Positions 1 to 64,000 of a DNA stretch of 64,000 bases are shown here, piece after piece. The notes beneath the pieces were generated by a model. That model searched no databases. It saw only the letters and a program-made list of their open reading frames with translations, and had not been told where the DNA came from. Made by a program: the position numbers and the translations under genes. Origin of the DNA: a virus; IMG/VR virus record IMGVR_UViG_3300032293_001706, positions 64,001 through 128,000 of that record, one strand, 5' to 3'. Each line of letters starts with the position of its first letter. Positions within the stretch are counted from its first letter, which is position 1.

Positions 1-15
1 TGCGGTTTTCATTTT

Positions 16-681
16 TTATTCTATATTAAAATTTATTTTTTTCCTTTCATTGTAAAGGCTCATATCATAATTAACATTTTGATAATTTATTTTGTGTATT
101 TCATCATGGTTATCAAAACCCCAATCAGGATGTTCATGTTTTATAATAGTCATTGGAAAATACGTTTGTTTCCTTAAAATGTCACCAACCACCATAAACT
201 CATTATCACACCAAGTTGATTTATATTCAGGATAATATATATATCCGAATCTTTGATAATATTTTTTACCTAAAATACACAATGTATTTAATTCATTACC
301 TTTAAACCCATCATTAAAAAATAAAATACCATCAGTATCAGGATAAGTTTTTTTCATTAAAGAATTAATTACTTTATCAAATCCCTTCACTTGTGGTATC
401 ATGTCATCGGAAGCCAATAAAATTATATCCCATTCTTCATTAACATCAATATCCCTATTAATTGCATCAACTTTAGACGTACTTGTACCAACTGTAATTT
501 TGGTGTTCTTAAAAGACCTTAAATAAGACAATGTTTCACTATTATTCATTGTTACATCATCTTCATCTATTGTTATTGAAAATTCAGTATTATCTTCAAT
601 AATAAAATCTTGATACTTTTTAAAAGTAGATAAAAATTTTTCTTTCCTTCCTCTTGTTGGAAACTTAATTAGTAATTTCAT
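16..681 (-). CDS. Glycosyltransferase, GT-A/GT2-like
   Basis: N-terminal LLIKFPTRGR strand, IDEDD and LASDDM (DxD-type) motifs, late HEHP motif; TATTTAT motif upstream (plus-strand ATAAATA at 691-697). Confidence 0.7.
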   Translation of the reverse strand: MKLLIKFPTRGRKEKFLSTFKKYQDFIIEDNTEFSITIDEDDVTMNNSETLSYLRSFKNTKITVGTSTSKVDAINRDIDVNEEWDIILLASDDMIPQVKGFDKVINSLMKKTYPDTDGILFFNDGFKGNELNTLCILGKKYYQRFGYIYYPEYKSTWCDNEFMVVGDILRKQTYFPMTIIKHEHPDWGFDNHDEIHKINYQNVNYDMSLYNERKKINFNIE

Positions 682-2305
682 TTATTACTGATAAATAATT
701 ATTTATGATTTTATCGGTTACATCAACTGAATAAAATTTATTAATGTCTTCGGGTGAATCAACTAAAGTTTTATTTAAAATATTCCCAACATTATCAACA
801 TCGTAAATCCAAGATTTTTTTCCACACATCCAACTTTCAATTGTTGTTCTACCTAACAATATTCCCGCAGTTTCTTTTGCTTCGGAGATATAATTTTCAG
901 TGTTCCAAGTAGGTGGAAATAATTTAACATGTGAATTACTTTTTAATTTATCAAGATAATTAGATTTGTTTTCACCAACTAACCAAAGTTCCATAGCATT
1001 TTCACGAGAATAATTAACCAAATCCATTATTGTTTGTTCTCTTAAATAATCTATTGTACCAACAAAAAGAATGTAATTTTTGCTTGGTTTACCCATTGGT
1101 TTAAATCTAGTTTCATCAACAGGATTGTATATTACTTCAACATTTTCTGGTTCTATATTATATGATGAACAAATAAATTCTTTAATTTCGGGTCTAATTG
1201 CTATATATTTTCTAATTGTTTCGTGTACTACGGGTTTCTCCAAATCAATAACTTCAGAATGAATTGTTGCAATTTTATCTTCTTTAGGATATAATTGTAG
1301 AATCAAATTTGTAACAGGTTCGTGTTGAACATGTATAATATCAAAATTTGGTTCGGAAATTTTGTATAACATTCCCTCTTTGGATTGTTCGGTTCCGTTT
1401 GGTGTTTGCATAGTCCATTTACCATCACCTCTTTTATATCCAGGAGGTTCTTGGAAGGAAAATACTTTTATCCCTTTCTTTTTTACCATATCAGTTAATG
1501 GACCTCCAATTTCTGATAGAACATTTACATTATGACCCAATTTAACCAAATTTTTCGCCAGTTCGTATATATAAACTTCTGAACCTGTAAAGGTTTTAAA
1601 GTTTAAACAAGATAACAATATGTTTAATTTATCTTCTTTGGTTTTTTTAATTTTAATAGGTAAGTTTTCTTTATTCTTTTCTGAAAACGAAATTCTATTT
1701 TTATCCCATTCTTCATTAACCATTCCTATTGATTTATGTGTAATTCTAACATCGTATATAACACCAATTTTAACATCCGCCAAATAGTTTCTAAAACAAA
1801 AATCAACATCATAAAAATGAAACCCATTAACTTCTAAATTAAAAGTTTCTTTAATTCTTGTCTTACTTAATGCGATAAAAAGACCGTCAACCAAAACGGT
1901 TTGTTGGATATCTTTACCTAAACTATTTGAATATTTTGATTCCCACTTTTTTCCTTCATGTTCGTGGTTAACAATTCCGAACATTTTTCTTCTGTCTTCC
2001 CACCACATTCCTGATTTTGGGAGATATGTTGAACCTGCAACACCCAAAATTCCATAATCACTTTTTTTGAAATGGTCCAATATTTTATTACCCCAACCAT
2101 TTTTCTCAAAATAAATATCATCGTGACATAACACGACAATATCATTTTCAGATTCATTTAAAATTTGGTTATAAACTTCAGTTAGAGAATACTCTCCATT
2201 ATTAACCTTTTCAATAATCTGAACTTTTGGATGTCCACAAGATTTTTTTAAATATTCTTGTAGAAGTGGATTATGAAATCTTGTACTATATCCTATTGTA
2301 ATCAT
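665..2305 (-). CDS. Two-domain glycosyltransferase (N-terminal GT2-like, C-terminal GT-B/GT4-like)
   Basis: N-half: VVLCHDDIYF, VDGLF, FHFYDVDFC. C-half: FTGSEVYIYELAKNLVKLGHNV, FDIIHVQH, VIYNPVDETRF, ILFVGT. Confidence 0.75.
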   Translation of the reverse strand: MITIGYSTRFHNPLLQEYLKKSCGHPKVQIIEKVNNGEYSLTEVYNQILNESENDIVVLCHDDIYFEKNGWGNKILDHFKKSDYGILGVAGSTYLPKSGMWWEDRRKMFGIVNHEHEGKKWESKYSNSLGKDIQQTVLVDGLFIALSKTRIKETFNLEVNGFHFYDVDFCFRNYLADVKIGVIYDVRITHKSIGMVNEEWDKNRISFSEKNKENLPIKIKKTKEDKLNILLSCLNFKTFTGSEVYIYELAKNLVKLGHNVNVLSEIGGPLTDMVKKKGIKVFSFQEPPGYKRGDGKWTMQTPNGTEQSKEGMLYKISEPNFDIIHVQHEPVTNLILQLYPKEDKIATIHSEVIDLEKPVVHETIRKYIAIRPEIKEFICSSYNIEPENVEVIYNPVDETRFKPMGKPSKNYILFVGTIDYLREQTIMDLVNYSRENAMELWLVGENKSNYLDKLKSNSHVKLFPPTWNTENYISEAKETAGILLGRTTIESWMCGKKSWIYDVDNVGNILNKTLVDSPEDINKFYSVDVTDKIINNYLSVINEITN

Positions 2306-2901
2306 TATATTCCTGTTGAACCGAAACCTTTATCTTTTCTATCTCTTTCTTCAATTTCCACAACTTCATGTAGATTAACCATTTTTCCATTATAAACAGG
2401 ACAAAGAACCCCTTGTGCAATTTTCATACCTTTTTTAATGGTATATGGTTTATTGTTTGTGTTAAACACAATAACCATAATCTCACCTGTATAACCCTCA
2501 TCAACGGTTCCCGGTGTATTTAAAACCGTTAATCCTTCCTTCAATGCCAGACCACTTTTTGGTCTTACTTGCATTTCACTTCCTTTTGGAAGTTCAAATT
2601 TCAATCCTGTTTTAACTAACGCTCTCCCAAATTCAGGTATGATAACTTCCTCGATTGAATGAAAGTCAAACCCTGAATCTGTTTCATAATTATATTTCGG
2701 AGTAACAGCATCAGGATGAATTTTAATATATTTTAATTCATGTTTATATCTGAAAAGTTCATCCGTTTGTTTATTCAAAAGTTCCTCATCAATACCCATT
2801 TGTTTCATCATTTCTTTCATTGATGAAAAATCAATATCATCAGTTTTTAAGTTTTTTAACTGTTTACTCATTTTCATTATATTTTTTATATCATTGAACA
2901 T
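2305..2901 (-). CDS. dut: Trimeric dUTPase with N-terminal extension
   Basis: All five motifs are visible: DSGFD, RPKSGLA, GTVDEGYTGEI, IAQGV, RKDKGFGSTG. Confidence 0.95.
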   Translation of the reverse strand: MFNDIKNIMKMSKQLKNLKTDDIDFSSMKEMMKQMGIDEELLNKQTDELFRYKHELKYIKIHPDAVTPKYNYETDSGFDFHSIEEVIIPEFGRALVKTGLKFELPKGSEMQVRPKSGLALKEGLTVLNTPGTVDEGYTGEIMVIVFNTNNKPYTIKKGMKIAQGVLCPVYNGKMVNLHEVVEIEERDRKDKGFGSTGI

Positions 2902-3601
2902 ATTCTAAAGTATCAAATTTGTTTATTAAATCTACCAAAACCCTAACATCTTGTTGACAGTATTCAGATATCTTATCCAAAATTCCCGCTTCCCAATAAG
3001 AAGAATGTACAATATTACCTGTTACTTCTCCTCCTTTTGAACTTTCACATCCCATTGCAACAGATATAAGTTCAAGTTGTGCGATAGAAAATTGGTTAAT
3101 ACCATTCCAAAATTCTTTTGTATCCAAAGCTTTAACCTCCCAAGGTTTTGTTTCAGAAGTTGGTAATATTCTTGCTGGTTGAAATCCGTTGATTACCATT
3201 CTTTTAAATAACATTGGAATGTCAAATCCTTTAATATTGTGTCCACACAATACGAAATCTAATTTTTGTATCTTATTTAGAAGTTTGATAACATTTCTCA
3301 ACAATTCCTTTTCATCGTCCATTGCATATGTTTGAGTTTGCATTTCACCTTTTTGATTAATAAAAGCAAAACTAGCCACAACAATTTTTGCAAATTCAGG
3401 AATCAATCCTGACCTTGAGATATAAACCTCTTCGGGTGTTTTTGACGAATCTTCAGGAAATCTTTTATGAAACCAATCTTGGTATTTCATAAAAACATTA
3501 TACATTTCTGGTTTATTTTTTTCAAGTTCAGATAATGTTGGAAATTCTCCAACGGTTTCTAAATCAAAAAATAGGAGTTTGGTTTTTGGATATGGTAGCA
3601 T
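2891..3601 (-). CDS. Stand-alone DEDDy 3'-5' exonuclease (PolB-exonuclease-like)
   Basis: ExoI FFDLET, ExoII GHNIKGFDIP, ExoIII YCQQDV. Confidence 0.85.
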   Translation of the reverse strand: MLPYPKTKLLFFDLETVGEFPTLSELEKNKPEMYNVFMKYQDWFHKRFPEDSSKTPEEVYISRSGLIPEFAKIVVASFAFINQKGEMQTQTYAMDDEKELLRNVIKLLNKIQKLDFVLCGHNIKGFDIPMLFKRMVINGFQPARILPTSETKPWEVKALDTKEFWNGINQFSIAQLELISVAMGCESSKGGEVTGNIVHSSYWEAGILDKISEYCQQDVRVLVDLINKFDTLEYVQ

Positions 3602-4848
3602 TATTTTAGTGTTTTATATAATTCAGCTCTATGTTTTGTTACAATATTTAAATCGTATTTGTCTTTTACAGTTTCGTATAATCTTTGACCTAAGTCGTAT
3701 GCCATATTTGGGTTTTGAATAAGTTTCTTCATTGCCTTTGCCCAATCAGAATGATTCCTTTTCTCATCAACCAAAATAGCATTACCATTAATAAAATTAC
3801 CATTTTCTAAGCAATGTTTCAAGTCCAAAGTATAAGGACCCAAATTCGATGCAATAATTGCCTTTTTATAAAACCCCGCTTCAATCACTTTCAGTTGTGA
3901 TTTTACTCTGTTAAAAATGTGGTTTACAATAGGAGCCAATGAAACATCAAACTTTGCATAGTTTTTAGCATATCCATTAATTGGTTCGGTCCATACCCTA
4001 TTATAGAATTCTTCACCGTTCCAAGATTCCTGTCTATACTTCAATAAATAATTTTTATATTCAGGTGAAGTGAATTCATAATTTTTGGTAAAAATTTCTT
4101 CGTATCTCGCCCAAACCGTTTCTTCGGGTCTAATAGGTCTTTGTTTTTCTTCACCTGTTTGTGCATTAATTTCAGTCATTGTTCCTCTAACATCAAAACC
4201 ACATAAGAAAAATTGCGACTTATTTCTTAAATCATTACCAAGTACATCTGTACATCCTTTTAAAAGGTTTAAGTCATGCAAATGTGATGAACCACCAAGC
4301 CAACCAAATCTCATTTTATCAGATGGTTCGGTTTTTGCATTAAATTGTGGTTCTTTCGGGTTAATTGCGTTAGGTAATACAAAAACATTTTTATTGTATT
4401 TTTTAATTTCATCAGCAAAAATCGGTGTTGTGGTTGTTACATATTTTGCAACTTTAAGATTTGCGATAATTTTTTCGTGGATTTTATGTTGAACAACCAA
4501 ATGGTGAACAGGGTGTTCTTTGGTTGGCAACCAATAATCATCCAAATCCATAACCGTTATAATTCCTAAACTATTTAAAATCTGAATCATTGTATTTGAT
4601 TTTTCATAATCAGGATTCAAACTTCTATGGAAGCAGACCATATCATATTTTGTCCAAAATGATATGTCATCCATATTTGGATTATAATCAATATCTACAT
4701 GGAAATCATCAGGATATTGATTTTGTAGCATTATGTGGGGGTCTAAAGAACGAAATTTTCCTTAACCTACCCCTGTACGGTCAGATGCGAGAACAAGTAT
4801 TCGAATCTTTTGACGACCATTCAGGGGCGAATCATTTTTTTGTGTCAT
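3601..4848 (-). CDS. GT-B (GT4-like) glycosyltransferase with an in-frame TAA at 4762-4764 (pseudogene or recoded)
   Basis: The ORF-track frame (ATG 4731) extends upstream to ATG 4848 as MTQKNDSPLNGRQKIRILVLASDRTGVG*GKFRSLDPHIMLQ. C-terminal GT4 motifs: FGWLGGSSH, FDVSLAP, KSQLKVIEAG, IIASNLGPY. Confidence 0.75.
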
Positions 4849-4953
4849 TTTTATTAAAAAAATATAATTTATGAAATTTGATTTTAAATCAAATTACCGT
4901 AAAAATATAATATCTAAGATTATTTAAGTCAATCTGTTTTTTCTATTATTAAT

Positions 4954-5460
4954 ATATTTATCTAAAATGAAAGAACTAATCAGAAAAATATTAAAAGAAG
5001 AAACCGAAGAAGTTCTTGAACTTCCATCAATCAAATATTTTCTTAATGATTGGAAATGGGTTATTAAATTTGTTAAAAGTGAAGGAAATCCATTATTTTC
5101 AATTCAAGAAAGTCTTATTTTAAGACACAATAGTCTAAAAACTCTTGGAAGATTATATTCAGTTGAAGGTAATTTGGATTTATATGGATGTAAAAACCTA
5201 ACATCTCTTGGAAAACTATCACATGTTGGGGAATGGTTGGATTTAAGAGGAACAAATATAACATCTCTTGGAAATTTAACACATGTCGGTGGAGGTTTGG
5301 ATTTATATGAATGTAAAAGCTTAACATCTCTTGGAAGACTACAACATGTTGGTGGTCTTTTGGATTTAAGAGATACACCAATGGCTAATGAATATTCCGA
5401 AGAAGAAATACGAAAAATGGTTAATGTTGAAGGAAATATTTATCTATAATGAAAGAACTA
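4954..5460 (+). repeat. 25-bp direct repeat pair flanking the LRR-like gene
   Basis: ATATTTATCTAAAATGAAAGAACTA at 4954-4978 and ATATTTATCTATAATGAAAGAACTA at 5436-5460; one mismatch. Confidence 0.9.
4967..5449 (+). CDS. LRR-like tandem-repeat protein with MKELIRKILKEE leader
   Basis: Four alternating 21/20-aa units of type TSLGxLxxVGGxLDL; DNA repeat AACATCTCTTGGAA at 5200, 5260 and 5323. Confidence 0.8.
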   Translation: MKELIRKILKEETEEVLELPSIKYFLNDWKWVIKFVKSEGNPLFSIQESLILRHNSLKTLGRLYSVEGNLDLYGCKNLTSLGKLSHVGEWLDLRGTNITSLGNLTHVGGGLDLYECKSLTSLGRLQHVGGLLDLRDTPMANEYSEEEIRKMVNVEGNIYL

Positions 5461-6042
5461 TTGTACTTTCTTTATTTTTGTCACCTTACCTTCGAAAATA
5501 TGCTTTCCTACCTTTAATTGAAGGGTTTCGTTAGATTTTGATTCACCCTCAACAACTAATCCTGCTTTAGATAGTTCTTCTTTAATTGTATCTCTAACAG
5601 TGTCTCTAATAAGATTTCTTATTGAATTTAAGTCTATACTTTCAGTTATATTCTTTTGTGTTTGAGTATTAGGTTGTTTCTTTTCAACCCCCATTAATTT
5701 CTGAGCCCCCTCAATAACTTCTTCTGATAGAAAACTAGTATTTAAACCTGGTACTGTTGGTTTTTCAATAGGGTTTTCAATCATTAATTTTTTTATTTCA
5801 TCAGGTAATTTTGAATTTAAAATTCTATCTTGTGTAATTGGAACATTTTCATTTCTTACAACCGTTGAAGATTGTTCACCCAAAAATTCTTGGGGTATGT
5901 TATATGTTGCGGGTAAAGGATTATATGATTCTACTTGTGGTACGGTATTAGTCATAGGTAAAGAATTCGCAGACCTAGGTAGTTCATTATGTTTATCCAT
6001 TATTTTTTTCGAAATTGCTAATTTTGACATTAAATCATCCAT
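5458..6042 (-). CDS. Hypothetical protein
   Basis: 194-aa ORF, last of a tightly packed five-gene minus-strand run. Confidence 0.7.
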   Translation of the reverse strand: MDDLMSKLAISKKIMDKHNELPRSANSLPMTNTVPQVESYNPLPATYNIPQEFLGEQSSTVVRNENVPITQDRILNSKLPDEIKKLMIENPIEKPTVPGLNTSFLSEEVIEGAQKLMGVEKKQPNTQTQKNITESIDLNSIRNLIRDTVRDTIKEELSKAGLVVEGESKSNETLQLKVGKHIFEGKVTKIKKVQ

Positions 6043-6054
6043 ATTATTAATTAT

Positions 6055-6435
6055 TTATAATTTTGCATTTATGTAAACAACAGACATTAATTTATCTCCT
6101 GTTGTATTATAATTTGACGGTAATTCATTAAATTTTTCACCTGTTCTCTGAAACGTAAAAGTTTTATCTATTCTAAATAATCTCCAACCCGGTAAAACTT
6201 TTTTACCGATTGCAACACTATGTGACGCTCCTTCAGGTTCATATGCCCTTAAAACTAAATTTCCTTTTAATGAACGTCCCAAACAAACAGGATAAACAGT
6301 TCTATATCCTTTACCACCTGGTTCGTCACCATCGTATGTTATAATAATAACATCACGATTTTTGATTGCCCTTTGCAAATCATTAAATGATACGGCTTCA
6401 GTAATAAAACTTTTTATAGTTTCAAGTAACTTCAT
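6055..6435 (-). CDS. Stand-alone WYL-domain protein
   Basis: IIITYD...YRTVYPVCLG...VLRAY...GWRLFRIDK matches the WYL pattern (RxFRxD); no HTH domain present. Confidence 0.7.
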   Translation of the reverse strand: MKLLETIKSFITEAVSFNDLQRAIKNRDVIIITYDGDEPGGKGYRTVYPVCLGRSLKGNLVLRAYEPEGASHSVAIGKKVLPGWRLFRIDKTFTFQRTGEKFNELPSNYNTTGDKLMSVVYINAKL

Positions 6436-6737
6436 TATCCAGGAATTTGATATGGGTTTTTTCTGTTGTATTTATTTATTTTGATGTTTTCTTTTCTGTC
6501 TATAATGTCATCTTTTGTTCCTGCATTTTCATTACCTACATCAAGAAAAATACCAGTTCCTCTACCTAAAGAATCACCATCGGCAATAGCATCTTTATTT
6601 GTGGTTCCATAAAGATTATCGACATTATAATCGTTTCTTGCAAATAATTTTTGTCTTTGTTGTTCGGCATAAAAACTCATTTGGTTTTTATCTGCTTCTG
6701 GTTGAGAAAAATCTAATTTATCATTTTGTGTACTCAT
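6435..6737 (-). CDS. Hypothetical protein
   Basis: 100-aa ORF with overlapping start/stop junctions to both neighbours. Confidence 0.65.
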   Translation of the reverse strand: MSTQNDKLDFSQPEADKNQMSFYAEQQRQKLFARNDYNVDNLYGTTNKDAIADGDSLGRGTGIFLDVGNENAGTKDDIIDRKENIKINKYNRKNPYQIPG

Positions 6738-7201
6738 AGTATTAATTTTTTAAACCAATTATTTATTTGTTCGATTTCTTCAGAAATACCTGAAATTCTT
6801 TGACTTATTTTCTTATGTGAATGTGATGGTCTAAAATCAGTTCTTAAATCATCATTCTTAGTATGTGTTGATATAAATTGATTATCCATAGCAGCATCGC
6901 TTTTTATTTGTTTTGGTAATCTTTTTCCTTCTCTTGAACTTTTAAGTTGATGTTCAACCCATCCTTTGAATGTTCCACCACCTAAGATATGATATTCAGG
7001 ACTTGATGTATTTCCGTTACTATCGAACCAGTTTTTTATTCTTTTTAATTGTTGATATGTTGCATAACCTGTTTCGGACAACTCTTTAGCTCTTTTAACA
7101 TTCTCGACACTTTGGTTGGAGTATTTAGAAATTGAATTTCTTAAAATTTCCAAAATGTGTGGAGGAATATGATAATGGTGTCCGTATAGGTCCTTATTCA
7201 C
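6734..7201 (-). CDS. Hypothetical protein
   Basis: 155-aa ORF overlapping both neighbours in the operon. Confidence 0.65.
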   Translation of the reverse strand: MNKDLYGHHYHIPPHILEILRNSISKYSNQSVENVKRAKELSETGYATYQQLKRIKNWFDSNGNTSSPEYHILGGGTFKGWVEHQLKSSREGKRLPKQIKSDAAMDNQFISTHTKNDDLRTDFRPSHSHKKISQRISGISEEIEQINNWFKKLIL

Positions 7202-7898
7202 TTTTCAACATTTTTATTAATTCGTTTATGGTTATGCTTTCAGTTTCCGCTTGTTTTTTCAAAAACTTAATATTCTTTTTTAAAATTTTAGATACAGATG
7301 TTTCTTTTTTTGTAATATCCCCATCTTTCTTTGATTTTTTAACCAATATATCTTCAGTTACCTCATTTTCTTTTTCAAACAGTCTTTGCATTTTTTTCTT
7401 ACCTGGAATTTTTCCCATTTCTTTGGCTCTTTCCTCGGCATTAGATTCAATTTCTTTTTTTTCTGATTTAGATTTAGTATCTTCAATACCTAATAATTCA
7501 GATAAATAATCGACAGTTTCATCATAGGTCATAAAATCTGTTTCTTCTTCCCTACCAAAAACTTTACTCATATCTTCTTCATAAAAATGTCTTCTATACC
7601 CCATTCTAAAAATATCATAAACATTTCTTGCCATTGATATGGTTTGGTCTGTGGTTTTCTTTGGTGTAACATGTGGGTCTAATATCGGAATTTTTGAACT
7701 TAAAAAAGTTCCGTCTCTATCAACCAATTCATCTATTTCACCTTCAGATTTTTCAGATTTTCTTTTTATAACATCCAAATAACTTTTATGGTTTCTACAC
7801 GGCATGTATCTATCATTATACATTTTATGTGTTCCAATACAACCAAGTTCTTTGGCTTTTTGGACTGCTTCTTCCTTAGTTTTATATTCGTGTATCAT
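7194..7898 (-). CDS. Hypothetical protein with N-terminal C-H-C-H motif
   Basis: AKELGCIGTHKMYNDRYMPCRNH; TATTTAT motif upstream (ATAAATA at 7918-7924). Confidence 0.65.
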   Translation of the reverse strand: MIHEYKTKEEAVQKAKELGCIGTHKMYNDRYMPCRNHKSYLDVIKRKSEKSEGEIDELVDRDGTFLSSKIPILDPHVTPKKTTDQTISMARNVYDIFRMGYRRHFYEEDMSKVFGREEETDFMTYDETVDYLSELLGIEDTKSKSEKKEIESNAEERAKEMGKIPGKKKMQRLFEKENEVTEDILVKKSKKDGDITKKETSVSKILKKNIKFLKKQAETESITINELIKMLKSE

Positions 7899-7949
7899 TT
7901 ATAGAATTTATTTTATTATAAATACAATAATGTTTGTATTTATTTATGA

Positions 7950-10490
7950 ATGGCAACACAGAATATCAATAACTTTTATTTTAGAAGATTCGATGCATTT
8001 ACAGACGACAGTGAATATACTGATTTCTTTCTAGTTGCAGACGAAAAACAATACGATGAAGAAGTAATTTTTTCTAATCAATTAATTGCATATGAAAACG
8101 GACAAAGATTACCAATCAACATAGAATTGTTCAATACTGGTTCATCACAAAATATTTTATTATCATATGGTGAATATAATACAGGAAACACATTAGTTTC
8201 TTTAAACAATTACAATGATAATACATTAAATGATACTTGTTATAGTGCATTTACAGGTATTTGTGATGTAGGTTTAACAGCTATTGATAATGGACTTGTT
8301 ACGGATATGACAGGAAATACTTTGTATTATTCTATGGGTATCCGAGATGATTACAAGTTTGACCCATTACATTACGATAGAAGATTTAAAATGAGACCTG
8401 TAACAGGATACACACAAAGTCCTAATACAAGATTTTCAGGTATTTCGTCCCAAATATTGTATAATATTGTGACAAAAACAGGCTCAACAATTGGTCAATA
8501 TTATGACTTATATGGTGGATACCTACAAGGGTTTTATCAATTATATGGGTATGATTATAAGGTTTTACCTGAAAGAACAAATAAGGGTTGGACGGTTGAA
8601 ATGTTACTAAAACCTAGAGTAACCGATGAATTTACACCTGGTGAAAATCAAACTTATTTAAATAACATATATCCTGATAACGCTGGTACTTTCTTTTTCA
8701 TGGGTACAAGAGCGGAAAATAAATTTTGGCATTACGCTTCAGGTACAAATTCAGGGAATACAGGATATACAAGAGTAACAGAAAGTTTATCAAACGGATG
8801 TATCGAAACTTGTTCTTGTAGTAATACAGCGGTAACAAATTCAAATTGTTATACAACATATCCACTTTCGGCAATTACAATACAAAAAAATTGTTCAACG
8901 GACACCGTAATACAAACAGAAAAAAATACACAATTAGACACATATTCAAATGCACTTTCATTTAGATTAGAAGGTGACCCAACCAATCCAAAATTATGTG
9001 TAAAATACCTTTTATGGACGGGTAATTGCGAAACAACAGGAAGTTGTACAAATACCGGAGTAACTTATGAAACAGGTTATACAATTACTGAAATTTGTTC
9101 AACTGACGGAATTTATGATGTTTGTAGAACAGGAAATACTGGTATTGACAATTGGGTAATGATTAATGTCGTATTCAGTAGATATCAAACATTAGAAGAT
9201 TGTGATTTAATTAATTTAGGTGGTTTAGGTGGGATGAGAGAATTAGTTTACACGGCATCCGCAGTTGATAATACGGTGTCGTTAATTAAACCCCCTAGTA
9301 CACATCCTGATAACACATACCCCGAAAAAGTTGAAATAATTAGTTTGCAACAAAAGTGGTTAGAAGAAAGAAACTATAGATTGGGTGATTTAATTTTTTA
9401 TGTAAACGGAAAACGTTTTATGAAAATTGAAAACTTTGAAGAAATTATTCCAAGAGAATTGGATGAAGTTAAAGAAAAACAAGTAGGAGTTCCGTTTAAT
9501 ATTTCTTGGGGTGGTGGTAGTTTCGGTCTAAGAGAATCATTAACATTTAGTGGTTGTTCAGGAGCAACAGGACCATATATTCAAGACCCTGAAGTAATGT
9601 CTGAAAATACTTTAAGTGGTACTAGTCTATCAGGTCTATCAACTCCAATATTAATAGAACAAAATTTTGGTGGTACATTTATGGGTGCAATATCAGAATT
9701 TAGAATGTATATTGAACCTTTAGTTTCATCACAAATACAACATAACTACAGAATACTAAAAGATAAATACCAATTCTTTGATGTTGATTGTCCAACTTGT
9801 CCGACACCAACTCCGACACCAACACCTTCTGTTACCCCTAATCTATCACCAACTCCGACACCATCGGTTACTCCAACGGCAACAATTACATCGACACCAA
9901 CACCGACACCAAGCGAATTGCCGAAGTTGGCTTATCTATTCATAGAACCACAAACAGGTTCAACATTAATTGGTCAATACTTATACGACTTGGATAATAC
10001 AAGATTGTTCTTTGGATTTACAAACGCATCAATGCCTGATACAACAGATGCGACACAATTCAATGTGGATATGAACCAATATGTTTCTTATTCTGGTTGG
10101 TCAAATGGAGTATTCCCCGCAGTTCAAAGTGAAACTGTACCACAAACATCAGGAGGTGTTGATAGTTTTGGAAACGCAATACAAGCATACAACTTCAAAA
10201 CACACGAAGTTTCTGCTCATACGATTAATAGTCCTGCGTGGTTTACTTGGATTATTGCAACAGGTTTCACAAACGGATTACAACAATTGCAGATTGATTA
10301 TAATGTCAATGGAAATCCGAATGTATTTACAACAGTATTTACCGAATCAACAATTAGAAGTCAAACATTTACTTATACAGGTTCAACAATACCTCCTGGA
10401 ACATATAGAGTTTACACCACATTTAGTGACTTTGCATTCTATATCACAGATAATGATAATATATACTTTAAAGGTAATGTTTGTGGGTAA
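7950..10490 (+). CDS. Large virion structural protein (LamG-like signature, Cys-rich segment, Pro-Thr linker)
   Basis: FMGAISEFRMYIEPL LamG-type signature, CIETCSCSN-type Cys clusters, PTPTPTPS repeat; TATTTAT at 7937-7943. Confidence 0.6.
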   Translation: MATQNINNFYFRRFDAFTDDSEYTDFFLVADEKQYDEEVIFSNQLIAYENGQRLPINIELFNTGSSQNILLSYGEYNTGNTLVSLNNYNDNTLNDTCYSAFTGICDVGLTAIDNGLVTDMTGNTLYYSMGIRDDYKFDPLHYDRRFKMRPVTGYTQSPNTRFSGISSQILYNIVTKTGSTIGQYYDLYGGYLQGFYQLYGYDYKVLPERTNKGWTVEMLLKPRVTDEFTPGENQTYLNNIYPDNAGTFFFMGTRAENKFWHYASGTNSGNTGYTRVTESLSNGCIETCSCSNTAVTNSNCYTTYPLSAITIQKNCSTDTVIQTEKNTQLDTYSNALSFRLEGDPTNPKLCVKYLLWTGNCETTGSCTNTGVTYETGYTITEICSTDGIYDVCRTGNTGIDNWVMINVVFSRYQTLEDCDLINLGGLGGMRELVYTASAVDNTVSLIKPPSTHPDNTYPEKVEIISLQQKWLEERNYRLGDLIFYVNGKRFMKIENFEEIIPRELDEVKEKQVGVPFNISWGGGSFGLRESLTFSGCSGATGPYIQDPEVMSENTLSGTSLSGLSTPILIEQNFGGTFMGAISEFRMYIEPLVSSQIQHNYRILKDKYQFFDVDCPTCPTPTPTPTPSVTPNLSPTPTPSVTPTATITSTPTPTPSELPKLAYLFIEPQTGSTLIGQYLYDLDNTRLFFGFTNASMPDTTDATQFNVDMNQYVSYSGWSNGVFPAVQSETVPQTSGGVDSFGNAIQAYNFKTHEVSAHTINSPAWFTWIIATGFTNGLQQLQIDYNVNGNPNVFTTVFTESTIRSQTFTYTGSTIPPGTYRVYTTFSDFAFYITDNDNIYFKGNVCG

Positions 10491-10520
10491 AATAAATAAA
10501 TTAAATAGTATTTATATATA

Positions 10521-10901
10521 ATGGAATTTTTTATAAAAAAAGGCGCAACACTCCCAATTCTTAAAATGCAAATTGTTAAGGATGGTAGGAACGATTTCCG
10601 TAATTTCATGGAAGATTTGGAAAATGCAATTATTACATTTTCAATGAGGAATGAAGGTGATGGTACATTAAAAATAGCTTCAAAACCAGCATATATTGTT
10701 CAAAAATTAATGGATAATCCTGATGCTCCTGTTGAATATTATATATATTATCAGTTTACCTCTAGTGATACAAAGAAATCAGGAAGGTTTTTAGGTGAAT
10801 TTAGTGTAACCACTGCACAAGGGGAACTCATTGTTCCAATTAGAGAAAATCTTTATATTAATGTAACCGATTCATTTATTAAAACACAATATTGTTGTTG
10901 A
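10521..10901 (+). CDS. Small structural protein, BppU N-terminal-like Ig fold
   Basis: FFIKKGATLPILKMQI...YYQFTSSDTKKSGRFLGEF pattern. Confidence 0.5.
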   Translation: MEFFIKKGATLPILKMQIVKDGRNDFRNFMEDLENAIITFSMRNEGDGTLKIASKPAYIVQKLMDNPDAPVEYYIYYQFTSSDTKKSGRFLGEFSVTTAQGELIVPIRENLYINVTDSFIKTQYCC

Positions 10902-10926
10902 TTTTATAATGTCTTAATATTATCAT
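10898..10926 (+). promoter_or_regulatory. Sigma70-like promoter upstream of DNA polymerase
   Basis: TTGATT (10898-10903), 17 nt, TATCAT (10921-10926). Confidence 0.6.
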
Positions 10927-10994
10927 TTTCTTGAAATGAGGAAGGTAAATGTTATAATTCATGACAGCTAATACACCACTCGGAAAGGAAAAAT

Positions 10995-13724
10995 ATGATT
11001 ACACAAGAAGACATTAAAAAATTTTTAGAGGGGTCAGACCCTGAAGAATTCATTACATCAATTGAATTCGATTATCAAACAGATTACATTTACAAAATTA
11101 AAGAAGTACCAGGAAAAGGTAAAATCCTTCAGAAGGATAGTTTTATTGCTTTTGCTTGGGTCGGAGATTTAAGAGGTTTGAACTTTTATAAAGGTTCAAA
11201 AGAACTACAAAAAAGTTCCATGTCGAAATATGGAATTGTAATTGAACAATTAAAAACAATGGGGGATGAAAGATTGGAAAAAGGTTTAACCTATATGGTT
11301 AAGTCTTTAAAGGGTTATAGACCGTTGATTCAATTTTTTAGAGATGGAGGTTTGGACCCTTGGGGTGAAAATTTAAGGGATAAAATAATGATATTACCTC
11401 CCGTTGAACAATATTTGGTTCAAAAAGAAAAAAGATTATTTAAAGGATTTGCCGATTATGATGAAGTTACTCGATTAGTATTTGACTTGGAAACAACTTC
11501 TCTTGAACCTAAAGATGGTAGAATTTTCATGATTGGTTTAAAAACAAACAAGGGTTATCATAAGGTAATTGAATGTTTGGAAGAAGAACAAGAAAAGGAT
11601 GCCATCATTGAGTTTTTTAATATTATAAATCAAATAAAACCATCTATCATTGGGGGACATAATTCATTTAACTTCGACTGGCATTGGATATTTGAAAGAT
11701 GTAAGATTTTGGGTTTGGACATTAAAAAAATATGTCATTCGATGAACCCTGAAAGAACAATTACACAATCAAAACAACTTCTGAAGTTAGCAAATGAGGT
11801 TGAAGATTATATGCAAACTTCAATATGGGGTTATAATATTATTGACATCTTACATTCAGTAAGAAGGGCTCAAGCAATTAATTCAAACATTAAAGCTGCG
11901 GGTTTGAAATATATTACTAAATACTTAAACGCCGAGGCACAAGACCGTGTATATATTGAACATACTGAAATCGGTTCACTATATAAAAAGAAAGAAGAAT
12001 ATTGGTTAAATATTACAAACGGAAAATATCGAAAAGTTGGATTAGACTCAAAAATTGATAGTGTATGTGAAAGAAGAAACGACATATACATTAAAACAAC
12101 AGGTGATAATATTGTTGAAAGATATCTTGATGATGACTTGGAGGAAACTCTATTAGTGGATAAGGAATTTAATCAAGCTTCATTCTTACTTGCATCAATG
12201 ATTCCAACAACGTATGAAAGGGTTTCCACAATGGGAACAGCGACATTATGGCGAATGTTGATGGTTGCCTGGTCATATAAATATGGTTTAGCAATTCCGC
12301 AAAAACAAACTAAAACCGAATTTGTTGGAGGTCTTTCAAGACTGTTAAAAGTTGGATATTCAAAAAACGTTTTGAAGTTAGACTTTAGTTCACTTTATCC
12401 ATCAATTCAATTGGTTCATGATGTGTTCCCAAAATGTGACGTAACAGGAGCGATGAAGGCAATGTTGACTTATTTTAGGGATACTAGGATTAAGTATAAA
12501 AATTTGGCTTCAGAATATAAGACAAAAGATAAAGTTTTGTCACAAACTTACGACAGAAAACAATTACCTATTAAAATTTTTATTAACTCACTATTCGGAG
12601 CGTTATCCGCCCCTCAAGTATTTCATTGGGGGGATATGTACATGGGTGAACAAATTACGACTACGGGAAGGCAATACCTTAGACAGATGTTGTATTTCTT
12701 TATGAAAAGAGGTTATACCCCATTGGTTTGTGATACGGACGGTATGAACTTTTCACTACCCGAAAATGGTGTTGATGATAGAAGATATGTTGGTAAAGGA
12801 AACAATTGGTTGGTGGAAAAAGGTAAAATTTATGAAGGGTACGAAGCCGATGTTGCAGAGTATAATGATATGTTTATGAAAGGAGCAATGGGTCTTGATT
12901 GTGATGGAACTTGGAAGTCTTGTATCAACATTGCCAGAAAAAATTACGCAACAATGGAAAATAACGGTAAAATCAAATTAACAGGAAACACAATCAAATC
13001 AAAAAAACTACCGTTATATATTGAAGAATTTTTGGATAAGGGTGTTAAAATGTTACTTGATGGGGACGGTAGTGGGTTTGTAGAATATTATTATGAATAT
13101 CTACAAAAAATCACAGATATGAAAATTCCTCTTAAATCAATTGCATCAAGGGCTAAAGTTAAAATGTCTTTAGCCGATTATAAAGTAAGATGTACTCAAA
13201 AGACAAAAGCCGGTAGTCTGATGTCGAAAATGGCACACTTAGAATTAGCTATTAGAGACGGATTAAACGTTAATTTGGGTGACGTAATTTATTATGTAAA
13301 CAACGGTACAAGAGCATCACATGGGGATGTTCAAAAGAAAAACGATTCAGTTGTGATTAATTGTTATAGATTAGACAATGAAGAACTTGAAAAAAATCCT
13401 GATATGCTTGGGGAATATAATGTTCCGAGGGCGGTAACAACATTTAATAAAAGAATTGCTCCATTAATGGTTGTTTTTAAAGATGACGTTAGGGATTCAT
13501 TATTGATTGATAATCCTGAAAAACGTGAATTTTTTACTAAAGAACAGTGTGAATTGATAAATGGTTATCCTTTGGAGGATGGTGACCAAGATGAAATCTC
13601 TGATTTGTTGAGTTTATCTGAAAGTGAAAATATATATTGGGAAAAGAGAAGTTTGAACCCTAATTATATCTATGAATTGGCCGAAGAAGGATGGGAACAA
13701 CATGTCGATTTAAATAAGAATTAA
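10995..13724 (+). CDS. polB: Family B DNA polymerase
   Basis: Exonuclease motifs VFDLETT and GHNSFNFD; polymerase motifs LDFSSLYPSI, KIFINSLFG and CDTDG; no intein. Confidence 0.95.
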   Translation: MITQEDIKKFLEGSDPEEFITSIEFDYQTDYIYKIKEVPGKGKILQKDSFIAFAWVGDLRGLNFYKGSKELQKSSMSKYGIVIEQLKTMGDERLEKGLTYMVKSLKGYRPLIQFFRDGGLDPWGENLRDKIMILPPVEQYLVQKEKRLFKGFADYDEVTRLVFDLETTSLEPKDGRIFMIGLKTNKGYHKVIECLEEEQEKDAIIEFFNIINQIKPSIIGGHNSFNFDWHWIFERCKILGLDIKKICHSMNPERTITQSKQLLKLANEVEDYMQTSIWGYNIIDILHSVRRAQAINSNIKAAGLKYITKYLNAEAQDRVYIEHTEIGSLYKKKEEYWLNITNGKYRKVGLDSKIDSVCERRNDIYIKTTGDNIVERYLDDDLEETLLVDKEFNQASFLLASMIPTTYERVSTMGTATLWRMLMVAWSYKYGLAIPQKQTKTEFVGGLSRLLKVGYSKNVLKLDFSSLYPSIQLVHDVFPKCDVTGAMKAMLTYFRDTRIKYKNLASEYKTKDKVLSQTYDRKQLPIKIFINSLFGALSAPQVFHWGDMYMGEQITTTGRQYLRQMLYFFMKRGYTPLVCDTDGMNFSLPENGVDDRRYVGKGNNWLVEKGKIYEGYEADVAEYNDMFMKGAMGLDCDGTWKSCINIARKNYATMENNGKIKLTGNTIKSKKLPLYIEEFLDKGVKMLLDGDGSGFVEYYYEYLQKITDMKIPLKSIASRAKVKMSLADYKVRCTQKTKAGSLMSKMAHLELAIRDGLNVNLGDVIYYVNNGTRASHGDVQKKNDSVVINCYRLDNEELEKNPDMLGEYNVPRAVTTFNKRIAPLMVVFKDDVRDSLLIDNPEKREFFTKEQCELINGYPLEDGDQDEISDLLSLSESENIYWEKRSLNPNYIYELAEEGWEQHVDLNKN

Positions 13725-13734
13725 AATACTTTTT

Positions 13735-14070
13735 TTATTGATATTTAATTCCATCACTAGATAAAATAAACCAATAACCTCCAATGAAATAAAATTCGAC
13801 ACTTGAACCTGAATTTAATTCAATGTCATCATATTTGTCATCGAATTTATTTCTATCAGGTTTTATAATTGTTTTTGTTAAAGATTTAATATAAACGTGG
13901 TCGGTTGTTGAACTATCCAAAGTGATTTCACAATCGTCCACGTTTTTAACAATTATTATGTGTTCACCTTTTGTTACATAGGTTTTTTCCGACAAAATTA
14001 TGCCTTCAGAGGATTCGACCTCAATTCCATTTATAATTCTTTTTGAGGGTATATTCTTTAATATTGGCAT
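13735..14070 (-). CDS. Hypothetical beta-rich protein
   Basis: 111-aa ORF coupled by TAATG to the neck gene. Confidence 0.65.
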   Translation of the reverse strand: MPILKNIPSKRIINGIEVESSEGIILSEKTYVTKGEHIIIVKNVDDCEITLDSSTTDHVYIKSLTKTIIKPDRNKFDDKYDDIELNSGSSVEFYFIGGYWFILSSDGIKYQ

Positions 14071-15197
14071 TAAATTACGTAGAAATTTCCAGGGAAAGCT
14101 CTAAACTTCAATTGTTTGTTAAGGTTTTCAGCTATTAAAGCTTCTCTTTCCATAACCTTGTCAGGTCTTAATCTCGTTAATTGACCTTCAGCGCCAATTA
14201 GTTCTTCAAGTAGTTTCGCTCTTTCATCTTTCGCCTCAGTAGCCAAAGAAGTATAATCAAGAGTTAATTCTGAATCGGGTGTTTTTAAGTTTCCACTATA
14301 CTTTCCCCAAACACGAGAAAGAGTTTCTTTACAATATGCGGTGAACCATCTTCTAACCCATTGTTGTGCAGGAACATTTAATTCAGACCAAGAAAGTTCT
14401 TCTAATGGCACATCTGAAGGTAATTTAACGATGTCAGGGTTTTTTGCTAAACAATCATTTCTATCGCCATCTGTGGTGTCATAATACCAATACCAACATC
14501 TGTATCTGTTAAATGAAATATTTGAGAAGTCGAATCTACCACCAGGTACGTTATAAAGATGTACAATTTTCTTTCCATCAGGTGCTGCGGTGATTCTATA
14601 TGTTAAATCACCAATGATAATTCTTTGTTTGATATTTCTATCTGCCATTCTTAAAAGAACGTCAAATGCTGGCATCATAAAATAACTACCACCCACACCA
14701 AATTGTGCATATCCTGCGGGTCCACCAAGACCAGTACCTCCGAAACCATATAATCCACCCATGAACGGGTCAAAGAAAGTATCATTTAATTCCGCTCTTT
14801 GAAACCAAAGAAGTTCGTTAATTTCTCTCCCTGCAGGAATTTCATATAGTTGTTGATTTGGAACCAAATCAAAATAATCTTTTTTCAAGACCCAAGGACC
14901 ACCAGCTTGTAAACCAACAATTTTTGAATACGCATAAGTATATTGGGTTTCCCAATCTAAACTACGAGTAATAAGTGCGTTTGCAACTGAACGTTCATCC
15001 AAATTAAGACCGTTTAATGAAGTCCATTGTGAATCTATCAACCAATTAAGAACATATTGGGTATAATCACCAATAGCAAGTTCCATTAACGAATCCATTT
15101 GTTCGTCTTCCAATTCAACACCTCTAACGGGTGCTCCAAGAAGATTTCTTATTCTTCTATAAAGTCTGCTTCTTTCGGGTTCTTGTATAATAGCCAT
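14070..15197 (-). CDS. Neck / head-tail connector (T4 gp13-like)
   Basis: LGAPVRGVELEDEQM at the N-terminus, GKYSGNLKTPDSELTLDYTSLATEAKDE near the C-terminus; ATG 15197 lies 5 nt after TATTTAT. Confidence 0.6.
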   Translation of the reverse strand: MAIIQEPERSRLYRRIRNLLGAPVRGVELEDEQMDSLMELAIGDYTQYVLNWLIDSQWTSLNGLNLDERSVANALITRSLDWETQYTYAYSKIVGLQAGGPWVLKKDYFDLVPNQQLYEIPAGREINELLWFQRAELNDTFFDPFMGGLYGFGGTGLGGPAGYAQFGVGGSYFMMPAFDVLLRMADRNIKQRIIIGDLTYRITAAPDGKKIVHLYNVPGGRFDFSNISFNRYRCWYWYYDTTDGDRNDCLAKNPDIVKLPSDVPLEELSWSELNVPAQQWVRRWFTAYCKETLSRVWGKYSGNLKTPDSELTLDYTSLATEAKDERAKLLEELIGAEGQLTRLRPDKVMEREALIAENLNKQLKFRAFPGNFYVI

Positions 15198-15218
15198 TAA
15201 CAATAAATATCATAGATA

Positions 15219-16772
15219 TTAAATTTGGCTACTTTTTTCGAACACGTAATTTCCGTCAATTATTTTTGTTGAATTGTTTTTGAAAACAATAGTTGTATCG
15301 CCATTATTGAACGCAATATAATCTGTTGTATATTTTTTAGGATTACTAACACCATATATAACAACTTCGTTATATGAAAACTTCCTGATAGATGAAAAAG
15401 GTTTTATTTGTATGGTCTTTTCAACACCATTTTCAATAACAATTGCATCAACCCCTGAAATCATATCTTGTTCACTACCCAAACCACCAATTTTTTTTAC
15501 TTCATCGGTGTTAAATATTTTTTTAAGTTGAATTATTGTGTTATCTTCTCTAATATCACCCAACCTATTTGTTTGTTTTAGTTTTTCAAAAATTTCTTGA
15601 AAGGTTTTTGAAGTTTCAAGATTGAATATTCTATTTTTTAATAACTCCAAATAGTTACAAAATCTTTCAACTTCTTTTATTTGTTGTTGCTTATCTGATG
15701 GTGAAAATGAAATTTTTTCCTTATTTACGGATTTTAAATAAACATTTAAGTCGTTCATTAATATACAGAACGCACTATAGTTTGTGTTAAGTTTATTTAT
15801 AACTGACCGTCCTTTTGATTCAAAATCATATATACCTGACATTGAATTGGTTTCATATTCTCCCTTTTCTTTCCAATATTCAGGAAAAACATCTTTCAAA
15901 ATACTGTTTATGGTATGCATAAACTTATATTTTACTTCAGGGTTAGTTGAAAACAATTTATTTATTTCTTTTGTTTGTGTTGAGTTACATCCCATACTTT
16001 CTCTTGATTCACTTATAATTTGTTTGTAAGACTTTGATTCTTTTATTTCTTTTTCGGTTTTTGACAAATATAACGAATTTACGAATTCCCAGTTTATTGC
16101 GGAAAAGAAATTTTTAACATATTCATCTCTTTTGTTTTGGTATTTTAAATAATATGCATGTTCCCACAAATCTAAACCTAAAATAGGAAAACCACCGTCT
16201 TCAACAATGTTCATTAAAGGATTATCCTGATTTGGTGTTATAACAATTTTTAATTTACCACTTTTTGATATTATTAACCAACACCAACCTGAACCAAAAT
16301 TTGATGATGCTTTTTCTATAAAACTTTTCTTAAATTCGTTATAAGAACCAAAATCTTTTTTTATTCTTTCCAAGACCTCACCCTTAATGGTTTGTTTTGT
16401 TGGTGATAACATTTTCCAAAAAAGAGCGTGATTAAACGCACCACCAGCATTATTCCTAACAATTTTATTAAATCTTGAAATACTTCTTATGATTTCTTCA
16501 AGGTCCATATCAGACCTTTTAATATTTTCAATTGCTTTGTTTAACTTTTCAACGTATCCCTTATAATGTCTATTATAGTGAATATTCATTGTCTTAGGGT
16601 CAACAAATCTTAATAATGATGAATATGAATATGGTAACTTTTCGATACCAATTTTTTTCATTTCATTTAGAATTTCTTTTTGTTGGGTGTGTAATTCCTC
16701 TGAAAGATTTTCTTTACCTTCCAAAATTGTTTGAATTTCTTCAATTTCCAAATCTAACTTTTTAAGTTCCAT
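15219..16772 (-). CDS. sod: Fe/Mn superoxide dismutase fused to a C-terminal putative nuclease-like domain
   Basis: LPYSY, HYNRH, GGAFNH, FGSGWCWL, NQDNP, DLWEHAYY; about 250 extra aa containing GVDAIV...IQIKP; probable start ATG 16772, 4 nt after TATTTAT. Confidence 0.85.
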   Translation of the reverse strand: MELKKLDLEIEEIQTILEGKENLSEELHTQQKEILNEMKKIGIEKLPYSYSSLLRFVDPKTMNIHYNRHYKGYVEKLNKAIENIKRSDMDLEEIIRSISRFNKIVRNNAGGAFNHALFWKMLSPTKQTIKGEVLERIKKDFGSYNEFKKSFIEKASSNFGSGWCWLIISKSGKLKIVITPNQDNPLMNIVEDGGFPILGLDLWEHAYYLKYQNKRDEYVKNFFSAINWEFVNSLYLSKTEKEIKESKSYKQIISESRESMGCNSTQTKEINKLFSTNPEVKYKFMHTINSILKDVFPEYWKEKGEYETNSMSGIYDFESKGRSVINKLNTNYSAFCILMNDLNVYLKSVNKEKISFSPSDKQQQIKEVERFCNYLELLKNRIFNLETSKTFQEIFEKLKQTNRLGDIREDNTIIQLKKIFNTDEVKKIGGLGSEQDMISGVDAIVIENGVEKTIQIKPFSSIRKFSYNEVVIYGVSNPKKYTTDYIAFNNGDTTIVFKNNSTKIIDGNYVFEKSSQI

Positions 16773-16800
16773 TACTATAAATAATTGAATTATTGAAAAG

Positions 16801-19704
16801 TTATCTTTTTTGATTAATTCTATCCATAATTTCTCCAACAATTTCAGCTCTATCTAAGTTATCACCCATAACAGTTGCAATGTTTTGTTTTTTGGTATTA
16901 ACAATATCATATATTATCCCTTCAATCGCGTTCTCGAAAATTGGATAGTATACGGATACTGAATTTTTTTGACCATAACGATAAGCTCTATCTTCCGCCT
17001 GAGCCATATCACCAGGAACAAAAGAAAGGTCATTCATTATTACCGCTTCCCCAGCAGTTAATGTTATTCCAACTCCTGCGGCTTTCATATTACCAATAAA
17101 GATTTTTATCTTATCATCTGTTTGAAACCTATCTACCGCTTCTTGTCTTTGTTTTGGTGAACAAGAACCATTCAAATAAACAGAATTTTTTGAATAATGA
17201 TTATGAAGAGATTCTAATGTTTCTGTAAAATTGGTGAAAACAATAACTTTTTTATCCTGTTCGATAATATTATCAATTAATTCTATCGTTGAATTGATTT
17301 TTTCTTTTGCAATTACTTGTCTTACTTTTGTAAGTTTTGTGAACTGAACGGTTAGTGATGAACTTTCATCGGGGTTTTTATCATACCAATCATAATATTC
17401 TCCCATTAAACTTTCATATTCTTTAGATTTTAATCTTAGGTAAACTGGTGTTATTATTTTTTCAGGAAGGTCCAAGATATCCGTTTTTAATCTTCGTAAT
17501 ACTTGTCTTGACGTTCTATCTCTTAATTCCTCAAGGTTAGATGCTCCAGTGACATTCCATATTTTTCTATTACCAACTTTAAACTGATAACCATCACAAT
17601 ACCTTTTTACATATGCCATCCAATTTGATGCTACGGGTGATTCCACCAAATTTAAAAGATTATAATAGTTAATTGGTCTTGATGTCATTGGAGTTCCTGT
17701 TAATAACCAAAGTCTATCAACATCTTTCACAAAACTATTAATTAATTTGGTTCTCTTTGCCAAACTATTCTGTACATAGTGAGCCTCATCAATAATTATT
17801 AAATCAAAATTACTTTTTAATATTAAGGATTCTTGATTTTTTTCCGTACTGTGGAAGTTTTTAACTATGTCGTAATTCATAATTACAAAATCCGCATCTT
17901 CATATTTTTTACCTTCACAAATATATACTGACCTATCACTATAGTTTTGAATTTCCCTTTGCCAATTAATCTTTAAAGATGCGGGACATATAATTAAAAT
18001 TTTCTTTGCTCCTGTTTCTAATGCCGCAACAATTGTTGAAGTTGTATTATGAGTTACAATACAATGTTCTGTAACGTATAACTTATCAGGAGAGTCAACT
18101 GAAATACAAACCGCATCCCCTCTACCTTCGAGTTGTATATCTTTAATATACCTTCCAACTTTGTATTTATTAGGGGAGTTATATAATTTACACTTTCGTT
18201 CAAGTTTGAATGGGTTCATACCACTAGGTAATTTTATATTAACCCTATAGGATTTTTTACCCTTTTTTTTAACTCCATTATGAGTATAATTTGTTATTCT
18301 ATCTTTTTTTCTAGCAATCCCCCCTAAACTATGAACAATTTCAATTACGTCATCACATAGTTTTTCAGATGTTGTGCTAAATTCAGTTCCTCTGAACTCA
18401 CCATTTTTACTAACATAACAAGTCCCATCAGTATCCATTAAACCTTTTAAAAGTTCTAATCTATCATTAATTGAAGAATATTTATACGCATCAGGAATAA
18501 ATTTATTATATGAACCACAACCCATTAAATTTAATTTTTTCAAAATTTGTATTACTGGATTAGTAAGTCCTGCTTCTTTTATAATTTTATACCCATATTT
18601 TGAATTTACTTTTTCAATTATCCGTGAATTTTCAGGTAAAACTTGTTTTATATAATTAATAATTTCATAATCTTTAGTTGTAAAAGAAATACTTTTTTGA
18701 GTTATACCACCATCTCCTAAGATTAACCCCAACAAGTAAGGATTTAACTCTAATTCACGTGACACAAACTCAATCGGTTTAACCATTGGTATTTGCCATT
18801 TGTTATTACCACCTTTATTTTTAAAATAAGTTTTAAATTTATATTTTCTATTATTGTTATTTTTTTCACCTAATACTTCTAAGGCTAACTCTTTATCTAG
18901 CATATCGCCTACGGATAATACAATCTCTTTTTTTCTACGAGAGTTATTAGTGTTAATCCCAAAACTGTTTGACATGACCGAAAATAAATGTTCTTTACAG
19001 ACTAAAATAGAAACCCCATCATTGAATGATACTCTGTATAAATCTTTAACCCCTTGTGGGTAAACACCTAAAACTTTACACTTTTTACCATTACTACCAA
19101 TAACTTCATCACCAATTTTTAAATCACCAATTTTTTTTCTACCGTATGGGGTAAATACCATATTTTCAACAAACTCGGCTTTTCCAGCACCCATATCGTC
19201 TGCCAAAATAAATCTTTTGGTTCTTACTAAACGATTAACCGCTTCTATTTGATGTTTTAATGGAGGTCTATGGGAATACTTTGAAAAATCAATTTCTTTG
19301 TAATACTCTTCAGGGTTTTTAATAATCGCAACTTTTGGAATCCAAATATCCGTCAAAGGTTCACTTTCAAAAAATTTACCCCATATATGATAAGATTTTT
19401 CTTTTTCAACCAATAATTTTTCAACCCAAATTTTGTTAGGAGGATTGGTATATAATTTTTCATTTGCAATTTTTTCTGAAAAATATGAATCCAATTCAAC
19501 CCACTTCTTTGCAATTTTTGGTGTTATATTATGAAAGTTTATTATATACTCTGATTGACTTCTTGTTATTTCTTTACTCTTATTAGGTCCGAAAAGTGAT
19601 TTTAATCTTAATATATAGTTATTTGCACCATTATAACTCTCTAAAATTTTAAGAGCTTTTTTTTCAAAAACATTTATAGACGACGATTCGATGTTGTCTG
19701 ACAT
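16801..19704 (-). CDS. SNF2/SWI2-family helicase with an intein in Walker A
   Basis: ADDMGAGK|TT once the intein is removed, IICPASL, IIDEAH, LTGTP, QAEDRAYRYGQ. Confidence 0.9.
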   Translation of the reverse strand: MSDNIESSSINVFEKKALKILESYNGANNYILRLKSLFGPNKSKEITRSQSEYIINFHNITPKIAKKWVELDSYFSEKIANEKLYTNPPNKIWVEKLLVEKEKSYHIWGKFFESEPLTDIWIPKVAIIKNPEEYYKEIDFSKYSHRPPLKHQIEAVNRLVRTKRFILADDMGAGKAEFVENMVFTPYGRKKIGDLKIGDEVIGSNGKKCKVLGVYPQGVKDLYRVSFNDGVSILVCKEHLFSVMSNSFGINTNNSRRKKEIVLSVGDMLDKELALEVLGEKNNNNRKYKFKTYFKNKGGNNKWQIPMVKPIEFVSRELELNPYLLGLILGDGGITQKSISFTTKDYEIINYIKQVLPENSRIIEKVNSKYGYKIIKEAGLTNPVIQILKKLNLMGCGSYNKFIPDAYKYSSINDRLELLKGLMDTDGTCYVSKNGEFRGTEFSTTSEKLCDDVIEIVHSLGGIARKKDRITNYTHNGVKKKGKKSYRVNIKLPSGMNPFKLERKCKLYNSPNKYKVGRYIKDIQLEGRGDAVCISVDSPDKLYVTEHCIVTHNTTSTIVAALETGAKKILIICPASLKINWQREIQNYSDRSVYICEGKKYEDADFVIMNYDIVKNFHSTEKNQESLILKSNFDLIIIDEAHYVQNSLAKRTKLINSFVKDVDRLWLLTGTPMTSRPINYYNLLNLVESPVASNWMAYVKRYCDGYQFKVGNRKIWNVTGASNLEELRDRTSRQVLRRLKTDILDLPEKIITPVYLRLKSKEYESLMGEYYDWYDKNPDESSSLTVQFTKLTKVRQVIAKEKINSTIELIDNIIEQDKKVIVFTNFTETLESLHNHYSKNSVYLNGSCSPKQRQEAVDRFQTDDKIKIFIGNMKAAGVGITLTAGEAVIMNDLSFVPGDMAQAEDRAYRYGQKNSVSVYYPIFENAIEGIIYDIVNTKKQNIATVMGDNLDRAEIVGEIMDRINQKR
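18046..19179 (-). mobile_element. 378-aa intein with LAGLIDADG endonuclease (Ala1, class-3-like)
   Basis: Starts AEFVENMVFTPYG; block B CKEHLF; LLGLILGDGG and LLKGLMDTDG; block F AVCISV; ends IVTHN followed by +1 Thr. Confidence 0.9.
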
Positions 19705-19747
19705 AAATCAATATTAAAAATAATAAATAATAAAGTATTTATCAATA

Positions 19748-20260
19748 ATGGCAAATAAAGTTCCAATTACAAGAATATCAAAATTTTTTGGTGAAAAAGA
19801 TTTTCAACTCAATTTATCAATGGGTGAAGAATGGTTATTGGGTGATATGAATTTTACAGTTGTTTTATATCGTGTTGATAGGTCTAAAACAAATCAGGAT
19901 GATGTTTATGGGGAAGCACTCACAAACTCAATAAGTTTTTTACCCCCTGTTGAGGTTAAAGGTTATCTTAAAATAGAAGCCCCCACACAACCTGAATTTG
20001 GTTCTTCAAGATTAACACAAACCGAACCAGGGAATATGACATTTAGTGTTTATCTACATCATTTAGAGGAGTTAGGTATTCAAATACAATATGGTGATTA
20101 TATCGGGTATGCGGAAACAGAAAGTAGAATGAGGTATTATACTGTTGCGGATGATTCAAGGATTATTTCAGATAATAAACACACTTATGGTGGTTACAAA
20201 CCTTTTTATAGAACATTTATTTGTACACCTGTTAGTGAAGATGAATTTAAAGGTATATAA
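19748..20260 (+). CDS. Neck / head-closure protein (gp14-like)
   Basis: Position before terminator and sheath genes; VVLYRVD...GDYIGY beta-rich pattern. Confidence 0.55.
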   Translation: MANKVPITRISKFFGEKDFQLNLSMGEEWLLGDMNFTVVLYRVDRSKTNQDDVYGEALTNSISFLPPVEVKGYLKIEAPTQPEFGSSRLTQTEPGNMTFSVYLHHLEELGIQIQYGDYIGYAETESRMRYYTVADDSRIISDNKHTYGGYKPFYRTFICTPVSEDEFKGI

Positions 20261-21300
20261 TGGCACTTCCGAAAAAAATAGTTAAAAATATTTCTTTAAC
20301 ACCAAAAAAAATATTGGGTGAAAGAAGAGAAGAATTATTAGAAATGATTCAAAAAGATGGTACTTTTCTACCGAAAGGAATTTATCATGCCGATTTGGAT
20401 AGGGGAATGTTGGATTTTGTTAAAAATGATTTAGGGATATCGGTTGACGGAAAAAAAATAAATACAGTTGATGTTATCATCACAACACAAAATTGGGCTC
20501 AATTTACACAAACTTGGAATTTTCAAGATTTGGATACCAATATTTCACCCCCATTTATTGCAACCGTAAGAAAACCTGAAACACCATATGGTACAAATCA
20601 AGGAACTACCTTTAAAATACCCGGTAGACCAACTTTTCAATATGCGTTGGTTCCAACGTTTGACGGTGTAAGAAATGGTTATGATGTTTATAAAATACCT
20701 CAACCGACACCTGTTGATATTACTTATGAAATTAAAATTTTCACAAACAGGATGAGAGAACTAAACAAGTTCAATAAAAAAGTATTGGAAGCGTTTGGCT
20801 CAAAACAATTCTATAAAAATATTAATGGTAGGTATATTCCAATTTTATTGGATACAATAACAGATGCATCAGTTAATGACTTAAATAAAAGAAGATATTA
20901 TATACAATCATATTCAATGAAAATGTTAGGTGTTTTATTAGATGAAGAACAATTTGAAAGAACTCCCGCAGTTTCAAGAGTCCTTCAAATTATGGACGTT
21001 GGTGTAAAAACCAAACAAAGAAAAGCTGAAGCACCAAACCCTAATGAAAATACTGTTGATGGTCTTTATCAATTTATTAGCGGTAACACACAATTAACCG
21101 ATACTTTGTATTATAATTTTGATTATTATTTCATTAAATCAGATAATGTTAATTCATATAATGTCTATATTAATAACAATTTTATAGGACAAGATGTAAG
21201 TTATTTTCAAGTAAATACAAATGATGTGTTAAGGGTTGAAATATCATTTGATGATGTGACAAAAAATGGTTCTATTTTATTTGAGAAAAAACTAGTCTAA
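20260..21300 (+). CDS. Tail terminator (gp15-like)
   Basis: PQPTPVDITYEIKIFTNRMRELN motif; immediately upstream of the sheath gene. Confidence 0.6.
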   Translation: MALPKKIVKNISLTPKKILGERREELLEMIQKDGTFLPKGIYHADLDRGMLDFVKNDLGISVDGKKINTVDVIITTQNWAQFTQTWNFQDLDTNISPPFIATVRKPETPYGTNQGTTFKIPGRPTFQYALVPTFDGVRNGYDVYKIPQPTPVDITYEIKIFTNRMRELNKFNKKVLEAFGSKQFYKNINGRYIPILLDTITDASVNDLNKRRYYIQSYSMKMLGVLLDEEQFERTPAVSRVLQIMDVGVKTKQRKAEAPNPNENTVDGLYQFISGNTQLTDTLYYNFDYYFIKSDNVNSYNVYINNNFIGQDVSYFQVNTNDVLRVEISFDDVTKNGSILFEKKLV

Positions 21301-21462
21301 AGGTTCTCCGTATATGTCTTTTTTTTCCTGACAATTATTTTTAATTAAACTCTCCAAAAACCCATAAATTTTATAACCTTTTTTGTTACAATATTCTTTT
21401 AAGAGTTTATGTGACTCTACGGATATTTTGATGTTTTTTATTTTCTTGGGTGTTTTTTCCAT
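21292..21462 (-). CDS. Small ribbon-helix-helix-like protein (56 aa, absent from the ORF track)
   Basis: Manual translation: MEKTPKKIKNIKISVESHKLLKEYCNKKGYKIYGFLESLIKNNCQEKKDIYGEPLD. Confidence 0.6.
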   Translation of the reverse strand: MEKTPKKIKNIKISVESHKLLKEYCNKKGYKIYGFLESLIKNNCQEKKDIYGEPLD

Positions 21463-21581
21463 AAAGGTAGAAAAAAGGCAGAATTTAATCTTACTGAATT
21501 ATAAATATAATGAATAATACAAGTTTTTTGCTAAAGTTAACAATATTTATGTAAAAATAAATTTTACAAAAACAAAAAATA

Positions 21582-24500
21582 ATGGCAACAAGCAATAAAG
21601 TTTTCGTTTCACCTGGAGTATATACTTCAGAACGTGATTTATCTTTTGTGGCACAAAGTGTGGGTGTTACAACATTAGGTATCGTAGGAGAAACTTTGAA
21701 AGGTCCAGCATTTGAACCAATCTTTATCACAAGTTTCGATGAATTTCAAGCGGTTTTCGGAGGTACACTTCCTGAAAAATTCGTAAACACACAAATCCCT
21801 AAATATGAAGCGGCATACATTGCAAAATCATATTTACAACAATCAAATCAACTTTTTGTTACAAGAGTTTTAGGTTTGTCAGGTTATGACGCAGGACCTT
21901 CTTGGTCAATCACGTCTGTGGCAAACGTAAATGGTTCTACAGTAATTCAAAACGCAACACCTTCAAGTGTTGTCGTTACATTCACAGGTAGTACAGGTTC
22001 AACTTCAGTATCTTTTGGTTCATTTGCGTCAACTGTATTTGCAAATGATGTAAATACAACACAATCATTAACTGATGGAACCACAACAACTATTAAAAAT
22101 CAGTTGGATAGTTTTGTAAATTCAGTAATGAATACAAACTCAACAAGTGCAACAACAGCGTATGTATTTGGAACATTAGGTGACACTGTTTATAATACCT
22201 TGACAGGTGCTGGTTATACAGGTCTTACAAATGTTTATAACGTACCATCTTTAAAAAATTCATTAACATCATATTCAAGTAGGGATAACGATGCTTGGTA
22301 TTACTCACAATTTAATATTAGTTCAGGTAATAACTATAGTGGTTATTCATTTAGTGTTGCGGTAACATCACTATCAGGAACCGCATTTGGAACCGCAGGA
22401 CAATTTTCAGGTTCTGTAACAATTTCCGCATCAACATTACTTGGAACTGCTTATACCGATTGGAATAATGTTGTGTTAGCAACTCTTCGTTCAAGAGGTA
22501 TCGCACCATATGATAATTCAACAAATCCTGATTATCAGGTAACAGGAACTACAGATGTTATTATTGATTTAAGTGGAGTATATTCAGGTACAAGTAAAAC
22601 ACCTTTTGGTTCATTTGCAATTTCGGGTGTAACATACGAAGGTAATACATTTAATTTCAAAACATCCCTTGATTCAACAGACCCAAATTATATTTCAAAA
22701 GTATTTGGTTTATCTAATTTCGGAAAAGATAGAAATGATGTTCCATTGTTTGTTGAAGAAAGTTTCAGCAATATGTTGACCTATGGTTATCAAATGGGTT
22801 ACGTTAAGTCTATTGGTAGTACATTAAAAGGATTACCATCAGCACAAGACGATAACGGAACAAACACATCAATAGGTTGGTATTTGGAACAATATCAAAC
22901 ACCTGAAACACCTTACTTAGTTTCTGAATTAAGAGGTAACACAGTTTATGATTTGTTTAAATTTATATCAATTTCTGATGGTAACGCAGCAAATGCTGAA
23001 ATTAAAATTTCAATATTAAACATTTCATTTACAAATGGAACATTTGATGTTGGTGTTCGTGATTTTAATGATACAGACCAAAATCCTGTATTCATTGAAA
23101 AGTTCACAAATTGTTCAATGAACCCAAGTAATAATAACTTTATCGGTGTGAAGATTGGAACAAGTGATGGTGAATACGTACAACGTTCAAAATTCATAAT
23201 GGTTGAATTAAACCCTGAAGCTCCGATAGATGCACTTCCTTGTGGTTTTAGAGGTTATCCTTTAAGAACATATAACGGTGTTACATCAGCATTTCCAATC
23301 TACAAAACACAATATGAAACAGCAGGTGATAATACTTTTTATCCTCCTTTTGGTTCACAACAGGTAAGTTCAGGTGATAAAGTTAACAGAACTTATTTGG
23401 GTATTTCAAATACTGTTGGTATTGACCAAGAATATTTCAACTATAAAGGAAAACAAAACCCTACAAATATTGCAACGGCAACAAGTTCAAATCCTTGGAA
23501 TTTTATATCAAAAGGATATCACTTAGATTCAGGAGCAACAGTTGTAACAATTCCTTCAACTTATTCTACTTCAGGTACATCAGCATTTGAAGTTGGTGAT
23601 GCGTCCTTTAGTTCAGAACCAACAGATTCAACAAGTCCATACTACAGATTAAACGCAAGGAAATTCACTTTGGTTCCTGCGGGTGGTTTTGATGGCTGGG
23701 ATATTTACAGAGAATACAGAACAAATGGTGATAATTTCATCATTGGAGGTTCAGGATTCTTGAAAGGTTTTGCACCAACATCACAATTCCCTACCGCAAC
23801 TGGTTGGGGAGCGTTTAAGAAGATTACTGTTGACGGTAATTCAAATGATTGGGCTAACACCGATTATTATGCATACTTAAAAGGTCAGAAGACTTTCGCA
23901 AATCCTGAAGCGGTTAACATTAATATTTTTGTTACTCCGGGTATTGATTTTGTTAATAACTCAAACCTTGTTGAAGACGCAATTGATATGATTGAAAATG
24001 ATAGAGCGGATTCACTTTATATTACAACTTGTCCTGATTATAATATGTTTGTATCAAATACAACATCATCAGAAAACTTGATTTACCCTCAAGAAGCGGT
24101 TGATAATTTGGAAACAACAGGAATCGACTCTAACTACACCGCAACTTATTATCCTTGGGTATTGACAAGAGACACTGTAAATAATACACAGATTTATCTT
24201 CCTCCAACCGCTGAAGTTTGTAGAAACTTGGCGTTGACCGATAACATCGCGTTCCCTTGGTTCGCATCTGCGGGTTACACAAGAGGTATTGTAAATGCGG
24301 TTAAAGCAAGAAAGAAACTAACACAAGAAGACAGAGATACCCTTTATCAAGGTCATATTAATCCAATTGCGACATTCTCTGATGTTGGAACAGTAATTTG
24401 GGGTAATAAAACAACACAAATTGCTGAATCCGCTCTTGACAGAATCAACGTAAGAAGATTGTTATTACAAGCTCGTAAGTTGATTTCAGCAGTCGCAGTT

Positions 24501-24749
24501 AGATTGTTGTTTGAACAAAATGACGACAAGGTAAGACAAGACTTCTTGGATTCTGTGAACCCAATCTTGGATTCAATTAGAAGAGACAGAGGTTTAATTG
24601 ACTTCAGAGTTGTAGTAACAAATACACCTGAAGATTTAGATAGAAACCAAATGACTGGTAAGATTTATCTAAAACCAACCAAAGCTCTTGAATTCATTGA
24701 TATTGAGTTCTTAATTACACCATCAGGTGCATCATTTGAGAATATCTAA
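21582..24749 (+). CDS. Tail sheath protein (gp18-like)
   Basis: FVSPGVYTSERD and GETLKGPAFEP at the N-terminus; PWFASAG...RG, INPI, WGNKT, RINVRRL at the C-terminus. Confidence 0.95.
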   Translation: MATSNKVFVSPGVYTSERDLSFVAQSVGVTTLGIVGETLKGPAFEPIFITSFDEFQAVFGGTLPEKFVNTQIPKYEAAYIAKSYLQQSNQLFVTRVLGLSGYDAGPSWSITSVANVNGSTVIQNATPSSVVVTFTGSTGSTSVSFGSFASTVFANDVNTTQSLTDGTTTTIKNQLDSFVNSVMNTNSTSATTAYVFGTLGDTVYNTLTGAGYTGLTNVYNVPSLKNSLTSYSSRDNDAWYYSQFNISSGNNYSGYSFSVAVTSLSGTAFGTAGQFSGSVTISASTLLGTAYTDWNNVVLATLRSRGIAPYDNSTNPDYQVTGTTDVIIDLSGVYSGTSKTPFGSFAISGVTYEGNTFNFKTSLDSTDPNYISKVFGLSNFGKDRNDVPLFVEESFSNMLTYGYQMGYVKSIGSTLKGLPSAQDDNGTNTSIGWYLEQYQTPETPYLVSELRGNTVYDLFKFISISDGNAANAEIKISILNISFTNGTFDVGVRDFNDTDQNPVFIEKFTNCSMNPSNNNFIGVKIGTSDGEYVQRSKFIMVELNPEAPIDALPCGFRGYPLRTYNGVTSAFPIYKTQYETAGDNTFYPPFGSQQVSSGDKVNRTYLGISNTVGIDQEYFNYKGKQNPTNIATATSSNPWNFISKGYHLDSGATVVTIPSTYSTSGTSAFEVGDASFSSEPTDSTSPYYRLNARKFTLVPAGGFDGWDIYREYRTNGDNFIIGGSGFLKGFAPTSQFPTATGWGAFKKITVDGNSNDWANTDYYAYLKGQKTFANPEAVNINIFVTPGIDFVNNSNLVEDAIDMIENDRADSLYITTCPDYNMFVSNTTSSENLIYPQEAVDNLETTGIDSNYTATYYPWVLTRDTVNNTQIYLPPTAEVCRNLALTDNIAFPWFASAGYTRGIVNAVKARKKLTQEDRDTLYQGHINPIATFSDVGTVIWGNKTTQIAESALDRINVRRLLLQARKLISAVAVRLLFEQNDDKVRQDFLDSVNPILDSIRRDRGLIDFRVVVTNTPEDLDRNQMTGKIYLKPTKALEFIDIEFLITPSGASFENI

Positions 24750-24760
24750 TAAACATTATT

Positions 24761-24790
24761 ATGGGGTGGGGAAAAAATAACCCACCCCAT
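24761..24790 (+). terminator. Hairpin after the sheath gene
   Basis: Perfect 10-bp inverted repeat ATGGGGTGGG / CCCACCCCAT. Confidence 0.7.
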
Positions 24791-24813
24791 ATATTTATAA
24801 TTAAAATACAACT

Positions 24814-24957
24814 ATGAAATTCACAAAAAAAGTATTGTTTGAAAATATGGAAGTTAAGACCAATGGTTTAAAAACTTATTCTGAAAAACCTCAGTCTATA
24901 ATTGTTAGTGAATCACAATTAGAAAGAGTAATTCAAAAAATTTTAAATAAAAAATGA
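24814..24957 (+). CDS. Small protein (47 aa, absent from the ORF track)
   Basis: MKFTKKVLFENMEVKTNGLKTYSEKPQSIIVSESQLERVIQKILNKK; TATTTAT at 24792-24798; ATGA overlap with the next gene. Confidence 0.6.
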   Translation: MKFTKKVLFENMEVKTNGLKTYSEKPQSIIVSESQLERVIQKILNKK

Positions 24958-25805
24958 ATTATAAAAAACTAATTAGACGTACCCTACATAAATTGTCTGA
25001 AGGATTTGACCCTAGTGGTCTTCCTGACCATAAATACTATGCTTTTGATTGGGATGATAACGTAATGAACATGCCAACAAAAATCATAGTATTAGATGAA
25101 GATGGTAATGAAGTTGGTATTTCTACTGATGATTTTACCGAACATAGACATCAGATAGGTAAAGAACCTTTTGTATATAATGGTAAAACTATTATATCAT
25201 ACGCCGAAAGACCATTTAGAAATTTCAGAGATGAAGGAGAAGCTCAATTCTTGGAAGATATCATGTCAGCAGGATTCGGACCTTCTTGGAACGACTTTGT
25301 TGAATGTATAAATGGGGGTTCAATTTTTGCAATTATTACAGCACGTGGACACAACCCTGAAATCCTTAAAGAAGCGGTATATAAACTCATTAAAAACAAT
25401 ATTGGTGGGTTAGATGAGGAAAAGGTTGTTGAGTCGTTAAAAATGTATCATGAGTTAACTGATAAAGAAATTAAAGATGATGATACAATGATTAGAGAAT
25501 ATTTGGACATGTGTAGGTTTCATCCTGTTTCATTTGGTACAGGTGCGGAAGCAAATCCTGAAGAAGGAAAAGTTAATGCATTAAGAGAATTTATAGGTTA
25601 TGTAAAACAAGTTTCAAGAGAAATTGGTGGAAGAACCTTATTTAAAAATGACGTTACAAATAATTTTATCATCCCTAAAATTGGTTTTTCAGATGATGAT
25701 GAAAAAAATATTGAAAAAATTAAAGATTTCTTAAATAAAGAATTTGGCCTAGAAGCTCCAGTACAGACATATTTAACTAAATCAAATATTAAAAGAAAAT
25801 ATTAA
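24954..25805 (+). CDS. HAD-superfamily phosphatase-like protein
   Basis: Motif I AFDWDDN, motif II IITARG, motif IV GFSDDD. Confidence 0.65.
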   Translation: MNYKKLIRRTLHKLSEGFDPSGLPDHKYYAFDWDDNVMNMPTKIIVLDEDGNEVGISTDDFTEHRHQIGKEPFVYNGKTIISYAERPFRNFRDEGEAQFLEDIMSAGFGPSWNDFVECINGGSIFAIITARGHNPEILKEAVYKLIKNNIGGLDEEKVVESLKMYHELTDKEIKDDDTMIREYLDMCRFHPVSFGTGAEANPEEGKVNALREFIGYVKQVSREIGGRTLFKNDVTNNFIIPKIGFSDDDEKNIEKIKDFLNKEFGLEAPVQTYLTKSNIKRKY

Positions 25806-25910
25806 TAATAATTAAAACCAGATTACCTAGGCAATTATATATGAAAAAAACTAAATAGTAAATATTTATATAGAAAATAAACTAAAGAAAACAAAATAAT
25901 GAAATAAAAT

Positions 25911-26399
25911 ATGGCAGACTTATTAATGAAAATGCCCGACCCATACGAACCGAAACAGAAACATAGGTTTATAATGACATTTCCATCCTCTTTGGGTATT
26001 AATTCTTGGTATGTAGAATCAACAAAGAGACCAAAAGTAACAATTAACAAAGCTGATATACCATTTTTGAATACAAAAACTTATGTTGCAACAAATTTTG
26101 AATGGGACACAATTGGAGTTACATTTAGGGACCCAATTGGACCATCAGCGGCACAGGCGTTAATGGAGTGGGTCAGATTACATGCTGAATCAGTTACAGG
26201 GAGAATGGGTTACTCATCAGGGTATAAAAAGGACATTACACTTGAAATGCTTGACCCAACAGGAGTTGCGGTGGAAAAATGGATATTACAAGGTTGTTTC
26301 CTAACTGATGTAGATTTCAAAGAATTATCATATGGTGAAGGTGGAATACAAACAATTTCTTGTACGTTGCGTCCAGACCGTTGTATATTGGTTTATTGA
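25911..26399 (+). CDS. Tail tube protein (gp19-like)
   Basis: HRFIMTF...WDTIGVTFRDP...YKKDITLEMLDPTG...WILQGCF. Confidence 0.9.
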   Translation: MADLLMKMPDPYEPKQKHRFIMTFPSSLGINSWYVESTKRPKVTINKADIPFLNTKTYVATNFEWDTIGVTFRDPIGPSAAQALMEWVRLHAESVTGRMGYSSGYKKDITLEMLDPTGVAVEKWILQGCFLTDVDFKELSYGEGGIQTISCTLRPDRCILVY

Positions 26400-26413
26400 A
26401 AATTTAAGTACCC

Positions 26414-26468
26414 TTTACAACCGAATTTTAAATCCATATATTTATTTATATGGATTTTATTTTTTTCC
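26414..26468 (+). promoter_or_regulatory. Overlapping sigma70-like promoter and terminator-like hairpin
   Basis: TTTACA (26414-26419), 17 nt, TATATT (26437-26442); inverted repeat AAATCCATATA / TATATGGATTT (26430-26457) followed by a T-run. Confidence 0.5.
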
Positions 26469-26490
26469 ATAAAAGTAACTAAATAATATT

Positions 26491-27252
26491 ATGAACAACG
26501 AAATACAATACGGTCAAGTTAATTTTAATTTACCACATGATGTAGTACCATTACCATCTCAAGGTATATTTTACAAAAATAAAAAGAAATCGATTAAAGT
26601 AGGTTATTTAACCGCTCAAGATGAAAATTTATTGATGTCAAATAATTTACAAGGAGCTGAATTAATGACACAATTAATTAGAACAAAGATTTATGAACCT
26701 GAAATTAAGATTGAAGATTTATTACCAGGTGATATTGAAGCGGTTTTAATATTTCTAAGAAACACTGCTTTTGGTACAAATTATAATATTTCGGCATTGG
26801 ACCCACAAACGGGAAAAAGATTTGATGCGGGTGTTGATTTAGGTGAAATGAACATTAAGAATGTTAGTGAAAAACCTGATGAAAATGGATTTTTTACAGT
26901 TAAATTACCAACATCAAAAGATATACTTCAGGTTAAATTATTAACATACGGGGAAGATACCGCAATTGAAAATGAAATGAAGATGTATCCAAACAGTATG
27001 GTTAAACCAATTATTACAAGAAAATTGGAACAACAAATTGTATCAGTTAATGGGTCAAGTGATAGAGGTTCAATATCTTTATATGTAACAAATATGCCAA
27101 TTGCTGATTCAAAATATGTAAGAAAATTTTTAAATGAGGTTGAACCACGTTTGGACTTAAACAAAAAAATTCAAACCCCGTCAGGAGAACTAATTGATAT
27201 TAATATCAATTTTGGGGTTGAGTTTTTTCGGCCTTTCTTCTCAGTACAGTAA
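26491..27252 (+). CDS. Tail/baseplate assembly chaperone (gp26-like)
   Basis: LPSQGIFY...YLTAQDENLL...GDIEAVLIFLRNTAFG; sits between the tube and tape-measure genes. Confidence 0.7.
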   Translation: MNNEIQYGQVNFNLPHDVVPLPSQGIFYKNKKKSIKVGYLTAQDENLLMSNNLQGAELMTQLIRTKIYEPEIKIEDLLPGDIEAVLIFLRNTAFGTNYNISALDPQTGKRFDAGVDLGEMNIKNVSEKPDENGFFTVKLPTSKDILQVKLLTYGEDTAIENEMKMYPNSMVKPIITRKLEQQIVSVNGSSDRGSISLYVTNMPIADSKYVRKFLNEVEPRLDLNKKIQTPSGELIDININFGVEFFRPFFSVQ

Positions 27253-27397
27253 AGTCCTATTGGATGAAATTTATTTTTTGATTAAGGACGGATTTACATA
27301 TTCCGACATCATGGTCATGCCAACGTATCAAAGAAAATACTTTTTAGGTAAAATTATGCAACGTATCGATTCAATTGACGATGATAATAAAAAATAA
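27223..27397 (+). CDS. Probable frameshift extension of the chaperone (G/GT-type)
   Basis: The +1 frame reads FGLSSQYSKVLLDEIYFL...MPTYQRKYFL with no ATG at its start; it overlaps the upstream ORF at TTT TTT CGG. Confidence 0.6.
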
Positions 27398-27416
27398 ATA
27401 ATAGGTATTTATTTAT

Positions 27417-29045
27417 ATGTTAGATTTAAATAATATAGACAATGCACAACAGTTAGAAGGCATTTACTCTAAGATAAATAGAAGTGTATTATCTGTTAGG
27501 GATACTCTGACCGAAACAGATAATATATTAAAAGTATTATTAGGTTCCGCAGGACAAGTAGTTGATAAAGTATCTGTTTTTGATTCTAAAGTAATTTCAA
27601 CATCTAGAAGTTTGGGACAAGGTGTTTCCTATGCTAAGGATTTAGAACAAAATTTTGCAAATGTTGCGGAAAGAATAATTAAAATCGGTGGAAATGCGGA
27701 CGATGTTGTTGACATATTTAAAACAATGTCAACCGAAATGGGTAGAACGGTTTCATTCACTGAAGAGGCTCTATTCAATATGGCTTTGTTAAAACAAGTT
27801 GGTGTAAGTGATGATTCAATAAAAAGTTTTAATAAATTGTATGATACAATTGGTGGAACTTTTGATGAAGCCGCGACACAACAAATGATGTTAGTCAATC
27901 AAGCTAAAAGCTATGGATTAAATGTTGGACAATTTATGACTGCGGTATCAGGTCAATTAACAAAAATTAACCAATATGGGTTTCCAAATGGTGTTAAAGA
28001 TTTGGGTGAAATGGTAAGTCGTTCCAAGTTATTAGGAATGAATATGGAAACGGCAATGGGTTTTGCAGATAAGATAATGGACAGTCCTGAAACGGCAATG
28101 GATATTGCCGCACAATTACAAACACTTGGAGGTTCATTTTCATCACTTGCCGACCCTATGGAATTATTATATCTAGCTCAGAATGATTTAGCGGGGTTAA
28201 ATGATAAGATAATTAATGCCACTCGTGGATTGGCAACATTTAATAAAGAAACAGGTCAATTTGAAATCAGTGTTAGTGAACGTATGAGAATTAAACAAGT
28301 TGCAACACAATTTGGTACGGACGCTAATACAATTATTGAAACCTCTTTGAAATTGGCTAAACAAGAACAAATTTTACAAAATCTTAATTTACAACCAAAT
28401 TTTAAAGGATTAAGCGAAGAAGATAAAGTTTTAATATCATCATATTCACAATTATCTAAGGAGGGTGGAGTTAAGTTAGAAGGTAAGACTATTAGTGAAT
28501 TTAATAGTGGTCAAATAAATGATTTAATTAATCGATTAAGAGGAACCGAGAAAGAACAATTGTTAACTGATAAAAACGCAATGGATGAAAATGCTAAACG
28601 TATATATGAAAATTCATCAGCGTTAGAAAGAACAACAATACAACAAAATTTATTTAGTAATGCATTATCTTTAGCTGCCTTGCAGTCAGGTAACTTTCGA
28701 GAAAGTTTAAATAGTCTTTCTAATGTATTTGCATCAATTATTGGGGCTGGAGGTAATTTGAAAAGTACTTTTGGAGATAAAGCTATGAGTATGTTAGATG
28801 AAGGCGCCACAAAATTTAAATTAGCTGCAGATGGATTAGGAGAATTAATAAATCAGACTAAAAATCAATCTTCTAATACTCCTAAAGAAACAAAAGTAGA
28901 TTTAATAACTACCACTCCGATAAAAATAACATTAGAAAACACATTAAATTTAGAAAAAGTTATTAAAGATTCTATTAGAAGTGTTATAATTGAAACGTTA
29001 AAAACTAAAAATGTTGAAATTGTGGAAAATGGTTATTCACGATAA
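27417..29045 (+). CDS. Tape measure protein
   Basis: Helical A/L/Q/S-rich 542-aa protein directly after the tube and chaperone genes. Confidence 0.7.
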   Translation: MLDLNNIDNAQQLEGIYSKINRSVLSVRDTLTETDNILKVLLGSAGQVVDKVSVFDSKVISTSRSLGQGVSYAKDLEQNFANVAERIIKIGGNADDVVDIFKTMSTEMGRTVSFTEEALFNMALLKQVGVSDDSIKSFNKLYDTIGGTFDEAATQQMMLVNQAKSYGLNVGQFMTAVSGQLTKINQYGFPNGVKDLGEMVSRSKLLGMNMETAMGFADKIMDSPETAMDIAAQLQTLGGSFSSLADPMELLYLAQNDLAGLNDKIINATRGLATFNKETGQFEISVSERMRIKQVATQFGTDANTIIETSLKLAKQEQILQNLNLQPNFKGLSEEDKVLISSYSQLSKEGGVKLEGKTISEFNSGQINDLINRLRGTEKEQLLTDKNAMDENAKRIYENSSALERTTIQQNLFSNALSLAALQSGNFRESLNSLSNVFASIIGAGGNLKSTFGDKAMSMLDEGATKFKLAADGLGELINQTKNQSSNTPKETKVDLITTTPIKITLENTLNLEKVIKDSIRSVIIETLKTKNVEIVENGYSR

Positions 29046-29095
29046 ATAATATTAAAAAAAATCATTTTAATCTATTTATAATAAAATAGAAAAAA

Positions 29096-32000
29096 ATGGC
29101 ATCAGGTCCTTTATCATTTTCCACAACCGAAAGTCTTAGAAAAAAACTATTATCTAAGAATTTGGAACCATATTTTGTAAATGGTTCAACATCACCAAAA
29201 TCAAACGCACAAGATGTTGGAACCAAAGAAACCGAATGGATTGAACTTCCATTGGTAAATCAACAAGATTTAGATAAATCTGGTGAAATTCCGCAAATTA
29301 AACTTAACGTATTAAATCAATATGGACCTGATAATGGAAGAGGTCCAAGTGCGGTATTTAAAAATCAAGGAACAAAATCAAATCAAGGTGAATTTATTTA
29401 TCAAACAGATAATACCAATAAGTTTAAAGAATCAGAACAAGAACAAAAAGAACTTTTGGTTTTAAATAGGTTCGCACCTCAAAATGGATGGTCGGATGCT
29501 GCATCAGAGTTAGAATCAAAAATTATTCAACCACAAATAAGAGATGAATATGTATCCGATAGTTTAAAGCCGAACTTATATAGACCATCAAAATATACAT
29601 CAGCACAAATATATCTACAAGATAATCCTACTGGTTCAGATGGAACATTAAGTCAAGACTCAATTTTGGCTCAATTGGGGGCGAAAAAATTAAAACAATT
29701 GTTCTTAGATTCGGTTGCGTTTGAGATAAGACAACAAACAACGGGAAGAGCAAACGCAATTATTGCCGCACAAGACCCATATCTTGCATCCAAAATAATA
29801 ACAGGTAGAGCACCACTAATTGAACCAAATTGGAGTGTAACAGTTCCTGATTCTGCTTTAGGTAAAACTGTTAATTTTGCAGCGAGAGTCACAGGTGCGT
29901 ATTCACCATTTTCATATATACCAGGTGATTATTTTTCCTTTGTTCAACCAACAAGTTTATTGAATCAAACAATTAATAGAGTTGCCGGATTTTTTGGTTC
30001 ACCAAATATTCTTCCAACAAGAAAGACCGCATCGGATATTTTCTTAGCATACACGGGACAAGGAACAAGAAAACTTTTATTTGGTAGTTTGGGTTTAAAT
30101 AAATTTGCACCTGACTATCGTGCCAATTTCATTAACCAACTTGGTCTATCAGCACCGAAAGGAAATTATTATGTTGGAAGTAGAACTTCAGAACCATTGG
30201 ATATCGTATCACCATCAGGTCAAATTCCTGTTAATGAATATGGTAAAGAAGTTGAAACAAATGTATATGGTCCTAGTGTTTTAGGAAAACTATATGAAAA
30301 TGATTTGGAGTTTAAATTTGGATTAAATCAAACTTCAACAATAGATGGCGGCGGGTTACAAGGTGGTTTTACTTGGGTTTCACCAAAGTATAAAGGGAAT
30401 GCTGGTTTTAATGTTGGTAAAGGTGGGGACCCAAAAGGACAAGACCCAAACTATCAACCAATTGCCGCACAATACACAAACTCTGAATCAACTCAATATA
30501 GTTTTAAACAAGGTTCAATACTTGACGATACTCAAAGATTAATTAATTCACAACCAAATGGGGGTAAAAGATTACAACACGTAGGTAACGCAATTGACCA
30601 AGTGTCAAAAGTGTTTAATGATGGTTATAAGGAAATAACAAAAGGTTCAAGGGTTATAAAATATGTTGACCAAAACGGAACTTTTGTTGGAACAGAATAT
30701 GGGAGAGTATTTGCAAAAGACATACCATATTATGAAAATACAAAACTTCAGAAAACAGAAGGAAATATAAGAAAAAATGCGAACTCAATTTTAGATAAAA
30801 CATACAATTTAAATATTTTTCCAACAACAGGTCCTGATTCAACAACAATTTCAGATGGACGAGTTAAAAAATATATGTTGTCTATTGAAAATCTTGCTTG
30901 GAGAACTTCAAGAAGACCTGGTTTAACATATGCTGATTTGCCTGAAAGTGAAAAAGGACCAAATGGTGGAAGGGTTATGTGGTTTCCACCATATGATTTA
31001 TCTTTTTCTGATGACTCAACAGTTGATTGGAATTCAAATACATTCTTAGGAAGACCTGAAGCTATATATACATACAAAGGAACAAGTAGAGGAGGTTCAT
31101 TAAATTTTAAAATTGTCGTGGACCACCCTTCAATAATGAATCTAATTGTAAACAATGTATTATCAAACACGAATTCAAGTCAAGTTGCAGACCAAGTATT
31201 GGATTCATTTTTTGCTGGTTTAACTAAGTTTGATATATATGAATTGGCGAAAAAATATCAGAATTTTTCACCAACAGAATTACAAAAAATACAAGATACA
31301 ATTAACCAATCTTCAAATCCTGAAAAAATAAAAGATAGTTTAACTGCTAATCTTAATAAAGGTGGAACAGGCGCTGGAGGGTCAATGACATCAAATGCGT
31401 CTATAGGTCTTCAAGATTATAAACCACAATTGTCGGCGTACATTAATAGTGAATTCTTTTTCAACTATAATCAATCGGGTGGTAATTCATATTCAGATGC
31501 GTTAAATCAATATGAAAGTGATAATAATTTTAAGATAATTAATAATGTCCAAAGTACCGAAATAAAAAATTCATATTCAAGATTGGAAAATCTAAGTAAT
31601 CAAATAAAGAGTACGTTAGATACAAACCCTAATGTTACAATAAAAATTTTATTAAAATCTAATAGTTCTTATAATGAAGCAACGACAGTCAAGAAAGATA
31701 GACTAACTTGTATCGAAGAGAGTATTATTAAAATTGTTGGGAAAAACACTAGACTAACTTTTGAAAACAAACAAGGTAATGATAGTGATAAACTACCAAC
31801 TATTAATTATCCATGTAATAGTGCAACAACTAATAATTATGCTGTTGGACCTGTCGGATGTAGAAGAGTAATAATTGATAATATAATTGAAACCCCATTA
31901 CCAAATCAAAATAATCCTAATGGTAGTACAACCCAAAGTCCTTCAACTGTTGTTGGAAATATTGCGTCACAATTCAGATTAAATAATTCATTAAATAACA

Positions 32001-33754
32001 TTGCAACAAATGATTCCAGTAATTTAACAGAATCCGTTTCAAAAGCGGTATTAAGAAAGTTATTAAATGAATCAAATTATTTTCAATTTATTAAAGAAAA
32101 TAACCCATATATTTATGACTCATTAAAGGAAAAACTTAAATTTTTTCATCCGTCGTTCCATTCTATTACACCTGAAGGGCTGAACTCAAGATTAACATTT
32201 TTAATGCAATGTACAAGACCTGGCGATACAATACCAACAAAACAGGCTGATGGTACATTTTTAGATAAAGATGCTAGAAACACATCCTTTGGGGCTCCAC
32301 CAATATGTGTAATTAGAATTGGTGATTTCTATCATACTAAAGCGGTAATAAATAATGTTAAATTTAGTTATGAAGACAAGACCCTTGATTTGAATCCTGA
32401 AGGTATCGGGGTTCAGCCAATGATAGTCGGTGTTTCAATAAGCTTTAATTTTATCGGAGGTCAGAGTCTTAAAGGACCAATCGATGAATTACAAAACGCA
32501 CTTTCTTTTAATTTCTTTGCAAATACTGAAATGTATGATGAAAGGGCGACTGTATTGACAGAATCTGCATATGATAAACAATTTATTGAAAACACACAAC
32601 CTGAAGGAACAACAATTCAAAATACAAATACTGATTTATCAAATGAAGCTGGTGAATTTATTGGTAGGCTAAATGGTGATTTAAGTCCAAGTGGTTTAAC
32701 AGGAAATAATGATTATAAAAATGTTATAGATAGTTTAATTGGTAGTTATGAACAATTATATAATGGAATCTATGATAAATTAGAACAGATAAATACTGAT
32801 TATAATTGGTCTGTTCTTCAGATATATACCTCTGAAAGAATATATAAAGAAGGGGTGTTAAAAACACCTACAGTAAAATCTAAAAATATTTTTGGTTTAT
32901 CAAAAAATTATAAACAAAAAATAAATGACATCTTTACAGAATTATATTTAGATATACAAGAAGAAAATCTTAGTATCTTTAATAAATTACCTGAAAATAT
33001 AACAAAGATTAAAACTTTAAAAAAACAATTAACAAATTTAGTTTTAGAAAAACAAAAAACATTTTTTGATGGGTTAGAAACAATAACAAAACAATTGTCA
33101 CAATCTCAAATAGAATATGTAAGATTAATTGATAAATTAAATTTTTTATCTAATAATGCCGATGGAGTTATGGATAAAAAAGGTAACATTAATTTATATA
33201 ACACATTGTCTTCAGCAACGATTAACAATTTACTTATTAATTCCGATTCAATAACTGATGCTTCTTCAGTCATGATAAATCAATTAATATCGAATCAAAT
33301 TATTGAAGACCTAATTGATTATAACATTCTTGGACTTTCAGGTGTAAACACATTTGATAAATTTTCAAATTCATTATCAGATAAAAGATTCTACACAATA
33401 TTTGGATATGACTTATTGAATAATTATAACGAATTGGAAACAAAAATAATTGGAGAATTAACTCAAAGTCCGTGGAGAAAAAATATATCGGATAATTTGA
33501 ATACTTATTATGGTAAAAAAAATACGGGTTACATTAATGAGCAAGGGATTAAAAAATTCAAGGATTTCAAAAAAACTAATCCTAAATTTTCATCATTATT
33601 ACCGAGTAACTGGAATGAAATAGTAAAAACTAATAGACCAAATAGTTTGCAATTACAAACACCAATCAACTCTACAATCAAAACCCAATTTGAAGAATTA
33701 TATTCAGGAGTAAATTCTCAAGGAGATAAATTTAATGGTAAATTTACATTTTAA
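29096..33754 (+). CDS. Large baseplate / tube-initiator-like protein
   Basis: Tube-like segments WFPPYDLSFSD...GRPEAIYTY...GSLNFKIVVD and PPICVIRIGDFYHTKAVI. Confidence 0.6.
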   Translation: MASGPLSFSTTESLRKKLLSKNLEPYFVNGSTSPKSNAQDVGTKETEWIELPLVNQQDLDKSGEIPQIKLNVLNQYGPDNGRGPSAVFKNQGTKSNQGEFIYQTDNTNKFKESEQEQKELLVLNRFAPQNGWSDAASELESKIIQPQIRDEYVSDSLKPNLYRPSKYTSAQIYLQDNPTGSDGTLSQDSILAQLGAKKLKQLFLDSVAFEIRQQTTGRANAIIAAQDPYLASKIITGRAPLIEPNWSVTVPDSALGKTVNFAARVTGAYSPFSYIPGDYFSFVQPTSLLNQTINRVAGFFGSPNILPTRKTASDIFLAYTGQGTRKLLFGSLGLNKFAPDYRANFINQLGLSAPKGNYYVGSRTSEPLDIVSPSGQIPVNEYGKEVETNVYGPSVLGKLYENDLEFKFGLNQTSTIDGGGLQGGFTWVSPKYKGNAGFNVGKGGDPKGQDPNYQPIAAQYTNSESTQYSFKQGSILDDTQRLINSQPNGGKRLQHVGNAIDQVSKVFNDGYKEITKGSRVIKYVDQNGTFVGTEYGRVFAKDIPYYENTKLQKTEGNIRKNANSILDKTYNLNIFPTTGPDSTTISDGRVKKYMLSIENLAWRTSRRPGLTYADLPESEKGPNGGRVMWFPPYDLSFSDDSTVDWNSNTFLGRPEAIYTYKGTSRGGSLNFKIVVDHPSIMNLIVNNVLSNTNSSQVADQVLDSFFAGLTKFDIYELAKKYQNFSPTELQKIQDTINQSSNPEKIKDSLTANLNKGGTGAGGSMTSNASIGLQDYKPQLSAYINSEFFFNYNQSGGNSYSDALNQYESDNNFKIINNVQSTEIKNSYSRLENLSNQIKSTLDTNPNVTIKILLKSNSSYNEATTVKKDRLTCIEESIIKIVGKNTRLTFENKQGNDSDKLPTINYPCNSATTNNYAVGPVGCRRVIIDNIIETPLPNQNNPNGSTTQSPSTVVGNIASQFRLNNSLNNIATNDSSNLTESVSKAVLRKLLNESNYFQFIKENNPYIYDSLKEKLKFFHPSFHSITPEGLNSRLTFLMQCTRPGDTIPTKQADGTFLDKDARNTSFGAPPICVIRIGDFYHTKAVINNVKFSYEDKTLDLNPEGIGVQPMIVGVSISFNFIGGQSLKGPIDELQNALSFNFFANTEMYDERATVLTESAYDKQFIENTQPEGTTIQNTNTDLSNEAGEFIGRLNGDLSPSGLTGNNDYKNVIDSLIGSYEQLYNGIYDKLEQINTDYNWSVLQIYTSERIYKEGVLKTPTVKSKNIFGLSKNYKQKINDIFTELYLDIQEENLSIFNKLPENITKIKTLKKQLTNLVLEKQKTFFDGLETITKQLSQSQIEYVRLIDKLNFLSNNADGVMDKKGNINLYNTLSSATINNLLINSDSITDASSVMINQLISNQIIEDLIDYNILGLSGVNTFDKFSNSLSDKRFYTIFGYDLLNNYNELETKIIGELTQSPWRKNISDNLNTYYGKKNTGYINEQGIKKFKDFKKTNPKFSSLLPSNWNEIVKTNRPNSLQLQTPINSTIKTQFEELYSGVNSQGDKFNGKFTF

Positions 33755-34071
33755 TGGAATATTTTAACAGATACAATCAATTTTTAATAGACGGAGAACA
33801 GACAGTTGTTCCATATGTTACTTTACCACGAAAGTCTACAGATATTAAATATATCTACAGAGCGGGTACAAGTAGATTAGATAAAATAAGTCAACAATAT
33901 TATAACTCACCATATTTTGGTTGGTTAATTATGGTTGCAAATCCTGAATTTGGAGGATTAGAATGGAATATACCTGATAATTCCGTAATTGTAATACCTT
34001 ACCCTTTAAATGCATCAATTCAGGATTATAATAATGCAATAAAAACTAGATTCTATTATTATGGCAGATAA
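33754..34071 (+). CDS. LysM-like baseplate protein (gp53/gpX-like)
   Basis: RLDKISQQYYNSPYFGWLIMVANP. Confidence 0.7.
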   Translation: MEYFNRYNQFLIDGEQTVVPYVTLPRKSTDIKYIYRAGTSRLDKISQQYYNSPYFGWLIMVANPEFGGLEWNIPDNSVIVIPYPLNASIQDYNNAIKTRFYYYGR

Positions 34072-37000
34072 CTTTGGTGGAGGTGAAAATATATTTTATA
34101 TTGATGATGCAAACATCGTTTTAATTGACCCAAATGCAATTATTGATTCAGATGGTCGAAAAAAAGATAGAGTAATAAAACAAGAAAATCTTGTTATGTA
34201 TGCAAACTTGGAAGTCGAATCGGTTCCAAGAACAAAATTATCAGTAGGTCAAAGTGTTGATAGTGGTATAAGTAATTATACGATTGCGTCAATTAATTTT
34301 CTGAAACCACAAGGTAAAAACGTTTTTGATACAAGTTACACAGACCAACTAACCGCAGGAAGAAATTTACAAGGTACTGTAAACCAACTATCGTTTGATA
34401 AAAATGATAATCCGCAACAATTAAATTATGTTGATACACAGTTATTAGGTATAAAATCAATAAATGTTGATATTAAAAACAATGGAGTTCCAACCGTAAG
34501 TATGACATTAGTTGACATACAAGGAAGGGCATTGTTTGAAACAGGTGGAAACTCCCCCTATTCTGTATTTTTATATTATCCATATCCATTATTTAGGCTA
34601 ACCCTAAAGGGCTATTATGGTAAGGCAATTCAATATGAATTAATGTTAAGAAGTTTTAACGCTTCATTTGAACAATCAACAGGTAACTATAACATTGATT
34701 TACAATTCATTGCAAGAACTAGCGCGATTTTAGATGATATAAGACTTGGTTATTTATTTGCGTTACCAAATATGTACCCAAGATATGAAGTACCTGTAAT
34801 AAATAGTGATACAACATCACAACAGGCAACCGCAAGTCAACAACAAATTGGTGTAAATGTCGCACAACAATCAACAATTGTTAGAACATCAAGAGGGTAT
34901 AACAAAATAAAAGAAGTATTTGAAGAATATAAAAAGGACGGATTAATAGATAGTTCAGTTCCTATTATGACTTTAAATGAAATGCAGATTAATTTATCAA
35001 AATACACACAATTTTTAAATGATGAGTTTGAAAAATTACCATTTGAAGATTTAGTCGCTCTTCAAAAGTATAAGGAAACTGTTGATACGTTTTCAACGGA
35101 GATTGAAAAATGGAGAACCACATATACCGACAATGGTAACATTTTGGTTTTGACAGATAAAACTAAGATGTATCAACTTAAAAATTTAACGATAAATGAC
35201 GAAAGTAGTAATACTACAAAATCAAATACCGCAAATGCGGAATTAGAAAAAATATTAAATAATAATAAAGGTATTTTAGAAACCATTCCAAGATGGAGTA
35301 AAGAAATTGCAATACCTGATAATTTTTTTAAGATAACTAATTTTCAGAAAAAATTTACAGAAGGTGAGATAGATTACATACAAACTTTTTTTAATGTAAG
35401 AGGAAGAGTTGTTAATGACCCAATAAATGATGAGGAATTTTTACAATTTAAAGATAAATTAAAAAATAGATTAATTGAAGAAAAAGTATTACCAACATCT
35501 GAAAATTCTGATAACAGCAGTGTTTCAACTCCAAATCCTTATTACTATACCTTTGATTTGTTTAGTAATGATTATATAAATTTGGTTTCCGTAATAGAAC
35601 AAAATAATCAAAAAGAAAACGAGAGATTAAATGGTATACTACAAGATAGGGTGAAGAAAAATGGTAATGTTAATAATTTACCTTTTAGACCAACAATTAG
35701 AAATGTTGTCGGTGTTATCATTGCATCGGTTGACGCTTTTTATAGGTTAATGGATGAAATACATGAAAAGGCTTGGAATGAGAGAGATAATCCTGATAGA
35801 ATAAGGTCGATAATTAGTAACGATACACCATCACCTGAAGGTAAAAATTCAACACAAACAACAACTAAAAATATTACAAATTTTGTTTATCCTTGGCCTC
35901 AATTTGTACAAAAAAAAGAAGGTTCAGGTAATTCAGAATATCAAATAACATATCCTGGTTCAAAATCAGTTTTGAATTTTACTAACGGTTATGATACAAG
36001 AGTATGGCCTGAAGTTGAGTTTGTCGAACAATTTTTATATGGATTAACAGTTAAAGATTTGGACTACAATTCAGACAATCAAATATCGCCAACATTAAAA
36101 TTAAACTACACACCATCTTCAGCAATCGAATTTGAGTATGTTGATAAAATATATTCAAACACAGCGGTTTATGATTTTGTGTATGAAATGTATGAAAGAC
36201 TTTTGTTAAATACTTATTATTCGGGATTATATTATAGTGAAACTAATTTCGATTTAATTAATTCTGGGTCTGACATGGAATATAGTAATATTTCAAATTC
36301 AGGATTACCAAACGGTGAATTGAAAAAAATTTTAAGTGACCAACTAACTAAACAAAATCTTTATGATTTCTTGAAATCGACTTCAGGACAAAACAATGAA
36401 GGGCAACTTTGGAACAATTTTTTAACACAAAGTTATAACACAGGTTACATAATACAAAAGATTAAAGAGCAGAGTGAACTATATTCTGACAGTGAATATA
36501 AAAATTTAACAAAAAATCCTATTAAGTTAACAACTCAAGATACTATTGTAAATTTTTTAAAAGACCCTACAAGTTCAAACAATACATTAATGGATACGTA
36601 TCCATTTATAATACCTCAATTTCAACAAAAACTACCAGGAGCCACAAGTATAAATTTTTATGATACTATAAATACGTATACGTTAGATTCACAAAATCTA
36701 TTTATTACCAACCAAAAAAATAATTTATTACCATTAACTAAAAATTCTTCAGCTCTAAATGGATATAATAATCCAAACATTGGTGATGCGGATATTAATG
36801 GATACTTTAATACTAATTTTAGTAACCCTAATAGGAGAATGGTGACAGAAGGTAATGTTTTTTATTCAGATAACAATAGATTAACTGAAACTCAAACAAC
36901 GAGTATGTTAAATACTCCATACTTTTTAAATTCACTTATGGAATCATCAGAATTAAGTGGTGACACTAAGTATGTTAAACCGGCTTATTTATTACTTAAC

Positions 37001-40000
37001 TCATTACCTTTAACCACTTTATATGAAAGATATTTAGATATCGCAAATAATGTTAAGGATGAATATATTTTTGCGTCTTTAAATAAATTTTCGGCAATTC
37101 ATAAGTTACCATATGCTTGGATTTTAAAGATAGGTTCTGTATGGTACAGATATAAAGAATATGTAAATAATAATGTTGATATTTTAGATAGTATTTGGAA
37201 AGATTTTAATTATAAAAAAGCTTACGACCCACAGAGCTCAAATGATAAAAAAGTTTACAGTATAATACAAAATAACTCAACAACAAAATCTAATTTTATT
37301 CTAAACGACACACAAAAAATAAATGTAGGATTTTATCCTGGTTTATATAACAGCGTTTATAAGATAATTACAGATTCTGATTTATTTAATAACGATGTTG
37401 ACAATAAAGACAAAAGTTTTTGGGATAAACTAAAGGTTTCTCTTGATAGTAGTTTACAAACTAAAAAACCTGAAGGAGACATAAATCCATATTTTTCAAC
37501 ATTTAAAATAACGACTGACGAGAGTGATGATTTTGGGCCATCAAACATCGGAAAATATCTTGTAATGCCATCTTGTGGGTTTCTACCATTTCAGCAGGCG
37601 TATTATCAAGTAACCACCAATGGTAATAATGATAATGTGTCCAAGGAAAAAGTTAATGTACCTCAAACTTTTAATGGTAGTACTAAAGTATTTTGGGAAG
37701 CACCAAATTATGGTTGGTTTGATAATACAAAAATCAATAAACCAAACTTTAATGAATACCTAAAATATGTTGTGGCACAAGACAATCAGCCAGAACAATT
37801 TGAGTTTTACTTATCAAAAACGAAATATAGTAATATTGAAGACATTTTTGGTGTCTTTGATTATAACCAATTAGATTTATTTGAAAATGAGTTTTTAGAG
37901 TTTTCAAAAGAAGATGGTAGTTCACAGTTAGTTCAAAACTCCGATATTGCTTATACAAATTTTAAACAATTATTTAAAAAAATGATGATTGTTGAAATTG
38001 CAGACGCTAACAATCTTTCAGACATAAGTAAAAAACAATCAACAATAATTACAGAAACATTAAATAAATTTATGGAAATACCCGTTTATTTAAAAAACGG
38101 AAACCCAAAAAAGTTTGATAGGATAAATTTTGGTAATTTCATAAATGGAAATTCTGGTGGTAGTGGAGTAACTAGAATGATACCAAGTCAAAGAAAAAAT
38201 TATGGTAATTATGTACCAAATTCAATTCAGACATCTAAAACTAACAATGACATTAATTGGAAAACACTCAAACTATATGTTGGAGATTCAACCATTTCAA
38301 ACCTAAGTCTAACTGACAACTCATATGTTTATGACTTCTTTATAGATAACAATATTGCGTTTACAGAACAAAATATAAAAGACCTGTCTAAGTTAATTAA
38401 GATATATGCAACACAAAAAAGATTAAACAATGGTGAATATAACTCTCAAAGGTTTAAGGAAGATATAACCAAATTAATGAGTGATACATATGAAAAAAGA
38501 ACAAATATTGAAACCCAACTTAGAAGTAGATTAAGTAATTTAACAAATGGAACACAAAACAATGAAATCACCATTAACAAATATGAAGGGGATGAAACCA
38601 AATTGGAAATGTGGGAATTATTTAAAGCAATAAATGATAAATGGGTCGCAGGTATTGATTTTAAACGAAGAACAATATTTGAAGAATTTTTATTTTTTGA
38701 TAGGGCTAATAGAGATATTGGTGATGATTTTATAATTAAAGTGGATTCGGTTAGAAAATATTGTACTTGGGAAAACTCAAATACTTCTGTAATGAATTTG
38801 ATTAGTATGTTATTAAGGGATAATAAGATGAATTTTTTTGTTATGCCGGCATATATTAATTTTTATGGAAAACCTTCAAAAAGGTTTACAACACAAAATG
38901 AAACAATATTAAATAACGCAAATGATGTTTTTAGTACGTTTGGTTATGTTGATTATACATCATCCGCGCCAAAATTTTTATGTCAATATATAGGTAGGCC
39001 ATCAGAAACGTTGTCAATGGACAATGACCCAAAATATCCATTTAAAAGTGATTCATTTGATTTAGGTCAAAACGCTGGAAACCCAATTAGAAATACAAAT
39101 CCTGTAACAAATCAATTTAATAACAATAAAGCGGTTGGGTTTGTTGTTGATTTTGGGGTTACAAATCAAAATGTTTTTACATCTTTTGAAATATCACAAA
39201 ATCAAAACGTAACATCTTCAGAACAAATTCAGATTGTTGTTGATATGGGTCGTTTAGGAGGTAATAAAAAAACTTCACAACAGACAACAGCATTATATGA
39301 GTTATATAAAAATAGGGTTTATAATTCAACAATTAAAACATTAGGTAATGTAATGATACAACCAACAATGTATTTTGTTATAAGACATATGCCAATGTTT
39401 AATGGGACTTATGTGATTAGAAATGTAAAACACTCGATTTCACCTGGAAATTTTGAAACCACATTTGAAGGACAAAGAATATCTGCACTTTCAAATTCAA
39501 AAATAAATAACGAGTTGGCTTCTTTAAATGAGGACTTTACAAAAAAATTAAACGATAAAGTAAAAACATTGGTTTCTAATAATCAATTAGTTGTTAGAAA
39601 TAATTCAAACCAATATGTTACAGGACAAGACGCCAAAAATATAAATATATCAATTAGAATACCATATCAAGGTAATATTGTAACCGCGATAGATAGTAGT
39701 GAACAGACATGTAATGAAAATCTTTATGGATATCCTGATAGTCCACAATCTAAATTAGAGTTAAAAGATTTTAATTCAAGAAAAGTAAGTAAAACTGAAT
39801 TAATTAATTTAATACGTACAAACATTGAAGATAAAAATATGAGATTGTTTTTATATTCTTTATTCTTCCTAACAGGGTATGATATATATCAAAATAGTTT
39901 TGAAATTAAGTTAAATAATATTTTTGGAGCGACAGGGGACATTCAATGGAATTCATTGGAAAATGTTAACGGATATAGATGTCTATTAACTAATGAAAGA

Positions 40001-40321
40001 TTTCCGATACCGTATTTAAATTTTGAAACTTTGGATAAATGTTTAACTTTCATGAATTCATATTTTAAAGAACTATTAACTGTTTATTTAAATGACAAAA
40101 CAAATTTCGTATGTACTACCGATGATAGTTATAACCCTAATAATTTGGATAATGATTTTTATAGAACATGTATTACAAATATTTTTGTTAAGTTATTTTA
40201 TGATAAATGGTATACGTCAGGTTCATCAACCAAATATAATGAGAATACTTCATATAATACTTGGATATTAAATACTAGTTTTATTCTAAATGAGAAACAA
40301 ACTAAATCACTTTTGATATAA
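34061..40321 (+). CDS. Very large baseplate hub protein (gp27-like elements)
   Basis: LGIKSINVDI...VSMTLVDIQGR at the N-terminus; TLGNVMIQPTMYF...GTYVIRNVKHSISPGNFETTFEG hub signature. Confidence 0.6.
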   Translation: MADNFGGGENIFYIDDANIVLIDPNAIIDSDGRKKDRVIKQENLVMYANLEVESVPRTKLSVGQSVDSGISNYTIASINFLKPQGKNVFDTSYTDQLTAGRNLQGTVNQLSFDKNDNPQQLNYVDTQLLGIKSINVDIKNNGVPTVSMTLVDIQGRALFETGGNSPYSVFLYYPYPLFRLTLKGYYGKAIQYELMLRSFNASFEQSTGNYNIDLQFIARTSAILDDIRLGYLFALPNMYPRYEVPVINSDTTSQQATASQQQIGVNVAQQSTIVRTSRGYNKIKEVFEEYKKDGLIDSSVPIMTLNEMQINLSKYTQFLNDEFEKLPFEDLVALQKYKETVDTFSTEIEKWRTTYTDNGNILVLTDKTKMYQLKNLTINDESSNTTKSNTANAELEKILNNNKGILETIPRWSKEIAIPDNFFKITNFQKKFTEGEIDYIQTFFNVRGRVVNDPINDEEFLQFKDKLKNRLIEEKVLPTSENSDNSSVSTPNPYYYTFDLFSNDYINLVSVIEQNNQKENERLNGILQDRVKKNGNVNNLPFRPTIRNVVGVIIASVDAFYRLMDEIHEKAWNERDNPDRIRSIISNDTPSPEGKNSTQTTTKNITNFVYPWPQFVQKKEGSGNSEYQITYPGSKSVLNFTNGYDTRVWPEVEFVEQFLYGLTVKDLDYNSDNQISPTLKLNYTPSSAIEFEYVDKIYSNTAVYDFVYEMYERLLLNTYYSGLYYSETNFDLINSGSDMEYSNISNSGLPNGELKKILSDQLTKQNLYDFLKSTSGQNNEGQLWNNFLTQSYNTGYIIQKIKEQSELYSDSEYKNLTKNPIKLTTQDTIVNFLKDPTSSNNTLMDTYPFIIPQFQQKLPGATSINFYDTINTYTLDSQNLFITNQKNNLLPLTKNSSALNGYNNPNIGDADINGYFNTNFSNPNRRMVTEGNVFYSDNNRLTETQTTSMLNTPYFLNSLMESSELSGDTKYVKPAYLLLNSLPLTTLYERYLDIANNVKDEYIFASLNKFSAIHKLPYAWILKIGSVWYRYKEYVNNNVDILDSIWKDFNYKKAYDPQSSNDKKVYSIIQNNSTTKSNFILNDTQKINVGFYPGLYNSVYKIITDSDLFNNDVDNKDKSFWDKLKVSLDSSLQTKKPEGDINPYFSTFKITTDESDDFGPSNIGKYLVMPSCGFLPFQQAYYQVTTNGNNDNVSKEKVNVPQTFNGSTKVFWEAPNYGWFDNTKINKPNFNEYLKYVVAQDNQPEQFEFYLSKTKYSNIEDIFGVFDYNQLDLFENEFLEFSKEDGSSQLVQNSDIAYTNFKQLFKKMMIVEIADANNLSDISKKQSTIITETLNKFMEIPVYLKNGNPKKFDRINFGNFINGNSGGSGVTRMIPSQRKNYGNYVPNSIQTSKTNNDINWKTLKLYVGDSTISNLSLTDNSYVYDFFIDNNIAFTEQNIKDLSKLIKIYATQKRLNNGEYNSQRFKEDITKLMSDTYEKRTNIETQLRSRLSNLTNGTQNNEITINKYEGDETKLEMWELFKAINDKWVAGIDFKRRTIFEEFLFFDRANRDIGDDFIIKVDSVRKYCTWENSNTSVMNLISMLLRDNKMNFFVMPAYINFYGKPSKRFTTQNETILNNANDVFSTFGYVDYTSSAPKFLCQYIGRPSETLSMDNDPKYPFKSDSFDLGQNAGNPIRNTNPVTNQFNNNKAVGFVVDFGVTNQNVFTSFEISQNQNVTSSEQIQIVVDMGRLGGNKKTSQQTTALYELYKNRVYNSTIKTLGNVMIQPTMYFVIRHMPMFNGTYVIRNVKHSISPGNFETTFEGQRISALSNSKINNELASLNEDFTKKLNDKVKTLVSNNQLVVRNNSNQYVTGQDAKNINISIRIPYQGNIVTAIDSSEQTCNENLYGYPDSPQSKLELKDFNSRKVSKTELINLIRTNIEDKNMRLFLYSLFFLTGYDIYQNSFEIKLNNIFGATGDIQWNSLENVNGYRCLLTNERFPIPYLNFETLDKCLTFMNSYFKELLTVYLNDKTNFVCTTDDSYNPNNLDNDFYRTCITNIFVKLFYDKWYTSGSSTKYNENTSYNTWILNTSFILNEKQTKSLLI

Positions 40322-40346
40322 CGATATATTTATAATAAAAAATACT

Positions 40347-40574
40347 ATGAATAGTTTAAAAAACGTATTAGATAATTATTTGCAAAAAGACACAGTTATT
40401 GCAGAAAAAGATTTGGGAAACGGATATAAAGAAGTTTGTGATTTACAAACAGGTGATTGTTATACCGTAAGACTAAAAGACGGTTTAATTGAAAGAGTCG
40501 ATAACACATTAAAATTAAACAGAACTCTACAAGTGGAAACACCACACGGAGTTAAAACATTATTAAGAGACTAA
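40347..40574 (+). CDS. Hypothetical protein
   Basis: 75-aa ORF with TATTTAT at 40327-40333. Confidence 0.65.
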   Translation: MNSLKNVLDNYLQKDTVIAEKDLGNGYKEVCDLQTGDCYTVRLKDGLIERVDNTLKLNRTLQVETPHGVKTLLRD

Positions 40575-40578
40575 AAAA

Positions 40579-41250
40579 ATGAAAACAACAATATCAGAAG
40601 AAATTATCAGAGAGCTTAAAAGACATAACCAAATTAACAAATATATTGTCGAACAGGGAGCTCCCACAGAACCTGAGACACCACCTACACCTGATGAAGT
40701 AACACCACCTACACCTGATGACGCAACATTAGGGGGTGTAACACCATCTCCAGCAGAACCAACAACTGAACCAGGTCAACCTATTGATATTGCAAACGAC
40801 CCTGATGTTGAAGAACTAACAGACGAACCAAACGATACTGTAAATGATACTGTAAGTGATACTGAAAGTGGAACAGAAGAATTGGACATTACCGAACTTG
40901 TTAATTCACAGAAAAATATAGAAAACAAACAAGAAGAATTTATGGGTTCAATTATGGGTAAGTTAGACGACTTAGAACAGAAATTGGCACAAATGGACAA
41001 CATCTTTCAAAAGATAAATGACATTGAAAGTAAAGTTGAAAAGTATAGACCAAAAAGTGCTGAGGAAAAATTACAGTTAAGGTCATTAGATTCATACCCA
41101 TTTAATCAAAAACTTACAGATTTTTTTGATGAAAAGTCCGAAGAGATGGAAAAAACAGGAAAAAATCAATATGTTTTAACAACCGATGACGTTGAAGACG
41201 TTGATGGTCGACAAATTAGAAAAACTTTTGACCAAGCAATTGGAACCTGA
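40579..41250 (+). CDS. Hypothetical acidic / Pro-rich protein with coiled coil
   Basis: 223-aa ORF; internal 20-bp repeat ACACCACCTACACCTGATGA at 40678 and 40702. Confidence 0.65.
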   Translation: MKTTISEEIIRELKRHNQINKYIVEQGAPTEPETPPTPDEVTPPTPDDATLGGVTPSPAEPTTEPGQPIDIANDPDVEELTDEPNDTVNDTVSDTESGTEELDITELVNSQKNIENKQEEFMGSIMGKLDDLEQKLAQMDNIFQKINDIESKVEKYRPKSAEEKLQLRSLDSYPFNQKLTDFFDEKSEEMEKTGKNQYVLTTDDVEDVDGRQIRKTFDQAIGT

Positions 41251-41251
41251 T

Positions 41252-41280
41252 TTGATTTATTAAGATTATTTCTTATACTT
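41252..41280 (+). promoter_or_regulatory. Sigma70-like promoter of the ssb-recA unit
   Basis: TTGATT (41252-41257), 17 nt, TATACT (41275-41280); same -35 hexamer as the polB promoter. Confidence 0.65.
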
Positions 41281-41317
41281 ATTTTACAACTAAAATAACT
41301 ATTTAATACAACAAATT

Positions 41318-42175
41318 ATGATGACAGATTCAACATTTGATGCCGTATTGGCGCAGTACGAACAAAACTCAAAACCTTTTGGTGATACACCAAAAATGAC
41401 AGAAGAAGAAAGAATGAAGCGGTATTTCGCGGCAATTCTTCCCAAAGGAGAAAATTCAGGACAACGAAGAATTAGGATTCTCCCAACCAATGACGGAAGT
41501 TCCCCATTTAAAGAAGTGTGGTTTCACGAAATCCAAGTTAATGGTCAATATCAGAAATTTTATGACCCTGATAAAAACGAAGGTGAACGTTCACCACTTA
41601 CCGAAGTTTATGAAGAATTGATGAAAACAGGTAAGGAAAGTGATAAAGAATTGGCAAAACAATATAAAGCACGTAAATTTTATATCGTCAAGGTAATTGA
41701 TAGGGACCATGAAGAAGACGGTGTTAAATTTTGGAGATTTAAACACAATTACAAACAAGACGGAATTCTTGACAAAATCATTCCAATTTGGAGGTCAAAA
41801 GGAAATCTTACAGATGTAAATCAAGGAAGAGACCTCACAATTCAATTGACCAAATCTAAAACCCCAAAAGGTAAAGAATATACTTCAATTCAAACAATTA
41901 TGCACGAGGACCCAAGTCCACTATCAGAAGATAAAGAACTTTCTGAAAAGTGGGAAAAAGATACAACTGTATGGTCAGATGTATATTCTAAAAAACCTAT
42001 TGAATATTTGGAAGCAATTGCTCGTGGAGAAGTACCACGTTGGGATTCTGAAACCAAAAAATATGTATACGGTGAACAAACAACCGAGGTATTTGGAGGT
42101 AACGATATCTTTTCAGAGCAGGTATATTCTGACCCACAAATTGGGATGGGTGCAGACGAAGAATTACCATTCTAA
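41318..42175 (+). CDS. Single-stranded DNA-binding protein (gp32-like)
   Basis: RRIRILP...PFKEVWFH, GVKFWRF, GRDLTI; acidic tail ending DEELPF; upstream of recA. Confidence 0.8.
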   Translation: MMTDSTFDAVLAQYEQNSKPFGDTPKMTEEERMKRYFAAILPKGENSGQRRIRILPTNDGSSPFKEVWFHEIQVNGQYQKFYDPDKNEGERSPLTEVYEELMKTGKESDKELAKQYKARKFYIVKVIDRDHEEDGVKFWRFKHNYKQDGILDKIIPIWRSKGNLTDVNQGRDLTIQLTKSKTPKGKEYTSIQTIMHEDPSPLSEDKELSEKWEKDTTVWSDVYSKKPIEYLEAIARGEVPRWDSETKKYVYGEQTTEVFGGNDIFSEQVYSDPQIGMGADEELPF

Positions 42176-42183
42176 TTTTAACG

Positions 42184-42229
42184 AGCATGGACACATACAT
42201 AGACATTGTGTCCATGCTTTTATTTTTTT
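42184..42229 (+). terminator. Intrinsic terminator after ssb
   Basis: AGCATGGACACA / TGTGTCCATGCT 12-bp stem followed by a T-rich tail. Confidence 0.75.
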
Positions 42230-42256
42230 AACAAAAAAACAAACAACGCATAGACA

Positions 42257-43261
42257 ATGGCAATTAAAAAAAATGATTTTAGCTCGCTGAAGAAAAAATT
42301 TTCAACTTCAGCAAAATATAAACCGCAAAGATATTTTGATTTAGGTAAAGATTTCTTGGATGCGGTTGGACTTCCTGGTCCTGCAATAGGACACTTGAAT
42401 ATGTTCTTGGGACATTCGGATACAGGAAAAACTACCGCAGCGGTTAAAGCTGCTGTGGCAGCACAAAAGATGGGTATATTACCTGTGTTTATTATTACCG
42501 AACAAAAGTGGAGTTTTGAACATGCAAAACTTATGAGTTTTGAATGTAACGAAGTGGTTGATGAAGAAACAGGTGAAACAGACTGGGATGGATTCTTTAT
42601 ATTCAACAATAACTTTCATTATATTGAACAAATTACTGACTATATTAACGAATTGTTGGATGCTCAAGAAAAGGGGGAATTAGATTATAGTTTATGTTTT
42701 ATTTGGGATTCAGTTGGTTCCATTCCATGTAAAATGACTTACGAAGGCAAGGGCGGTCGCCAACACAATGCCGCGGTTCTTGCTGACAAGATTGGTATGG
42801 GTATTAACCAAAGAATTTCAGGTTCAAGAAAATCAGATTCAAAGCATGAAAACACATTGATTATTATTAATCAGCCATGGGTTGAACTTCCTGACAATCC
42901 ATTTGGTCAACCAAAAATTAAGGCAAAAGGTGGTGAAGCAATTTGGTTGAACTCATCTTTGGTGTTTTTATTTGGAAACCAAAAAGGAGCTGGAACCAAT
43001 AAAATTACCGCAACCAAAGACAAACGTAGTGTTAAGTTTGCAATACGCACAAAGATATCCGTATTAAAAAATCATATTAATGGATTGGGATATGAAGACG
43101 GGAAAATAATTGTTACACCTCATGGATTCTTAGCGGGAAAAGACGCTACAGAAGAAAAATCATCAATTGAATCATATAAGAGAGAATATGCTGATTATTG
43201 GAATAATATTATTGGTCTTGATGGTGATTTTGATTTAAAAGAAGAAAAAGTAGAAGAATAA
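42257..43261 (+). CDS. recA: RecA/UvsX-like recombinase
   Basis: Walker A GHSDTGKT, Walker B FIWDSVG, IIINQ, GGEAI. Confidence 0.85.
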   Translation: MAIKKNDFSSLKKKFSTSAKYKPQRYFDLGKDFLDAVGLPGPAIGHLNMFLGHSDTGKTTAAVKAAVAAQKMGILPVFIITEQKWSFEHAKLMSFECNEVVDEETGETDWDGFFIFNNNFHYIEQITDYINELLDAQEKGELDYSLCFIWDSVGSIPCKMTYEGKGGRQHNAAVLADKIGMGINQRISGSRKSDSKHENTLIIINQPWVELPDNPFGQPKIKAKGGEAIWLNSSLVFLFGNQKGAGTNKITATKDKRSVKFAIRTKISVLKNHINGLGYEDGKIIVTPHGFLAGKDATEEKSSIESYKREYADYWNNIIGLDGDFDLKEEKVEE

Positions 43262-43310
43262 AAAAGTTATAATTATTCTACTTTTAGAATATTCGTAAAT
43301 ATTTATTAAT

Positions 43311-43463
43311 ATGGGAAGAAAGAAAAAAGAAGATATTGAAAAAAAAGTTAAGATTGGAATTTCTGTTGACCCCGAACTTCCACAATACTTTAAAGATAAA
43401 TCAATTAATCTTTCTTCTCTTGTTAATAAACTATTAAAAGATTATATTAAAAATGGAAACTAA
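43311..43463 (+). CDS. Small ribbon-helix-helix-like protein (50 aa, absent from the ORF track)
   Basis: MGRKKKEDIEKKVKIGISVDPELPQYFKDKSINLSSLVNKLLKDYIKNGN; TATTTAT 4 nt upstream; overlaps the HNH start. Confidence 0.6.
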   Translation: MGRKKKEDIEKKVKIGISVDPELPQYFKDKSINLSSLVNKLLKDYIKNGN

Positions 43464-44116
43464 AGTTTGTTCTAAATGTAAAGAAGAAAAAAAAGTTTGT
43501 GATTTTGGTAATTCAAAAAAATCAAAAGATGGATTATTGTATTGTTGTAAACAATGTAATAGTGAAAGAGGTAAAAAATATGTTAAAGAAAATTATGAAA
43601 AAACATTAGAACAACATAGAAAATGGAGGTCTAAAAATCCTGAATGGGTTTATGAAAGATATAAAAATTATAGGAAAAATAACCCTGAAAAAGTTAATGA
43701 AATGCTTAAAGAGTGGTATAAAAATAATCCTCAAAAAAGAAAACAATATCGTGAAAATTATAAACCTAGGAAACAAGAACGAAGAAAAGAAAGAAATGAA
43801 AACGACCCAATTTTCAACCTAGTAAATAGAGTCAGATACAGGATAATAAAATATCTTAAAATAAAAAATATAACTAAAAAAAAACAAAACTTTTGAAATC
43901 GTAGGATGTACACCACAAGAACTAAAAGAACATTTGGAAAAAAAATTTGTATCTGGTATGACTTGGGAAAATAGAAACGAATGGCACATCGACCACATAA
44001 TTCCATTATCATCGGCAAAATCAGAAGATGAAATATTGAAATTATGTTACTATACGAATCTTCAACCACTATGGGCAAACGATAATATCAGAAAGAGTAA
44101 CAAAATTTTACAATAA
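43453..44116 (+). pseudogene. HNH homing endonuclease split by a frameshift in an A9 run
   Basis: N-part has CSKC...CKQC and stops at 43896. Removing one A from the run at 43876-43884 gives KKNKTFEIVGCTPQELKEHLE...WHIDHIIP...TNLQPLWANDN. Confidence 0.8.
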
Positions 44117-44133
44117 CGAATACTAAAAAAAAA

Positions 44134-45132
44134 GTGATTAAAACATTAATAGTTGATGCGGACAACCTGTTTAAAATTGGATTTCATGGAGTTAAAGAAT
44201 TTTATCATGAAGGACAACATATTGGCGGAATTTTCCATTTCATCAATGTAATTCAAAGATTTCTTTCAGATTATAATTACGATAAGATTGTAGTGATATG
44301 GGATGGTAACAACAATTCATCACAAAGGAAAAATATATATCCCCAATATAAAGAAAACCGTCGTATAACAATGACGGAAGAAAAAAAGGATTCTTATCAT
44401 TATCAAAAAAATAGGGTTAGACAATATTTGGAAGAAATGTTTGTCAGACAAATTATAATTGATAATCATGAGTGTGATGACATTGTTGCTTACTATTGTA
44501 GTATAAGTAATGAAAAAATTACAATTCTTTCATCAGACAAGGATTTAACACAATTAATAACTCCAAACGTACACATATACTCACCGATAGCGAAACAATG
44601 GATTACAGATAAGCACAAGATTAAATTGGGTAATATTGAAGTTCCTATCCAAAACGTAAAAACTGTAAAGATTATTTTGGGTGATAAGTCAGATAACATT
44701 GAAGGTATATATAATTTTGGTGAAAAAAAACTGTTGAAGTTTTTTCCCGAAATAGTTGATAATGTTCTTACTATTGACAATATTTTGGAAAAATCAGAAC
44801 GTATTTTAAGTGAAGACGAAAAACAAAAACCGATTAGAGATTTATTGGATGGTAGAACCAAATCTGGTTCACTTGGAAAAGAATATTTTACAATACGAGA
44901 AAGTATTGTAAGTTTGTCAAACCCTATAATTACAGAAGAAGCGAAAAGAGAAGTAGAATCATATTATAGTGAAAACATTGACCCTGAAGGTCGAAACTAC
45001 AAAAATTTAATGAGAATGATGATTGAAGACGGTTTCTTCAAGTATCTCCCTAAAAAGGATGATGCTTGGGTGGAATTTATTCAACCAATTTTAAAACTAA
45101 CAAGAAAAGAAAAAAACAGATTTAAAAAATGA
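44134..45132 (+). CDS. 5'-3' exonuclease / RNase H (T4 rnh, PolI 5'-nuclease family)
   Basis: LIVDADN, VIWDG, YKENR, ECDDIVA, SSDKDL, GDKSDNIEG. Confidence 0.9.
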   Translation: MIKTLIVDADNLFKIGFHGVKEFYHEGQHIGGIFHFINVIQRFLSDYNYDKIVVIWDGNNNSSQRKNIYPQYKENRRITMTEEKKDSYHYQKNRVRQYLEEMFVRQIIIDNHECDDIVAYYCSISNEKITILSSDKDLTQLITPNVHIYSPIAKQWITDKHKIKLGNIEVPIQNVKTVKIILGDKSDNIEGIYNFGEKKLLKFFPEIVDNVLTIDNILEKSERILSEDEKQKPIRDLLDGRTKSGSLGKEYFTIRESIVSLSNPIITEEAKREVESYYSENIDPEGRNYKNLMRMMIEDGFFKYLPKKDDAWVEFIQPILKLTRKEKNRFKK

Positions 45133-45593
45133 CAGATATGAAAGAAAAACAGATTGATGTTACCAAAATGGAATTTTTGGTGAAATTGAATGAAAACATT
45201 GTTATTCAAAGGTTTTTTAACGTTAAAAACTTTAATGATGATTCGAAAAAATCTATGGAGGTGCACGAATATCTAAAAGAGACTTGCCAAATGTTAGAAA
45301 ATCAGTTGTGGGTTAAAACACATGACTACATGAATGAGAATATGGAATTAATTATGAGCGACCCGACAATTATGAATACATCCAAAACCGACGGACCTGA
45401 ATGGTTTAACGTTTCGGTAAAGGTTGGAGAACAGACAATTTGTCAGAGAGGGTTTGATGCAAAACCATATCCGCCAAAGGCGAGATATACGCTGGATATG
45501 AGACCAGTTGTAAAAAATGTTTTAAATGATTTAACTGACATTTTTTCAGCTAAAAATTTTTCTAAAAATTATATGAATTATACTCTTGGTTGA
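45129..45593 (+). CDS. Hypothetical protein
   Basis: 154-aa ORF coupled between the exonuclease and helicase genes. Confidence 0.7.
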   Translation: MTDMKEKQIDVTKMEFLVKLNENIVIQRFFNVKNFNDDSKKSMEVHEYLKETCQMLENQLWVKTHDYMNENMELIMSDPTIMNTSKTDGPEWFNVSVKVGEQTICQRGFDAKPYPPKARYTLDMRPVVKNVLNDLTDIFSAKNFSKNYMNYTLG

Positions 45594-45627
45594 TAGTATT
45601 TATCTTCACAAGTCAAATTAGAATTAT

Positions 45628-47004
45628 ATGGGAAACGACAAAAATTTTGGTTATTTAGGTAACACATTTCAAATACAATTAATAAATCAGTTAATTGTCA
45701 ACAAAGATTTTGCTCGCTCCATAATTGACGTTCTGGATTCAAAATATTTTGATAATCAATATTTTAGAATCATCATTCAAATGATAAAGGAATACTATAT
45801 TAAATATGAAAGTGTTCCAACATTTGATACCTTAGACCAATTAACTCGTTCAGAAATAACATCAGAACAAGCAAGAAAAATAGTTCAAGACACTATTTCA
45901 CAAATTAAAGAATCCAAAATTGAAGGTCATCAGTTCGTAATTGAAAAGGCGCTGAAATTCTGTAAACAACAAGAGTTACAGAAAGTAATGACTAAAGCCC
46001 AAAAAATCATTGATAAAGGTGATTTTGAAAGTTATGACCAATTGGAAGAAATGGTAAACAAAGCACTTCAGGTTGGTGAAATAAATAGTGGTGAACAAGA
46101 TGTATTTTCAAATTTAGATGAAGTATTGGATGAGGATTATAGACACCCAATTCCTATCGGAATTCCTGGTATTGATAACTTGTTAAAAGGTGGATTGGCA
46201 AAAGGAGAATTAGGTGTTATTCTCGCACCGACAGGTGTTGGCAAAACCACCGTACTCACAAAAATTGCCAACCACGCATTTAATTTAGGTTATAATGTAC
46301 TTCAAATCTTTTTCGAAGATAACCCCAAAATTGTTCAAAGGAAGCACTTTACATTATGGACGGGTATTGCTCCTGATGAGTTATCCTTCAACAAGGAAGA
46401 GGTTATGGGTAAGGTTAGGACAATTAGAGAAAATTCCAAAAATAGATTAATCTTAAATAAGTTTCCTTCAGACACTCTTACAATGTCACAGATTAAAAAT
46501 CAGGTAAGAAAAATGATTGCTGAGGGTACAAATATAGATATGATTGTTTTGGATTATATTGACTGTATTGTTCCCGAAAAAAATATGGGTGATGAATGGA
46601 AAAGTGAAGGTTCTGTTATGAGAGCATATGAAGCACTTTGTCATGAACTTGACATTGTTGGTTGGACCGCAACACAAGGAAATAGAAGTTCTATTTCGTC
46701 AGATGTTGTAACTACAGACCAAATGGGTGGGTCAATTAAGAAAGCACAAGTAGGACACGTTATTATTACAGTTGCAAAGAGCCTGGCACAAAAAGAACAG
46801 AAGCTCGCGACAATAGCTATTACCAAATCAAGGATTGGAAGTGATGGTATCGTGTTTGAAAATTGCAAATTTGATAATGAACTTTTGGAAATAGATACTG
46901 AAAGTTCGGTAACATTCTTAGGTTTGGAAGAACAGAAGGAAGAGAGAAACAAAAACAGAGTAAGAGAGTTACTCGATAAAAGAAAAAAAGAATCAATAAA
47001 TTAA
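45628..47004 (+). CDS. dnaB: Replicative DnaB-like helicase (gp41-like)
   Basis: LAPTGVGKTT, IVLDYID, WTATQGNR, ITKSRIG. Confidence 0.9.
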   Translation: MGNDKNFGYLGNTFQIQLINQLIVNKDFARSIIDVLDSKYFDNQYFRIIIQMIKEYYIKYESVPTFDTLDQLTRSEITSEQARKIVQDTISQIKESKIEGHQFVIEKALKFCKQQELQKVMTKAQKIIDKGDFESYDQLEEMVNKALQVGEINSGEQDVFSNLDEVLDEDYRHPIPIGIPGIDNLLKGGLAKGELGVILAPTGVGKTTVLTKIANHAFNLGYNVLQIFFEDNPKIVQRKHFTLWTGIAPDELSFNKEEVMGKVRTIRENSKNRLILNKFPSDTLTMSQIKNQVRKMIAEGTNIDMIVLDYIDCIVPEKNMGDEWKSEGSVMRAYEALCHELDIVGWTATQGNRSSISSDVVTTDQMGGSIKKAQVGHVIITVAKSLAQKEQKLATIAITKSRIGSDGIVFENCKFDNELLEIDTESSVTFLGLEEQKEERNKNRVRELLDKRKKESIN

Positions 47005-47027
47005 CTTAAAACAAAAAAATAATTATT

Positions 47028-48890
47028 ATGGACGCATCACAAAAGATACTGTCAGACTTAACCGTTTACATGAAATATGCAAAATTTGTTCCCGAACTAA
47101 ATAGAAGAGAAACTTGGGAAGAATTGGTTACAAGAAACATGGATATGCATATTAAAAAATATCCTAAACTTGAAAGTGAAATTAGAGAAGTATACAAATA
47201 TGTATATGATAAAAAAGTGTTACCCTCAATGAGGTCAATGCAGTTTGGAGGTAAACCGATTGAAATCAGTCCAAATAGGATGTTCAATTGTGCGTACCTA
47301 CCAATTGACCACTTGGATGCGTTTGCTGAATCAATGTTCCTATTACTTGGTGGAACAGGTGTGGGATATTCAGTTCAGAAACATCATGTCGATAAACTAC
47401 CTGAAATTAGAAAACCAAATCCAAATCGTTCAAGAAGATTTTTAGTAGGAGATTCAATTGAAGGATGGGCAGATGCCATCAAGGTGCTAATGAAATCATA
47501 TTTTGGTGAACATCTATCAACACCTGAATTTGATTATTCTGACATCAGACCAAAAGGGGCAAGACTGATTACATCAGGTGGTAAAGCACCTGGTCCACAA
47601 CCATTGAAAGATTGTATTCACCAATTAACAAAAATTTTGGATGCGAAAGAAGACGGTGAAAAACTAGCACCAATTGAAGTTCACGATATAATTTGTCATA
47701 TCGCTGACGCCGTGCTTAGCGGTGGAATCCGAAGAGCGGCACTGATTTCCTTATTTTCGGCTGACGACCATGAAATGATTGCAGCCAAGTCAGGTGCTTG
47801 GTGGGAACAAAACCCACAAAGAGGTAGGGCAAATAATTCTGCGGCACTTGTTAGACACAAAATAACCAAAGAAGTTTTCTTGGATTTGTGGAAAAGAGTT
47901 GAAGCTTCAGGTGCAGGAGAACCTGGGATTTATTTTACAAACGATAAAGATTGGGGTACTAATCCATGTTGTGAAATTGCTTTGAGACCAAATCAATTCT
48001 GTAATTTGTGTGAAGTAAACGTATCCGATATTGAATCACAAGAAGATTTAAACGCTCGTGTAAAGGCTGCATCATTTATTGGAACACTTCAGGCGGGATA
48101 TACCGATTTCCATTATTTGAGAGACGTTTGGAAACGTACCACAGAAAAAGAAGCGTTGATAGGGGTTTCAATGACAGGCATCGGTTCAGGAGTTGTGTTA
48201 GGTTATAATATGGTAGAAGCTGCTGAGGTTGTTAAAGAAGAAAATGCTCGAGTTGCGGAACTTATCGGAATTAATAAATCGGCAAGAACAACCACTGTTA
48301 AACCAGCTGGAACAACATCTTTAACACTTGGAACATCATCAGGTATTCACGCTTGGCATAATGATTACTATATCCGTAGAATTCGTGTAGGTAAGAACGA
48401 ATCAATTTATCAATACCTTTCAATTTATCATCCTGAATTGTTGGAAGATGAATATTTCCGTCCTCACGATACTGCGGTAATTTCTGTACCACAGAAAGCA
48501 CCTGAAGGGGCTATTTTAAGGACAGAATCACCATTCCAACTTTTGGATAGGGTTAAGAAAGTAACACAAGAATGGATTAGGCCCGGACATAGAAGTGGTT
48601 CAAATACACATAACGTTTCTGCAACAATCAGTTTGAAACCTGAAGATTGGGAAATGGCGGGTGAATGGTTTTGGGAGAACCGTGACTATTACAATGGTCT
48701 GTCTGTACTTCCATTTGATGGAGGGTCATACATTCAGGCACCTTTTACCGATTGTACTAAAGAAGAATATGATGCATTGTTTAGTAAACTACACACAATC
48801 GATTTATCAAAAGTTGTTGAGTTAACCGATGAAACAGATTTAAGTAATGAATTAGCGTGTAGCGGTCCTATGGGTTGTGAAATTAAATAA
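47028..48890 (+). CDS. nrdJ: Class II (adenosylcobalamin-dependent) ribonucleotide reductase
   Basis: PSMRSMQFGG, FNCAY, GTNPCCEI, FCNLCEV, TVKPAGT, C-terminal Cys pair ACSGPMGC; no small-subunit gene adjacent. Confidence 0.85.
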   Translation: MDASQKILSDLTVYMKYAKFVPELNRRETWEELVTRNMDMHIKKYPKLESEIREVYKYVYDKKVLPSMRSMQFGGKPIEISPNRMFNCAYLPIDHLDAFAESMFLLLGGTGVGYSVQKHHVDKLPEIRKPNPNRSRRFLVGDSIEGWADAIKVLMKSYFGEHLSTPEFDYSDIRPKGARLITSGGKAPGPQPLKDCIHQLTKILDAKEDGEKLAPIEVHDIICHIADAVLSGGIRRAALISLFSADDHEMIAAKSGAWWEQNPQRGRANNSAALVRHKITKEVFLDLWKRVEASGAGEPGIYFTNDKDWGTNPCCEIALRPNQFCNLCEVNVSDIESQEDLNARVKAASFIGTLQAGYTDFHYLRDVWKRTTEKEALIGVSMTGIGSGVVLGYNMVEAAEVVKEENARVAELIGINKSARTTTVKPAGTTSLTLGTSSGIHAWHNDYYIRRIRVGKNESIYQYLSIYHPELLEDEYFRPHDTAVISVPQKAPEGAILRTESPFQLLDRVKKVTQEWIRPGHRSGSNTHNVSATISLKPEDWEMAGEWFWENRDYYNGLSVLPFDGGSYIQAPFTDCTKEEYDALFSKLHTIDLSKVVELTDETDLSNELACSGPMGCEIK

Positions 48891-49092
48891 TAAAAACATA
48901 TCGCAACAAAATGATGAAGGGGGAGGTTATAAACTTTCCCCTTCTGATTTTTATATTGAAAACGGAAAATATGTTTTCACAAAAGAATTTCATTTAAAAA
49001 GAGGTTATTGTTGTGGTTCGGGATGCAAAAATTGTCCTTTCAATCCTCGTCACAAAAAAGGCAATACCAATATATTTATTGATAATGGCTAA
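48877..49092 (+). CDS. Small Cys-rich protein (DUF5522-like)
   Basis: FHLKRGYCCGSGCKNCPF; GTG start overlaps the end of nrdJ. Confidence 0.6.
   Translation: MKLNNKNISQQNDEGGGYKLSPSDFYIENGKYVFTKEFHLKRGYCCGSGCKNCPFNPRHKKGNTNIFIDNG
48916..48944 (+). terminator. Hairpin downstream of nrdJ, inside the small Cys-rich ORF
   Basis: GAAGGGGGAGGTT-ATA-AACTTTCCCCTTC, 13 bp with two G-U pairs, followed by TGATTTTT. Confidence 0.5.
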
Positions 49093-49555
49093 TGGTGTAA
49101 CATACGGTATAAATTTTCCCTTTGTGGATTCTTTGGTAGGTGATTATGTATCATTATCACAAAATCCTGACCAAGAACTTAGAAGTAATTTAATTCATCT
49201 TCTTTTAACAAGAAAAGGAAGTAGATATTATTTACCTGATTTTGGTAGTAGATTATATGAATTTATTTTTGAACCATTTGATGGGATAACTTTCGAGGCG
49301 GTTAAGGATGATATCAGAGATACCGTAGGAAAATACATACCAAATTTATTAATTGATGAAATCATTGTATTACCGTATAATGAATACGAATCAGAATATG
49401 GTAATACGGGGACAATAAATAATGAAAATTTAGGTAATGGTGTTTATAGAGTTGCGGGAAGAGGAACCACAGAATATACTGCGAAATTAAGAATTGACTA
49501 TACCATAACCGATAATACCTTTCAATCAAGAGATTTTATAATTATCAACATATAA
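49085..49555 (+). CDS. Baseplate wedge protein gp25 / GPW-like
   Basis: LLLTRKGSRYYLPDFGSRLYEFIFEP; probable start ATG 49085, 5 nt after TATTTAT. Confidence 0.85.
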   Translation: MANGVTYGINFPFVDSLVGDYVSLSQNPDQELRSNLIHLLLTRKGSRYYLPDFGSRLYEFIFEPFDGITFEAVKDDIRDTVGKYIPNLLIDEIIVLPYNEYESEYGNTGTINNENLGNGVYRVAGRGTTEYTAKLRIDYTITDNTFQSRDFIIINI

Positions 49556-49556
49556 T

Positions 49557-51374
49557 ATGGCAGAAAAGAAAATATCATATACCGTAAGAGATTTTGCGGC
49601 AATCAGACAAGAATTAATTGATTATACAAGGAAATATTATCCTGACCTTGTTGGAAACTTTAACGATGCATCGATATTTTCGGTATTAATGGATTTAAAT
49701 GCTGCTGTTACAGATAATTTACATTACCATATTGATAGAAGTATTCAAGAAACTGTGTTAGAATTTGCACAGCAAAGAAGTTCACTTTATAATATTGCAA
49801 GAACTTATGGTTTAAAAATACCAGGAAATAGACCATCAGTTGCGGTTTGTGATATAACAATAAATGTTCCTGTTAGTGGTGATAGACCAAACATTAATTA
49901 TATGGGAACAATTAAAGCTGGTTCACAATTTGTTGGTGCGGGACAAACATTTGAAAATTTAACGGATATCCAATTTTGGAGTCAATATAATTCATCAGGA
50001 CAACCAAACCAAAAAGTAATCCCTGTTTTGGATGGAAACAACAGAGTTATAAGTTATAACATTACAAAAAGAGAATTTTTGGTAAACGGGACAACCAAAG
50101 TATTTAAAAAAGTTATTACGCCTTCAGACGTTATTCCTTTCTTACAAGTGTTCCTACCTGAAAGGAATGTATTAAACGTAACATCAATTATTGAAAAAGA
50201 TGGAATAAATTATCAAAATATTCCACCATATTCTGATTTTATATCACCTACAGGAAGATGGTATGAAGTTCCTGCACTTGCAGAATCAAGGGTATTTGTT
50301 CCAAACGCTGGAAGAACTGCAAGTCAAGGAATTATACCTGGTGTTTATATTGATACCGACACAAGATTTATTACTGAATTTACACCTGAAAATTTTATGA
50401 AGATTACATTTGGTGGAGCAAATTCAACCGCAGACCAACAATTACAATCCTTTGTTCAAACAGGTATAACACCAAGATTGAATGATTATCAAAACAATAT
50501 TAATTTAGGTCTAATTCCAAGGGCTAATACAACTTTATTTATTCAATATAGAATAGGAGGGGGTTTGGAAAGTAATCTTGGGGTTAATGTTATAAATTCT
50601 GTGGGTAATTTAAATATGGTTTTTGATGGGGCAACAAACCCTTCAGAACAATCAAGAGTAATAAACTCTGTTCAAATAACAAACGTAACTGCCGCAGTTG
50701 GAGGTGCAAATCCACCTTCAATCGAAGAAGTAAGAAACTATGTAACATTTAACTTTGCATCACAAAATAGGGCGGTAACAATTGGTGACTATTATGCATT
50801 AATTAATAGAATGCCTGGAATATATGGTGTTCCTGCGAAAGTAAGTGTTATGGAAATGAATAATCAGATTTACATTGCTGTATTGAGTCAGGACAATTCA
50901 GGAAAGATGACACAACAAGTTCCACAAGTGTTGAAAGATAATATAAAAACTTATCTAAATGAATATAGAATGACAAACGATAGTTTGACAGTTCAAGTAG
51001 GAAAAGTAATTGATTTAAGATTTGAAATAAATGTGACATTGGAACAAGTAACAAATCAAAGTGCAATTATTGCCGACATTATAGATAATGTATCGACATA
51101 TTTATCACCTGTTTCAAGAGAAATGGGACAAAATGTCATAATCTCTGAAATAAGAAGGATAGTTCAAAACATTAAAGGTGTTGTGTCTGTTTCAGAAATT
51201 AAGGTGTTTAATATGGTTGGAGGACAATATTCATCTTCACAAACAGCACAAGTATACTCTAATCCGACAACAAAAGAAATAAAATTAATTGATGATACCA
51301 TTTTTGCACAACCTACAGAATTCTATCAAATAAGGTATGACAATAGGGATATCGGTATTAGAGTTAAAAAATAA
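49557..51374 (+). CDS. Baseplate wedge protein (gp6 / baseplate-J-like)
   Basis: RDFAAIRQEL...NFNDAS at the N-terminus; ASQNRAVTIGDY. Confidence 0.85.
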   Translation: MAEKKISYTVRDFAAIRQELIDYTRKYYPDLVGNFNDASIFSVLMDLNAAVTDNLHYHIDRSIQETVLEFAQQRSSLYNIARTYGLKIPGNRPSVAVCDITINVPVSGDRPNINYMGTIKAGSQFVGAGQTFENLTDIQFWSQYNSSGQPNQKVIPVLDGNNRVISYNITKREFLVNGTTKVFKKVITPSDVIPFLQVFLPERNVLNVTSIIEKDGINYQNIPPYSDFISPTGRWYEVPALAESRVFVPNAGRTASQGIIPGVYIDTDTRFITEFTPENFMKITFGGANSTADQQLQSFVQTGITPRLNDYQNNINLGLIPRANTTLFIQYRIGGGLESNLGVNVINSVGNLNMVFDGATNPSEQSRVINSVQITNVTAAVGGANPPSIEEVRNYVTFNFASQNRAVTIGDYYALINRMPGIYGVPAKVSVMEMNNQIYIAVLSQDNSGKMTQQVPQVLKDNIKTYLNEYRMTNDSLTVQVGKVIDLRFEINVTLEQVTNQSAIIADIIDNVSTYLSPVSREMGQNVIISEIRRIVQNIKGVVSVSEIKVFNMVGGQYSSSQTAQVYSNPTTKEIKLIDDTIFAQPTEFYQIRYDNRDIGIRVKK

Positions 51375-51440
51375 TATTCACAAGGATTTTTCTTAAACTA
51401 CTATTGAAAATAGATATTAAACTATTTATCAAAAAGTAGT

Positions 51441-54400
51441 ATGGCAAAATCTTATAGATTAAAAACATCATTAAATTCACAAGGATTAACAGACCAAACG
51501 TTAAGAGTTAAAATTGACCAAGATTTTGATTTCTTGGAGATTTTATCTTTGAAACTAACACAAACAGATGTATATAAAAGGTTCTGTTCTGATTATGGTG
51601 TTATTGCGGGAAGAGTAGTTGCAAACGGAGGATTTGGTATACCAAATGCTAAAGTTTCTGTGTTTATTCCTATTGATGATGTTGACTTAAACAATCCTGT
51701 TATATCAACATTATATCCTTATCAAGCTCCAACAGATAAAAATGAAGATGGGTATAGATATAATTTATTACCATATGAACCATCATATGAAGGACACGTA
51801 CCAACAGGAACTTTTCCATCAAAAAATGATGTCCTAACAAGAAAAGAAGTTCTTGAAATTTATGAAAAATATTATAAATACACCGTAAGAACAAATGAGT
51901 CGGGTGATTATATGATTGTTGGTGTTCCATTGGGGGACCAAAAAATAGTTCTTGATGTCGATTTATCAGATATGGGTTGTTTTTCTTTAAGACCAACCGA
52001 TTTAATAAGAATGAATCGTGGTAATAGACAACAGTTTGACGGTAATAATTTTAGAAGTTCTGAAGACCTTAATAGTCTACCACAAATTGTAAATGTGGTG
52101 AGAGCGGTAAATATTGGTTCATTTTGGGGTGAATCCGATGAATGTAATATAGGTATAACAAGAGTTGATTTTGATTTACGAGACCAAGGTATTAATATAG
52201 AACCGACAGCGGTTTTTATGGGTTCGATATTTTCATCAAATGATGAAGACTACTTAAAAAATAATTGTAAACCAAAAGCAGAACAAGGTGATTTATGTGG
52301 TTTAGTTACAGGACCAGGAACCTTATTAGCTGTTAGACAAAGTGTGAATTTGGACCAATTTGGTAGACCAATTCTTGAACAATATCCATTACCATCAGGT
52401 GGAAAAGTAATTGACGAAAATGGGGCATTTGTCCTTGATTTACCAATGAATTTGGATTATTTAATCACCGATGAATATGGAAATTTGGTTGTTTCACAGG
52501 ACCCAAAAGTAGGTATACCATCAAAGGCGAAATATAGATTTAAAGTAAAATATAATAGTAGTGTAAGAGACATTGCGACACTATCAAATCCAACACAAAT
52601 TATTAATCCTAATTTATTAAATTTGGGGGCGTTAGCACCTAGAGGTTCGGTATTAAGAGGTAATTATTTAATACCTAATATTAAAGAATACGGTTGGGTT
52701 AATGATGTTGACCCTGTAACAAAAGAAGGTGTAAAAAGAACAATAACATTAGAATTTTCAAGTAGTCAAATTGAAGAAATAAAAACATTTGTTACACCAT
52801 CAAATACCGCATATCGTGTTGATTATATATCAGGAGCAACAGGAGTACAATTTAGAGTTGATAATGTTTTAGATAACTCTAAATGGTTGGAAACTAAAAA
52901 TGGTGGAACAATAAGTATAACAACAATTAAAAAAACCAATATTGAAAACGTTGGTGGTGTTAATGTTGAAGTCCCTGAAAAAGTTAAATTGGTATTAAAT
53001 GAATACGATTATGATTATGTCCAATTTCAAAAATCATATTCATTCAGTTTAGATTGGGACGATTATCCAAATTATGAAGATGCTGTAAATTGTAATGATA
53101 CTTTTTATGAATTTAAATATAATAAAGTTTACACGGTTTCACAATTAATAGATGAATATAGGAAAGGAACAAATAGAGCAAGATTCCTTTCAATTAAAGA
53201 AGTCCTGCAAAGAAATTGTCAATCAGAAACAAATAAGTTCCCTGTTAATGACGGAGTTAGAAACTTTGATTTGTTATATTTTATTATTTCAACTCTTTTC
53301 AATATTTTAAGTATTACATTCACAGTTTTAATTCCTGTATATAGTTTAGTTAAATTTTTGTGGAATAGATTTGCGGTAATTCTTGCCGCTTTCTTTATTG
53401 CGTATACCGTATATAGGGTAGCATCTTCGGCAATTGTAATTGCTGGTTATATCAATGCTGGCGGACCTGTACTTGGAGGTATTCTTAGGGAGGCAGGGGA
53501 ATTATTACTTTGGGGAGGTTTAGGGGCCGTAATAACAACATTCTTTAAAAGAATTACAAAATTAAATTTACCACCTTTAAGACTACCAATGTTAACTTAT
53601 CCTGATTGTTCATCATGTGATTGTGGTGAATTTGATGTTTCTGAAGGGCCTGGAGACAATGAATTTAATACAAGTCCTTTGGCAGATATTAACATACCGT
53701 CAACGTTTAAGCCGTATCAAAACGACCCTGACGTTGTTCAAAACTTAATAAATCAAGGATATGGACAAGTAGTTGCAGGACGTGATGATAAAGATGACGA
53801 TAGTGATGTTAGTGAGGCGAGAACACCAAGATATAAATTGTTGGATAGTGAATATTGGAGCTCAACAGAAGTTAATCCTTTAAATTCAGGTACTTGTGGA
53901 GCAAGTGGTTTTAATAGTTTAACAATACCCGAAAGAATTAATTTATATAATACAAAAGGACATTATTTTAATACTCAACCTGGAGGAGGTTCAAATAGGA
54001 TTAAAGTTTATCCAAACTATACTATTAATAAGAGTACTGATGCATATTACGAGGACCAACCCTTGGTTGTCATTATGGACCCAAATTTTCTACTAAACTA
54101 TAGTGCAGGAACAATCTTATCATTTGCATCTGCGGGAAGTACAAAAGATAGTAATATTACAGGTACAACACAAAATAAAAATGGGTTAGGAAGTTATAAT
54201 GTTACGGGTACAACACCAAATAATGACTCAATCTCAATCACAGTAACATATGCAAATCCAAACAACGATAATTCAAGTATTACAAAAACATTTATTGTTA
54301 ATAATGGATATACAGGATTAACAACCTATAGTTATCCTGCAGATATTGAATACTATCAAGTTGTTACTGGCTATACTTTAAATGACTTAGATACTGTTGT

Positions 54401-56696
54401 TCAAAACAACACAAAAGATAATTCATTTTATGATAATAGTTTTTATAACAGAATTATTAGAGGACAAATGAATATTGGTTGGGGATTTAGAGATGAGGAT
54501 AATGATAGGTATATCGATTACAGTACTTGTGAAGGAATTAGTTATGTAATGGATAGAATACCTGATGATATTAGAAAAGAGTTATCGGTTGTTGTATTAA
54601 TGAAAGGTGTTGACCCGTATTCTACAAGACAAAAGACAAAAGTAGATGTATCAAGAATTTTTGGTTTACAAGAAGGTAGTTTAATGGCTGACTCAAGGTA
54701 CAAACTTAACATACCAATACAATCAGGTCTTAATCTTGATAACTACTCAAATTACACAACAAACCAAAATACAAACTTGTTTTATCCTTCTTATTATTTT
54801 ACACCATCTGTTCAAACAACAGAAAAAGAATGGAGATATTCATCATTTACAACAAACAATCATTTATTATACAGTTCTTTTGATACTTCTAACGTGGGTA
54901 ATAGTTCCACATCAAATAATATTGTAAATAATTCGTCCGATGGATACTTTAATAATGAATACATCCAAGGTGGAAGTTTGATGGTAAGAACAACCAAAAA
55001 ACAAACAATCCTACCAAAAAGAAACGGAAGCGGTGGAGTTGAAAGAGAAATTGGTAACTATCAATTTTATAGGAGCGTTTATAATTATACCGCAACAACA
55101 ATGTCATTAACATCCAATTTAAATATTGTGATGAGAAGTGATAGGTTACCTCGTTCAGACAATTTTGATAACAACTTTGTTTTGGCTCAAAATAAATCAT
55201 TTGCTATTTATGTTGTACCTGAAACAGGATTTGTTAATATACCAATAGGTTCAATATCTAATATTAATGATTTTAGTACCGATAATTCAATAGATTTTGA
55301 AGAAGCCTACGGGGAAGAAACAACAAGTGCGTTAAGTACGTTTAGCTGTAATAAGATGGTTCCAATCGGTGCTTATAAACAAAACGATAATGGAACTTTA
55401 GAATTATTACCAGAAACAGATGATGTTTATTGGATAACTGATAGTCGTAAAAACAAAAGAGTTGTTAATGGTTGTTATCAGTTCTGTGCAGAAGATTTAA
55501 CATTCGGTGCTGACTTAAAAAATCTTGCAGAATGGAAATCGAGGTTTTTACTTGGGTTTGCAATTTGTAGGAATGTCTTTGGATTAACATTTACAAACCA
55601 ATGGATAAATGGTTCACTATATATGCCAGGATTCCAAAATGATAAAATTTATTCAGGACCGTTAAATGTTTCAAACCCAACGTACAAATATTGTAAAGAT
55701 AAAATTGTTTTTAGAATTGAAAACAATAGTTTCTTTTATCGTTCATCACCATATAATTCCTCGATTGGTTTTGTTGGAATGCCGGCGGATACAAATGAAA
55801 GTGAAAAGGGGAACAAATATTATTTGGGTAATCCAACAACAGTTGTTGATTTAGGACCAAAAGATAATATTATAAAAAACATTTGTACTCAACCTGAATT
55901 TCAGGGGTATGTAGCAGGTAAATTACCAGCAACATCATATAACTCAGTTTCAGATTTATTACAATTGTTTACAATGAGTAGATTATCAAATTCATCTTGG
56001 TTGGGTAAACTTTTAGGTGTTGGAGGAAATGCTTCAGTACAAGGACTTTTCTCAAGAAGAGGTGATAAAATAGATGGTGATTTTGCTCAATTGATAAGTA
56101 TAAATTCAGAGTTTGGTGTTGTACCATTTACACCTGAAGGATATTCGAGCCAAAGTACATTTTTTAATGTTTCTAAAAAACCAATTGTTGGTGTTTTCTT
56201 CACAGGTGACACGGCAGATAGAGATTATGTATCACCAGGAAGAGAGATATTTATTGATACCACAACAAAGGTAGGTGTAAATAACTTTGGAAAAAAATCA
56301 CAAATTGTTCCAATGTATCAATGGAGTTTAGATTTAAGTCCACAGAAAGATTCTAAACCTTTATTATTTGGGTCTGACCAAAATGATTGGTTTACTGATA
56401 GGGAAAGCGGTAAGTTTTATGAGATAAAATATCAGGGTATTGATAGGTTAAATGGTAATACATATTTCGCAAGTCCAATATCAAAACCAACAACTCAAAG
56501 ACCTGGTTATATATATGCATCAAAACCATCAGTTGATTCAAATAATAATATAACAGGATTTACATATGATGGGTTTTATAATCCATCTGCTGATTCAACC
56601 TTCTTAGTTGGTGCTCCAAATCATTTTTATTTTGGTTTGAAAATAGGAAAAACCGCTCTCGATAAATTTATCCAAGATTATGCAATTGAAATATAA
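51441..56696 (+). CDS. Very large virion-associated protein with an internal hydrophobic segment
   Basis: N-terminal GVIAGRVVANGGFGIPNAKVSVF prealbumin-like pattern; hydrophobic stretch at about 53270-53550; in the baseplate operon. Confidence 0.55.
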   Translation: MAKSYRLKTSLNSQGLTDQTLRVKIDQDFDFLEILSLKLTQTDVYKRFCSDYGVIAGRVVANGGFGIPNAKVSVFIPIDDVDLNNPVISTLYPYQAPTDKNEDGYRYNLLPYEPSYEGHVPTGTFPSKNDVLTRKEVLEIYEKYYKYTVRTNESGDYMIVGVPLGDQKIVLDVDLSDMGCFSLRPTDLIRMNRGNRQQFDGNNFRSSEDLNSLPQIVNVVRAVNIGSFWGESDECNIGITRVDFDLRDQGINIEPTAVFMGSIFSSNDEDYLKNNCKPKAEQGDLCGLVTGPGTLLAVRQSVNLDQFGRPILEQYPLPSGGKVIDENGAFVLDLPMNLDYLITDEYGNLVVSQDPKVGIPSKAKYRFKVKYNSSVRDIATLSNPTQIINPNLLNLGALAPRGSVLRGNYLIPNIKEYGWVNDVDPVTKEGVKRTITLEFSSSQIEEIKTFVTPSNTAYRVDYISGATGVQFRVDNVLDNSKWLETKNGGTISITTIKKTNIENVGGVNVEVPEKVKLVLNEYDYDYVQFQKSYSFSLDWDDYPNYEDAVNCNDTFYEFKYNKVYTVSQLIDEYRKGTNRARFLSIKEVLQRNCQSETNKFPVNDGVRNFDLLYFIISTLFNILSITFTVLIPVYSLVKFLWNRFAVILAAFFIAYTVYRVASSAIVIAGYINAGGPVLGGILREAGELLLWGGLGAVITTFFKRITKLNLPPLRLPMLTYPDCSSCDCGEFDVSEGPGDNEFNTSPLADINIPSTFKPYQNDPDVVQNLINQGYGQVVAGRDDKDDDSDVSEARTPRYKLLDSEYWSSTEVNPLNSGTCGASGFNSLTIPERINLYNTKGHYFNTQPGGGSNRIKVYPNYTINKSTDAYYEDQPLVVIMDPNFLLNYSAGTILSFASAGSTKDSNITGTTQNKNGLGSYNVTGTTPNNDSISITVTYANPNNDNSSITKTFIVNNGYTGLTTYSYPADIEYYQVVTGYTLNDLDTVVQNNTKDNSFYDNSFYNRIIRGQMNIGWGFRDEDNDRYIDYSTCEGISYVMDRIPDDIRKELSVVVLMKGVDPYSTRQKTKVDVSRIFGLQEGSLMADSRYKLNIPIQSGLNLDNYSNYTTNQNTNLFYPSYYFTPSVQTTEKEWRYSSFTTNNHLLYSSFDTSNVGNSSTSNNIVNNSSDGYFNNEYIQGGSLMVRTTKKQTILPKRNGSGGVEREIGNYQFYRSVYNYTATTMSLTSNLNIVMRSDRLPRSDNFDNNFVLAQNKSFAIYVVPETGFVNIPIGSISNINDFSTDNSIDFEEAYGEETTSALSTFSCNKMVPIGAYKQNDNGTLELLPETDDVYWITDSRKNKRVVNGCYQFCAEDLTFGADLKNLAEWKSRFLLGFAICRNVFGLTFTNQWINGSLYMPGFQNDKIYSGPLNVSNPTYKYCKDKIVFRIENNSFFYRSSPYNSSIGFVGMPADTNESEKGNKYYLGNPTTVVDLGPKDNIIKNICTQPEFQGYVAGKLPATSYNSVSDLLQLFTMSRLSNSSWLGKLLGVGGNASVQGLFSRRGDKIDGDFAQLISINSEFGVVPFTPEGYSSQSTFFNVSKKPIVGVFFTGDTADRDYVSPGREIFIDTTTKVGVNNFGKKSQIVPMYQWSLDLSPQKDSKPLLFGSDQNDWFTDRESGKFYEIKYQGIDRLNGNTYFASPISKPTTQRPGYIYASKPSVDSNNNITGFTYDGFYNPSADSTFLVGAPNHFYFGLKIGKTALDKFIQDYAIEI

Positions 56697-58465
56697 TGAG
56701 TAAAGTTAATAACGATAAATTAATAGTATTACCTAGATTAGAATATAAATTATCTACAGATAGATTATTGTCCATTCCAATAACTTTGGATGGTAATAGA
56801 AAAGAGTTAATTGATTCTAATCGAGTTAGAAATGTTGACGCATATCAACAATCGGTTGTCGAAAGAAACGAATCACAAACTTATCGAATTTGTGGTAAAA
56901 TAACAGAACTTTTTTCAAATACATTACAAGGAACAACAAATTATGAGAATTTTAAGAACTATATGTATTTAACAAATCCGATTGATGTTCTAACAAACAA
57001 TAATGTTTTATTTGATAATAATGGACAAAGAGTTGTGGATACTTTTGGTGTAAAATGGGATGGTTATCCACAATATCACGAATTTAGTTTTATTAGGAAT
57101 GATATTGACAACCCTCAAATTGATTTCCAACCTAAAAGTTCTTCAACATATAATTGGTCCTACTATTTAAGTTATGTTTATTCTGCTAGTACAACTCAGA
57201 AAATGAGTTATGTGAATAAACAATTAAATGGTAATCCTGTAAATTTTATTGCATCTGATGGAATACCTTTTACCATCGTTAATACAGTATCAAATGGAAC
57301 TAACTATATTACATTCAGGTGTGCTGGAAAACATAATTTAACACCCGCTCAATATGTTGAATTATCTATAGATTATGATGGAAATAATTTATTTCAGGTC
57401 GATGTTATTGGGGAAGCAGGGTACGATAATGAAGACACAAGTTTCTCAATTACCAATTACGGATATACGGGTAGTACATTTGCAAATGGTGTATCAGGGA
57501 CTTTTAAAAGAATTACAGACATTGCAAATTCTGCTGAAACAAAATCACAATATTATGTGAGGTTACATAAATTATTAACTGATGACACAGGTATTGTTGT
57601 TAATAAGTTAGCCTTTGAATATAATCCGTTTTTAAAGAAAGAAAAATTGGAATATTCTGCTCTAACACCTAATTTAACACAAAGAGTTTCGTTATTGGAA
57701 GGTTCACAATCCTATGGTTTCACCGTAGTAAAAGATTTTGATGTTACAAATTTAAAGACAAACTTTAATAAACCTGTAACTAGTCTATTTTTAACAATCG
57801 TAAATAAAGGATATTCAGGGTGGTTCAATAAACCAAATCTAAATACAAACACGGCAATTCAGTACGGATGGAATTTAAATTTTCAAGGTGAAAATATTGA
57901 TGATTGGTGGTCCGTTAATAATATAGATAGTTTTGAAAATATACCTGTAAACTCATATTCTCGTACAACTGATAGTGGTACGTATGTTTTTTATTATAAT
58001 TCTTCCTTAAATACTGGGGATACAATATTTGGGGATTTCTGTGAGTATAACCAAAGTGAACAGTTAGAATTTATTGTATCTGAATGTAATCACAAATTAA
58101 CTTTTAATGATACTTTGTATCAGATAGAGTCACAAAATAACGCAATCCCTGAAGGATATTTTTATCAACCACATTATGAAATACCATTAAAAGTATATTC
58201 AAATGAAATAAGTGTGGCTTTTGATGACCAAACAACTATTATACCTAATTGGGCGTATTTTTCTCAATCTGATAATTTATGGAAATGGAGAAATATTTTA
58301 GAACCAGGTGAAATAGAAGATGATATAAATGGTCTTAATTATCCATTTTTAAATGGTGCTCATTATCCATTTACACAATTTACATTTAGATTAACAACAC
58401 CATTTAGGAATACAAATATAACCGTACCGGTATTAATTGACCCAATTTCTGACGACTGTGAATAA
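56696..58465 (+). CDS. Putative structural protein
   Basis: 589-aa beta-rich ORF coupled by TAATG within the baseplate operon. Confidence 0.55.
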   Translation: MSKVNNDKLIVLPRLEYKLSTDRLLSIPITLDGNRKELIDSNRVRNVDAYQQSVVERNESQTYRICGKITELFSNTLQGTTNYENFKNYMYLTNPIDVLTNNNVLFDNNGQRVVDTFGVKWDGYPQYHEFSFIRNDIDNPQIDFQPKSSSTYNWSYYLSYVYSASTTQKMSYVNKQLNGNPVNFIASDGIPFTIVNTVSNGTNYITFRCAGKHNLTPAQYVELSIDYDGNNLFQVDVIGEAGYDNEDTSFSITNYGYTGSTFANGVSGTFKRITDIANSAETKSQYYVRLHKLLTDDTGIVVNKLAFEYNPFLKKEKLEYSALTPNLTQRVSLLEGSQSYGFTVVKDFDVTNLKTNFNKPVTSLFLTIVNKGYSGWFNKPNLNTNTAIQYGWNLNFQGENIDDWWSVNNIDSFENIPVNSYSRTTDSGTYVFYYNSSLNTGDTIFGDFCEYNQSEQLEFIVSECNHKLTFNDTLYQIESQNNAIPEGYFYQPHYEIPLKVYSNEISVAFDDQTTIIPNWAYFSQSDNLWKWRNILEPGEIEDDINGLNYPFLNGAHYPFTQFTFRLTTPFRNTNITVPVLIDPISDDCE

Positions 58466-59288
58466 TTATAGATTTAGATTAGAACAACAAGATAAAGGTA
58501 TTGAAATTCCAATTACAGTTAGTTGGGATGTTAATGGAATAAATGAAAGTATTGATTTATACGAAGATGAGGTTATCAGACAAGTAATTAATCCAATTGA
58601 TAATTTCGAAACAACAAGATATTCACATAATCCTTGGAACGAATCGATAACAAATAAAACACAAACATCTACAAACTATGAGTTTTATTTTTATAGTGCA
58701 ACCACAAATGCGGATATTGTTAATGAAACAACTAACGTAAATTGGGTAACAGATTATAGAGCAAATAACATTTCAACAATTGATATTTTATTCCAAAAAG
58801 AGGTTTTTAAAAAATCATTTTTTAAGTTAGATTTTTATGATACTAAAAATACAAGTAATCAACAAATATATCTAACAATTATTATACCCACAAGACAAGG
58901 TAAAACAATGATTGTACCTTATGGTGTAAGTAATGTTGAAATAAAAAAACCTGTATATGAATTGGATTTCTTGGGAGATAAAGAAGGGTATTTTATTTAT
59001 TGGTTAAAGGATACTCAATTTGTTAATTTATCTACTCTATATATGAGTGCAAAGTTCTATGATGCAAATATAGGACAATTCAAGAGAATGATGACAGAAC
59101 CACAAGGGTCAATGAGTAACAAGTTTAATTTTAATAACGAAGATTATTTTTATTATACACTTAATTTAAATTATGATAATTATACATATGAGGTTTATCT
59201 AACAAATCCAACAGTAATAGATAAAAGAGTTGGGACAAAAGATAATCCAATAAAATGGTTTGAATACGTAAATCCACCACAAAAATAA
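58458..59288 (+). CDS. Putative structural protein
   Basis: Probable GTG start at 58458, overlapping the upstream gene's last codons (track start 58437). Confidence 0.55.
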   Translation: MNNYRFRLEQQDKGIEIPITVSWDVNGINESIDLYEDEVIRQVINPIDNFETTRYSHNPWNESITNKTQTSTNYEFYFYSATTNADIVNETTNVNWVTDYRANNISTIDILFQKEVFKKSFFKLDFYDTKNTSNQQIYLTIIIPTRQGKTMIVPYGVSNVEIKKPVYELDFLGDKEGYFIYWLKDTQFVNLSTLYMSAKFYDANIGQFKRMMTEPQGSMSNKFNFNNEDYFYYTLNLNYDNYTYEVYLTNPTVIDKRVGTKDNPIKWFEYVNPPQK

Positions 59289-59293
59289 TATAA

Positions 59294-60436
59294 ATGAATA
59301 CAGATATTTTCAAAGTTTCAATATCCCAAGAATTTTTACAATCTGCCAAAGTTAATTTGGAGGTGAGTGGAAAAACGGTTCCGATGTATACTGGTATGAC
59401 TTATCTGTTAACAGGTGGTACAAATGGTACGTCACTTTTAACAGGACTAACAATCCCTGTAATGTTTCAACAATCCTATAAAGACATTGGATATTATTCA
59501 GGGTTTGACGGTGCGATATATCAAAAAGATATTAATAACAATTTTATTTATAGTGGGACTACAGGTTCACCACAAAATTACAATTTGTATCTATTTAATA
59601 CATCTCAAGAATATGCTCAAGATATTGTATATACAGTAGATTGGGGTGATGGGTCACCTTTTGAAGTTATTAAAACAAAGGCGCCTGATTATACAGTACA
59701 CACATATCCGTTCAATCCAAATATTGGAGAATTAAAAACATATTCAGTATCAATGAGTGGTTCAGGTCCTTGGGGTATAACAGTAACCAAAAAAAATATA
59801 ACAATTCCTTATACTCAATTAGGAGTACCAAATGAAGAGGGAGAATCATTTTTTATACCTATGGGAACATATTGGTCAGGAACACCAATATCATATAAGT
59901 GGATATTTACAGGTGATAGTTACAATAACTATCCTGCTCAGGTAAGTTCATCATATCCTAATTTTAAGAAAACACCTTTTTTTGTTACAGGATTTACAAA
60001 TTCACAATTAAACCAATTAAGACTTTATGGACCAAAACCATATGTTGAAGGTGTTCCTGTAATAAAACAAGGAAAAATCGTTGGGTTGGTAAATAGAATC
60101 GCACCTAATTATACGGCATATACATATAATGACCAACTTTATTATGATTATCCTGAAGGGTATACATTATTCATTACAGGATATTCAGACCCAACAAATC
60201 CTGATAAAATAGTACCAATTACATCAGGATTAACACAAGAAATGATAACATTAATACCAATTGTAAAAGAAGAAATATTATTAGGTATGGTAAGTGATAC
60301 AGAAATACAATCAAATGTATTTATAGATAGAGGAAAATTATCGGTAACCGAAAGTCTGTTAAGACTTGGAGAAGTTGATAGTATGAATGACCTCATAAAT
60401 TATGGATATGGATACTTTAAAATAACGGAAATCTAA
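59294..60436 (+). CDS. Putative structural protein with PKD-like domain
   Basis: YTVDWGDGSP PKD signature. Confidence 0.55.
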   Translation: MNTDIFKVSISQEFLQSAKVNLEVSGKTVPMYTGMTYLLTGGTNGTSLLTGLTIPVMFQQSYKDIGYYSGFDGAIYQKDINNNFIYSGTTGSPQNYNLYLFNTSQEYAQDIVYTVDWGDGSPFEVIKTKAPDYTVHTYPFNPNIGELKTYSVSMSGSGPWGITVTKKNITIPYTQLGVPNEEGESFFIPMGTYWSGTPISYKWIFTGDSYNNYPAQVSSSYPNFKKTPFFVTGFTNSQLNQLRLYGPKPYVEGVPVIKQGKIVGLVNRIAPNYTAYTYNDQLYYDYPEGYTLFITGYSDPTNPDKIVPITSGLTQEMITLIPIVKEEILLGMVSDTEIQSNVFIDRGKLSVTESLLRLGEVDSMNDLINYGYGYFKITEI

Positions 60437-61347
60437 TGGCTTTAGGAACCTATGGGATAACAAGACCTGCTGACATGTCACCTGAAGATGTGGAAATCAT
60501 AATGATTTATACACCTTCAAGAGATTATACTGCAACTCCTGTTATCAAGAAATTAAACGCAGCACAAATACTAACACCTTACTTTAACAACTCTAGTACG
60601 GGTGGAGGAGCAAATGAAATTCTGGGGGGTATGTATAATTTAAGACTACCTTCAAATGAATTTAATAATATTGGAATCTATTCATTAATGATTAGGCCCG
60701 CAGAAATCAGAACAACATTAACTGATTGTGGTGTATTGGCATCACTTCCTTCTGTTAAAGGTTTAATTGTTGATTTAAATAATGTTCCTGTAACATTCAG
60801 GTCAAGATTTATATCTCAAGGACTTGTTGGATATAGAGTTGAATATTTAAATAGTGACGGTACAAAAATACCTAATTTTTACAGAGTTATCACATCATCA
60901 TTTTATGTGGATACTGTTAACACTCAACCAACAGGTGCTAATGTGAATAGTGTAAGATATAGGTACATTGATTCACCAGCAGCAAGAAATTTGGTTTTTA
61001 TGACAGTGACACCATCAAGTTCACCATCTAATAATCCTGCAGCAATACCATATATAGGTCAGCCTGGTCAACAAGTTATTCTAACAAATACATTCTTTAA
61101 TCCGTTTATGATAGAAATTGAAATGGCGGAATATGACCTAAATTCAGTTGCTATTGCTCTTTATGGTAATCAGGTTAAGGCGGTTGAACCTGGATTATAT
61201 ACCATTTATGATTCACAAAGTAGAATCTATAAACAATATAACCTATTTGAAATCAGAAGCGACTTTAATGATACATTATATGAAGTTCGTCAAGATAGGG
61301 GTAATAATATCGATACAAGTCAAAGTTTTGATAATATAGTTCAATAA
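60436..61347 (+). CDS. Putative structural protein
   Basis: 303-aa ORF with TAATG coupling on both sides. Confidence 0.55.
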   Translation: MALGTYGITRPADMSPEDVEIIMIYTPSRDYTATPVIKKLNAAQILTPYFNNSSTGGGANEILGGMYNLRLPSNEFNNIGIYSLMIRPAEIRTTLTDCGVLASLPSVKGLIVDLNNVPVTFRSRFISQGLVGYRVEYLNSDGTKIPNFYRVITSSFYVDTVNTQPTGANVNSVRYRYIDSPAARNLVFMTVTPSSSPSNNPAAIPYIGQPGQQVILTNTFFNPFMIEIEMAEYDLNSVAIALYGNQVKAVEPGLYTIYDSQSRIYKQYNLFEIRSDFNDTLYEVRQDRGNNIDTSQSFDNIVQ

Positions 61348-64000
61348 TGACTAGAATAGTTGTTCCAAATACAGGTGCGGGATTTAATAGTCCTACTGAA
61401 AATTTAGTAGGTTTTCAGTCAGTGCAAGGTGGTGGTTTGACAAATACAAACTTCACATTTGATTATGGTATTACTGAAAAGATAAATCAAGAATATCAAA
61501 CAGGTGTATTTTCAGAACCTATTACACTTTCTACGTTAAACATTGAAACAATTGAGGAAGCAAGAGTTACTGCATCCAAAGATTTAAAAGTATATCCAAA
61601 TTTTGATTTAACGGAAGTAACAAACTTCACACTATATGGTTCATTAACAAAAAGACTTGAAGTATCGTTAACACAAATTATCAATTTCTTTCCCGCAGCA
61701 CTTGAAGTTGACCAAGTGTATTATGATTACACAACAGGTTATACCGCAACAAATGTAATTTATAATCAGAATGAAGATTTTACAACATTTGATATTGATG
61801 TAACAAGAATAAAAAATATTTTCGATATTGATTATTCTGTTAATGCTGAAAGAAATATATTATTAAGACCAACACCTGTAAGTCCGTTAAGGGCACTTAC
61901 AACAAGATATCAAGACTATTCATTATTCATTTCAACTGGAAGTACAGAATATAGAGTAATTTTATTTGAACCTAGTGATAGTTTAACAACAGGAACAATA
62001 ACATTTACTGTTTCAGGTAATCCGTTTTCGAGTCAAACATCAATTATTGATTCACTTGTTATTAGACCTAGTAAGTTAAAAACTGAAATGGTTTTTGCAA
62101 ATGATTTTGATGAGGTTGAAAAATTCTTATTAAATAGATTTGTTACACCAAAATATACATCACAATTTAAAATACCTCGTCAAACAGATAATGGAACTTA
62201 TTATACTGCATATGAATATCTTACTTGGCCGTTATTTGGTATCTGGAATATTGATATCCTAACTGCGGCATATGATTCATATGTTGAACAATTGGCACAA
62301 TTTGGTGCTGAAATAGATGATTTTAAAACAAACTTAATAAGTAGGTTTTTAACAACAGGAGCGTTTCATGAATTTGATACTCCTGACCAAAAAATTGAAA
62401 AGGTTCTTCAAATTTATTCAAGAAGTTTCGATGAAACAAAAAAATTCATTGACGCATTGGCAACAATGACTTCTGTTTCATATGTATCAGGTGATGACAT
62501 TCCATCGGCATTATTGATATATTTGGCAAAAACATTAGGATGGGATACAAACATATCTCCAATTTCAAATGAAGATTTTCTAAAATCGGTTTATGGGGTT
62601 AAAAATAAATCAATTTATGAAGGTTGGACAAGAGACCAAACACCAACAGAATTAAATTTTAAATATTATAATAAATTAATTTTAAATTCCGCTCACTTAT
62701 ATCGTTCAAAAGGAACAAGACGTTCAATTGAATTCTTAATGAAAACTATTGGCGCTCCACAAGCACTTGTCGAATATAATGAAACAATTTATGTTGCGGA
62801 TAGAACCATTAAATATTCAGATTTTTTAACTAAATATGCTAAAATATCTGGAGGTACATATGTTCAGAACATACCAGGATATTTGGTAGGAAGTGAATAT
62901 AAGTTTAAAGGACAAACATATACCGCCTTTACAACAAGTCAAAGTATTACAAATTCTCAATTTACATTAAATGATTATCCAATAAATGAAGATGGGTATC
63001 CTATAATGCCACAAGCAACTGATGACTTCTTTTTCCAAAAAGGAGGAGGATGGTATCAACAAACAAAGTTTCATAATTCAGGACAACAAGCGGTTGTAAC
63101 TAACCAAAATTTCACAGGTGAAAGTCCAAACTCACAACTTCAAACAATACCACCGTCATATGGGACAGATTATTTAAATAGGTTTATAAACTTTCCAAAT
63201 ATGGATGGTCTTGGTTTTAATCTAAGACAAGTTAAAACAAATGATAAATCAACATACACAACATCAAGTTCATTTGATTCAAATACATTGGTTGTTAATA
63301 CAAAAAATGTTGATTTATTTTTAAATGTTGGACAAGGTATTACATATAGTGTATGGGAAAATTCACGAGACGAAGAATATCCAATACCATATTCAGGACT
63401 TTCAAATCCATATCCAACACCAGGAAATTTAGATTGGACGGTTATAAATCCACAACCACAAATTGAAACTTTCGCAGAATTTGCACAAACATTCTATAAA
63501 AACATGATAAATGTAAGAAACAGATGGTATACCACAGATGGTAAATCATCGGGTTATCCAACATTACAATCTGTTTATTGGAATTACTTACAATCATTAG
63601 AAAAGGCGGGTATTGACATTAGTCATTACACCTATCAAAAAATGATTGATTATACTATAGGTATTGGTGACTATTGGACAAAATTGGTGGAACAAACAGT
63701 ACCATCAACAACAATATGGAATGGAGGTATAAAATATGAGAATTCCGCTTTTCACAGACAAAAATATGTTTATAGAAGACAAAGAGGATGTATCTTTACT
63801 GCGGTTCCATGTACTCCATGTCAAGCAATAGGACCGATATTTATGAATGATTGTATTGATGAAACAATTTCAGGGGCAACATATCCTTGGAGTGGAACAT
63901 CATCAACAATAGAGTCATTTTCAGACGCATTAATTAAATCTGTTAATCAAGTTTTATCATCAAGTGGTTATACATTATCAGAATGTGTAAAAGAATCTTT
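61347..64000 (+). CDS. Baseplate wedge / tail protein (gp7 or P2 gpI-like), truncated by the window end
   Basis: Starts MTRIVVPNTGAGF at 61347; in-frame NSAHLYRSKGTRRSIEFL at about 62685; no stop seen before the window end. Confidence 0.65.
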   Translation, partial: MTRIVVPNTGAGFNSPTENLVGFQSVQGGGLTNTNFTFDYGITEKINQEYQTGVFSEPITLSTLNIETIEEARVTASKDLKVYPNFDLTEVTNFTLYGSLTKRLEVSLTQIINFFPAALEVDQVYYDYTTGYTATNVIYNQNEDFTTFDIDVTRIKNIFDIDYSVNAERNILLRPTPVSPLRALTTRYQDYSLFISTGSTEYRVILFEPSDSLTTGTITFTVSGNPFSSQTSIIDSLVIRPSKLKTEMVFANDFDEVEKFLLNRFVTPKYTSQFKIPRQTDNGTYYTAYEYLTWPLFGIWNIDILTAAYDSYVEQLAQFGAEIDDFKTNLISRFLTTGAFHEFDTPDQKIEKVLQIYSRSFDETKKFIDALATMTSVSYVSGDDIPSALLIYLAKTLGWDTNISPISNEDFLKSVYGVKNKSIYEGWTRDQTPTELNFKYYNKLILNSAHLYRSKGTRRSIEFLMKTIGAPQALVEYNETIYVADRTIKYSDFLTKYAKISGGTYVQNIPGYLVGSEYKFKGQTYTAFTTSQSITNSQFTLNDYPINEDGYPIMPQATDDFFFQKGGGWYQQTKFHNSGQQAVVTNQNFTGESPNSQLQTIPPSYGTDYLNRFINFPNMDGLGFNLRQVKTNDKSTYTTSSSFDSNTLVVNTKNVDLFLNVGQGITYSVWENSRDEEYPIPYSGLSNPYPTPGNLDWTVINPQPQIETFAEFAQTFYKNMINVRNRWYTTDGKSSGYPTLQSVYWNYLQSLEKAGIDISHYTYQKMIDYTIGIGDYWTKLVEQTVPSTTIWNGGIKYENSAFHRQKYVYRRQRGCIFTAVPCTPCQAIGPIFMNDCIDETISGATYPWSGTSSTIESFSDALIKSVNQVLSSSGYTLSECVKES

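What the first reader, a model, noticed from the sequence alone, without database searches (positions are those of the whole stretch)
4729..4848. Glycosyltransferase interrupted by GGT-TAA-GGA: candidate ribosomal stop-hop or 6-bp scar
Seen: from ATG 4848 the frame reads KIRILVLASDRTGVG*GKFRSLDPHIM, with TAA at 4762-4764 between two Gly codons. The DNA is GT-AGG-TTA-AGG-AAAA, i.e. an AGG duplication plus TTA. Deleting exactly 6 nt gives DRTGVGKFR, matching the DxxGxGx(F/Y)R opening I recall for such phage GTs. The downstream ATG 4731 would lose the first Rossmann strand. Known: matched-codon hopping over a stop occurs (T4 gene 60 uses GGA take-off and landing; short stop-hops are documented in E. 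coli). Inference: programmed bypass giving low-level GT, an excision footprint, or an on/off allele. A 6-nt insertion is not a typical sequencing error.
Basis: partly seen in the sequence, partly recalled or inferred. Interest (0 to 1): 0.72.

Follow-up and report, generated by a model that had tools for sequence, protein, structure and literature searches.

The report
Ribosome stop-hop site in phage glycosyltransferase
A sugar-transferase gene of an uncultured 190-kb phage carries a stop codon plus three extra bases left by a selfish endonuclease cassette, and about 30 diverged versions of this break in other phages indicate that ribosomes hop over it, a short natural counterpart of the phage T4 gene 60 bypass that no experiment has yet confirmed.

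Summary
On the minus strand the GT-B glycosyltransferase gene (ATG 4848, stop 3601) has TAA at 4764-4762 between GGT and GGA, a 6-nt insert in an otherwise indel-free SD(R/K)(T/S)GVGKFRS motif. It is not an artefact: the same allele occurs in three other assemblies.

It is not a dead gene. Against one of these assemblies the gene body differs by 16 synonymous changes and one nonsynonymous change.

I found 30 distinct alleles in other uncultured phages. In each a stop follows the G/S codon, 2-10 further bases come next, and then a second Gly/Ser codon. Hop lengths are 5 to 13 nt, many out of frame, and the frame after the second codon is open wherever the locus reaches the gene's end.

All alleles have a new N-terminal extension that pairs with the codons just before the take-off codon, forming a hairpin with compensatory changes. 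Most lie directly behind a homing-endonuclease gene; this window has lost it.

Best reading: a peptidyl-tRNA hop, mobile like T4 MobA/gene 60 but with a different nuclease, target gene and gap length. The 2016 review and 2022 preprint I read report no natural stop-hop. This scan has already reported the same system on other genomes. Nothing has been shown at the bench.

The parts
3601..4848 (-). Whole glycosyltransferase gene (GT-B fold, GT4-like): 28 codons, a stop plus landing codon, then 385 codons and the stop TAA at 3603-3601
   Evidence: Pfam Glyco_trans_1_4 is weak and phrog_7162 glycosyltransferase scores E 5e-46. An AlphaFold model of the intact homologue P0006 (pLDDT 88) matches GlgM, MshA, PglA and BshA.
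4810..4848 (-). Cassette-derived N-terminal extension (13 codons, MTQKNDSPLNGRQ). It is absent from intact relatives, which start MSKIK
   Evidence: the N-terminal piece is 26-29 aa in carriers against 17-19 aa (one of 22) in intact genes.
4765..4809 (-). Cassette-borne copy of the gene's first strand and Gly loop ('HomR', KIRILVLASDRTGVG)
   Evidence: it is 82-89% identical to the same piece in carriers of another GT clade (L084, L085, L079, L081, L082) but 58-64% to the nearest intact relatives; pN/pS 0.26 with pS 0.67.
4769..4828 (-). 5' hairpin: the arm GCCCCTGAATGGTC (4828-4815) pairs with GACCGTACAGGGGT (4782-4769). The 3' arm ends 1 nt before the take-off codon starts, 4 nt before it ends
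4765..4767 (-). Take-off codon GGT (Gly28)
4762..4764 (-). In-frame stop TAA, the A-site codon at take-off
   Evidence: A stop sits here in 30 of 30 alleles.
4759..4761 (-). Landing codon GGA. Decoding would resume at AAA 4758-4756
4740..4767 (-). Weak second hairpin whose 5' arm holds the take-off, stop and landing codons
   Evidence: part of the minimum-energy fold; stability is higher than in intact genes, but covariation is inconclusive.
4729..4758 (-). About 30 nt after the landing codon that still look donor-derived (GAC CCC CAC ATA ATG, as in the other GT clade). This stretch includes the ATG 4731 that gene callers use as the start
4967..5449 (+). 160-aa ORF on the opposite strand occupying the place where relatives carry the homing endonuclease gene
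   Evidence: no Pfam or PHROG family, two paralogues elsewhere in the genome, and no endonuclease remnant upstream of the GT.

Best explanation
The TAA-GGA insert is the coding gap of a short programmed translational bypass. Ribosomes translate the 28-codon N-terminal piece and pause with peptidyl-tRNA-Gly on GGT (4767-4765) and the stop TAA in the A site. The mRNA then slides 6 nt, the same tRNA re-pairs with GGA (4761-4759), and decoding resumes at AAA. The product is ...SDRTGVG-KFRS..., identical in length to the intact family.

The gap came in with a mobile cassette consisting of a homing endonuclease gene, a new N-terminal extension, a cassette-borne copy of the first 15 or so GT codons, and the stop-containing gap. 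By analogy with T4 MobA/gene 60, the gap breaks the endonuclease's target in the conserved GVG|KFR coding sequence without adding residues to a loop that tolerates no indel.

The extension supplies the 5' arm of a hairpin whose 3' arm abuts the take-off codon. Refolding of this hairpin behind the ribosome is the likely driver of the forward slide. In this window the endonuclease gene has since been lost, while the extension, hairpin, stop and landing codon remain.

Shown: the anatomy, its conservation, selection on the gene, the covarying hairpin, and the association with the endonuclease gene. Inferred: the hop itself, its efficiency, the hairpin's role, and the endonuclease's cleavage site and immunity.
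For: (1) The insert is real and shared: identical in L001/L002 and L003.

(2) Selection acts with the gap in place. Window against L001, same allele: 16 synonymous and 1 nonsynonymous (R242K) codon changes, dN/dS 0.014. The same-allele pairs L082/L087 and L109/L164 give 0.044 and 0.040, like the intact pairs at 0.03-0.04.

(3) There are 30 distinct alleles in 51 loci. The codon after the take-off codon is always a stop (TAA 15, TGA 13, TAG 2). Hop lengths are 5, 6, 7, 8, 9, 10, 11, 12 and 13 nt. The landing codon encodes the same residue as the take-off codon in 29 of 30 (Gly/Gly or Ser AGY/AGC). The frame after landing is open for 385-402 codons (768-777 where an intein-like insert is present), or to the locus end in three truncated loci.

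(4) A pattern that demands only the extension, not the stop, gave 13 metagenome stretches. All 12 that reach the site have a stop after GVG.

(5) Both sides are selected as protein: the cassette-borne copy has pN/pS 0.26 (intact 0.25) and the 14 codons after landing 0.36 (intact 0.27).

(6) 5' hairpin: the carriers' N-terminal piece folds at a mean of -29.2 kcal/mol, median z -4.5, against -10.7 and z -0.4 for intact genes. Own extension against own 3' arm gives -17.7 kcal/mol, against -12.2 for foreign ones (30 of 31 better than the median foreign one). A covariance model hits 47 of the 51 carrier loci at E <= 0.01 and the other four at E 0.013-0.1; among the 80 intact GT-relative loci searched at E <= 1 none scores better than E 0.25. 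10 of 20 pairs show compensatory changes (shuffles 6.0; 5/500) and 33 cells show double changes (shuffles 10.5; 0/500).

(7) Cassette and mobility: the endonuclease gene lies directly upstream in most carriers and in 0 of 72 intact GT relatives. On the GT tree carriers are interspersed with intact genes, needing at least 14 gains or losses. The window is a mosaic.

(8) The genome (one 190,552-nt contig) encodes only tRNA-Leu(TAA) and no suppressor.

(9) In the model of the intact enzyme the gap falls at the N-cap of helix 1, right after strand 1 and the Gly loop.

(10) Literature: the MobA element has the same layout of endonuclease, extension, homologous region and bypass (bioRxiv 10.1101/2022.08.31.505936). 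Synthetic stop-hops with matched codons flanking a stop are known, and short natural counterparts were long expected (PMC5009743). Pairing of mRNA exiting the ribosome has been proposed as the driver of forward bypassing (bioRxiv 10.1101/2024.12.09.627546).
Against: There is no protein, reporter or ribosome-profiling data, and all evidence is comparative.

In this window the gap is in frame, so readthrough is not excluded for this allele taken alone. The landing codon GGA is synonymous with the take-off GGT but not identical to it, giving a wobble mismatch for a GCC anticodon.

Matched flanking codons could partly reflect duplication by descent rather than selection for re-pairing. One allele (L135, AGT to GGC) is unmatched.

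Each gap class could in principle use a different standard event: readthrough for 0 mod 3, +1 frameshift for 1 mod 3, -1 frameshift for 2 mod 3. No stop blocks those frames in the short gaps.

A related endonuclease group sits upstream of intact GT genes without any gap, so the gap is not the only route to coexistence.

The covariation count was made on an alignment fitted to the structure. The second, downstream hairpin has only weak covariation.

An earlier check of the same claim on other DNA is flagged in the scan notes as 'part of it fell', without saying which part.
Confidence: 0.75

Rival explanations
1. Stop-codon readthrough: a near-cognate tRNA decodes TAA, giving TGVG-X-GKFR with two extra residues in the loop.
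For: The window's gap is a multiple of three, as it is in 22 of the 30 alleles. The result G-X-G-KFR would still resemble the G-V-G-KFR motif.
Against: Eight alleles have gaps that are not multiples of three (5, 7, 8, 10, 11, 13 nt), and one has two stops in the gap, yet all keep the full downstream frame. All three stop codons are used. No suppressor tRNA is in the genome. The roughly 200 homologues inspected show no indel in this loop. A stimulatory hairpin upstream of the site, rather than downstream, is not what readthrough signals look like.
Confidence: 0.07
2. Bypass without tRNA re-pairing, or a mix of standard frameshifts: the ribosome skips the gap and decodes the second Gly codon afresh (product TGVGGKFR), or different alleles use +1 frameshift, -1 frameshift or readthrough.
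For: No stop blocks the +1 or -1 frames inside the short gaps (my reading of the gaps listed). The sequence data cannot tell a P-site hop from A-site decoding of the second codon.
Against: This needs three mechanisms where one suffices. There is no slippery heptamer, and a Gly or Ser tRNA has no +1 re-pairing site at GGC-T or AGC-T. It leaves unexplained why the codon before K/Y-F-R is Gly or Ser like the take-off codon in 29 of 30 alleles. Every product would carry 1-4 extra residues in an indel-free loop.
Confidence: 0.1
3. Null allele or pseudogene: the insert inactivates the enzyme and the phage does without it.
For: Gene callers annotate only the 376-aa ORF from ATG 4731 (P0002, P0003). 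The endonuclease gene has already been lost here, which fits decay.
Against: 16 synonymous against 1 nonsynonymous change versus L001, with the same gap. dN/dS is 0.04 in two other same-allele pairs. The 385-codon frame is intact, as it is in about 30 diverged alleles. The piece upstream of the stop is selected as protein. Some carriers also hold an in-frame LAGLIDADG insert, which only persists in genes that are used.
Confidence: 0.04
4. Two products or an N-terminally truncated enzyme: translation restarts after the stop (at ATG 4731 here), and the 376-aa protein works alone or together with the 28-aa peptide.
For: An in-frame ATG lies 9 codons after the resume codon in the window and in 12 other alleles (8 codons in one more).
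Against: In the other 16 alleles the first in-frame ATG is 28 to 286 codons downstream. The codons between the landing codon and that ATG are conserved as protein. No start codon lies in or next to any gap. The truncated protein would lack strand 1, the Gly loop and most of helix 1. ATG 4731 itself looks like donor-derived sequence.
Confidence: 0.04

Closest known systems
Phage T4 gene 60 coding gap within the MobA homing-endonuclease element (Huang 1988 and Bonocora 2011 as cited in bioRxiv 10.1101/2022.08.31.505936, Manning & Atkins)
   Same: The layout is the same: an endonuclease gene, then a new N-terminal extension that overlaps or abuts its 3' end, then a cassette-borne copy of about 15 codons of the target gene, then an untranslated gap. 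The take-off codon is Gly and is followed at once by a stop, and a matched landing codon lies just before the resume codon. An upstream stem-loop is present. The element is scattered among close relatives with and without it, and decayed forms exist that have lost the endonuclease but kept the gap.
   Different: The gap is 2-10 nt (hop of 5-13 nt) rather than 50 nt. The target is the 5' end of a glycosyltransferase, not topoisomerase II, and the gene is not split in two. The endonuclease has a resolvase-like HTH, an I-TevI-type zinc finger and NUMOD3 motif, and a weakly Vsr-like nuclease, not the HNH of MobA. The dominant signal is a 5' hairpin that abuts the take-off codon. There is no evidence for a nascent-peptide signal (extension pN/pS about 1) or for an internal Shine-Dalgarno. 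Nothing has been tested experimentally.
Synthetic 'stop-hops' in E. coli (Weiss et al. 1987, as described in PMC5009743)
   Same: [quoted passage not shown] The window's GGT-TAA-GGA has exactly this form.
   Different: Those hops are engineered and inefficient. The review states that no natural in-frame stop-hop is known. Here the site is natural, conserved, under selection, and accompanied by a hairpin.
Mitochondrial bypass elements (byps) of Magnusiomyces capitatus (as described in bioRxiv 10.1101/2022.08.31.505936)
   Same: Short mobile inserts in essential coding sequences that are bypassed during translation, with matched take-off and landing codons.
   Different: Byps are 27-55 nt, spread like GC clusters without an endonuclease gene, use an unassigned sense codon instead of a stop, and occur in yeast mitochondria.
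prfB (RF2) +1 programmed frameshift
   Same: A stop codon in the A site acts as the pause, and a G-rich tract lies a few nucleotides upstream of the shift codon (from my own knowledge of prfB).
   Different: In this system the G-run is one arm of a hairpin. When GGG changes to GGA or GGC, the partner in the extension changes with it. The shift is to a non-overlapping codon and varies from 5 to 13 nt.

Membership tests
Programmed translational bypassing (gene 60 kind) | Take-off and landing codons matched for the same peptidyl-tRNA | tested here: met
   29 of 30 alleles have the same amino acid on both sides (Gly/Gly or Ser AGY/AGC), and 13 of the 30 pairs are the identical codon. The window's pair is GGT/GGA, synonymous but not identical. 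One allele (L135, AGT/GGC) is unmatched.
Programmed translational bypassing (gene 60 kind) | Slow-to-decode codon (a stop) in the A site at take-off | tested here: met
   30 of 30 alleles: TAA 15, TGA 13, TAG 2. In the window it is TAA 4764-4762.
Programmed translational bypassing (gene 60 kind) | Frame-independent gap: decoding resumes in any frame right after the landing codon | tested here: met
   Hop lengths are 5-13 nt, 8 alleles are out of frame, and the whole downstream ORF is open in the landing frame. The window's own gap is in frame, so this is met for the family and not by the window alone.
Programmed translational bypassing (gene 60 kind) | mRNA structure at or before the take-off site | tested here: met
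   The 5' hairpin ends 1-4 nt before the end of the take-off codon, shows compensatory changes, and is specific to carriers. A gene-60-like take-off stem-loop downstream is inconclusive.
Programmed translational bypassing (gene 60 kind) | Nascent-peptide signal in the exit tunnel | tested here: inconclusive
   The extension lengthens the nascent chain to 26-29 aa, but its pN/pS is about 1 across subfamilies. Its conservation looks RNA-level.
Programmed translational bypassing (gene 60 kind) | One polypeptide made from the two ORFs | not testable with these tools
   This needs mass spectrometry or a reporter. It is only inferred from selection on both sides.
MobA mobile element of T4-like phages | HNH endonuclease MobA | tested here: not met
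   The endonuclease in relatives matches NUMOD3 (above the Pfam cut-off in L078 and L082), the I-TevI zinc finger region (1i3j, E 6e-4), a resolvase-like HTH, and weakly Vsr/MTES_1575 nucleases. No HNH domain appears in Pfam; PHROGs gives a second-ranked match to a family labelled 'HNH endonuclease' (phrog_559). The window holds no copy.
MobA mobile element of T4-like phages | Inserted in the topoisomerase II large-subunit gene, splitting it | tested here: not met
   The target is the 5' end of a GT4-like glycosyltransferase, and the gene is not split into two working ORFs.
Free-standing homing endonuclease cassette | Patchy distribution among close relatives, and a mosaic recipient gene | tested here: met
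   At least 14 gains or losses on the GT tree. The window's 5' piece is 82-89% identical to carriers of another clade but 58-64% to its nearest intact relatives. Relics of the original 5' end lie upstream of the endonuclease gene in L141/142, L147/148, L156-158 and L163.
Free-standing homing endonuclease cassette | The endonuclease cuts the uninterrupted target, and the gap protects the carrier | not testable with these tools
   Inferred from the T4 MobA analogy and from the relics' break points, which lie 0-2 codons after the G/S codon.
GT-B fold, GT4-like glycosyltransferase | Two Rossmann-like domains with a Gly-rich loop between strand 1 and helix 1 | tested here: met
   The AlphaFold model of the intact homologue has pLDDT 88. 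Foldseek gives GlgM, MshA, PglA, BshA and PimB' at E 1e-10 to 1e-12. Pfam PF13692 scores 22.5 bits, below its cut-off of 27, on the window's protein.
Stop-codon readthrough | Downstream ORF in the same frame as the upstream ORF | tested here: not met
   Met by the window alone, but not by 8 of 30 alleles of the same element.

The most novel reading that the evidence does not exclude
This is one member of a natural family of very short (5-13 nt) programmed translational bypass sites that arose independently of T4 gene 60. They travel with a Vsr-like/NUMOD3 homing endonuclease and are driven mainly by a hairpin that refolds behind the ribosome and pulls the mRNA forward until the retained peptidyl-tRNA finds the next Gly or Ser codon. 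If so, it supplies the long-expected natural 'stop-hop' and a minimal, naturally varied system for studying how ribosomes slide.
Probability: 0.7. Interest if true: 0.9.

Novelty: new variant of a known kind. Interest (0 to 1): 0.85.

Why it matters
According to the literature I could read, programmed bypassing in bacteria and phages rests on one element family, T4 gene 60/MobA. A 2016 review says no natural in-frame stop-hop is known (PMC5009743), and the 2022 preprint calls the bypass cassette unique.

A second, unrelated family with gaps of only 2-10 nt, dozens of natural variants and a covarying hairpin would have three consequences:
- It would give a minimal system for testing what makes a ribosome let go and re-pair.
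- It would show that homing endonucleases have more than once solved the problem of disrupting their own target without changing the protein by exploiting ribosome sliding.
- It would warn annotators that 'truncated' genes next to such endonucleases may be whole. This gene is currently called as a 376-aa fragment.

For this phage it means that the first gene of its glycosylation cluster is probably active.

Tried and rejected
- Assembly artefact: rejected. The insert is identical in three other assemblies.
- Genome-wide stop reassignment or a phage suppressor tRNA: rejected. The window is densely coded under table 11, and the 190-kb contig has only tRNA-Leu(TAA).
- DNA similarity to cultured phages: none. 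The best protein match in the phage collection is 35% identical, in an uncultured megaphage, and the rest are about 26%. No isolate is available.
- Remnant of the endonuclease gene upstream of the window's GT: none. tblastn found nothing, and local alignment scores fall within shuffled scores.
- Shine-Dalgarno-like AGGGG as the stimulator (my first idea, from prfB): GGG at that codon is enriched in carriers, 28/35 against 7/61. It is better explained as one arm of the hairpin, since GGA and GGC variants have compensating partners.
- Downstream 'take-off' stem-loop GGGGU...ACCCC: more stable in carriers than in intact genes, but only one covarying pair and a score reached by 24 of 500 shuffles. 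I leave it as inconclusive.
- RNAalifold on an ungapped alignment gave no structure, because the 5' arms are out of register between subfamilies. MAFFT did not fix the register. I used a covariance model instead.
- The extension as a conserved nascent peptide: pN/pS is about 1, so there is no support.
- I could not learn which part of the earlier checked claim 'fell'.
Full report
**Observation.** On the minus strand an ORF opens at ATG 4848-4846 and reads 28 codons ending ...SDRTGVG. It is interrupted by TAA at 4764-4762. The frame then continues as G-KFRSLDPHIM... for 386 further codons to the stop at 3603-3601. The codons around the stop are GGG GTA GGT TAA GGA AAA TTT. The 113 full-length proteins among the 120 best homologues (of more than 7,900) and 72 of 72 IMG/VR relatives read SD(R/K)(T/S)GVGKFRS, a few with one substitution, and have no indel. 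The closest intact genes have GGT AAA at this point. The same letters occur in L001/L002 and in L003, which come from other samples and assemblies.

**Context.** The window is bases 64001-128000 of a single 190,552-nt contig with 30% G+C. It encodes a tail sheath, a baseplate wedge protein, a B-family DNA polymerase, a DnaB-like helicase and ribonucleotide reductase, so it is a large uncultured myovirus. No cultured phage has a close homologue of the enzyme. The enzyme has a GT-B fold and is GT4-like. In the model of the intact homologue, strand 1 is residues 4-9, the Gly loop 10-15, and helix 1 starts at 16. The insert therefore sits at the N-cap of helix 1.

**The break is not private.** Two relatives about 84% identical in protein carry a stop at the same point with different letters. 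L078 has GGT TAA GGC. L077 has GGC TAG AAA GGC, which is 9 nt. Pattern and protein searches in IMG/VR and in metagenomes raised this to 51 loci and 30 distinct alleles.

In every allele the codon after the G/S codon is a stop (TAA 15, TGA 13, TAG 2). The distance to the next Gly/Ser codon is 5 nt (2 alleles), 6 (18), 7 (1), 8 (2), 9 (2), 10 (1), 11 (1), 12 (2) or 13 (1). That second codon encodes the same residue as the first in 29 of 30 alleles. The frame that starts right after it reads K/Y-F-R-S and stays open for the whole enzyme, or to the locus end in three truncated loci. Eight alleles need a change of frame, and one has two stops in its gap.

A search that demanded only the new N-terminal extension found 13 metagenome stretches. 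All 12 that reach the site have the stop.

**The gene is in use.** The window and L001 share the allele, yet their gene bodies differ at 17 codons, 16 of them synonymous (dN/dS 0.014). Two other same-allele pairs give 0.044 and 0.040, like intact pairs. The 15 codons before the stop have pN/pS 0.26 at saturated pS, the same as in intact genes, and the 14 codons after the landing codon have 0.36.

The first in-frame ATG after the gap lies anywhere from 8 to 286 codons downstream, so restart is not a conserved solution. The genome has no suppressor tRNA.

**The cassette.** In L077, L078 and most other carriers a 298-317-aa ORF lies directly upstream, ending at or overlapping the GT start. It has a resolvase-like HTH, an I-TevI-type zinc finger with NUMOD3, and a C-terminal nuclease that is weakly Vsr-like. 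PHROGs calls it a homing endonuclease.

Carriers also share a new N-terminal extension, so the N-terminal piece is 26-29 aa against 17-19 aa (one of 22) in intact genes. None of 72 intact GT relatives has the endonuclease gene.

On a tree of the enzyme, carriers are interspersed with intact genes, which requires at least 14 gains or losses. The window is a mosaic. Its first 15 conserved codons are 82-89% identical to those of carriers in another enzyme clade (L084, L085, L079, L081, L082) but only 58-64% to its nearest intact relatives. The donor-like stretch runs about 30 nt past the landing codon and includes ATG 4731.

In L141/142, L147/148, L156-158 and L163 a relic of the original 5' end lies upstream of the endonuclease gene. 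It is cut 0-2 codons after the G/S codon, which marks the insertion point.

In the window the endonuclease gene is gone without trace. A 160-aa ORF on the other strand, with two paralogues elsewhere in the genome, takes its place. L087 keeps a 33-54-aa remnant of the endonuclease.

**The hairpin.** The extension is complementary to the last codons before the take-off codon. In the window GCCCCTGAATGGTC (4828-4815) pairs with GACCGTACAGGGGT (4782-4769); the 3' arm ends 1 nt before the take-off codon starts, 4 nt before it ends.

Every allele has such a helix of 9-26 pairs (in L084 it lies just inside a 2-pair outer helix) ending 1-4 nt before the end of the take-off codon. Changes on one arm are matched on the other: GGA with TCC, GGC with GCC, GTG-AG with CT-CAC, GTC-AG with CT-GAC.

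- Carriers fold at a mean of -29.2 kcal/mol (median z -4.5), against -10.7 (z -0.4) for the same span of intact genes.
- Own-arm duplexes average -17.7 kcal/mol against -12.2 for foreign arms.
- A covariance model built from nine sequences finds 47 of the 51 carrier loci at E <= 0.01, the other four at E 0.013-0.1, and none of the 80 intact GT-relative loci better than E 0.25; the intact loci that lie behind the related endonuclease group give no match at E <= 0.01.
- On its alignment 10 of 20 pairs have compensatory changes (shuffles 6.0; 5/500), and 33 cells have double changes (shuffles 10.5; 0/500).

That alignment is fitted to the structure, so the count leans towards it. A second, downstream hairpin that holds the take-off, stop and landing codons in its 5' arm is more stable than in intact genes but has weak covariation. 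I treat it as unproven.

**Mechanism.** One event explains all alleles. Peptidyl-tRNA pauses on the Gly or Ser codon with a stop in the A site, the mRNA slides, the same tRNA re-pairs at the next matching codon, and decoding resumes. The product has the family's exact length.

Readthrough, +1 frameshifting and -1 frameshifting could each explain one gap class. They would need three mechanisms, would leave the matched codons unexplained, and would add 1-4 residues to an indel-free loop.

The upstream position of the hairpin fits the idea, proposed for gene 60, that pairing of mRNA leaving the ribosome drives forward movement. At take-off the 3' arm is inside the ribosome and the 5' arm is outside. 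A slide of 5-13 nt would free about as many bases to pair. This step is inference. So is the idea that the gap protects the carrier from its own endonuclease, which rests on the MobA precedent.

**Comparison with what is known.** The layout matches the MobA element described by Manning and Atkins almost part for part: an endonuclease, an extension overlapping its 3' end, a cassette-borne homologous region, a gap, patchy distribution, and decayed copies that keep the gap. It is not a member of that family. The nuclease is not HNH, the target is not topoisomerase, the gene is not split, and the gap is 2-10 nt rather than 50.

The window's GGT-TAA-GGA has the form of the synthetic stop-hops of Weiss et al. 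The 2016 review says no natural in-frame stop-hop is known. My four literature searches found no report of this system.

**Earlier notes of this scan.** At least eight follow-ups on other genomes reached the same reading. One carries the remark that a check of the same claim on other DNA made 'part of it fall', without detail. I therefore tested each element here and I separate what is shown from what is inferred.

**Verdict.** The stop-hop reading is supported by strong comparative evidence but by no experiment. This window holds an orphan copy: the endonuclease is lost, while the extension, hairpin, stop and landing codon are intact and the enzyme gene is under selection.

Noticed in passing
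window 4967-5449 (+): The 160-aa ORF that replaces the endonuclease gene has no Pfam or PHROG family. It has two paralogues (61% and 47% identity) side by side elsewhere in the same genome (contig bases 24804-26074, outside the window). It looks like a small multi-copy gene cassette.
   Followed up: partly
L134, L141, L142, L147, L148, L156-L158, L163 (e.g. L147:1445-3772): In one clade of relatives the same glycosyltransferase also carries an in-frame insert of about 370 aa with a LAGLIDADG domain near residue 175-183. This is probably an intein with its own homing endonuclease, so the gene is a hot spot for selfish elements.
   Followed up: partly
L141/L142 about 2351, L147 about 358, L148 about 2377, L156-L158 about 2422, L163 about 2421: A relic of the original 5' end of the gene (M...SDRTGV(G/S), then 0-2 codons, then unrelated sequence) lies upstream of the endonuclease gene. 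This marks where the cassette went in.
   Followed up: partly
L126-L133, L137, L138, L140, L143, L145, L149-L151, L153, L155, L159-L162, L165, L169: A related group of endonuclease genes (mostly 36-48% identical to the L077 one; L165 and L169 match only its C-terminal part, at 52-54%) sits directly upstream of intact glycosyltransferase genes that have a normal MSK start, no extension, no hairpin and no gap. How these avoid cutting their own genome is open.
   Followed up: no
L135:3381-3460: This is the only allele whose flanking codons do not match (AGT TAA GGC). A G-U pair at the first codon position could still allow re-pairing of a Ser tRNA, or this copy may work differently or be decaying.
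   Followed up: no
genome contig C1:9745-9830 (outside the window): The 190-kb contig encodes a single tRNA, tRNA-Leu with anticodon TAA.
   Followed up: no
window 665-3601 (-): Directly downstream of the glycosyltransferase lie a PolB-type 3'-5' exonuclease-like gene, a dUTPase and a two-domain GT2+GT4 glycosyltransferase, all abutting or overlapping. The same order is kept in relatives.
   Followed up: no

Follow-up and report, generated by a model that had tools for sequence, protein, structure and literature searches.

How does a small accessory gene come to lie between two copies of its own start, each with a promoter-like box and an ATG, when the second copy is spelled by the gene's last codons? 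We addressed this question in a 64,000-nt stretch of viral DNA, hereafter the window, which comprises bases 64001-128000 of a 190.5-kb IMG/VR record with a completeness estimate of 63%. The genome encodes a gp23-type capsid protein (PF07068, 210 bits), a gp21-type prohead protease (PF03420, 74.7 bits) and a large terminase, and therefore belongs to a distant T4-like jumbo phage. The capsid gene (G000:C1:35160-36965) encodes I-N-E followed by A-A at approximately residue 61, which fits a putative T4-type propeptide cleavage site. Comparison of positions 3000-8000 of the window with the annotated phage collection (blastn) gave zero matches.

The left copy of the repeat, ATATTTATCTAAAATGAAAGAACTA, lies on the plus strand at 4954-4978 and is composed of a TATTTAT box (4955-4961), a 5-nt spacer and the ATG (4967) that opens the MKEL codons. 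The right copy, ATATTTATCTATAATGAAAGAACTA (5436-5460, plus strand), has the same box at 5437-5443 and consists of N-I-Y-L codons, a TAA and an overlapping ATG with an MKEL stump. The copies lie 482 bp apart and are 24/25 identical, with one base different. A search tolerating up to three mismatches returned only these two matches within the window and none in 100 shuffles, which confirms the direct repeat described in an earlier note on this DNA. The same note had derived the right copy from the gene's own codons and, indeed, the open reading frame runs from 4967 to 5449 and ends in N-I-Y-L-TAA. The 25-mer contains the last four codons of one unit with its stop, and then the four codons that open the next unit; the final A of the TAA doubles as the first base of the second ATG-AAA-GAA-CTA. 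Homology between the window unit and an array elsewhere in the genome starts exactly at 4954 and ends at 5460 (blastn), where the resemblance to the gene's own start also stops and where the stop codon (CTA, that is, TAG on the minus strand) of a conserved, convergent 194-aa gene (5458..6042, minus strand) lies; this stop codon is also the last codon of the stump. The next unit is cut off after four codons, as had been described, in its homology but not in its reading frame: the dangling ATG opens a frame of 22 codons. No hairpin was found within the 25-mer itself, the left copy folding no better than shuffles (z -0.4), and there is no Shine-Dalgarno sequence in it; half of the right copy is coding. 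Separately, the stop plus stump, ATAATGAAAGAAC (window 5445-5474), can pair with the last codons of the 194-aa gene, GTACTTTCTTTAT; this pairing, followed by a T-run and marginal by its z of -2.1, may be a candidate for a shared terminator.

The gene between the repeats (4967..5449) is the sole plus-strand gene in a minus-strand run and codes for a 160-aa LRR- or receptor-L-like solenoid protein. Four internal repeats of 60/63 nt (5129..5377, plus strand) code for LRR turns; the number of turns varies among paralogs and alleles, and protein length ranges from 160 to 312 aa. The four 20/21-aa repeats place the window protein among tandem LRR-type solenoids, while it has no match in Pfam, NCBIfam or PHROGs and falls below the curated LRR profile threshold. 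AlphaFold (81-sequence alignment, mean pLDDT 93.9) models the protein as a short, helically capped solenoid with a regular strand ladder, in which residues 1-10 are of low confidence and the C-terminal I-Y-L is confidently modelled as a buried terminal strand. The best fold matches, weak at E ~0.1 or weaker, are all LRR or receptor-L-domain proteins, including insulin-receptor L1. The nearest protein-atlas clusters contain virus-only small LRR/Recep_L proteins, and precomputed annotations assign PF01030 or PF12799 to some homologs. The internal repeats, the solenoid model and the weak fold matches uphold the earlier designation of the gene as LRR-like. In a library of 1.8 billion proteins, the family numbers 588 representatives at E ≤ 1e-10. 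The small neighbour genes of the LRR gene match no family in Pfam, NCBIfam or PHROGs.

We compared the site with its counterparts in related phages. The 194-aa gene and the glycosyltransferase gene (3601..4848, minus strand) are neighbours in 79 of the 79 related viral contigs carrying both, where the latter directly follows the former, and an LRR gene lies between them in none. The two flanking genes are 130-360 nt apart in these relatives, two contigs having other inserts, as against 729 nt in the window, and no trace of the 5' module was found at the 194-aa/glycosyltransferase loci of the 79 relatives. A 301-307-aa endonuclease-like gene lies inside the interval in L064:4577-7047 and L087:4707-5630; its sequence motifs make it a putative homing-endonuclease-like gene. 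The L064 insert also codes for a 483-aa secreted protein whose C-terminus, read by eye without a profile, is a putative Bacteroidota type-9-secretion sorting tail. As the two larger gaps hold other inserts, the interval repeatedly takes up insertions and can be regarded as a hotspot.

A 724-nt ENA contig (L179) from a near-identical strain provides another allele. It shares the right junction of the window, with ~155 nt identical from the 25-mer into the 194-aa gene, and yet its LRR gene is a different paralog, of 180 aa with 66% protein and ~83-86% DNA identity to the window's, and in front of it stands the end of another copy (..VEGDIYLE-TGA, overlapping the ATG). Along the alignment, identity steps from ~81% upstream to 100% from the first base of the right 25-mer (5436) outward, which places the crossover at the repeat. 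A homolog on an NCBI contig (P0003) is a single copy flanked by minus-strand genes at the window's own spacings of 118 nt and 9 nt, and has one LRR turn more than the window gene. An exact-pattern search of metagenome and viral contigs, aimed at the end of the 194-aa gene, revealed no more close-strain alleles. The comparison of orthologous loci suggested by the earlier note hence finds zero copies in 79/79 relatives, one in the window and at least two in L179. Since the site carries none, one or several copies across related phages, the family has been gained, lost and swapped at the joint, as the earlier note had proposed, and the breakpoint of L179 falls at the 25-mer.

The same genome also carries two paralogs in tandem (G000:C1:24738-26077; 24738-26100 with the stump), directly 5' of the terminase gene. 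The first ends in ..VEGDIYL-TAA and overlaps the ATG of the second at the joint GATATTTATTTATAATG (GATATTTATTTATAATGAAAGAACTA); the second ends in ..VEGNIYL-TAA and is followed by a stump of 8 codons, ATGAAAGAACTGGTTAAAAAAATATAA (MKELVKKI*). Searching for the joint and for paralogs ending in IYL-stop, another check that had been proposed, retrieved both in this genome and in relatives. Four units abut in L011 and three in L012, each array being closed by a 20-nt stump and a terminator, and the array of L022 has at least 10 units. L021 and L178 are two ends of one 16-kb scaffold with arrays at both, and the L021 joint is identical to that of the window. More stumps were found behind arrays or single genes in L180 and L183-L185, and the stump of L187 copies its own gene's variant start, ATGAAATACCTA. 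A narrower family alignment used as the query gave 12 related loci, and contigs from public runs contain array-type junctions in other samples, with short-sided joints of 85% likeness that we gave no weight as evidence for empty sites or circles. Five related records searched for family members contained none; as these records are fragments, this indicates only a patchy distribution. The predicted head-to-tail arrays thus exist, with two units and a stump in this genome; in related phages the number of units runs from 2 to at least 10.

A stump of a next unit, read in the window as the trace of a contracted array, also closes several independent arrays and single genes elsewhere. Across independent loci, stumps measure 12, 20, 21 and 27 nt, and at 12-27 nt they are too short for random deletion to explain. 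In several, the end falls on the A-run of the 5' module beside a terminator, which suggests deletion through microhomology. In L178:6510-7597, two successive array units have the same in-frame TAA at codon 39 (..YVEE*GNPLF); these units may be pseudogenes or may reflect a repeat-assembly effect or another cause.

Identity between paralogs is patchy. A block of 113/113 identical nt is common to the two array paralogs, and the window copy shares 88/90 nt with array copy B at its 3' end, while elsewhere the two are only 65-89% identical. Against the nearest relatives, the new DNA in the window extends from ~4816 to 5457 and includes ~11 N-terminal codons of the glycosyltransferase gene, which relatives lack and which seem to have arrived with the insert. 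The N-terminal part of the glycosyltransferase (4729-4848) also has an in-frame TAA (..RTGVG*GKFRS..). A tRNA or small RNA in 4731-4850 was considered and rejected, as ARAGORN found none and this DNA codes for the N-terminal portion of the glycosyltransferase. Altogether, the comparisons show that units have recently been exchanged by homologous recombination, which probably used the unit ends as its preferred homology.

The upstream part of the insert (4849..4953, plus strand) offers a clue to how the window copy arrived. Two AAAATATAAT boxes (4859 and 4902) flank a hairpin at 4868-4903, with 10-bp arms at 4875-4884 and 4886-4895 (z -4.2), in the divergent intergenic region between the glycosyltransferase and LRR genes. 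Positions 4853-4886 resemble the DNA just 3' of the stump of the terminase (TerL)-side array (local score 37; the highest of 500 shuffles was 35), and AAAAATATAAT has only nine occurrences in the genome, three of them in the left part of the insert or in the flank of the array stump. Since the left end of the insert is like the flank of an array stump, the insert joined end to end would read like an array end, a hint that the window copy may have been inserted as one turn of a circular or concatemeric intermediate.

We further investigated whether the box at the joint could be a promoter. TATTTAT is the most enriched 7-mer within 60 nt upstream of genes (58 of the 193 genes in a crude gene call, ~11-fold), and 36% of its copies fall in the non-coding 5% of the genome. 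Counted from its first base, the box most often stands 11-12 nt before the ATG (22 genes), the distances tailing off to 38 nt; at the 25-mer joint it stands exactly 12 nt before. The box stands before 55% of genes with a 21-60-nt spacer and 47% of the first genes of strand blocks, and before 5 of 74 abutting genes (7%); among these 74, only the second gene of the LRR array has it 11-13 nt from its ATG. A general translation signal was ruled out on the grounds that TATTTAT is nearly absent before abutting genes. The start-proximal box seen by the earlier note is accordingly a genome-wide element typical of transcription-unit starts, and its distribution fits a predicted -10-like promoter element rather than a translation signal. 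As the box ends 5 nt before the ATG, a leaderless or nearly leaderless RNA would be implied.

At the joint, the 12-nt spacing occurs in two codon registers, xxT-ATT-TAT-CTA-TAATG here and ATA-TAT-TTA-TAG-ATT-ATG in L022, and its retention by two clades in two registers argues that spacing matters. In the L022 array (L022:3238-5751), a 33-35-nt spacer precedes some units and contains a Bacteroidota-type TAnnTTTG box, TATCTTTG, whose end lies 5 nt from the ATG, and other units bear the TATTTAT joint; with both box types in one array, the family may use two promoter classes. A literature search on TATTTAT as a phage promoter returned nothing relevant. The earlier note knew of no case in which a coding end doubles as a promoter; this needs qualification, as internal late promoters inside upstream coding sequence have been reported for phage AR9 (PMC5312081). 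We put the probability that the box at the joint works as a promoter a little over one half.

Taken together, we propose that the 25-bp repeat is probably the unit boundary of a shuffled, self-expressed, virus-specific LRR family that forms arrays in T4-like freshwater phages. A unit would start with TATTTAT 12 nt before its ATG, continue through a conserved 5' module (MKELI.KILKEETEE) and LRR turns that vary in number, and end in a conserved C-terminus (..VEGxIYL) whose codons, together with the stop, supply the next unit with its box and ATG. Units would be added, removed and exchanged by general homologous recombination, both at the boundary and among paralogs, the boundary being favored because the unit ends are the best-conserved DNA, and a short stump of a next unit would always be left at the array end. 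The window would then hold a one-unit array inserted, with ~105 bp of upstream DNA, into the 194-aa/glycosyltransferase gene pair. The box would serve as a promoter of late type from which leaderless mRNAs start, each unit thus driving its own expression. A 482-bp circle may be an intermediate of the exchange, in the manner of the PeSL mini-circles of T4-type phages.

The repeat could instead be a passive scar of tandem paralog duplication followed by deletion and have no regulatory role. The array genes would then be co-transcribed and translationally coupled through their TAATG or ATGA overlaps, and the box at the joint would follow from the AT-rich I-Y-L and stop codons. The joints of the L011/L012 clade are consistent with this, as they have no TATTTAT, keep ATGA overlaps and resemble a translationally coupled operon. 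I-Y-L moreover ends copies that no next gene abuts and that are followed by the 33-35-nt spacer with its host-type TAnnTTTG box, and the C-terminus is confidently modelled as part of the fold; because I-Y-L is structural and also ends such non-abutted copies, the box may be a by-product of AT-rich codons. The box nevertheless sits at the genome's modal 12 nt in two different codon registers, and the LRR joint is unique among the 74 abutting genes in having it at 11-13 nt. A passive scar is also compatible with the recombination part of our proposal, the part that the comparisons show, and as a full account of the repeat we consider it rather improbable.

Two other explanations concern the cassette itself, and we consider both very unlikely. 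Collapse or chimeric joining of a repetitive array during assembly might have produced a single copy with a repeat, and contigs of this family do often end within arrays (as at both ends of the L021/L178 scaffold), while unitigs of run X1 break inside the LRR gene. Independent X1 unitigs nonetheless cover 4433-4995, 5071-5290 and 5430-5817 with zero mismatches and at a depth of 13.8-15.8, the same as the unique flanks; the right junction recurs in the independent ENA contig L179, and the NCBI contig with homolog P0003 has the same spacings. The 25-mer could alternatively be a site at which a dedicated recombinase cuts out and inserts units, as in an integron-type cassette, which would suit one gene bounded by direct repeats and the likeness of 4853-4886 to the post-stump DNA of the other array, read as one turn of a circle or concatemer. 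This is countered by the eight neighbouring genes scanned, in which no integrase or recombinase domain was found (Pfam), by a 25-mer without a hairpin of its own, by stump lengths that vary (12 to 27 nt), unlike cuts at a fixed site, and by identity patches between paralogs that fit general homologous recombination.

With a shuffled unit boundary as the preferred reading, the closest known system is the shuffling mediated by promoter-early stem-loop (PeSL) elements in T4-type phages, and the joint is a compact variant of it. In PeSL cassettes, short repeats containing a promoter and an ATG flank ORFans, crossovers have been reported between the -10 element and the ATG, and mini-circles have been demonstrated by inverse PCR (Arbiol et al. 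2010, PMC2839356; Comeau et al. 2014, PMC4122927). Here, likewise, each 25-mer (4954 and 5436) holds TATTTAT-N5-ATG, with predicted promoter activity, and the two form direct repeats around an accessory gene; differences between close relatives, both indels and replacements, are bounded by repeats, here in L179 versus the window; and the present phage is also T4-like in its gp23- and gp21-type genes. In contrast, the composite PeSL motif of stem-loop, sigma-70 early promoter, Shine-Dalgarno and ATG is absent from the 25-mer, although a stem-loop with a TATAAT-like box lies 50-100 nt upstream, at 4868-4911. The box here is TATTTAT and not a sigma-70 early promoter, half of the 25-mer is coding sequence of the preceding gene, and the units belong to one paralog family where PeSLs flank unrelated ORFans. 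Because its composition departs from the PeSL definition, the LRR cassette works like a PeSL cassette and is not a member of that class.

Integron cassettes are similar in having single-gene units bounded by repeats, in their arrays and in a proposed circular intermediate, and differ in their integrase and attC-type hairpin, for which we found no counterpart here (the former among the eight neighbours scanned), and in a common promoter where the LRR units each have a promoter-like box. Tandem arrays of host-interaction genes also expand and contract by recombination in large DNA viruses, as in the amplification of poxvirus K3L and in the MGF families of ASFV. The LRR arrays resemble these gene accordions in changing size by recombination between copies, whereas their units abut without a spacer, share a boundary with a promoter-like box and also move to a new locus.

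The 5' module suggests a further comparison. T4 internal proteins are diverse, fast-evolving and small, and share only a short capsid targeting propeptide (PMC9026906, PMC3012670). In a similar manner, a 13-aa N-terminal module, MKDLIKKILKEET, is common here to LRR and non-LRR bodies: in L017:3127-4474 (also L013-L020), three abutting genes share their first 38 nt and 13 aa, two having non-LRR bodies and one an LRR body, so that the module is shared by unrelated proteins. MKELIRKILKE further contains L-K-E (residues 9-11), which fits the (L/I)-x-E rule of gp21-type proteases, one of which this genome encodes. The module is, unlike a propeptide, internal in some members (L021, array gene A), and the resemblance is one of motif only. 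We consider it unlikely, though conceivable, that the family corresponds, in Flavobacterium phages, to the internal proteins of T4. The module (MK[ED]LI..ILKE) would then be a capsid-targeting propeptide cut by the gp21-type protease, the bodies would be injected, and the joint would have evolved for excision and reinsertion. As part of that same tentative reading, the LRR bodies would form a variable head-packed set binding host targets or defences, and the codons of the joint would spell a late promoter and ATG such that an excised unit, possibly as a 482-bp circle, stays expressed.

This locus provides a natural example of accessory-gene shuffling in large phage genomes, outside the enterobacterial T4 phages, for which empty, one-unit and several-unit alleles and a crossover point are all visible in public data. 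It indicates that a promoter-like box, a stop, a start and recombination homology can be compressed into a unit boundary of 25 bases. If the box is truly a promoter, the family could be used as a test bed for leaderless late transcription in Bacteroidota phages. And if the N-terminal module truly directs proteins to the head, the arrays would amount to an inventory of host-binding proteins that the phage injects.
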